A DNA stretch of 64,000 nucleotides from contig OZ281494.1 in NCBI GenBank assembly GCA_965637545.1, positions 17,298,001 to 17,362,000 on the forward strand, in the 5' to 3' direction. The stretch's first letter is position 1. Each line of letters begins with the position of its first letter. The stretch is from Phallusia mammillata (Eukaryota). The notes under the pieces are model-generated. The model was not told the DNA's origin, did no database searches, and saw only the letters and a list, made by a program, of their open reading frames with translations. The position numbers and the translations under genes were made by a program. This document shows, piece after piece, positions 1 to 64,000 of this stretch.

Positions 1-550
1 AAGGTTTCTGTAAAAACACTTTATGTGGTAGCAGTTCACAACATTCACAGTTCTGCATAAAAATGTCAAAAGTGTGGTGTATAAGCTAAATAGATTTATT
101 TACAAAGCCAGGCTTGGAGAGACAGTCACACATGTGTTAATGGACTTCTTCGCCTTAAACACAATTGTATGCGTTCGGCATGGTGAAAAAACAGAGAACA
201 ATAATGTGTTGTACATATAACGTTAAAGGTTTATTTAAACCAATGTGGGCACATAAATCCTTGTGCATATCCCGCAATCACAAAAGTACAGAAACCTAAT
301 CCAAATAAAAAGTTTGATAAGAAAAGCTTGTACAAATTCATCTTGATCATAATCTCTAGCTCAATTTTGTCCAAACAGGGCAATTTTTAAATTTTTAGAT
401 AATTTTCCAGCGAAACCAACATCATCCAACTTAAAATCCAGTTTATAAATAGACCCATAAAACCACAAGCAACGTACATTCCACAGAATCGATAAATGGC
501 AGTTATTTAATCGATTTCAACCGTAAAACATGTAACCTTCATGTCGTTAC

Positions 551-20682
<20,132 letters not shown>

Positions 20683-23600
20683 ATTGCATTGGCAAAAGAA
20701 ATCCCAGAGACACAATCAAAAAAATCCAGCCAGGTTTTGTACACTGTTAAAACTGCATGTAAATGTGCTCATTCCCTAACCAATATACATATTTGCTGAT
20801 TCGCAAAGTGTATTTCTTGTTTGGCCAGTAAAACTTACAGCAAACTACAGTTGTACTTTTATTAGTTTTTTATCAACAATCTGCAAAATGTATACTCTTG
20901 TTGACGCCTATTTTATGAACAAATTAAGACATACTTCAACACATCACAACAACACATGAGTAGCTAAGCCGCGTGAAGATATCAAGTTTCCTTTCAAGCA
21001 AACGCCGAACCTAAAACAAGCCGGCATCAGACTTTCATCAACGACGACCACTTTAACGTTGTGATTTGGTTTGTAGGAATCAGACCAAAAGAGAAAAAAG
21101 AAAACCGACAACACAAATGCGTTTCGTAAGCGACACCATCTGGAAGTAAAAACAATTTTAATTGTTACTAGAGGACGCTATTCTACAGAAAATTAAATAT
21201 ATTTTCTCGTCACCGGTCATATTTATGTTGGAAACTTAACGCAATATACGGCTTCGTAAAATTATAAAATCCTTTTAGCAGGTTTATTTTCGGATTCCTA
21301 AATAAAGAATACCACAATCGGCTTAAAGGTGTGCTTTCATTAGCGTTGACTTTAACAGACAATTGTCTTTAAAGGATAACGGTTTCTCCTGTATAAAATG
21401 TTGTTACATTTTGGGAAATGTTGGTTGTAAAAAGCAATAGAAAAGATGATTTATTACAGCAATTTCTCAAAGGTAACAGCATTTCTCAACACATAAGTTA
21501 TATACTTTCGTTGTTTTTTAAATAGTGTAGAGTCAAATATAGCCCAACAAGGGAGTCCAACCCTGATGCTTGACATGTAGCCTAGGCTAGGTTCTGATTC
21601 AGTTTAGTTTTTACAAAAACATGTTTTCAGGTTCGGATCTTGTGCAGTTTGGGCAAAATACCCAACCCGAACGGGTTTGCAGTTTTTGAGTCGATTTAAG
21701 TCCACTGAAAGCAGTTTATACATATAAATGGTTAATATCTCACTTTCCACATGAAGTGTAGGCCTAGCCTATATGTTTGTGGGGAAAAATATTTGTAGCC
21801 TAGGCCTATATTTGTTTGTTTGTTTGTTTCATTTTTATCCTCGTTGGGCGGGCAACGCCTGAATGCGTTATGCTCACAATGAGTCCGCCGTCGAGCTCCT
21901 GTTTTTATTGCAAGTCCGTTGATAATTTTTTATTTGATTTTTTCAATTTTAGGCAGTTGGTGACTTCAATTATAAAAGCGCGATTTCATAAAAAATGTTT
22001 ATTTGCACTTGTTGGCAACTCTAGAAACCTTTACGTGGCTGACAACGCAACCGCATTAATCTACTCGGAGAAATTCATCGCCGATAAAAAGTTTTAGCAT
22101 TCATTACTATTTTAACATAAACCAAATATGTTGTTCTATACTAATAACTTTGGTGGCGGTAATTGCATGGAACAATACATGAATTCTCCACTGGTTTGGT
22201 TCTGTTTCGCATATTTCCAAAATGTAGCCTAATAGGCCTCGTCCATTTTTTTGCTTATCTCTGGCGACGGAATTTTCCTCTTTTACGTTGCCTCAACGTC
22301 GGCCGTTGTAGTGAGTTCAACTCCACGCAGTGCAGGTTTTTAAGAAAATGTAATTTGCAGTTGGGGTCGGTTCAGGTTTAATGAAAAAAAGTCCTTATAG
22401 GCGTATCACTGTTATAGATCTGTGTGAAAAATCCTTTTATATCGTCGTCAAACGTTTTCGTCTTTGCAATCAAGAATTAAAAAAGTACAAAGCCAAAGGC
22501 GATACAGCAAACTGGCATCGCGCATTGAAAAAGATACCTAAATTTCGGATTTCCTAATGGAAATTGTAGCCAAGTAAAACAATGGGCCGATTAGCCATTG
22601 ATGTGTGATGTAAGTCGCTATAATAGAGTTAAAACAATAGCCGCGTGAGCTCGAATAATCGTGTTCGCACACTTTCAGCACGCTTTGCGTCCGGCTTCGA
22701 GTTACATCATATCCGCCGGCACCGGCGTTTTAACGGCGAAACACATCCAAAGTTCGATTTTCACACTTAAATGTCGGCGTTGAGTCACATATGCCATAAC
22801 CATGCGTGATTTGTGTATGGTACATTTTTGATTTGGATCAAAAACAAGGAAAATAAACAATTTGTGTCCTGACAACATATACTTAAAATTGGCCAATCAG
22901 GTGTGCAAACCAATCGGAGTTTATCTAGCCCACAATGAAAATGTAAGGCCACTGCACAAAAAGCGGTAATCTAATCATTCACGTTCAGCATTTTGTTGAT
23001 GATTTGTTGGAAAAATCTGTTCAATTCTAGCCTAAGAAATGTCTTGGAAAACATCTTTAAAAACGGGTAAATTCTAGGAATTGTCTTTTTTTTGTCCGCC
23101 TAATATTTTTCAATTACCAACTCTTTAGAGCCTTGACGTCGCCGTATAATAACACCAGCAGAGGTGCAAACAAATAAAGCTCTTCAGCAGGCAGCGTGTG
23201 TGCATTTTACGCGCGATTACAATTCCGTTATTACGAGGAAACGCACAATGCTCGTTCGTCGCATGCACGGCGAGTTAATTGTGCCATCAAAGCAGCCCGG
23301 TGTTCGGTAGTTCGTTTCCTAAAGGCCGTTGCGTAGCCGCAGAATCACAGTACGTTTATACATTCAGTCGGAACAAAGGTAGAGTCATAGCTGAAACACC
23401 TGTGCAGCAGTTCTGCAGTGACGCAATATGTTATCTGGGTGAGCACTACAGTCAGACTCATCGGTTCGTCGTAAGGCTGCGGGAAGTTTTTGAGCGAAAT
23501 CGTCGATTTGCAGTGAGAGTACAGCGGATTGAGTCACGATCCCAGCGGTGTGAAATAAGACACACGACGAATCATAGAAGCACCCGTAAGACAGGTGGAG

Positions 23601-26600
23601 CTTGACGAATGGCATTTTATCATAGCATATACGGAACAGGAGGTTGGTGGATGTTACTAACATTTCTCCTTAGTCTACAATTTTCGGATGATTAATATTT
23701 GTAAATGTTATTGCGGTATTACCAAACATGGTGGTCAAATCAATAGAACAAATCGTTTTGCTTTTATTTTCGACATACAAAAGGAGCGTGCTACTTTCCC
23801 CACAAAATAAAAACGAGCGACTTTACGTAATGGCTCTTAAGTTATGGAGTATGGACTTTAAAATGCTTGACCTGAAAGAAGCATCCAGTAAATATTTAAT
23901 TTAACGGTGTAATCTCAAAAACGCTTTCTTTAAATGAAAGGATTTTCCCGTAATTAATATTAGTTTATGCGTTAATTTTCTTAGTTATTGAGGAACACAA
24001 AATTAAAATTCGACACCTGGATGAGATTTTTAAGCAAAAAAGTGAAAGTCAAATTTGACCACTTTGTGGATTGAACATATAGTATAGGTATTTTTAAACA
24101 CATCCATGAAAACAAATTAGTGTATTTTCGCTGCTGTTAAGGTAGTAAACGTTTTGTGCAACGGTTATAAATCTTGCAAATTGTATTGGTCAGTAATTTC
24201 GTTTCGATGCTCACTTTTCAAACGGTTTTAGTTTTCTTTGTATGCGGCAGAAAAAAAACGCACCATTTTATGCGATTTCGACATTTTATTGCGGTACAAA
24301 GAGCAACAAAACAAATCGACGGCTAGATATAAACAGAAACTAAACAGTCGCAACTATGGGGCAGAGCAACCGGAAACGAACTGTGTACATCAACACTTGT
24401 AGGTATACACGGCCAGCGGCGCAGTTCTGCGAGCTCGTTGCGCAGTGACTCACACAAAACAATGAATAACTGTGGAGTGTTTACGGTTGCAGAAGCACAC
24501 GCAAACAAACTTGCCACCATGGTGTGTTTGTTTTTTGTTTTTTTGCCCCGATCTGTTCTACATGAACACCAAAACTACACCATAAACAGTAGCAATGTGA
24601 AAAAGCAAACTTGACTAGCGTTTGTTGACTTTTTTCAGTTACTGGGGATGAGGATCATTATCTTGCCCACAGGCTCGCCTTTGCCAGCCAAACTGACGTC
24701 ATGGATTTGTCAAGGATCACTCGGCAACGGGAGGCGGAAATTGCATCATCACTTATCAGATATGCGCCACCCAGAGGTGGGTCAACGTTGTAGATGTAGA
24801 GTATCGTATATTTGTTCACTCACTTTAGGAGTAAATCAGACGAGACGTTGTACAGAATCGCGCGTTGCTGATAGGTGTCGCCCTTGAGTCAGGTTATGTC
24901 AGCTCGACAGAAAACAGCTTAGTTTGAAGAGTATAAAATGTTGCGATATTAAGTAACGAAAACTTATAGTAAGATTTGCCTAGAAGTTTACACAAAATAT
25001 TTGTCAATAAATTATTTGCTGCAATGCGCACACATTTCAATTTGTAAGTATTTCGATTTTTTTAGAACTCTCTTATACATCACAGAGTAAAATAACACAT
25101 TTTATTATGATTGTATAATAATTATAATTCTACTACATTTAAACTTGTTTATCCAATGTTGAACCCGTGGGCCAATCTGCCTGACAAATTCCCATTCCGA
25201 GATATTCTTAATCCACACGCAGATCACAAGCAAGAGAAAAGCATGATTCATGACAATTTTATAGAATTTTCTTAGAAATTTTCGACCTCCCCAGCACATT
25301 CGTAGAAAAGAGACCTTTCGCGATGCGACTTTACAAAAACCGCCATTTCATTGCCGTCCTGTGTGTCAATGACCTTTTGTAGAAGCCTGGAAAATGTAAC
25401 TAATGAGAAACAACAGGCTGCCTTTGGTCTGATGTGCGTTTTAGACGAAGCACACGGTTTAAAGAGATAATTTGCGTTGTGGGCATAATGGTTGCTCCGT
25501 CATATTAGAATTGGTTATTTGAGGGAGGACTATAAAAATTGATTGTTAATATTGGTGATTGGAGTGATATGTTTATTTAATTGCACCACTTGTTTTGTAT
25601 TTAAGATTCAGATTTAATTCCTGCCAATTTTTGACCTAAGTTTTAAATAATCGTGTTATTTTGGCTTTCAACTTCAAATCTATCGCATTAGTAATTTCAC
25701 TTACCACGCCCGAAATAGCATGCGCATAGGGATTGATATTGTTAAAATTGGTATTGATTCCCTGCATCCAATCGCAAATTCCGTGGACTTTTAGATTGTT
25801 TTGAGGGTCTGTCTTCCAAATTGGTATATTCGATAAACATATAACTGCCTAATTCGGACTTTGCACAAGCGGGGTTTGCTAAAATAACATTACTGGGGTG
25901 TTGAACGAAAAATGTTAAAACTCCCGCGTAACCAAGATGAAAAGTTTTCCACGTGACGCAGTTCATTACAAGGGAAAAATTGCGTTCCCGACCAACCACA
26001 CAGTAGTCTCTCCCGATTGTAATATGGTAAACCTGTAATAATATGGAAACTTTTCCTTAAACTTCACGACGGGTGGTCTTGTGATTTCCACAACAAATCC
26101 AAAACAGACCCACTTTCGTTACGCAAAACGTCAAAGTTGTTTGTTGTTTGATTTCTGCCGTTACCCTCGTCTCCATGTCCCACCAGTGCGTGAGGTGATT
26201 TGTGGACAAAAGTAACTTGACACAGTCCTTTGTGTGCTATATGACAGAGCCACACACGTACCTGCGGCGTGTCACGTGCTGTGTGTACAATGGCTAAACG
26301 TCACAATGGAATCAGCTGATTAAGTTTGCCGTGTCAACTTTTCATGCCAAAAATAGTTCACCAGCAGCGTTGACGAAATATCCAAGTTCGGCAAGTCAGC
26401 TGTCGAAGTAGTGCCGATTTTTCTAGTGTTTACACGTTACCATACACACTATTAAAGCATTACACCATATGTTTGTCCGGTCATATAGCTACGGGAAAAC
26501 AGAAATTTCCTGCGCTCGGAGACAGATTTAGGCTACAATCACTTGCACAATACAGATCAAAGCGTACGTTATTGCATCCCTGGTGAATTTAGATCGCCGT

Positions 26601-27864
26601 TATCTCATGCGTTTGCCATGATGGCTTTTTGGTTAACATAATTGCTTGAATTATAAACGGATGTTTCTGCTAGGGGAGTTAAAATGGCAGATGTGCTTTC
26701 AAAATTGTGGTATCATGGGAACAGAAATTCAAATTTAGGCAATAATGTTTAGCTTTTTGACAGTAAAATGTTTTGGCGCTAAATTTTTCTACATTTTTCT
26801 GTACCAAACAAACACGGCACTGCTGCCCAAGACATCAAATTGAACGAACAAAACAAAAGGGCTTGGACAATGTATTTTCAACTCGTTGAACTTGTATTAG
26901 CCGAGCACAAAGACAGCAACAAAAATCCAAAACTGCAGACAAACATACATTTCAGATAATCGCTACATAAGCGGGAAGATAAAATTGGTAGTCAGTTTTT
27001 CTGGCTCATGTTGCGGTAAGAGTTGACGTTAATATAACACCCGAGGCTTGTATGGCGTATGAGCAACCACTTTATGACATATTTGTGAACAGACTTATGC
27101 GCAACTGACATCAGCTCAACGACTAAACGATCGAACTACGCGCGTATGTATCGGATTTTGTAGCTTCGTCAGCAGCCAAGCAAAGTGGCCTAAATAAAGA
27201 TTTAGACCAGAATACAAAATGAACTATGCGGTTAATCACAGGTGGAAGCGGCTTACTAAGCAAATTCTACACTTGTTTTTAACTAAATTGTTGTTTTGTT
27301 GGTTTTGATTAGAACTCCCTCAAACTTGACACTGGAAAACAGAACTAGTGAAAAATAGTAAATATGTTTGCCGAATGTTGTAGAAAAATGGTCGTTAAAA
27401 ATATTCGACAATCATAGCACTGAATTTATTTTTTAAATTGTTAGTTTTTTTATCTCTGTTGTGTTAATTGTATAGTGGTGACTTCAAAATCAGCAAAATC
27501 AATTGCTTCCTCTTACCGCTAGCATTGCATCACTTCACACGTGGAAACAAAACCACAAATACCAACCGCATCGAATTTACGAGTTCGACCAACTCAGTTT
27601 CGTCTTCCCTGCGTGACTTGGGTTTGATATTTACGTAATATTTACTTTGCCTGGTGCCGGTCGACATTAAATAAACAAGAAGTTTGCACTGCGCGTTAAT
27701 CCGCCCGCCTATACGCACCAAGGGAACTGACACTACGATAAAGCCGCTGTATGCACACAAATAAAAGTTTACCCGAAATATAACATGACATACGGACAAC
27801 AGGTCGTTGTTGCGTATTTCACCACGTGTTTCCAGTAATTTTTACTCTGGTAAACCGTACAACA

Positions 27865-27972
27865 AGTCCTTTTTTTAAAAGAGCCTTATGTAACAGTTTG
27901 ACAAAAGTGTTACATAAGGCTCTTTCAAAAAAGGACTTTGCCTTATGTAACACTTGTGTCAAACTGTTACAT
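27865..27972. repeat. Long inverted repeat (~30-bp arms, 12-nt loop) followed by an inverted third copy of its core
   Basis: aaagagccttatgtaaca (27878-27895) pairs perfectly with tgttacataaggctcttt (27908-27925), and the stem extends to agtcc...ggact. 27940-27972 repeats the core in inverted orientation with one mismatch. Confidence 0.85.
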
Positions 27973-30900
27973 CATAAAAACCAAACCCGTGCCAAAATAC
28001 ACCTGTTTTCTCCTAAATTAAAACCAAAGACCTGGCGCAAGAAACTGACTGCTAACCTTTATGCTTGCGTTTGCCGCTGTCGTTGCTGCTATTCTAGGTT
28101 GCACCAACGACCTGCCCGCGTACTGAACTTGACGCAAATGCGTGAGGACGCAAATGGCGTTGACGCTTCGTCTAAGTTCACAGCCTCGGGCGTTTGTCGT
28201 GCTACACGATCATATACGCTTGTAAGCTATTGTCACATACCGCAGGTGCCTACAAATTGCGCCAAAATAACTCAGCTTCGAAGGCACATGACGTTTCATA
28301 AACCTGCAAGGTCATTCCAGACTCCTAGTACCAAAAACGATTTTTTTTTCAGTTTTCGGCATTTTTTAACATAACTGCTGGTATCACAAAACAGAAAAGG
28401 CCATCTGTGTATGCACTTGCATAAGGACATTTTATCAAAACATGTTTTTGCTACAGTAAGTTCTGATAAAACAACTAAAATAAAAGATGTACAGGCAAGA
28501 AATATATTCGTTCGTTTTGTACAACGTGATGACGCTAACAAGTTGTTTCATAGGGATTATGTGTACCTCCACGATAATTCACAAATAGTTTGCAAAGCTT
28601 TAAATTTTGAAGTAAGCAATACTTCAATCCTAAAAATGAATAAACTTTGTTTTCAAGTGCAAATGTAGGTGAACGCTGTTTACAACTGCAAATTTTTTAC
28701 AACAATTAACAAAAACACTTTGATAACAAATAAAATTCCCGGTAACAAAACCAGCCTGTGATGTCACGTAATACGTCACCCACGATCAGAGTGCAGAAAC
28801 CGCGACCCAGACACTCTCAGCGCCGCGAACTTTCTCTTCAACCAGGGGCTTCCCCTCGTCGTCGCACAGCATAGTGACGTTGACGCACGTGCGTCGTCAT
28901 GCATGGCTTGTGTCGGTGGTTTTGACGCAGACAATGCAAGCCTGCGGCGATGCGACGCAAACGTTAAGGTTACGTGCGTAGAATGCGGGAAAACAAGTTA
29001 TGACGCTGGGAAGGCGTATTTGTGATACGCAGTTGCATTTTTAAGAGAAAATCTTTTTAATCGGCCCTAAATTTAGCTAAAATGTTTTTTTAGTTACTTT
29101 GTAATTGATGGGGATTTTTGTCGCGTTGTCCGCTTTTGGGTCATATTTGTAGCTAACTATATAGGCGGATGAGTAAACAAACAGCCAAATCGGGTAACTT
29201 TGCTTGCAATCCGCTGGATACCTCGCATGTAGAATGGATACTTCGCACGTAGAATTTCGCAGAACGTCGTTTTCTCCCGTTCATACATAATTAAACAGCT
29301 AAAACATCGACGTGCATGCAGTTCGTAACATCAGTAGACATGAGGCCAGATAGGGGTAACGCAGCGACCAGTTTGCCTTGACATTTTGGCAATGGCATTT
29401 GGCATCCGGCCGCGTTTACGCAGGAAGTCGCAAATGTCACATCACCTTTAATAACCAAATATTGCTTTTCGTCGCAGTGTACAGTTAAAAACTATTTATA
29501 TCTCAATCCTATAACTTGATTGTCGATTTTCGACCACAAATCCCTGCTGTGGTAACGTTACCAAAACGAGCCAGGCCATACTTTTTTAAGACAACCTGAC
29601 CACAGCATGACGATGCAAAATTCTTGTATTGGAAATATATTCTCCACTATAAAGAATATAAAAACGAAACCGCCAAAAAAGTCAAGTGAACACGCCTTTA
29701 ACACTTCATGATTGCAACTTACTTCTTTGAACCATGTGATTTGCCTAACAGTTTAACATAATTGCCTGTGTATTTCGGGAGTAGACTCGTTTGTGTACTA
29801 TTATTACACGGGGTTGACCTTTTCCTCGCCTCATTTAAAACATTGAAAATGCGGTTATTGAAGCCGTTTATATCCTAAAAAAATTGTCTTGGTTAAATTG
29901 ACCTGGAAAGGGTGCAAAGTAAAAAAAAGCGCAAATAAACGAAAGTTATTGATGTTTTTTTGTTTAATCCTGAATGACCATTTTCCCCCGGTAGGTTTTC
30001 GTTAAAGATAAATATGTATTTTTCATTGAATAAATTGCGTCAACAACTTGGAGTGTAATAGATATTTTGCACAATAATCCTAACATCAAATCGACCAAAA
30101 TATTCGGCACATAACGGAAACAAGAAAACAGCTAATCCAAAGATGATTTTTAAATGCCATAAAATGCAACAATTGGCTCTAATGTGGGCCTACGAAATTA
30201 TCGTCGAGCAAAAACGCATTGAGGCGAGTGAGGACTTCGTTTTCCCACTCCAGCTCTTCCCTGTTCCTACTCCTCATTATTTCTCCCACGGGGCACTTAC
30301 GTAAGTGCGTAATGACGTTGACGCAAATACGTCGCCACGCTCTGCTTGTTCTCCAAAGGTCTTACGCACGCTGGTATCGATGCGACGCACGCGCCTCGTC
30401 CATTTTCGCGAGCGATTCGACTTTTTATAACTTGACCCGATTGTTTAATATTAGATTTCTTTGGAGCCATCAAAATAGATATTTGCATATTGTTGGTGAT
30501 AAAAACAAATAAAATTTTATTGTGATGGAAATTCATTTTTGTCTCGATTGTTTTGTTTTCAAAAAAAAAACTAAATTATTTATCAGTTGTATATACATGG
30601 CTATTAGTTGACAACATATGATACACTCACTTGTCAATCCACATAATTACCAAATAAAACTGCAGTAATTTTATTTGGTAATAATTTGGATTAGTTTGTT
30701 TATCTTTGCTCGTTTACCACAGTAGGGTTATCAGATCGACATTTACTCACGGACGATTAAACAATATTATCGGCGTTTGGAAAAATTTCCATAGTTGATG
30801 TCAGTTGGTATTTTTAGCATCCTGCAAACTTTTTTGCACCGCCAGACATTCAGACACTCGAAAAGCGACATCGTCGCAATTGTTCTGAACAAAAAACTTA

Positions 30901-31092
30901 CGGCGCTTGTGTGGACGTTGCTACGAAACGAGGGCGTGCGTCTCGTTTTGCGCCGGTATGGAGAAAATGGTCCGATGTTCTCTCGCAGAACAGTGACGTG
31001 CTTGGTTTTCTACACTGCGTAAAGAGCGCCGTCGTGTGCGTCACCGAATTCGAGAGCGCACGAGAAAAACGCACCTGAAAACTTCGACGTCT

Positions 31093-31165
31093 TATATAAA
31101 GGTGCGCCGGAGCCTTCGTCAGTTGTTCAAGTGTCAATACAGGTCCATAGCTCAAGGATGAGTCA
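31093..31165 (+). promoter_or_regulatory. Fos core promoter: TATA box, Inr-like tcagt and downstream AP-1 site
   Basis: tatataaa at 31093-31100, tcagt about 25 nt downstream, TGAGTCA at 31159-31165; about 380 nt upstream of the Fos ATG. Confidence 0.6.
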
Positions 31166-31380
31166 TACGTTAAGCGGATGTACGTTACTGCGTAGGAGGA
31201 TAGGATTTTACCGGAATGCTGGCAGGTGGAGCTAGAGAGCAGATAGTATAAGAGTTGTTACGTCACAGTGGGACATTACCATAAAACGCTGTGTCATGGA
31301 TTTAAAAGCATTTGTTTTTCAACCGGATATTCTTATTTTCGCAGGACCAAATATTTACTTGATTTCTGATATACTGTACA

Positions 31381-31414
31381 TTTGCAATACTGATCTGTTT
31401 GCAATACTGATCTG
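31381..31414. repeat. Perfect 17-bp tandem duplication in the Fos 5' leader
   Basis: tttgcaatactgatctg x2 (31381-31397, 31398-31414). Confidence 0.85.
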
Positions 31415-31471
31415 AGGCAAAAATTGTTTATTCCGAGCAAAACACGTGATTGTTTCATGATAGGCGTTGGT

Positions 31472-34400
31472 ATGTTTCAAGAACTGAGCCAGGTCTATGG
31501 CGAGAACTGCCCGACCACTCACCAACAAAGCTTCGAAAGCGATGAAGGATTTCAGACCCAGGCAGGATACAATGTTAATCAGGTAGGCAAACTTGGAATG
31601 GGCGAATTTCAAACAATTCTAGAGGTCAAAATTTTCTTTTCGAGACGTTAAGTTTGTTTAATTACGACCTAGCGTACCCAACATGAAGTATAAGCATTAG
31701 GAGTGCACTTCAATAGGACTTCGTCATTAGTAGGTAGTTTACGTGACTTCTAGGGTCCATTTTCAAGTATAAGAACTGTCTGACGAAATTCGTTGTCAAA
31801 AAAAGTTCTTTTCTCCCACGAAAAGGATTTCCGATGATTTATTTTTTTGCAAAATCATCTCAAATATAAATATAGTGGGTGGGCAAAAGTGTCTTCGATT
31901 TTTTTGGTCCCCGAAAGTGAAGATGTCCGCCTACATTATTTAAAGCGAGATCAACTATCGCCAGTTATCAATTCTCATCATAAACAAAGAACAAATACGT
32001 TGAGGAAAAACATTTTAGGCACTCGATATTTGGCACGTGACTCCGCCTCGAACGTTCCGCGAGAAGATGTTTTTCGTCAAATTCTCTCGTCTACCTTTTT
32101 CCCCACGCGCTAGCCCATAAACACTCTTCCAGAGCATACGTTTAGGCAGAGTAGCAGTATTGCTCGACCAGAGAGGTTAAGAGAGCTTGTTTACGACTTT
32201 TATACTTCGTGAAGTTGTTTGTCACCCGCCGTATCAACGCAAGTGGATTAAAAGATCGACAATCGATCGGCCCTTTACAGTAAGAGGAAATTTTACCGCA
32301 AATTGAAACAACCGATAGAAGAACACACTTCAAAGGTAGATTTCACTCAAGTCAGCGTTTCGGAGTTTTGAAATCCCTTGACGCACTAATTGGATCGTTT
32401 TGCGGTGCTTTCCCATGACGTCATGGCGAAAAGATAAAAAAACTGTTTTAGTAGGTTAGGTCACGAGGTATTTTGTTCGTAAAAGGCCAGTTGCGCAATT
32501 CAGGAGGACTATGTGTACGGCGAACTGAGGTGTTGTTTTGTGCGCTAAAACTCGCGGACATATTATTGCGACAAGTCGAATTGCGTTTAGGCTTAAGGCG
32601 ATACTAGAGTTGTAGTTTGTCTCAATGATTGCAAAAGCCCCCCTTTTCAGGAAACCAGGTCAGGTCCTTGAACCGTTGGTACGAGTGTACTTGCGATATA
32701 GCCCCGTCGATTGTTTTGTCCGGTCATCAAGCCGTACAATTGACATTGTAATCACGTGTAAATTAACAACTTTGTCAATGGGGGCGAGCCGCCAGTTACA
32801 GAAAATAATTATGGTAAAAAGGAGAAAAATGGAATTCAAAGTTTCACGAGGAGCCACAAAATAATCCAAATCACGGTTTATATCCGTACAGTGGGACCCT
32901 CAATGAGGGCGCACCACCTTTCTCTTTTGCATTGTTGAAAAGGTATTGACGTCACAAAGGCTGTAATTACGTCGCTGTAATCGCGCACGAGGCTCTTCGA
33001 GTTCACGCTGCGCCCAAGCTTGTTATTGGCCCTTAGCTGTAGACAGCTAGTGAACTTCTGGGAAGGCGATTACGCAACTCGCGTGTGGAATTAGGGTGAC
33101 CGCCCTTGTAACGTTTAGAGCTGTGAACTTTCCACTTTTGGAATGCGGAAGTATAAGTTTTGTTTTACGCCCCATGCATTTCATGAATGACTTCCTCGCG
33201 TACGTTGGAATGTGATTAGTCACGCTGGTGCTATTTTGTTTTGCGTATCGCCGGTGAAACCTGACACAAAGTCCGTGGCGTAATTTTCTCACGAAAAACT
33301 GCTAAATAAATATATCTTCTCGCTAAAGTTTTACGACTTATGTCTTGATGTTGGTTAACTGACTCAAACCAAACTTTACATGTAAACAACAAGCTAATCA
33401 TTATCTATTTTTTGTTTGCGCAGGGCTACCGATCTTACCCGTACGAAGGAGTTCCGGAAGCCAATATTTCAACTCATCAGTTTTCGTCATCGTCGCCGGG
33501 CGATTTCGGAAGCTCGGGCGACATTCGCCATCTACAACAACAGCAGCAGCACCAGCAAATGGTCGGGGTCCAAGGAGCATACGGTGAACCGCAAAACCAA
33601 GCTCAAATGCCCGTTCCTCATCCTCACGACCTTCCATCAGTGATCAGCCGTCCCGATCTTCAGTGGCTCGTCACAACCAGTAACGTAGACATTCGAACCT
33701 TGACCCCACCGAGCACGGTGTCGTCACCACACGTGGGTCTTCCCCCTCTGTATCACAACCAACCCTCTTCCCCCCACCAAATCGGACATCACATGATCGA
33801 TGACAACTCCACGTCATTGGCCACCATCTCGCATCACCAAATGCACCCGAGGTTCCAGGGTGTCCAGGAACCACCTCCACTGCAACGTATGCAAAAGAGG
33901 GGCGCTACAACTGCCACTGGACAGCCAAAGCCGAAAGGAACACCTGGACGCAAACGAAAAGTCCCTGACCACGATGTAAGTTAAATATGGACTTTGAATT
34001 TTCTATGTGGCACAATTACGATGTTTTGTCTGAATGACTTAAAATAAATAAAAAAATGCTATAGATGACAATCAATCTAACTTTTACTTGTTTTGGTTTA
34101 GTTATCACCTGCCGAAGCTACAAAACGTCACATTCGTCGCGAGAGAAACAAGGTGGCCGCAGCCAAGTGCAGAAATCGTCGACGTGAGCTTACTGACCGT
34201 CTTCAGGGAGAAACCGACCAGTTGGAGGAAAGCCAGAATATTCTGCACCAAGAAATCATGACCCTGCAGCAAGAGAAGGAACACCTCGAATTCATCTTGG
34301 CAGCTCACTCATCAAACTGCAAGGCTGGAATCGTTCCCGATGTCAGCATGATACAACATGAAGACCATGGTATGATGCAAGATTCCTCTTCCGTACCATC

Positions 34401-35025
34401 GATGCCAGAACTATCCCTTGTTGCGCCGCCAGAGGTGATGGACGATGCGCCACACCACGGTTCCTACTTTTCGATGCATGAAGCGCGCCAGCAAGAACAA
34501 GCTCATGCCGCCGCGGTTTCCGTCATCACCGCAGCTCCCCCAGTCTCACGACACAACGAGCCTTGTTTTGACGTCAGCGCCAGCAGCCAGTCCCTCGTCA
34601 GCAATCCAAATCCAACCGACCTTTCTCAGCACGGCCAGGCTTTTCCCGCGTCAACAAGGAGCAATCGCTACGCCAATATGACGTTGGATACGCTAGATAC
34701 CCTCAACGATGGCCCCCTTAACACCCCTGTTTGCACCCTCGCCACCCCGTCTGTGAGTACCGGGGTATTTACCTTTCCCAGTACACCGGGCATGAACAGC
34801 AGCACGGCGACCACTGACACCAACTTCCAGTTTAGTTCCTCGATGCAGGATTACCCACCCAGACATCCACCTACTCCATCCTACACAGCTAGTATGACCT
34901 TTTCTGCACTGCAAGGCCACCAGCAACAGCCTTACACTTGTGCGGCGGCACACAGACGAAGTTCGTCCAGCGAGAGCCACCAGAGCCCAGACTCGGTGCA
35001 GTCACCAAAGCTCCTTGCGCTTTAA
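31472..35025 (+). CDS. FOS: Fos-family bZIP transcription factor (AP-1 subunit), 528 aa
   Basis: Exons 31472-31582, 33424-33975, 34102-35025, all phase 0 and GT-AG. Starts MFQ; contains PDLQWLV; b[65 protein letters not shown]; VFTFP motif; C-terminus [28 protein letters not shown] resembles vertebrate c-Fos. An alternative in-frame ATG lies at 31457. Confidence 0.95.
32412..32954. promoter_or_regulatory. Two canonical CRE sites in Fos intron 1
   Basis: TGACGTCA at 32416-32423 (inside palindrome ccatgacgtcatgg) and at 32947-32954. Confidence 0.45.
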
Positions 35026-35619
35026 ACAGCTCGGGACAAGACAATTTTATTTGAACATTTATTTCAGGACGTTCGCAATTGAGAATGTCCATGCAATGAC
35101 CAAGCGTCGTTTTTTTTGTATTATTCACGAAGTCGTTTTAAGGCAGTTGAAATGATTGGTTAAGCTTCGCATTGCCTATTGAGTGCTATAACACCCCCAG
35201 TGCTGTATTCGCTTTGCCTATGCTCACTACAAAAGTCATGATGTAATGCTACTACTCTTTGTTTAAGGTTGACGTCTGTAACGTGCGAAAAAATACTGTG
35301 CTGACACAATATGATGTTAAGGTGTACATTTTCAAGTTACTTATCTTTTCTGTGCGTTTTCCCACGTGTAATATGTTTATTTCCCTAATTGAGTATCCAC
35401 AGTTTAACTGCTGCATAATGGGTGTTCTTTTCAAAATCACTCTTGCCAGTCCAACTTTATTTATTGCCGTTCTCATTGCCGACAACGAAATTCGTCAAAC
35501 CGTTCCATGCAGATTTTTAATGTCTTGCACGTTTTTTACGTTATTTGTGTTGAAATTCTGTCGCAAGACAAACCACATTTGTACATCCCGCAACTAACCA
35601 TGGCGTAGCAACAATTAAA
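35026..35619 (+). other. Fos 3' UTR with AU-rich motifs and candidate poly(A) signal
   Basis: ATTTA/TTTATTT motifs near 35045-35065 and 35456-35465; ATTAAA at 35614-35619. Confidence 0.4.
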
Positions 35620-35879
35620 CAAAAACATTTTTGAAAAGCGTTATTTGATCGTACGCAGTGATCGAATACCAAGTTATCGCCACCTTATCTGGCCGCTTGA
35701 CGCGACACACTTAGGAGAAAGCACTCTCGAACATCTGTTAAATTTCTGTGAGCGAAAATCCACAAAGAAAATAGAATTGTCTTTTTACAATGTTTTACAC
35801 CCTTTTGATCCTTAACATAGGCTAAATCAAATAAACCACTTGAGAATTCTCAAACAAAACATTGTTAAGGGTGAAGTGG

Positions 35880-35913
35880 TTACGTCATCACTGCGTCACG
35901 TGACATCACGTGA
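35880..35913. promoter_or_regulatory. Dense CRE/AP-1/E-box cluster just downstream of Fos
   Basis: ttacgtca, tgcgtca, gtcacgtgac (35895-35904) and tcacgtga (35906-35913) within 34 nt. Confidence 0.45.
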
Positions 35914-37803
35914 GTATCGGGTGGACATGGTGTCGATTGACACGATCATGCCCCTCAAACATTACGAGAATTTTTCAAATATTTTTTACACTGTAAAACT
36001 CCAGTACATAAAAAAACATCTGTAAAACTGACCACAAATGTTTTTGTCGGTTAAACGTTTGTATGCACAAACCAATCCGTGTTTATTTATTTTTATTCGG
36101 ACACACGAGTCGTTTTATGCTTTTCTGCCTGTTTACTTTCTTTGTTCTGAGACCTGTTTTTCTTCCTACCAAATGGTGTCAATACACGCAACTATTTATG
36201 TAAAATCGCTTACGTGTTTTCGTGGTAGGGGTCGGGCAGGTACACAGCGTTCATGGTTTTATAACAGCGCGACCCAAGTTTGTTTTCCAGCTTCAGCTAC
36301 TATAAAAAGGGATTAAGTTTGGAAACCTGTTTTTGGGGCGATGGCGTTTATTTGTATTGTGATGTTCATTCCAAATGGAGTTTGTTATTAATACAGGCAA
36401 CCAGATATTGTCCATCTGCTAGGTATCGAATTTCTACAGTTTATTGACGTCGTCCACATGATTTTTCTTGGGTGCGTATCAAAGGTGTGTTTTTAGATCC
36501 AAAACAGCTCCTTTGTTTGCGTCGCATTTAACCAGTTATTTGTAACACGAGCCCCGTGTAAACAAGGGTGAGGAGAATTTGCCCGACGTCTAAAGCGACA
36601 CAAACCTTTCCGCCCGATAATTAGGTTAAAAGGACCTTTAGCTATAACCTGGTAACGCACGAAATCAGAAGACCATCATCTCTTATAGAGCGCAGTACTT
36701 TCCAACGCGGTTTGAATTCTAACTCGTGACAATTTCTCAGGTTCAAAACAAGCTGTGTTCGTCGAACCGTGACGCGTAACCTCGGTTGTGACGTGCAGAA
36801 CTCACGCCCGTCGTGTTTTCAAGTGTCGTTAACCCGTGCATGCTGATATTACCAAAGCAGTGGTACAAAAGACTACTAAACGTGCATGACTTTAGTATTT
36901 TAAGGATGGTTTGGACATTTTACGAAAAGACGGCTCAACGCTTATTGGTATTAGCGGTGGGTACGAGTCAAATAAAAGTGAGTAACGTAGACGAAACGCC
37001 TGCCGGTCGGGAAGAGTGAAATCACTAATTTAAACATTTAGTAAAAACAAAAATCCCTGTTTCACTTATTATTGGAGTTTTGTGTGGCATAAAACTAAGA
37101 AAAAAGTGACTTGTCTGAGTTTAAACGTTTCGAAGAAGACACACCAATTTCTGACTTGTCAGCAAAATCAGAACGGCGGTGAGATTATGTAAAACTTGCC
37201 ACGTCGGGCACGGCAAATTTGACGTGACGTAACAGCCTAGTACGTCACTGTACACATCTCCGCACTTTGTCGAATCAGGAAACACAATTTCAATAAATTT
37301 GCGAGATGTACCAAGCATGATCTAAAAATAGTTAAAAGCACGTTTTTAAACTAACATAAATTGTTATGAGCCTTTGGCTACAACGTTTGTCACTACGTAG
37401 GCTGGAAACAATGAATAAACCTTGCCCTGGGCGCATTCGCATTTCGGGGAAGGACTTTCTAGTATAGTTCTTACGAAATTTGAACAACGCAGAGTGTACC
37501 GCGACCTTGCTCTTGTGCCAGGCTTCACTGACGAACAACGTCACTGAATTTAAAAATACACAACTTATTATCATTAAAGTCTGTTTACGACGTTGCATTG
37601 AATAAGAGATAAATCTGTAAAACATCGGACTTCGATAGATTTGCCACGACTGTGAGCATTAATACATTGCGATACATATATTACTCAGTAAGTGAAAAAC
37701 TGAGATTAAAAGTGTCAAATACAGAAATGAACTTTGATGAAAAATTTAACTGGGTAATATCGTATACATCATGTTCTATTTTATTTTCTACTATATCTTA
37801 TAC

Positions 37804-38195
37804 CAGGGTCTCAACCAGGGAGCATGGTCCCCCAGGGAGGCACGGGCTATGTTCCGGGGGGTGAGTGGAAGGGTGTAGGTTCACCAGAAACACTCACTAA
37901 AAGCTATTTTATTTTTTTAATGTGCATAATTAAGTGTGTGTTGCTAATAACTTTATTCCCTCATTTAATCGACTATTTCACATAATATTTGTCTATATTG
38001 AGGTTTTTATGATTACGGATTCTTGTGTACTCTATTCGACATATTTCAAGCCGAAATTAGTACCGAATTCCGACACGAGTTTGTCATTTACTTTTTTTAA
38101 AGGGACCACAGGTCTTACAGGGTTACATGAAGGGGACCACGATGCCCAAAAGTTACTTTTAGGGGACACAGTCCACAAAAGGTTGAGAACAACTG
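37804..38195. mobile_element. hAT (Buster-type) MITE, slightly decayed
   Basis: Ends cagggtctcaacc / ggttgagaacaactg; TSD tcttatac / tcctatac (7 of 8 match). Confidence 0.75.
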
Positions 38196-40146
38196 TCCTA
38201 TACAATCTACAGTCAAAAAACTCTTGACAACATATATCTAAAGGGCTTAAGAGAATTTTGCATACCACAACATTGGATCGTTTAACTTTAAAGCTCTAAA
38301 GAGTTTCGTTTCCTTATAACAAAAGCTCCTGTAAAGGAATGTGTATCAAGCGAAACTACGAGGCCTTTTAGAAACTGCGAAGGGCATTTCCGTAGATAGT
38401 GTTTGCACAAGCTTGTGAGTAACAACGTCGCAATCGGCATATCAAGCAGTTTTTCAACGACAAGCCAACACACCAGAGCTGCACAAATCAATTCATCACA
38501 TCGATTGCGGTCTATTGCGTAAACTCGGTGCAAGTGGCGTAAAGCGATACAGGAAGTATAGGTTGAAGAAATGTATTGACATGTAATCAACTTTACCAAA
38601 AAAATGCTTTAGTATTGTTTCTTCCTAAAAGTAATGGTATGACTTTAATAAAATTATGCTCATACATTGTTAAACGTGACCATTTTAGTCGTTTTTTACG
38701 AACTGGCACATTTGTTGCACATAAAAGTTGCGTTGAACACATATATGTTAATGGATGACCAAAAACCCCAAAAGTTAATGAACACCTAAAGTTGACACAG
38801 ATTTCACACGCAAGCCAATATTCCCGCTAATTCATTTCCTGAAAAGGCGATTATTACTTGAACGCAAACAACTTGCTGACCATGTGAAGATTGCCAGACT
38901 GTTAGAAAATAAACGTCACACAACAAACAGGTTGTTTGTGACGTAGCGGACCAAAGCTCAATAGGCACTTCTTACGCAACTCGAAGCAAAAGGACGGTAC
39001 ATATTGACTGGGTTATGCTCGAGAGAAAAAGGCTGAAGCTAAACCAATTCCATTGTGTGCACTGTAGTCGTTTTGCACGGGTAAATATGTGTAAGCTTCT
39101 CGTTCAAGCTGTTGTCAAGCTCACGCCGGGAGAATTTCTCCAAAAGTCAGCATACACAACATATTGCTTTGTGGCATTGAAAAAGGTGTATTCTACGAAT
39201 TCCTGGCATTTATCCGAAAAGTTGTTTATTTTGAAGCCCCTGGGGGCAATCGTCACACCCACGACCTTTAAACCCCCACGCAATTTCTCTTCGATGAGTC
39301 AGCAATATATGAGCGGTGAATAACCGAATTTTGAAACCGCACCTTTTATGATTCGGCATCCGGTTGTGGGCAATTAGCGAAGGTAATAAATTACATGTTC
39401 AAGAAAACAGAATCATTTTAAATATTATCAAAAACGAAACACTGGAAATAAGAACGTTAAAAGGCAACATGGAATAATAAATTACATTTAAAAAATAAGT
39501 TTACAGGATTCAAACCGAAGCAATATTCTGTCTGGACATCATGATAAACATTACTTAATACTTACCCTGTAAAGTAAAAACGAAAAAAAGTTTGGAAATT
39601 TAAAAATAGGAAATTTTGGCACCTCATAAAAACCTCACATACATTAAAAAGAATGTTTGTTTTTTTCAAACCGCAAAATTTTTCTAATAACTTTAAAAAT
39701 CTCCTTTGTTTATTATTTTTGCAGACACTTCGTGTTTTTAACAGCAAATTAAATAATGTTGTTGCCAGGGATATATTTCAAAACGTTTAAAGTGTTGATA
39801 CATTAAGTTGCGGTTGGTGCATAATCAAATTAAATTTGCATCTTTATTGCGGGCTAGGGATTGCTAACTTTGTCCGTGCCTGAGACCGAGACAAACAAAT
39901 GCTGGGATTAACCTTGGCTAAGCACTACTCCTCGCAACGCCATGCGTAGGCTACATTGTTCGCATATGTAAAAATTTGTGGAAATTTGCGTTGTAATAAT
40001 GACATCTACATTTATGAAAATGTATTTGTGAGATCCAAAGTAAGCTGGGAAAATCTCAAGTTCGTTTGGACAAAACGAAAAATGATGTTCATTAACAAAA
40101 CACCTGGTACTTTTATATTTAATTCGACACTAAATATTCTCTAGCA

Positions 40147-40780
40147 CAGGGCTTATTAAACTGTGGGTCGCGACCCCGAATGGGGTCGCGGAATATAATT
40201 TTGGGGTCGTGCAACATTATGCGTTATTATGTCAGTCACAATAAATGGTATATGTGCGTACATTTATTGGCGGCAGAGACGAGTTTGTGCGGCCGTGGAC
40301 ATGTTTATTAGAATACATGCACTGGCGACAGTGACGTCAATAAAAACTCAAAATATTTTGATTTTTAAACTGCTCTAAACACATTTTGTGGAACTTAAAA
40401 GAGTATTACCAGCCTAGTAGCCATATGCGCCTGACTGATTTAAGTGTATTGTGTGCAAACAATGCGAAAAAGCAGATACCACAAACGTCACAATATAGAT
40501 TATGACGTCATAAAAGCTCAGATTGTCAATCTGTGTGTCAAGTCTTTTTTAGGCGCCATTAGTTGGTGTATATATACATATATAATATAAGTATTTCTTT
40601 AATCAGTAATTTTAAAACCAAAGCAAGCAGGCATTTAGCGGCCATTTGTGAAATAAAGATCTGTGATGCGGCTGTCATAGCGAAAAGCTTGTGCACCACT
40701 GGGCTATACCCATCAAGGGGTCGCGTAGAAATTTTTGTTTTGAAATGGGGTCGCAGAGCAAGAAAGTTTGAGTAGCCCTG
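40147..40780. mobile_element. hAT (Buster-type) MITE
   Basis: Ends cagggcttattaaact / agtttgagtagccctg; perfect TSD ctctagca (40139-40146, 40781-40788); ggggtcgcg subterminal motifs as in the 12514 element. Confidence 0.9.
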
Positions 40781-42632
40781 CTCTAGCACACCCAACTCTT
40801 CACGGAAAGCCTTTGTCCTTAAGTAATTATTTTCCATCGTATCCCGCTGTTTTTGTACATTTTCGCCTCTGTGCCCGCTGTATTATCATTCATTGCTCTG
40901 AAGAAGCCCTACCGTTCTGGTGGGCGAAACGTCAACTAAAATACAAGTTCTTGAAAACAGCAACTAGTGTTTTGTTTAGCATTACACCAGTTGAACGAAA
41001 AAAAATTATTAACTAAATATTGTATTGAACGAGATGAAATTTACAGCTTTGTACGTTTTCCCATCTTTTGTGAAACCGTTTCTTCAAACTATTTTATTTT
41101 AAAACCAGGTTATTTTCTGCTCAGCAAAGCAATGCCTATTTCTCCCTGGTGCAAAAACAGTTTAGCAAACACCTTGTAACGGTTGAATAGAGTGACGTCC
41201 ACGGGGCAGCGAACTCGAACCAACAATGCGCTTGAGCCTTGAACAAAAGAGCGAGTACGTACGCACTTTGTGCACCTTTCTCGTGACTGCTCCTGTTTCT
41301 TTTATTACGTCGTCCCGCCCTATTGAGCTTGCGTGAGCCAACAAAAGCGGCTTTCCACAAATAGAGGTAGAGCAAACACGCAAATGCGGTCAAACGCCAG
41401 TGCCGGGTGCTGCTTGCTGAGGGTTCGTGTGCAACGCCTGCGGAGAAATGGCTCGCGGCGACCCACTGGACGACCACGGTTTTTCCAAGGCCAGATTGTT
41501 TCTCCACAAATATTATGGATGGATTTTTCCCCACATGCAGACAAACAAATTGAGTTATTCTCCAGAGTAAAAACAACAACAACAACAACGTTGTTTGGTG
41601 GAGTTTGTTGCTTTTGTTGCACAGTAGCCCACAAATCCTACGTTACAATTTGACCAATAAAATTGTAAACAATATAAAATATCTTTTTAGACGTTAATAG
41701 ACGACTTATTGAAACCGACCTTTAAAGTTTCACACAATACAAAAATAAAATGCACCAATTTTTTTTAACATAAATTAAACTTTACTAATGATAAAACAAA
41801 AATATTTGCGACATTGGTTAGGGATATGAGAGAATTGCTCTAGGCTGTTATGTGTCCTGAAAATGCCAAAGTCATCATGACACGATTTTAGCACTGATCA
41901 AGATATCGCTTACAATCAGCATCCATCACAATCACAACAGCTGTGAAGTAAAATCTTAACTGCGGTTATAATTTAAAACGTTGTTCAACAGTGCCACCAC
42001 GCGGACAAATATAACAAAAATTATCGACCACTTCAAACATTTAAGGTTAAATATGTTTCGACCATTACTTGATTTAGCTACTAATTGGGCGATATAAGCT
42101 GCAAATAATTTGCGTTTAGATTTTTCGGATACAATCACCATGTAGGTGGTTTTAAACCGGCAAAAATCCAGCATAGTTTACCCTAACCACCCAATAAAGA
42201 TTGATCTCAGATCTTGTAATATCTGTCACACAAGCAATTGCATAAATAACTTAAAACTTTCAAAGCCCGTGAATAATGTTTTGCACATATTTTTTTTCGA
42301 ACTACAAAATTGCATCATTAAACATTACAAATTCAGCAACAGTCTTACAAAATCATAAATTGTAAGCAAACTTAAACAACGCAACACAAACCAAAAACAT
42401 AATACTGAATGAACTTAAAGAGGTCGCCTGCCTCTAATCTTTTTGCTGCGGTATCCATTTTTGTTGTTGACGAAAGATCTCGAACAACATTAGTTTACAC
42501 AACATACGATCAACCCATTGATAATTGACATTCGCTGTGCCTAATCATAACAGAAAAACGTAAGATATCTGCATGTAGCCTACTGTCGATGGTTTTTTAT
42601 AGCGAAAGTTAGGCCTACATAAGCTGCGCCAT

Positions 42633-43110
42633 AGAGCCTGTTCACATGGGCAGGTAAATTTCCAAATTTACGTCAAATTTCAGTTTCTGGCGTCACATTC
42701 AGGGTAAAAGTTATAGCCTACTCTAAAATGCCCTCTGTTCACATGAAGAAAAATTTAGGCTACCCTGAAAAGTAATAAAGCACATCCCGGGATTTTTAAA
42801 GTAATAAAACATATCCCGGGATTCAAATTACCGTCGCTTAGGTGTAACAGCTTCCTGGACTACGTTCTTCTTTTATGTAGCTTACGCCTTTCATCAACAG
42901 TCAAGTTTCTACCAACAAGTTTTCAAAACACATTGCGCACGCGAAGTCACAAACGTTGTTAGAAGAGCTTCCGGTAAAACTTACCCGGTGTGTTTTTGAA
43001 ATTTACCCACCAAATTTACTCGGGTTAATTTTTCAAAATTTATGCGGTAATTTACCTCATTTGCTTTTTTTCTTTTTATCTTTTCCGACAAAACGGGGTA
43101 AATTTTTGTA
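42633..43110. mobile_element. Probable DNA-transposon remnant with one recognisable end (possibly Harbinger-like)
   Basis: Starts gagcctgttcacatgggcaggtaaattt; a second ctgttcacatg, a duplicated aaagtaataaa..catcccgggatt block and many aatttac/gtaaattt motifs. No matching right end found. Confidence 0.35.
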
Positions 43111-43136
43111 ATTAAATTGTTGCATAGGCCTACATG

Positions 43137-43304
43137 CGGTGGTGGGATTCAGCCGGTTCGCACCGGTTCTATAGAGCCGTCTCACGAAATTTTATGAGAT
43201 CAGCGAACCGGTTAGCATGACTGGTTACTGTCAATGGACTTTTTGTAACAGAACCGGCAGAAAAATATGACTTTTGAGATAGCCTACCTAGAATCCCACC
43301 ACTG
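43137..43304. mobile_element. Short hAT MITE upstream of PIGN
   Basis: TIRs cggtggtgggattc / gaatcccaccactg; imperfect TSD cctacatg / cctaccta; internal aaccgg repeats. Confidence 0.7.
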
Positions 43305-43586
43305 CCTACCTAGCCTAGTAGCTGCACGGTGTGCGACATCGACGCGGCATGGAAAAGAATTACATTTATTTCATTTCATAAAAATTACATTAATTTTTGA
43401 AGTTCAGTTTTGGTCTGAAATCAAAAAAATACCTACCGTAACAATATGTTTTGTTTGATTCTTTTTTGGAATCCCGTGCTTACTCGTGTATGACCTAGCA
43501 CGGTTCAGTAAGCTCAATTCAACACAAACTGTTGAATTTCAATTTCAAGTTTTGTGCTCTTTTTTGAAAACTCAGCAGCATCAAAA

Positions 43587-46500
43587 ATGAAGTTTTGGTT
43601 ATTTATTGGTTTAAGCATCGTTGTCCACGTGATACTTTTTGCTTCAATATTCGACATATACTTTAAATCGCCGTTGGTTCACGGAATGCAAGAATACCTT
43701 CCTTCGGTTAAACCTCCTTCTTCACGACTTGTACTTTTTGTTGGAGATGGCCTTCGCGCTGACAAGTTTTTTGAACTAGACGAAAACGGGAAAACAAGAG
43801 CGCCATATTTAAGGTAAGTGTTTTGATAAGTATACCAACCTATTTGCAGCATCCATTTTTGCAGGAATATTATTGAAAAGGAAGGAACATGGGGTGTGTC
43901 ACATACACGTGTTCCGACTGAATCCCGGCCAGGCCATGTTGCACTTATTGCTGGCTTTTATGAAGATGTCAGTGCAATTTTGAAAGGTAATGTCAGTTTA
44001 AAAAAACATAACTGCCAGAGTACTAGGTATATAGAATACATGTCTGGCAGTTGTGTTTATAATTACATTACTTTTTAAGTTTGTGTATAAAGTTCCTAAG
44101 AACATCAGTTAAAGTCAGCAATACTCTTTATATATTAACCAGAAGTATGCTTTAGTTATGAATGTAACATACAAACTGCAGTGTTAATACTTTATAACTT
44201 ATGTAAGGGTATCATAATGCTTGCTTCTATCAGGCTGGAAAAAGAATCCTGTTGAATTTGACAGTGTTTTCAATAAGAGCAAATCTACATATTCTTGGGG
44301 AAGTGCAGATATTCTTCCAATGTTCTCAGAAGGTATTTTTGATTACAAGGTCTGTATACATAAAAAGCATGAGGTAAACATTTCATTGCATTGCTTTAAT
44401 CAGGAGCTGGTCCACATGTCCACATAAATTGTTTTTCTCCGGAAATTGTCAACTTTGCTGGAAATGATTCCTCACTTCTTGATACTTGGGTATTTGATGA
44501 AGTTGACAAATTCTTCGAATCAGCTAAAGAAAACGAAACCCTAAAACAGCAGTTGTCAGATGAGAAAATAGTGTTTTTTCTTCACTTGTTAGGCATTGAT
44601 ACAAATGGACACAGTCACAAACCAATGTCAAAGTAGGTAAAGTTTGTCGCTAAAGTTTTGTGGTTAAAATTTCCATCATTGAAAGCACAAAACCAACAAT
44701 GATTGATCACCACAAGTAAAGTTCTTGAAAAACAGGTCCAAAATTTTTTTCTGTAAATTTATGTACAGTTGGTTATCCACAGAGAGTATTTGTCGAACAT
44801 TCGATTAGTAGATGAGGGAGTCAAAAGGATTGTTCAGATTATTGAAGACTTTTACAAGGGTGATGGACAAACAAGTTATGTCTTTACTTCTGATCATGGA
44901 ATGACTGACTGGGGTGGATAAATTTTTCGTTTCTTAACTACTTATATAAGTGATCAGATGTTTACTATAAATTTGTTGTTTACTGTATAGGATCGCATGG
45001 AGCAGGTTTGCCATCTGAAACTCTTACACCCCTGGTTGTGTGGGGTTCAGGTGCAACAAAACATGTGCAATACAATGCAAAATTGGAACAATCAGATATC
45101 GATTTGACCAGGTATGACAGCGAATACTTTTATTAATGCAGTGACTGTAATAAGTAAATTTTATGTATCTTTGCAGGTCCTGGGGGTTGGATCCAACTTA
45201 CCAGGTTGATGTAAACCAAGCAGACATTGCCCCTCTAATGTCATTGCTTTTGGGGTTACCTGTCCCTGTAAATTCTGTAGGAGTCTTGCCCGTCCACTAT
45301 CTTTCAGTAGACTTGGAATCCAAATGCAAGCTCCTCTTGGCTAATGCCCAGCAAATAGCTGAACAATTTATTGTAAAATTGAAGATGACCAAACAGAAGT
45401 CATTATTTTTTTCACCATTTTTGGGTCTTAGTGACAGTGAAGTAACTGATATGACACGCAAAATTATAGATTTTATTTCTGCCAAGAAGTATGACCAGGC
45501 TTTGACCTTGTCATATAAGTTGATTAACCTTTCTTTACAAGGTCTGCAGTACTATCACACATATCACAGACTGATACTCTCATTATCTGTAGCATTAAGC
45601 TTTCTCGGCTGGATGGCTGTGTCTCTTTGCACAGTTTTACAGCAAGTTAGTTTCATTCAAAGCCAAGTCGAAAAAATGAAGCCTACCGGAAAGAAAAGCC
45701 ACCCATCTTCTTTATTCTATGCATTTGTTGTGTTTGGTATCTGCATATGTGTGAATCTTTACATGTCACAAGTTCCATTATCTAGTTATTTATATTGCTT
45801 GCTTCCTTTACCTATCTGGTATTACATCGTAACACAACAAACTGTTTTTCAGGTTTGTTGGACAATATTGAAAGGCAACAAGCCAGTACTAAAAGGAATT
45901 TTTATTTATGCATGTATTGGCCTGATGGGCACATGGAGTTTGGTGTTAAGTTTTTTCTACAGACACATATTAAGTGCTGAGCTTCTTGTTTTTGCATTTC
46001 TGTTCGTCAAACTGAAAGTCACTTCAGTGAAATATTATGCAGCTGTGATGTGTTTTATTTTATCATTATTTCCTATGTTGCCTGTTGTGGGCAGAAGTCC
46101 AAATGCCGCACTTCTTGTGTGTGCTGGTGGTTTGGGCGCATTGCTATGTTACATTTCAAGTCGAAGAATCAGCAGCAGGGCCCTTTCCTTGCTGTCCATT
46201 CTTCCTTTTACCTGTGGAATTATGTCTCCACTTGCGCTATACATGTCTTCAGTGTATGGGGAAGTTTCAATGTTGATACATGTTGTCAGCTGGGTAACTT
46301 TGTTGGGTGGTTGGTTCATCCCTATTTTTCAATCAACAAAATTGTGGCACCGTATGCTATGCATTTACGTTTGTCATTGTTCCACTTATCTTTTAATCAG
46401 TCTTTCCTATGATGGGTTGTTCTGTATTACCCTATGTATCCTGCTTGCTCTGTGGACTCGTGTGGAATTTGAGATATCAGAAGTGGGGTCTGGACAAAAA

Positions 46501-47297
46501 ATGTCAAAATTGGATGAATTAGACTTTACACAAAATACTTTGGAATTAGGTAAGGCTGTTCCCAAACAAACTTTGTTAAAAAGTAATTCAAGCTTGTTTT
46601 TTAGGTGACAGTACTGAACACCAGGAACTTTCATTTCATACAACCAGGCGTTGTTATATGCTCTTGTTTTTTGCTGTACTGTCATTTTTTGGAGTGGGGA
46701 ACATAGCCAGTATCAACAGTTTTGACAACAGTGTCGTACTTCCTTTTATCACTGTGTTCAACCATACCATAATGGGAGCTCTGCTTGCTTACAAAGTATT
46801 AGTCTTTGATAAAGGAAACCATCAAAGTTTTAATTCATTCTTTTGCTTCTAGGTATTGCTTCCCTACTTTTTGGTTGTATGTACATTTTGCAGCATTGCA
46901 GTGGCAACAAAAACTCACTTTACACAGTTGTGCTGCTTCGTTTTGATGATCAGTGATTTAATGAGCATACATTTTTTCTATTTGGTAAGTAGTAATTATA
47001 TCCATATATTTACAGTTGGCATTGTTTTAAATTAGCATCATTGTGTTAGAGAAAAATGTGCATGATAAAACCTATTGCTTGTATGTGCATAATAAAACCT
47101 GGTTGTTTACATATTTTTTAAACCAAACTTCTTAACAGGTGCAAGATGAAGGTTCTTGGTTGGACATTGGTACTAGCATCAGTCATTACATTATTACCAT
47201 GACCATGATCATCTCCATTCTTTTCTTTTTGGCAGGAGCAAAGTTTTTAACAAGTTTTAAAATCAACCACTGTTACTTAGCGTTTAGTAATAAATAA
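43587..47297 (+). CDS. PIGN: GPI ethanolamine phosphate transferase 1 (PIG-N/Mcd4), 927 aa
   Basis: Exons 43587-43813, 43865-43986, 44234-44332, 44404-44632, 44783-44913, 44991-45111, 45177-46549, 46605-46795, 46853-46984, 47139-47297, with consistent phases. Motifs [107 protein letters not shown]; many hydrophobic TM segments. Confidence 0.96.
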
Positions 47298-47968
47298 ATT
47301 GCATGTCTGTTATGTACAGGGTTTTGATTTAGGTGCAACCCTAGGCAAATACACCAAATTGTAACAAACCATGAGAAAAGCAAATAATAACAATTAGTAC
47401 ACACATTATGGCTGTATAAAAATGTAATGAATCAAGTCATTTAAAATAGAGAGGGTTTGTAAAACATATGTTTATCATTATTGATTTTTAATTTAAACCA
47501 GTATCGCCTGTCCTTTCACACAAACTATTTTGTTGAATTTAACAGGAATGTTCTGTATGTCCATCCAAGTAGTTTTTTCACATACTATCCAATAGCAAAG
47601 ATTTGTTTATTAACACAAATCATTCCACAACAACAGTACTCTGGGGTGACCACCCCAACTTTTTCAAGTGCAATGTACTGAGTTCAAAAAACCACAGTAA
47701 AAAAATTGCGAGGATGATGACGTAACAAAATGGCTTGTTCTTTTTTCATACTACAGAACACAAACGTTTTTAGAGTGTGATCAAGTAATTACACTGCAAC
47801 ACACAAAGGACCCTTAAAAATTAATGTAGTTTTGTGTATATTTGTAGACTGCAAAGAGAAAATATTGACAAATAATAAAACTCCAACCTTCATCTACAAC
47901 ATTGCCACCCTTATGAATAAATTAAATCTAAAACCAAAGAAGCTAGAAGAGTTGAAAAAAAAAAGAAT

Positions 47969-50900
47969 TTATGATTTCCCATTGGCACAATCACCAACTT
48001 TCATTTCTTGTACCGACTCCGAAAGTTGCTTTTTATCTCCCTTTTTCTTTTTTTTACCAGAGGATTGTGGTAATGGTGGGAAATCTTCACAGCATTTGTA
48101 TCTATCCAGCCTTGTAAACTGATCAATCACGGCTTTGTCCACCTGGAAAATAAAGCCAGTTTACTTTCTTACTCTAAAAAGAAACACGGAAAGTTTGAAT
48201 GTCTCTTAGGTCAGTGGTTCTCAACCACCGGTCCGCGTCAACTTTCCTGCCGGTCCACTAAATATATTACAATTTTACGTCTCCATTACAAAATGCGAAA
48301 TAGTGAAGGCTTGTCCTAAGAAATACAACATCCAATTTTAAACCGATTTAGAATTTCTCATGTTCCGTAATTTGCAGCATTGTGACAAAAGACAAAGTTC
48401 AGAGTCTACTTTGGACGATGTCGTACGTCATACTGCTGTAAGTGTGGTGCCAAAACGTTTAAAAGTGCAACTCATTTAAGTCCAGTTGTATGTGAAAGCT
48501 AAAAACTTTTCAACGAAATTTAGCAAAATTAAGTTAAGCAGAGTAAACGACAAAGTATTATCAAGTTCTTTAAACAAAAAACTGTCCAGGCATAAAGACT
48601 TTGTCACAATTTTGGATTTCGCTTAAAAACGAATACACTGCAGTAACAAAGCAATGAATTTGCTGCTGATTTTTTTACAATTTACTTATCTGAGAAAAGC
48701 TTTTCGTTGTTATCTCTTATCAAGACCAAACAGAGGAATAGGGTGGAAGTCAACGCTCTACTACGCCTTGCAGAAAATTTATTAGAACCGCGTTTACCAT
48801 GTATGATATTAAACAGACAGCAGCAAACCTCTCTGAATTTTTACTTCTTTTGAATTGCATATTTTTGTTTTAATTACATTTTGGGTTGATTTTGAAAGCC
48901 CACCGGTCCGCCAAATTTATTTTGAAAGTTTACTGGTCCGCAAACTTAAAAGGTTGAGAACCACCGTCTTAGACAGCGCAGCAGAGGATGCCTCAAAATA
49001 GTCAACATCACAAACTCATTCTACAGGCTTGACACCAGTGTACTCGGAAAAGCATATCAGTTGTGCTTACCAATACTGCAACACACATTTCTTGTCCTAA
49101 TACAAATTAGAACTTAATGGGCAGATTCAAGTGTTTTGAATTAGGTAAAGGAAATTACCTTGGCTCTGCATTCTTGGTGTAAAGCTACAAGATCTTGAAG
49201 AACTTTGATTAGCCTTTGCTTTAATTCACCAGTTAACATTTTTCCTGATGAATAATCCTTAAAAAAAAAACAATGTTACCTTTTGGAAAGCCAACACATT
49301 TTTTTGCAAACATTATTTGAAGTTTACTTTTCTGATTTGTTCCAACTCCTCATCATCTTCAAGAAAGAATTCTAGGTATTGGAATGAAACATCCACATCA
49401 CAGTTTCCACCATACTGACGATGTTCTTCAATCGTATCTCGCCCACCAGAGTAGGCATATTTATTTATCTGAACAACAATCACCAACCCAATGCAAATAC
49501 TATGATTTAGCAAATAGCTTAAGTAGCCTATGTTTTAAAAGATATACACAAGCTCCAAGATAATTTTGTTGAAATGTACACTCTAAAAGTGGATTAGGCT
49601 TTATTTTATTACCTTTTTCTTAATTTGTGCTGCAGTGTCAGTTAAAAAAATTGATGTGTTGGGATCACTTGCACTCATCTTTGTTTGTGCCCCTTGTAGT
49701 GCAGGAAAGAAAACAGAATGTAACAGAGCAGGTTTTCTGTAATGCAAGCGTGGAGCCACATCCCTGGTCATCCTAAAGTATGGATCCTAAAAGCAGCAAG
49801 AAGTTATTTAATCGTTTCTCTTTTTTTTTCAATTAAAATGTGTTTATAAAACCACTGCACAGCTAAGCATACAAAATATGTAACTATTGGTAGAGCGTTG
49901 TTACAACTATGAATAGCTTCGTAAAACTAGCAATTTACTTGGTCTATTGCACATGGAATTAGACAAGCGATGTCTTTTCTTCCATTAAATATATGTGGAA
50001 AACTGGATGAAAAGGAGGGTGCTGCTTGAATTGCTGGAAAACTTATTTTTCCTGTTGGAATATAAAATACATGACGCTTGTAAACATCAACGAAAAGATG
50101 CATCTCACAAATACATTTCCAACAGTTCCTGTTGAATTTAAACAACAATCACCATTCTTACCAATGCAATCGCTGTCTCCAAATCCGAAAATTCCCTTCA
50201 CTTGGTTAAAGGTGACACATTTTTCAATTCTCTTCATGTTCCAGTAAAATTCTTTGCTTGACCTGAAGTTTAGAAATAAATCACAAAAGTAGAACTAAAC
50301 CCTTTCAACAAAGTATTTAAACAAACCCAATGTAGTTTAGGTCAGAAAATATGAAAGTTTTTTCAGGGTTAAATCCACAGGCAATGATGTCTTTGGTATT
50401 TTCCCAAGAAAGCGATTCACACTCTTCAAGTGTTAGGTCTTTCCACAAAAACTTTTCATCATCTGTAAGCTGAATCACGAGAGGGACATCAAATGTTTCC
50501 TGCAAATATCTACCAAAAGTAAAACAAATTGGAATTTTGCTATACAGGATTTTGCATTACTGTTTGACAAATGACAACTGAATAAGACAGCAAACTGAAT
50601 GCTGCAAATAATACCTTACTATCAAATTAAATTAAAATTCTGTTGTATTATTCACAAAATAAGTACAAATGTACAAAACCCTTACTGAGTCATAACAAAC
50701 GGAATGAGATGACCAAGATGCATTGCCTGTGATGAAGGACCTCTTCCAGTGTAGAGATAAAATGGTTTGTTTTGCTCATAAAGTGTCAGGATTTCATCAA
50801 GCTGTCTGAGGATTAACACACAATATGATAGTTTTGCAGCTTTGTGCAACCTGCAGCCCACAGGCTACTATGGTCCACTGAAAAAGGGTTGTGGGGCGTA

Positions 50901-51771
50901 TGGGGATGATATGAATTTTAATTCATGTGAGGTGCTTTTAACTGTGGGATGTAGAGCTGCGAGCTATTCCAATTGTGGTTTCATTTCTAGGCAGATCAAA
51001 TCAAACTGCATACGTTGCAATAGTTTCAACGTTTCAAAAAACAGAGTTGCTGCAAATAGTGCAGTCAGATTAGATAATTGAATGATAAACAAAGCCAGTA
51101 AATAGCACAGTCAACTGGCATTTTCAAAATAAACACACAGTAACTACCACTAACCACTAATGTTTCCTATGTTCAAAACAAATGGTTCTACCAACAACCA
51201 CTAATACCTACTCCGTTAAACAAATGGTTTCCTCATTATTTAAAAATTTAAATGTGAAGTAAAAACTGCTACTGACAAGGTAATGGGTGGTGGGACATAA
51301 TTATTATCGGCCCTAAAGGTTTTCTTTTACACATCATTGCATACTACCTCACAGGTTTCAATGCAATGTGTACATTTAAAAAGTATATTAATATGGATGA
51401 CATTACACAACAACAATTGTTAACCTGCTGACCTGTGAGAAAAGAAGATGCCTCGTTTCAAAAACGGATGCACTTTTTTGCCTCTAGCAGTGACAATCTT
51501 CTCAAATCGCGCCAATACAGCATCATCGATTTTAGATGATCCAAAACGCTCTAAATACAAAGTTATGATCATGCAATTTGCAAATCTCTTAAATGGGCAA
51601 TGGACAAATACAGTCATTTATACACTGCATTTTAAACATTTAAATGTTTGTGTGGTTCATACCAATTAACTTGTCATAATCAACACCCTTGTCACTTGAT
51701 GATTGAACTTCCCATGGATTTACAACATCTTGCTCAACTTTAGGTTGACTCGATTTATCATTTTCTGTCAT
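47969..51771 (-). CDS. WARS1: Cytosolic tryptophanyl-tRNA synthetase, 443 aa
   Basis: Exons 51771-51663, 51550-51433, 50805-50686, 50509-50327, 50262-50162, 50051-49939, 49786-49613, 49468-49328, 49257-49159, 48142-47969. Motifs [36 protein letters not shown] (HIGH-like), [33 protein letters not shown] (KMSKS-like), [22 protein letters not shown]. Confidence 0.96.
48212..48966. mobile_element. hAT (Buster-type) MITE in the last WARS intron
   Basis: TIRs cagtggttctcaacc / ggttgagaaccaccg; TSD tcttaggt / tcttagac (6 of 8 match); ccggtccgc subterminal repeats at both ends. Confidence 0.8.
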
Positions 51772-51927
51772 TATTATGTAACATTAAATCAAAGCAATGC
51801 ACAAAATCTGCAAAAAAAAACAACTGTTAAAAGCCAAAAACCTAATTTTATTATGCAGTAATTGCCATGATGGATAGTACCCATAAAAATGATACAGCCA
51901 AGGCATCTACATAAAGTCGTTTGTCAT

Positions 51928-52050
51928 TAGTGATGGGATGAGTACCCGGTACTCGGTATCGAACAATTTCAGTAGTATCGATACTCGTACTCGGTATCGA
52001 AATATTTGACCTCAGTTTTTGATACCGAGTAAGAGTATCAAAGACCGGTT
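51928..52050. mobile_element. Left end of a TAGTGATG-terminated hAT-like MITE
   Basis: tagtgatgggatgagtacccggtactcggtatcg followed by repeated gtactcggtatcga / gataccgagt motifs. A possible weak right end (caccacta, ~52967) has no matching TSD. Confidence 0.45.
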
Positions 52051-52067
52051 TACACTATAAGAATATG

Positions 52068-52324
52068 CCAGTCTGCAGAACATGGCAGTTCCCGACGAGA
52101 TCTCGTGTGTGCAGGACCTACATGTCCCGCATGCGCGCGTGCACAACCCGTAAGTTCACATGCAAGACCAATTTCAGCAGGCGCAAAGCAAGTAAAAGAG
52201 GTCAAGACAGCCCAATTAAATGCCTTTGGTGCAAAACTTTCGCGTGCAAACCCCAAAACTTGGCGTGCAAAAATTTTTTTTCAAAAAAAAATCGCGCGTG
52301 CAGCTGCCACACTCAGCAGACTGG
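52068..52324. mobile_element. 257-bp MITE with CCAG termini and 8-bp TSD, superfamily uncertain
   Basis: Imperfect TIR ccagtctgcagaacatggcag vs the reverse complement of ctgccacactcagcagactgg; perfect TSD agaatatg (52060-52067, 52325-52332); internal cgtgca repeats. Confidence 0.75.
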
Positions 52325-53182
52325 AGAATATGGACAACTTTTTGCAATCTAACCTACAAAATATTACAAATTTAAATGAATAACGCAAAAACTCCCAAGA
52401 CTTTTTGTGCTGGTAGAACTAAAATTCTTTTTGGGCTGATTCCTGTATCGAATATACATTCATTTCAAAACACTTCTTTCATGTGTATACTGGCGCTGGC
52501 CTCTGCAAAAGATATCATATTAACTTGACATAACATAAGTAGAAGTTTACTGTGCACTTTTAGTAAAATATATTTAACATTTCAGTTGCAATGTATTCAC
52601 CGATCTATAGTTTGTTACTTTGTTTAACAGTATACTTGGTGACTACTGACTATTATCCTTACTGGTTATTGAGGAGTGTAACTCGTACACCAGCCGTCTG
52701 TGACAGATAATACTATGTTTACATATTATTCAGTAACCTTTTAGGATGACGAAACATTACAAATGGCATTCTATTCGCTTTTAGGGTGCACGACCAATTC
52801 ATCCAACAACGAAAGTTCTAATTTTAGTTCCGGAAAGTGATCCTGAAATACGATATCGTTTCGTTTTTAAACGTACATAATACTAAGTATAAAACTATAA
52901 ATCATACTATCCTCGATCTGATCGTAAAACTTAACCCAAACCCTACCCGATACTTTGTTCACCACTAATTAACAAATAATTGAGCTAATAACAGCTGGAC
53001 ACCTCATAACACAGACGAACACTACACGTGCCGACACACACACACATGGCCCACGTCACGCTTCGTTGATCAAAGATAGGCAGGTGTCGAGTGTCGACAC
53101 GAAAATATCAAAAAACAACATCAAGTCTTTTCAGGGTATGTAAAGACTATGGCTACATGTCGTTACTAATTAGACTGTAGAG

Positions 53183-53494
53183 CAGGTGTGGGCAACCTTT
53201 GTTACTGTGGGGCCAATTACAAATGTCAAAGTTGGGTCGCGGGCCGCACCTGTGTATAACACAAAAGTAATTTTGCTTTGTTGCTTCAACTTGCTTACCA
53301 AATATACTAAACTACACGTATAATTCGTAATTGATTCTCGCCACATTTTGCCAGGTCGCAGAAAACTAGCAACAGGCGCATTAATCCGCTCAAAAATAGT
53401 TAATAATTGGACTCGTTTGCCAGTACTTTTAGAATCCAAGCGTCTCTGCGGGCCGCACAACCTTTAAAGAAGGACCGCAGGTTGCCCACCACTG
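53183..53494. mobile_element. hAT (Buster-type) MITE
   Basis: TIRs caggtgtgggcaacct / aggttgcccaccactg; perfect TSD ctgtagag; gcgggccgca subterminal motifs. Confidence 0.88.
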
Positions 53495-54131
53495 CTGTAG
53501 AGCATCAAACGTTATCTTGCTATGGTGTGTTGGTTGCTTTGCATTAAACGTTGCGTAGCCTGAAGGCCTGGTTTGGAAAAAGCCACAAACTCAGATCCTG
53601 CTACCAAATTTTCCGCTTTTACAACATTCATTAGCTGTGATTAGGATGTCGCAACATTGCGAACGAATCCAAATCGCCAGCTATACAATGACTTTAATTG
53701 TTTCTTAAGACACAAGCTGGTCTGAGATTCCGGTTGGGTTTCACACGCGGAGATTGAGAAGCTCACTTTGAACTTTCGCAAAGCGGAATTTACACCAGAC
53801 GGTTGGAATTCGGCATGTTTACTTTTTTGGGAACGTTCAGTTTTACTATGCGAATCAGCAGCAGGTCTCTGCTGTCGCACAAAGACTGCGTATAGCCAGT
53901 GTTTTTTTAAAGTTGACAGTACCTAAAAAGAAAAGCATTCCATGATGAGTGTGTTTTATTGTAAGCAACAAATGTGAAAGAATGCAGCAAATCAACATCT
54001 GCCACTTTAAAACAAGTATAACGCTCTTTTGTGCAGCACCCTCTTCCGCCCCCAGGCTCATCTCTTCCTTGATCTGCCCTACAATTAGCATTGGCAACTT
54101 CCCACGCTTTTCGTGTTAAGATACTCCCCAA

Positions 54132-57100
54132 TCACCTGTGTTGCAGAGAATATTTTCCTCGTTGCAACTGGTGAAAATGGAGTTTGGATTTTGTGCCATT
54201 GGTCTGTTTCACTAAAACATCACTGTGGCTGATACCAACAATTGTTCCCCTGAAAAATAATTATATTTTTAGACCAAAATTAATCCATTTTGTGCAATAT
54301 AGTTTAGTTCATTCATCTTTTTAAAACAGATCACCCATCACACTAATGATACAAATTAACTTTAGGTGTTTTAGCCAGAAAGAGCTTAGGTGACAAAACT
54401 GTTATTGATGAATCTTGTTGTTAACCTTGTAGTTGTGTCTCCATTTTTTATTGCTACCAACTGTCCTTGTTGGAAATGCTTGCCAGCATAAATCAATTTG
54501 CCATCTTCATATCGGCAAGGTAGACGTTTTTTAAACCCTGTTTGGTGATGACAAATGAAACTTAGTGAAAGTAGGGTAAATACACACTGTAAGCATATTT
54601 GCAAAAATATTGCGAGCTACCACAAATGTTTTATGAAGTCAATTAGACATCATGTAGCTGTACCTTAAGTAAAAGTAGCTAAACAAATTTGAATAGTGCT
54701 TTTCAAGTAGTGTCAAAAACAAAATGCATTTACTTCCATTTTCTAATGAAAACACTTCAAGCCAAAGCATAAAAAGAACGCGAAATAACTAGTCAATTAT
54801 ATATACCTTTTGATGTGTTTTTGTGTCGTTGACTCATACTTAATGCCATTTTAATAGCTGTCCAGTCATCCACAATATCTGCATCTTTGAGCATGTAAAC
54901 AATATAGGGGCGTAAATTTAGGTTGTCAAGGAAACAACTTAACAATCCCATGAAAAACCTTAAAATTGGAGTAGATTTACTATGTTGTTTATCAAGTTGG
55001 TAACTAGATACACAGAAAAACACACATGTTAAACAATATTGTCTTTAAACAACATTATTATGAAATACATCTAATTGAATATATTATACATGTCAACAGA
55101 TTTTATTAAAATGACAGATTTACTCTGTTTAGTTTATACACATGTCAACAGATTTATTTTATATGCAATAGTTAAAATTTGATTCCTGACAACAAAAAGG
55201 ATATCTGTAACAGTGACAGGTTTTTTTCTTCTCTTTGTGGGTCCAAAACTAAACACTTGTTCACTTTCTTCTTTCCTTTTCAGTTTCTTGCCCATTTTTA
55301 TATCAAAGTCCTCAATGGCAAATAGTTCAGTGGAAAGATCAACGTTGTTGCGATCCTCCTCAAGTCGATGGATTTTCTCATCAAACTCTGACTGAATTTG
55401 CTCAGTCAGCATTTTTTTCTCATTCTACAAACATGTTTAATTTGGTATTTTGGTGTTTGAATTACAACTAGAATGGTGGCTTTCTGATATACTTCCATTT
55501 TATATATTCTATATGATATTTGCCAAGTTACTATACACATCATTTGATCTACACATATGATTGTTTTTGTAAACAAAAACGAATGGGTCCCCACACGCGT
55601 GTTTGTGCGGATTTACGGTAAACAAACGTTGCGGTGATTTTTAGATTTTTAAGGACAAATTTTTAGAAAGCATTAACCCAACAATGAAAATTTTTGTTCG
55701 TATTCTTTTTGCACTATTATTGTCATATAATTACAAAAACATTAAAAAAGAACGAACAAAATAATTTCAATTGATTCTCTTGCTTTGACCCAGATATTGT
55801 CGTCCAAGGTCAGGTTTTAAACACATTTTTTTTTCTAGAAAGCTGTAACAGTTGTGTTACAGACACTTTGAATTAAAAAGCAATTTGCTACAAGTGTATA
55901 CATAACAAATTGTTTTTCATTTAACTTTGTTTCGCAAAACGAGCACCATTGACCTGTGGTAACCTCTCAGGGTGCACATGCCAAACGACTGTTTGACCTT
56001 TCAACACCGTTTTCAATAGCACGCCGTCCTTAGTGTTCAACAACACCGTTTAACCTAATTTATACATGCCTTGAGTATTGATTCCTAAATTGATTGCAAA
56101 AAAACGCTACGTTATGATGAAAGAAAGTTCTGAACTGTGTTAGTAATACCTACTAGTTGACCTTAAGTAACCCGTGGTCATGCGGCAGCCAACCTGACGA
56201 GCATTTAAAAAAACATTTATCTTGCAAAAATGTCAAGTTTATTTTTTCATCTTTATTTTGATTAACAAAGTTTTGCTGGACATATACGAAACCGAAGCAC
56301 GCTTACTAGGTTTAAATCATGTCATAGGTGTGAAACCTTAACATGTCATAGGTGTGAAACCAAAACTTAAATTGTGAGTAATAACTTAATAAAACGAAAT
56401 AGCATTGCAGTGCAAAACAGCTGATTTCTAATCACCGAAACGGCGTCTCGTAAAACGTCTGTCCGACGTCAAGCTGAGCCCTCCTGCTATCGTAAACCAG
56501 TGAGTTACTCTCTTGGGACTTCTGCCTACAGTGTCTTTCTTGACCAAACGAGCATTAGACACATTTACGTTTCGGGGGCCTGTGGGTGAACCGCTTGGTA
56601 ATTCGGGGTCAAACTTCTGGAGGATCAAGTTTGGATTAATAACTAACATGTGTCCAAATTTGAATAAATTTGACACACTCTTTCTTTACCAAACGAGCGT
56701 TACAAAACCAGCATTAAAAAATGTACATTTCGGGGTCCTGTGGGTGAACCGCAGGGTAATTCAGGGTCAAACTTCTAAAGGATCAAGTTTGGATTAATAA
56801 CTAACATATGTCAAAATTTGAATAAATTTAAAGCACTCTTTCTAACCAGCGTTAGACAGAAAAAAGAAAAAAAAATACGGACAAAAACAATATGTGTCCC
56901 CTTCATGGAAGGGGACCCATAAATATTACTGTAGCATTTTTGTACATACATTGAGATGTTGTGTGTTTGCTTTTTTGTCAGCTTCCAGCACAGTTTGCAA
57001 GGATTCCACCCTTAATCTTCGTTGTAAATCAGAAACCTAAAAAAATACACAACGAATTTTCTTTTCAGCTTAGTCAAGTCTTTCATGTTATTTTACCACC

Positions 57101-58342
57101 AACAAGATTACTTTCTGAACTTGGTGACAAAAAATGCCCTCGAAAAATCTAGTGTTTTATACCTGTAATCTAATTTGTTTGCTTTTCTCTAAGGCCTGAA
57201 CCTGTTGCAAATATTCTGGAGCTGTGCCAGAATTTACTTCATTGAGTTTTTTAGTAATCTGTGTGTGTCGTTCCCTGTAGAGCCTGTACAAATTTCAAAT
57301 ATTAGGACAGCACAATGCTGATAAAAAGGAGATCTTACTGGTCACGGATGTCCATGAACTGCTTTTCTATTGTAGTCATCTCTCCTATGCATTGTGATCT
57401 TCTTCTATTGCATTCCTCTTCATCAAGTTCAGAGCTTTCTGCTTCTGATTCATCTTCCTACATGACATGCATTCAAGCATTATAAAGGGCCATTGAAATA
57501 AAAATAAAAAAGAGGTCATAGTTATGTGAAAGTATTGACATAAAATGGACAACTTTCAAATTTTGTTTGCTACTGACAACATTTCATTGCACAAGTTTGC
57601 TTTGTAACACGTTAAGGTTTGTATATTTCTGTCTGATAAGTTTAATAAGCCACACTTTTCTATCATTATGGTATCCTAAAGTAAATGCTGTAGCAATTAT
57701 CCAAGAAATTTTTATCAAGCAATGATTGGATACAGTTTTCAATTGCAGATGCAATAAATTTTTACAACCAAATTCTGTCACGAAAAAACACACTTTTTAA
57801 TTAGTTTTAAGATACTATTATTTCTTCTGTGCAATTGGTTGGCCATGTAGAAGCTTTGTACACAAACCTTTACATATTCACAAAAACATGTCATGTTGTT
57901 GACAACAGCAAAGCATTGTGTACACCAAACTTGCAGTTAAAAATGTATCTGATGGATTCATGGCCACAATAATTTTTAGCAAAGCTATTAAATTTTGGCA
58001 TATGTTAGTTTGTTTACATCAACTTACATCTTCATCAGAAGATGACGAAGAAGATGAAGAGATTGGTGGAGAAGAATGCTCATGGCAACCTTGGTCTGTC
58101 TGCTCATCAGCCAGCATGTTTTCTGTATGAGACTTAATCACATTGTGTGTGCTAGAAGTCATCTCAAAAGACTTCGATGCTGTCCCAAAATCAGAAACTG
58201 AGGCGGAAAATGTTGTAAGAATTTGTGACACTTCTTCTGTGGCTGATTTCTCCTTGCTAGCCTCTGTTTCGGACTGGTAAGATGAACTTTTATTCTTAAG
58301 TTCATCTTTATTTAATGCTTTATTGGAGTTTTCTGCATCCAT
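54132..58342 (-). CDS. BRMS1L: BRMS1/BRMS1-like Sds3-family subunit of the Sin3-HDAC complex, 398 aa
   Basis: Exons 58342-58028, 57457-57339, 57283-57163, 57036-56950, 55424-55205, 54911-54807, 54537-54426, 54249-54132. Motifs ESSELDEEECNRRRSQCIGEM, QLYRER, TAPEY, RLEEDR, KKPVTVTGPYIVYML.D.DIVDDWTAI; C-terminal QLQRGKYSLQH resembles BRMS1L. One intron is AT-AC. Confidence 0.92.
54912..55204 (-). other. U12-type (minor spliceosome) AT-AC intron of BRMS1L
   Basis: 5' splice site ATATCCTTT, branch site TTCCTTGAC (plus 54925-54933), 3' end ttAC; splicing restores VTVT-G-PYIVYML in frame. Confidence 0.92.
56318..56361. repeat. 20-bp direct duplication
   Basis: catgtcataggtgtgaaacc at 56318-56337 and 56342-56361. 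Confidence 0.8.
56388..56922 (+). mobile_element. Helitron/Helentron-associated non-autonomous element (HINE-like) with internal ~150-bp tandem repeat, in a BRMS1L intron
   Basis: Two full tandem units plus a partial third start at 56534, 56679 and 56837. The 3' end reads aaaaacaatatgt + GC-rich hairpin gtccccttc-atg-gaaggggac (56896-56916) + ccataaat. The left boundary is approximate. Confidence 0.5.
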
Positions 58343-58606
58343 TTCTTTAGTTAAGTAAATACGTTTACAAATACCACAAAAACCTGTAACTCAAAAAGGG
58401 TAATTTGTCACTTTACATGGTTGTAACATCAACAATATGTTGCAACTGTCAGTTCAGTATTTACTTCAAAAATTATAGTTTAAGTAAATCTTCTCCCTGT
58501 GCTCAAATTGAATTGATGCATTTGGGCAACAGTAAAGTAAACAGATATAATATTTTATGTTAAAAAAACTTTTTCACATAAAAAACTGCAACCAGTTAAG
58601 CAAGAC

Positions 58607-58969
58607 TAGGGTTCCTCTATTTCTCGACTTTTTCGTTTCTTGAGAAACGAGAAATTAAAAATCCATTTCTCGAGAATGTGGAGAGTCTCGAAATTTTTAT
58701 TTAAGCCGATTTTCTAACAAAAACAAACAAAAAAATTTCCGATTGTACGTTTTTTCGCTTCTAGTAGTGATCGCAAGTAGTGATTCGCTAGCAAACCAGC
58801 AAAAACCGAAGCGACTGTTATAGATCTTACGCAAGTAACGCAACCAGGCGTGACTACTGCCTGGGAAAGGTGAAAGTTTAGCGGCAACGCACGCTAAAAA
58901 ATTTTTCTCGAGAAATTTTTATTTATTTCTCGAGAATCGAGACTCGATATTTCTCGAGAAGGAACTCTA
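58607..58969. mobile_element. hAT MITE with TAGGG termini and TTCTCGAGAA palindromic repeats
   Basis: TIRs tagggttcct / aggaactcta; perfect TSD agcaagac (58599-58606, 58970-58977). Confidence 0.88.
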
Positions 58970-59507
58970 AGCAAGACCAAATCAGAAACATATGTATGTA
59001 AACATATAACTGCAGTTTATAACATGTGCTGTCTGTGCAGTGTGCAGACATTCCACACTTGACACAAGACACAAGCATGCCATTGGATTCAAATATAGTA
59101 ATATAACACAGTTGGTTCTTAAACTTTGCTTACATGTATTTCTGTTTTTAGGGTGCATTTTTTACATGTTTTTATGTTATGTTGATGGCACACATAAAAT
59201 ACCCAATTTAAGCTTTTTTTAAGCATTTTTAGTTTTCATGGTATCGCCAGTTATCATTGTAACAAAAATTCCTATAGTCAGGCTCTCCATTCAGTTACTT
59301 TGAAGATATTTATTCAAAAAACCCTCTAGAATATTTTCTTTGACAATTTTAGTTGCATATTATTTGACTTTTGTCATCATATTACATTGACACGTGTTTC
59401 AAACATGACAAAATGTGTAGTTTAATGAACAGAGTTTATGTAATAAAGTTAATCTAAATTGTAACTGTGTCTGCTCTGCTGACCTACATCTCTCTTTCTA
59501 TTCTGAA

Positions 59508-60037
59508 TAGGGTTCCTTCCCGGGAATGTCTCGACGGGAAATTCCCGGGATTTCCCGGCAAAATTACGTTCCCGAATCCCGGGAAATTTGTTTTCAATTC
59601 CCGGGAAACAGACAAACAAGCAAAAACGTGTTAATTTTGTAAAAAAATAACGGAAATGTTTAAATTTCTGCTAGCTGTTACGAAAATACGGCGTGTTGTA
59701 ATTTTAATGATAAAGTAAGTAAGCGTTTTTATACGAGGTGGCGAATTATTTTCGCGAAAATGCGCCACCCAGCGGTACTAGAAAAAGCAAATTTATTTTT
59801 CGTAATTTCTGAATCTTGTTTACCTTCAAACAAGATTGCAAATATAGTTTCATCGACAAAATCATGGCTAATTAGATGCCTCCAGCGAAAATAAACTAAT
59901 TTTGCGATTGCAATGACTTAATTACCCACAAAAAATCGGCACATTTTTCAGTCGGGAATTCCCGGGAATCCCGGGAAATGAAAAAAATATTTCCCGATTC
60001 CCGGGAATTAAAAAATCCGGGAAATAGAGGAACCCTA
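59508..60037. mobile_element. hAT MITE with TAGGG termini and TTCCCGGGAA palindromic repeats
   Basis: TIRs tagggttcct / aggaacccta; perfect TSD attctgaa (59500-59507, 60038-60045). Confidence 0.9.
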
Positions 60038-60357
60038 ATTCTGAATCTGAGCAATTTCTTCGCTGTTAGGATTTACAAATTCGACACGGTTGGGTGCATC
60101 AGCGGCAAAAATACAAATGACGCATTTCATAGAAATTAAAAATCGAATATAAAGTGATCGACACCGACACGAAAACACTGGATCAGCACGCAACAGTTTG
60201 ATGAAAGTGTTTAAAAACTAACGTTGTACTTTAAAGCATTTTTTTAAGGAAATACTTGCGCATATAGTTTCGATGCAATGTTTTCGTTCCCTGAGCAGGT
60301 CGTTTGGGCAAACTGTAACTGAAAATGCCAACAACTGCATTGGCGCTGGCACTTGTG

Positions 60358-60515
60358 TTAATCAGGAAGTTCAAGGCCCCTTTGGTTCCAAATCTGTTTT
60401 GATAACAGATCTTCGCTTTTGCTTTCTCTGCATTCATCTTCATCAAGAAGTTTTCCTTGCCCAAACGTGCCTACTCCATCGTAACGACCAACAGTTACAA
60501 TGAAATGCAAGTCAC
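60358..60515 (-). CDS. Candidate terminal coding exon of an unidentified gene whose upstream exons lie to the right
   Basis: Acceptor ttaacttgtggcag|, phase 1, reads (G)DLHFIVTVGRYDGVGTFGQGKLLDEDECRESKSEDLLSKQIWNQRGLELPD*. No family recognised. Confidence 0.3.
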
Positions 60516-60619
60516 CTGCCACAAGTTAAACGTCTGTCAGCGCTAAAAATTAAAAGCGAACCAACTTAAGATGTCGACAATACAACAAAAGCTAACACAA
60601 ATTTTGAGTTAGCCTGTAG

Positions 60620-60800
60620 CAGGGGTGCACAACCTGCGGCCGTGAACATGTAAATTAAAATAAAGGTGACGGCAGTGACGCAAATAAAACTCTTTGGTAA
60701 AAAAATTCTAAAACTCTCTTTAGATTTTTAAACCGCTCTGAATGAATTTTGTGGGGAACATTTCCAGTCTAAATATCCACATGTGTCAGACTTTTTGTAC
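60620..60800. mobile_element. Left end of a hAT MITE with no right end in the window
   Basis: caggggtgcacaacctgcggccg resembles the hAT ends at 53183; no complementary TIR downstream in the window. Confidence 0.55.
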
Positions 60801-60915
60801 ATCTATTATGGGGCGCCGTTTGTAAAAATATCAATGACATTTCTAAAAAGCCTTTTTTGCCCAAATAATGAAGCCCTTTGTAAAAATATGCATGTGTAAA
60901 GAACCACGTCATTTT

Positions 60916-61211
60916 GATTTAGCTATATCAGAATGGGAATGCCATTCCGATTTAGCTATATCAGAACGGGAATAACAGTTCCATTCCGATTTAGCTATAT
61001 CAGAACGGGAATGTCATTTTCATTTCGATTTAGTTAAATCAGAACGGGAATAACATTTCCGTTCCGTTTTAGCTATTTCAGAACGGGAATGCCATTCCGA
61101 TTTAGCTAAATCAGAAGAGGAATAAAATTTCCGTTCCGATTTAGCTAAATCAGAACGGGAATGCCATTCCGATTTAGCTAAATCAGAACGGGAATGCCAT
61201 TCCGATTTAGC
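60916..61211. repeat. Tandem array of eight 33/39-bp units, each made of two palindromes
   Basis: Units start at 60916, 60949, 60988, 61027, 61066, 61099, 61138, 61171, with a partial at 61204. Consensus gatttagctaaatc-agaacg-ggaatgccattcc. Confidence 0.93.
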
Positions 61212-61357
61212 ACTGAACCATGACGAACTGAGTGATGGACCGGACCATAATAACCAACGGGGTGTAAGGACTTAAATTACATGCAACGTTTCGGGGTTTG
61301 TCTAATTCGCAACCGGTCAGAAATCTGCTGTTAGTTGACAACTGTAACATATTATTT

Positions 61358-61401
61358 AATTGCAATCAATTAAATTGCAATCAATTAATTGTAATCAATT
61401 A
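61358..61401. repeat. Three tandem 14-15-bp near-palindromic AT-rich units
   Basis: aattgcaatcaatta / aattgcaatcaatt / aattgtaatcaatta. Confidence 0.8.
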
Positions 61402-61513
61402 AATACAGTTAAACATTAGCAATGCAATGAACGAACGGTGTGGATAATCTCGGTTCCAAAACCAGAAATATGGAACGTGGACGTCGTAGAGGCGGACCTG
61501 CATGTGTTTTATT

Positions 61514-62823
61514 ATGGTTAGTTTGGTAACATCCATGCAAGAGCATTTTTTTATTTTCTTTATTCTACTTCAAGGGAAGGCCAAAAAAGCAAGTTCCGAT
61601 GGACAGGTTGTTGGAACTTTTGCAACTTAAAGTCTCAATTACAAAAATTGCAAAAATCTTGGAAATTTCCCGACCAACCCTAAAAAGGGTTATGAGAGAA
61701 AACGATGTGGATATTAATCAGTACAGGTATATCATGAACTTTGTTTTGGTTCTAAATGAGTATACTGTATCTGATCAATGTGTATACACAGGTTCAAAAA
61801 GTACATTTTCTCAAGGTCGGGTATTTATTTTGCAGTTCGTTGACCAATAATGAGTTGGATGATGTAGTCCGCAACATAAAACAAAACCACCCAGCAGCTG
61901 GAGAGGCAATGATGAAGGGTCATCTTCAATCACAGGGTATACGTATCCAAAGAAAAAGATTGCGTCAGAGTCTTCACCGAGTTGATGGCGAGGGGATCCA
62001 TGCAAGACAGCTGACTACAATAAGCAGAAGGACCTACACTGTTCCGTGTCCTAATTATATTTGGCACATAGATGGAACACATAAGCTCATAAGATGGAAA
62101 TTTGTCATACATGCAGCTATGGATGGCTTTAGTCGTCTCATTACATTCTGCCACTGTTCAACCAATAACAGATCATCTGTAGTGTTAAAATTGTTTAAGG
62201 AAGCTGAAGCAAAATATGGTTTACCATTACATGTTCGATCCGACTATGGAGGAGAAAATGTGCAAGTGTGGAATTACATGCTAGAAAAGCATCAGAACTA
62301 TCATGCAGTTATTACTGGAAGCTCTGTCCATAACCAGCGCATTGAAAGGTTCAACCGTGATATAAACACACAAGTTGTAAATAAATTTTACAATGACTTT
62401 TTCTTTCTTGAAGAAAGTAATTTGCTTGACCCAACAAATGATACAGATTTGTTTTGTTTACATTTTGTGTTTTGCCACATCATTAATAAGCGAATCCAGG
62501 AGTTTGTTAATGCTTGGAACAAGCACAGTCTTTCCACTGAAAAAAATTGCACTCCTGAACAGTTGTTTCATCTTAACTTACATTTACTTCAACTGCAAAC
62601 TTTAAACGATACTGGTAAAATAGATAGTGAGGATATTGTATGCCCAGGTACAAGTTCTGTTGAAGTAGACGCTATTCCCCATTTACCACATGAATGTGTG
62701 AGTGAGCTACAGGACCTATTGCAGCAAAACTCTAATCTAGATGGAATTATTTTGTATAAAAATGCAGTCAATAAAACGTTGGAATATTTAATCCGGACAC
62801 AACACAATGCTTTGGTAGTGTAA
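61514..62823 (+). CDS. HTH plus retroviral-integrase-fold DDE transposase (IS3/IS481-related, IS3EU-like), intron-containing
   Basis: Exons 61575-61726 (GRPKKQVPMDRLLELL..ITKIAKILEISRPTLKR, HTH) and 61836-62823, joined by GT-AG intron 61727-61835. The likely start is ATG|gttagt at 61514-61516 (in-frame ATG also at 61502; uncertain). Catalytic motifs WHIDGTHKL, DGFSR, VRSDYGGEN and SVHNQRIER are intact with no internal stops. Confidence 0.85.
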
Positions 62824-63032
62824 ATTTGATGCATGAACTAATGTAACAGTTTTTTGATTTGCATGTTTTGAAAACAACACAAAAATGTGCCAGCAAGATG
62901 TCATTTATTTCGGGTTTAAATCCAGGTAGTGACCAGAAAAGCACTGGCTAAAAAAGATCAAAAACAAAAGAACACCCAACTAGCCATTTCAAAGGATCCA
63001 AAATATCAGGGTAGATTTGTGTTATATTTCAG

Positions 63033-64000
63033 TTAAGCAACACCAAATCCGGGGGAATTCAGGATTGCAAAATCCATTGCTTCTTTGAAGTTTTCATACT
63101 TGCTGTATCTTGTGGGTACAGTCAATATGTTCGCACAAGTGTTTGCCAAAGGGTACATAGACTCGTTCGAGAACTCAATGGATGGAGTTGGAGAAAAACC
63201 AAGAGGAGGCACTTGATCTGCCCCAGTTGCAAATATTAAAATTTCTTTTATTGAACATAAAGATTCCCCATCTGAAATGAAAGTCAAAACACAAGTCATG
63301 TGTTGTATGCTAATGTGCTGAATGTGAATACCTTCAACATCCAGTATGTAATCCCTCCAGAAGGAAACCGCCCGATTTTCCTGGCATCTTTCGTTGCTTC
63401 CAGGTTCTGATAGATTTAAATTGATGAAAATTGAGTCAACAATTTCTATGCCACTCAATGGTTTATTGTTTTGCCACAGAAAAATATCCTCAAATCCATT
63501 TGGTGCCAATTTTGCCTTATGTAGCAAATTATGTGTCATTAGACCAAGTCTAAACCTTGAAATAAACAAAAACCTCTTACTGTCTCAGTAATATAAATCA
63601 TTGCTTTTAAGCCATACCTGGCCAATAACTCGGTAAGGCGATCCTCTGTATAAAATTTAATTGCTTTTTCAACAATGTCATTTTTGCATGACAGGTCCTT
63701 CACAAATGTAATGGAACCACAAATAGACAAGAAATCATCCATATCTGACAATGCCACATTTAATTCCTCTACTGTATCAGTATTTTTGATCTGTTGACAA
63801 GTTGAATTTATCTTACAAAGTTGACAGTTTAACATACAAATACTATACAATTGAATTAGCGCTTACTTTTGTTAACTTGGAAAACAAGACAGGGTCATTT
63901 ATAGTTGCAAGAGCGTCCAAAAAATTTCTTGATCTATCAAGAACTTGATCATACAATAACTGGGAAAAAAAGCGTGGAGCAGGCCCACCATGAATGATTG
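63033..64000 (-). CDS. HECT-domain E3 ubiquitin ligase (G2E3-like HECT), 3' exons only
   Basis: Exons >64000-63867, 63790-63618, 63555-63332, 63271-63033, GT-AG and phase-consistent. Motifs IIHGGPAPRFFS, RFRLGL, FWRDYI, ILIFATGADQVPPLGFSPTPSIEF, catalytic PLANTCANIL, terminal GFGVA*. AATAAA on the minus strand at ~62904-62909. Confidence 0.88.

Follow-up and report, generated by a model that had tools for sequence, protein, structure and literature searches.

Evidence from Phallusia mammillata and other animals for a G2E3-like HECT gene as a conserved second gene of IS3EU/GingerRoot-type DNA transposons

Proteases of the ubiquitin and SUMO systems are carried by a number of DNA transposons, namely ULP1 in MULE, CACTA/EnSpm, and Zisupton elements and OTU in some Helitrons. 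Like the elements described here, these have an enzyme of a ubiquitin-like system as a conserved second gene, but theirs are deconjugating proteases, whereas the gene considered here encodes a predicted HECT E3, an enzyme type that conjugates. The closest described transposons belong to the IS3EU/GingerRoot superfamily, which is characterized by 6-bp duplications (TSDs) and TAYGG..CCRTA ends (PMC12730594; PMC10045372; PMC6839031). Its members share with the Phallusia-type elements an rve-type DDE transposase without an HHCC zinc finger, an N-terminal HTH, and the same form of ends and TSDs, and likewise occur in fish, corals, and other aquatic animals (PMC6839031; Kojima 2023, PMC10045372). 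The published descriptions mention the transposase only, plus captured gene fragments in Selaginella, and no HECT or ubiquitin-system gene, and our search of the open literature (i.e., apart from Repbase Reports and subscription journals) brought up no link of IS3EU/GingerRoot with HECT or ubiquitin. The IS3EU elements of rust fungi and truffles come nearest in design, as these also carry extra enzyme genes, including one accessory gene opposite in orientation to the transposase (Kojima 2025, PMC12730594). These fungal accessory enzymes (TET/JBP dioxygenase and alpha-kinase) are thought to aid the element against host control (PMC12730594), and they differ from the Phallusia-type case in enzyme (dioxygenase and kinase versus E3 ligase) and in hosts (fungi versus animals). 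Further, TET genes hop between superfamilies according to the same study, whereas the HECT genes here were found only with rva_4 transposases.

On the ligase side, the nearest named proteins are multi-copy entries called "G2/M phase-specific E3 ubiquitin-protein ligase(-like)", which bears out the resemblance to the G2E3 HECT proposed in a first-pass annotation of this DNA. The G2E3, GL-Metazoa, and GL-Bikonta HECT families are extremely divergent (Grau-Bove et al. 2013, PMC3673628); the HECTs of G2E3 and GL-Metazoa match ours in this divergence and in keeping the catalytic Cys, and the mammalian G2E3 HECT has been reported as non-functional (Brooks 2008, as cited in PMC3673628). Grau-Bove et al. 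make no tie between the GL-Metazoa family and transposons (0 occurrences of "transpos").

Here, we analyzed a 64-kb stretch of Phallusia mammillata DNA (the window) and read its positions 60807-64000, with good confidence, as the left-hand 3.2 kb of a cut-and-paste DNA transposon of the IS3EU/GingerRoot type, probably ~6 kb in full length, in which a tail-to-tail G2E3-like HECT gene is a conserved second gene and not a host neighbor. The left terminus, TATGGGGCGCCGTTTGTAAA, lies on the plus strand at 60807-60826, occurs once in the window versus 0 expected, and begins with TATGG, in keeping with the TAYGG..CCRTA form of the superfamily. Position 60807, from which the first-pass annotation had started its candidate element, turned out to be the exact element terminus. 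The same 20-bp sequence stands at either end of a coral element (L007), and the termini of L001, L004, L008, L009, L012-L015, L022, and L023 lie within 3-5 mismatches of it. Both ends are present in TAYGG..CCRTA form in L007, L008, L012-L014, L022, and L023. The six bases directly before the Phallusia terminus, ATCTAT (60801-60806), are the putative left copy of a TSD, as suggested by relatives with perfect 6-bp duplications. From the terminus, a terminal region free of RNA contigs (60807-60915, plus strand), by its position the outer part of the left inverted repeat, leads to a subterminal array at 60916-61211 on the same strand, which TRF and a pattern search (9 matches vs 0 expected) resolved into ~8 units alternating between 33 and 39 bp, each with the palindrome GATTTAGCTAAATC. 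These palindromes are probably transposase-binding sites, and comparable palindrome arrays occur at both ends of L007, L008, L010, L013, and L023 and at the left end of L009. Repeat arrays had been claimed behind both genes: the one before the transposase is real, while an array behind the HECT gene would fall outside the window. Elsewhere in the 64-kb window, searches for an inverted terminus, additional array units, and more transposase or HECT copies came up empty, and Rfam gave no known RNA family in 58000-64000. The right end of the element would hold the inverted terminus (...CCCCATA; ...TTTACAAACGGCGCCCCATA), followed by ATCTAT.

The transposase gene lies on the plus strand in three exons. 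Exon 1 (61240-61516), where an RNA contig begins, is a 5' leader with an upstream ATG at 61470 and is joined to the next exon by a GT..AG intron (joint 61516/61575); exon 2 (61575-61726), placed by RNA joints, a Pfam HTH_7 match, and identity to a database protein, has the start codon at 61599 and encodes the HTH; and exon 3 (61836-62896), placed by Pfam, homolog columns, and RNA contigs, encodes the rva_4/rve DDE core, with the stop at 62821-62823 and a 3' UTR to ~62834-62896. The open reading frames at 61599-61850 and 61756-62823 yield a spliced coding sequence (61599-61726 plus 61836-62823) that is 100% identical to a 371-aa P. mammillata UniRef protein (P0001), with Pfam matches to HTH_7 (3.7e-07), rva_4 (6.8e-72), and rve and no zinc-finger match, i.e., the domain make-up of an IS3EU/GingerRoot transposase. 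The catalytic residues D122, D179, and E213 (P0001 numbering), spaced by 57 and 34 residues, are invariant or nearly so across 24 homologs, and judged by its sequence the enzyme is an HTH plus DD(35)E integrase-like transposase, intact and spliced as the first reading had it. Its homologs include proteins of Oryzias, corals, and other fish, which are taxa named for the superfamily (PMC6839031).

The HECT gene runs toward it on the minus strand, and the stop-to-stop distance of 209 bp given earlier was confirmed. Its last exon (62888-63271), supported by Pfam and RNA contigs, has coding sequence at 63271-63036, the stop at 63035-63033, and a 3' UTR to ~62888 with AATAAA at 62909-62904; the two genes overlap at their 3' ends, at about 62830-62900. 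Upstream follow an exon at 63332-63555 (RNA joints and contigs, gap-free profile alignment), an exon at 63618-63790 (RNA joints 63555/63618 and 63790/63867), and an exon at 63867-64000 that runs into the window end (followed as 63998(+)-63867, from RNA and profile alignment), with the remainder of the N-lobe, like the N-terminus, beyond 64000. A splice acceptor at 63811 was also considered and was ruled out by the RNA joints, which place it at 63790. Pfam matched HECT on the last open reading frame (3.8e-12), and the visible 255 aa align end to end and without gaps with family profile positions 225-477 (301 bits). The catalytic Cys (codon 63137-63135) stands in ANTC, 33 residues before the C-terminus, lines up with the TC, or catalytic Cys, of HERC6 and AREL1, and is followed by a protein end in GFGVA; the motif A-N/S/H-T-C is retained in every copy examined. 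The strand, splicing, stop, Cys, and GFG end first assigned to this gene all stand, and the word "intact" holds for its last 255 residues, as the gene is cut by the window end. Both genes are transcribed and spliced, as seen in RNA contigs from 4 runs of 4 studies, and the short introns noted earlier in both (58, 109, 60, 62, and 76 nt, all with GT..AG ends) are each backed by spliced contigs. Separately, the 60-nt HECT intron at 63272-63331 is in frame and is spliced out in some RNA contigs and kept in others.

The earlier proposal of a single mobile unit made up of both genes finds its best support in other genomes, where the same tail-to-tail pair lies between inverted termini and perfect 6-bp TSDs. 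Complete elements with a plus-strand transposase and a minus-strand HECT were delimited in medaka and two further assemblies as five independent insertions, i.e., L008 of medaka (TSD AGGGGT), L012 (GTTCAA), L013 (ACACTT), L014 (TACCAG), and L023 (AGAGGC). The pair also sits between matching termini in L022, of the same family as L023, with an irregular duplication of 8 bp at best, while the coral element L007 (GAAATG) has its HECT reduced to the last 40 aa. Perfect 6-bp TSDs were thus seen in six relatives and none at L006, and the Phallusia copy shows the left flank ATCTAT only. The comparison of copies that the first-pass annotation had called for defined these inverted termini and duplications in the relatives: copy-to-copy similarity ends at the termini of complete elements, and identical elements occupy different sites, each with duplications. 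The convergent pair is further present at L001-L004, L009, and L015-L018. One more assembly holds it in two families, with the ends not captured. A search begun from the HECT side led to a firefly G2E3-like HECT with a convergent rva_4 transposase 143 bp away, the pair sitting between 41-bp palindrome arrays, with the right end abutting a second element. In all, 7 genomes, the Phallusia window counted, gave at least 8 families with the convergent pair, which supports the HECT gene as a conserved second gene in a widespread animal lineage of IS3EU/GingerRoot-type transposons.

The association is not universal. The crinoid elements L005 and L006, delimited by comparing one with the other, are without HECT; a HECT beside L005 was considered as an altered gene order and rejected, as it lies outside the element as delimited against L006. 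Because the crinoid elements are without HECT, the coral copy is nearly stripped of it, and none is described in the plant GingerRoot paper, we conclude that the HECT is not needed in cis. Co-divergence of transposase and HECT gave a Mantel r of 0.36 (p = 0.18, 7 pairs), and the firefly transposase (~30%) is far more divergent than the firefly HECT (~43%).

The G2E3-like relatives also differ from true G2E3, as they are without zinc fingers, multi-copy, and inside transposons where tested. PHD/RING-like zinc fingers (zf-HC5HC2H) were absent from the 10 long relatives scanned and from the 429-aa HECT open reading frame of L023, whereas the true G2E3 of Latimeria (P0168) has PHD-like zinc fingers. 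In reedfish, one 90% cluster of G2E3-like relatives is scattered over many chromosomes, and, rather than being single-copy at a conserved locus as expected of host G2E3, the relatives are multi-copy and at various sites. Correspondingly, the picture that had been named as speaking against a mobile unit, namely a single-copy syntenic host G2E3 together with transposase copies that lack a HECT, is not the one seen in the relatives. The L023 open reading frame covers positions 11-305 of the 306 of Pfam HECT, and its model is a predicted complete bilobal HECT with N-lobe and C-lobe (pLDDT 86) that Foldseek related to the HECT domains of Smurf, WWP2, and HUWE1 with probability 1.00. In a HECT tree, unrooted and without outgroup and with an unresolved backbone, vertebrate G2E3 joins one fish G2E3-like clade (99/99).

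How might the HECT serve the element? In the mechanism that we propose, the HTH of the transposase would bind the palindromes at both element ends, the DDE core would cut the element out and insert it with a 6-bp duplication, and the HECT would accept ubiquitin from a host E2 on its conserved Cys, working for the element. The strand-transfer complexes of integrase-type DDE enzymes are very stable and have to be cleared before host gap repair; ClpX takes apart the phage Mu transpososome, and the turnover of retroviral integrase is proteasome-linked. These systems offer a functional analogy only, by which the transposase might be a HECT target. Our preferred reading, put forward tentatively, has the transposase complex recruiting the HECT, which would then attach ubiquitin to the transposase or to nearby chromatin or repair factors and so promote turnover of the complex and 6-bp gap repair. 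Among compact relatives, the HECT is nearly a bare domain without a substrate-binding module, and the linkage persists across very divergent transposases; therefore, recruitment by the transposase complex is preferred. An attack of the HECT on host factors of silencing or restriction, leading to their destruction, has nearly the same likelihood. A wider proposal seems to us rather unlikely as a whole: the animal G2E3-like (GL-Metazoa) HECTs would largely be the second gene of IS3EU elements and the first known E3 kept by a eukaryotic DNA transposon, acting on its own transposase complex or chromatin to complete transposition, with vertebrate G2E3 of a shared direct origin through capture in either direction.

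These readings would lose their ground if the two genes were merely neighbors, a host G2E3-like gene beside an unrelated transposon insertion. Only the left element end lies in the Phallusia window, and the HECT is not directly visible as being inside this copy, which leaves some room for such a coincidence; we nevertheless regard it as very improbable, as the same convergent arrangement recurs across the families and genomes counted above, within TSD-flanked termini in five insertions, and a right terminus sought between 62823 and 63033 was not found. Somewhat less remote, though still quite improbable, is that the locus is a former transposon, now immobile, whose transposase and HECT have become host genes (e.g., for control of the cell cycle or of the embryonic genome). 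As far as they are visible, both genes are intact; they are spliced and present in RNA contigs of several studies, a UniRef entry exists for the transposase, and the grouping of vertebrate G2E3 with a fish G2E3-like clade implies that host-element traffic has happened. However, the left terminus matches the family consensus perfectly and the subterminal array is undamaged, features that domesticated copies usually lose, and the catalytic DDE is intact as well.

The mobile-unit reading could also hold with a HECT that transfers no ubiquitin, a pseudo-enzyme serving the element as a scaffold, for localization, or as a module binding ubiquitin or E2. The extreme divergence of the G2E3, GL-Metazoa, and GL-Bikonta HECTs, together with the G2E3 HECT being called non-functional in the citation given above, is compatible with this, as are the modest Pfam HECT scores (3.8e-12 to 1e-15). 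Yet all transposon copies examined, those of coral, fish, and firefly included, retain the Cys context P-x-A-N-T-C and the GFG tail at only 28-52% overall identity, and the predicted fold has a complete N-lobe and C-lobe; we therefore consider a pseudo-enzyme improbable, although less so than domestication or chance neighbors.

Together, a conjugating E3 ligase that is conserved in this way would add a new type of gene to the accessory genes of transposons. With the Cys kept from the coral remnant to fish, firefly, and sea squirt, the element seems to depend on host ubiquitination for aims of its own, which may be to clear the transposase complex, to steer repair, or to disable control by the host. 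A further question that follows is how vertebrate G2E3 relates to transposon HECT genes. Finally, animal genome annotations contain multi-copy gene models named "G2/M phase-specific E3 ubiquitin-protein ligase-like"; these may belong to transposons, in which case tallies of gene-family "expansions" would change.

The first-pass annotation proposed one mobile unit made of a transposase and a HECT ligase; ORF listing and Pfam searches bore out both genes. The plus strand carries two transposase ORFs, a short one that encodes a resolvase-type HTH (HTH_7, 3.7e-07) and, after it, one of 355 aa with the integrase core (rva_4, 6.8e-72; rve, 4.8e-09); splicing of 61599-61726 to 61836-62823 gives a 371-aa product that is 100% identical to the Phallusia mammillata UniRef protein P0001. 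In 24 aligned transposase homologues, D122 and D179 never varied and E213 hardly did (spaced by 57 and 34 residues), so the window transposase has an intact DDE triad. The last HECT ORF, on the minus strand (Pfam HECT, 3.8e-12), ends at a stop at 63033, separated from the transposase stop by the 209 bp that had been claimed; its "ANTC" Cys lines up with the catalytic residue of HERC6 and AREL1, and the protein terminates in GFGVA. Using RNA-supported exons, the visible 255 aa match positions 225-477 of the 477-position family profile without gaps (301 bits), and therefore approximately the first half of the HECT protein lies beyond the window, which covers neither the right end and target-site duplication of the Phallusia copy nor the N-terminal half of its ligase.

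The left end was located from a coral copy (locus L007), which has perfect 1,022-bp inverted repeats whose first bases are TATGGGGCGCCGTTTGTAAA. These 20 bases were found once in the window, at 60807-60826 (0 expected by chance), exactly where the first-pass annotation had begun the element. Behind this terminus, at 60916-61211, 33/39-bp units that contain the palindrome GATTTAGCTAAATC form an array. A MITE-like stretch of ~545 bp nearby (59500-60045), with inverted ends TTCTGAATAGGGTTCC ... GGAACCCTAATTCTGAAT and full of TTCCCGGGAA palindromes, is unrelated to the HECT element.

Contigs from 4 public runs of 4 studies were placed on window positions 60800-64000, and all five introns were present as clean GT..AG joints, two in the transposase gene (61517-61574 and 61727-61835, plus strand) and three in the HECT gene (63272-63331, 63556-63617, and 63791-63866, minus strand); because the contigs carry spliced joints, the runs represent RNA. 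Transposase contigs begin at 61240, directly past the repeat array; no RNA contig covers the array. HECT contigs stop at 62888-62889, beyond an AATAAA on the minus strand (62909-62904), and since transposase contigs extend to 62877-62896, the 3′ ends of the two genes either meet or share a few bases; where convergent transcripts overlap, dsRNA could form. The 60-nt HECT intron at 63272-63331 is in frame, contains no stop, and was removed in some contigs and kept in others, so two isoforms are possible, one with 20 extra residues in the hinge region that precedes the C-lobe. Separately, transposase mRNA has an upstream ATG in its spliced 5′ leader (61470-61516 and 61575 onward); the frame it opens crosses the main start codon at 61599 out of frame and may act as a brake on transposase translation. 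The transposase 5′ exon also holds a 14-15-bp tandem repeat (61354-61404), from which one RNA contig of run X11 departs by several indels and substitutions, indicating an allelic variant or another expressed copy.

The surroundings of transposase homologues were fetched and HECT was sought by tblastn. Five complete elements were recovered, each with a plus-strand transposase, a convergent minus-strand HECT gene, inverted termini, and perfect 6-bp duplications: three in assembly ERZ26868619 (L012, 8992-13836, GTTCAA; L013, 8755-14041, ACACTT; L014, 8992-15009, TACCAG), one in ERZ26692634 (L023, 8952-16520, AGAGGC), and one in medaka (L008, 9107-21635, AGGGGT; annotated HECT gene of 527 aa). Similarity between copies ends at the termini, beyond which flanks are unrelated. 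L022, of the same family as L023, has the pair between matching termini with an irregular flank duplication (8 bp at best), and the convergent pair was found further in contigs L015-L018 and, in two families, at five loci of assembly ERZ25067590 (L001-L004 and L009). The coral copy (duplication GAAATG) retains only the last 40 HECT residues, adjoining the right inverted repeat, and is a deletion derivative. A search from the HECT side found a convergent rva_4 gene 143 bp from firefly P0141 ("G2/M phase-specific E3 ubiquitin-protein ligase-like"); the pair is flanked by 41-bp palindrome arrays, and a second such pair comes next. Two crinoid elements (L005, L006) had no HECT inside, and a HECT near a crinoid element was rejected as its second gene because it sits outside the element; one acorn-worm HECT had no transposase within 10 kb. 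As HECT was lost in some lineages, it is not required in cis.

Several copies showed further structure. Transposase and HECT stops lie 143-370 bp apart in compact relatives. The firefly locus L010 holds two different HECT and rva_4 elements head to tail (8116-14600 and 14621-17650; array units of 41 bp and 20 bp), which suggests that they inserted beside, or into, the ends of one another. Copies of the element in ERZ25067590 contain other, nested transposons (L001, 9680-14440; L004, 11730-13786), one of them with 300-bp inverted ends and common to two copies; segmental duplication may account for part of the spread of these large copies.

Elements at the other loci are bounded by related termini (3-5 mismatches) of the form TAYGG..CCRTA, the ends given for IS3EU by Kojima 2025 (PMC12730594), a superfamily with 6-bp duplications (PMC12730594, PMC10045372, PMC6839031). 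These elements generally carry palindrome arrays at both ends (L007, L008, L010, L013, L023); in L009 one was seen at the left end. The arrays of L009 (5781-6259) and the window (60916-61211) share the palindrome core ATTTAGCTAAAT, with transposases ~56% identical between the species, which fits a putative conserved HTH recognition site. The inverted repeats can be very long, from 0.8 to 1.8 kb (L007, 9292-10313 / 13500-14521, 100% identical over 1,022 bp; L008, 9107-10932 / 19618-21635; L022/L023, ~775 bp at each end). These take in the 5′ part of the transposase gene, so its promoter and leader sequence also face inward at the HECT side, and identical terminal promoters may drive both genes.

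The P-x-A-N/S/H-T-C around the catalytic Cys and the C-terminal tail are preserved in every transposon copy at 28-52% last-exon identity. The L023 HECT is a single 429-aa ORF spanning Pfam HECT positions 11-305 of 306, with a predicted fold (pLDDT 86, pTM 0.83) that is disordered only in the first ~40-50 residues and matches full HECT domains of Smurf1/2, WWP2, HUWE1, and others (Foldseek probability 1.00); the ligase of compact elements therefore consists of little beyond the HECT domain itself. Among named proteins, the nearest are "G2/M phase-specific E3 ubiquitin-protein ligase(-like)" of scallops, a clam, firefly, acorn worm, and many fishes, often in multiple copies. Ten long HECT relatives scanned for a PHD finger had none; Latimeria G2E3 has one. 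True G2E3 clusters with one fish G2E3-like clade (support 99/99) in an unrooted tree that has no backbone resolution and gives no transfer direction. The divergent "GL-Metazoa" family that Grau-Bove et al. 2013 (PMC3673628) described beside G2E3, making no link to transposons, probably corresponds to these G2E3-like HECT genes. In protein models P0214 (Epinephelus) and P0234, a G2E3-like HECT domain is joined to CARD and caspase, or to UBX; these are either annotation artefacts across a transposon insertion or real exaptations.

The open literature searched held no joint mention of IS3EU and HECT, or of GingerRoot and ubiquitin, and a prior description is possible in Repbase Reports and closed journals, which lay outside the search. 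GingerRoot, IS481EU, and TET/JBP papers mention no HECT-type gene (including PMC10045372 and PMC12730594); the nearest precedent for accessory enzymes in the superfamily comes from IS3EU families of fungi that carry TET/JBP and alpha-kinase genes (PMC12730594).

The structure of the element, expression of both genes, conservation of catalytic residues, and linkage of the two genes are established. With the pair recurring between shared termini, chance adjacency of HECT and transposase is extremely improbable, and domestication of this particular Phallusia locus is very unlikely. A HECT without catalytic activity, the state reported for mammalian G2E3, is only slightly less unlikely, set beside a catalytic motif preserved in every transposon copy. 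In the proposed mechanism, the transposase HTH would bind the palindromic arrays and the DDE core would carry out cut-and-paste with a 6-bp stagger, while the HECT protein would take ubiquitin from a host E2 and work for the element. Its targets might be host silencing or restriction factors, a serious if somewhat doubtful possibility that variable N-terminal HECT regions would fit. We tentatively favor recruitment of the HECT protein by the transposase complex, because the ligase of compact elements has no substrate-binding module and keeps its linkage even with transposases that share as little as 30% identity; so recruited, it may ubiquitinate the transposase or nearby chromatin or repair factors.
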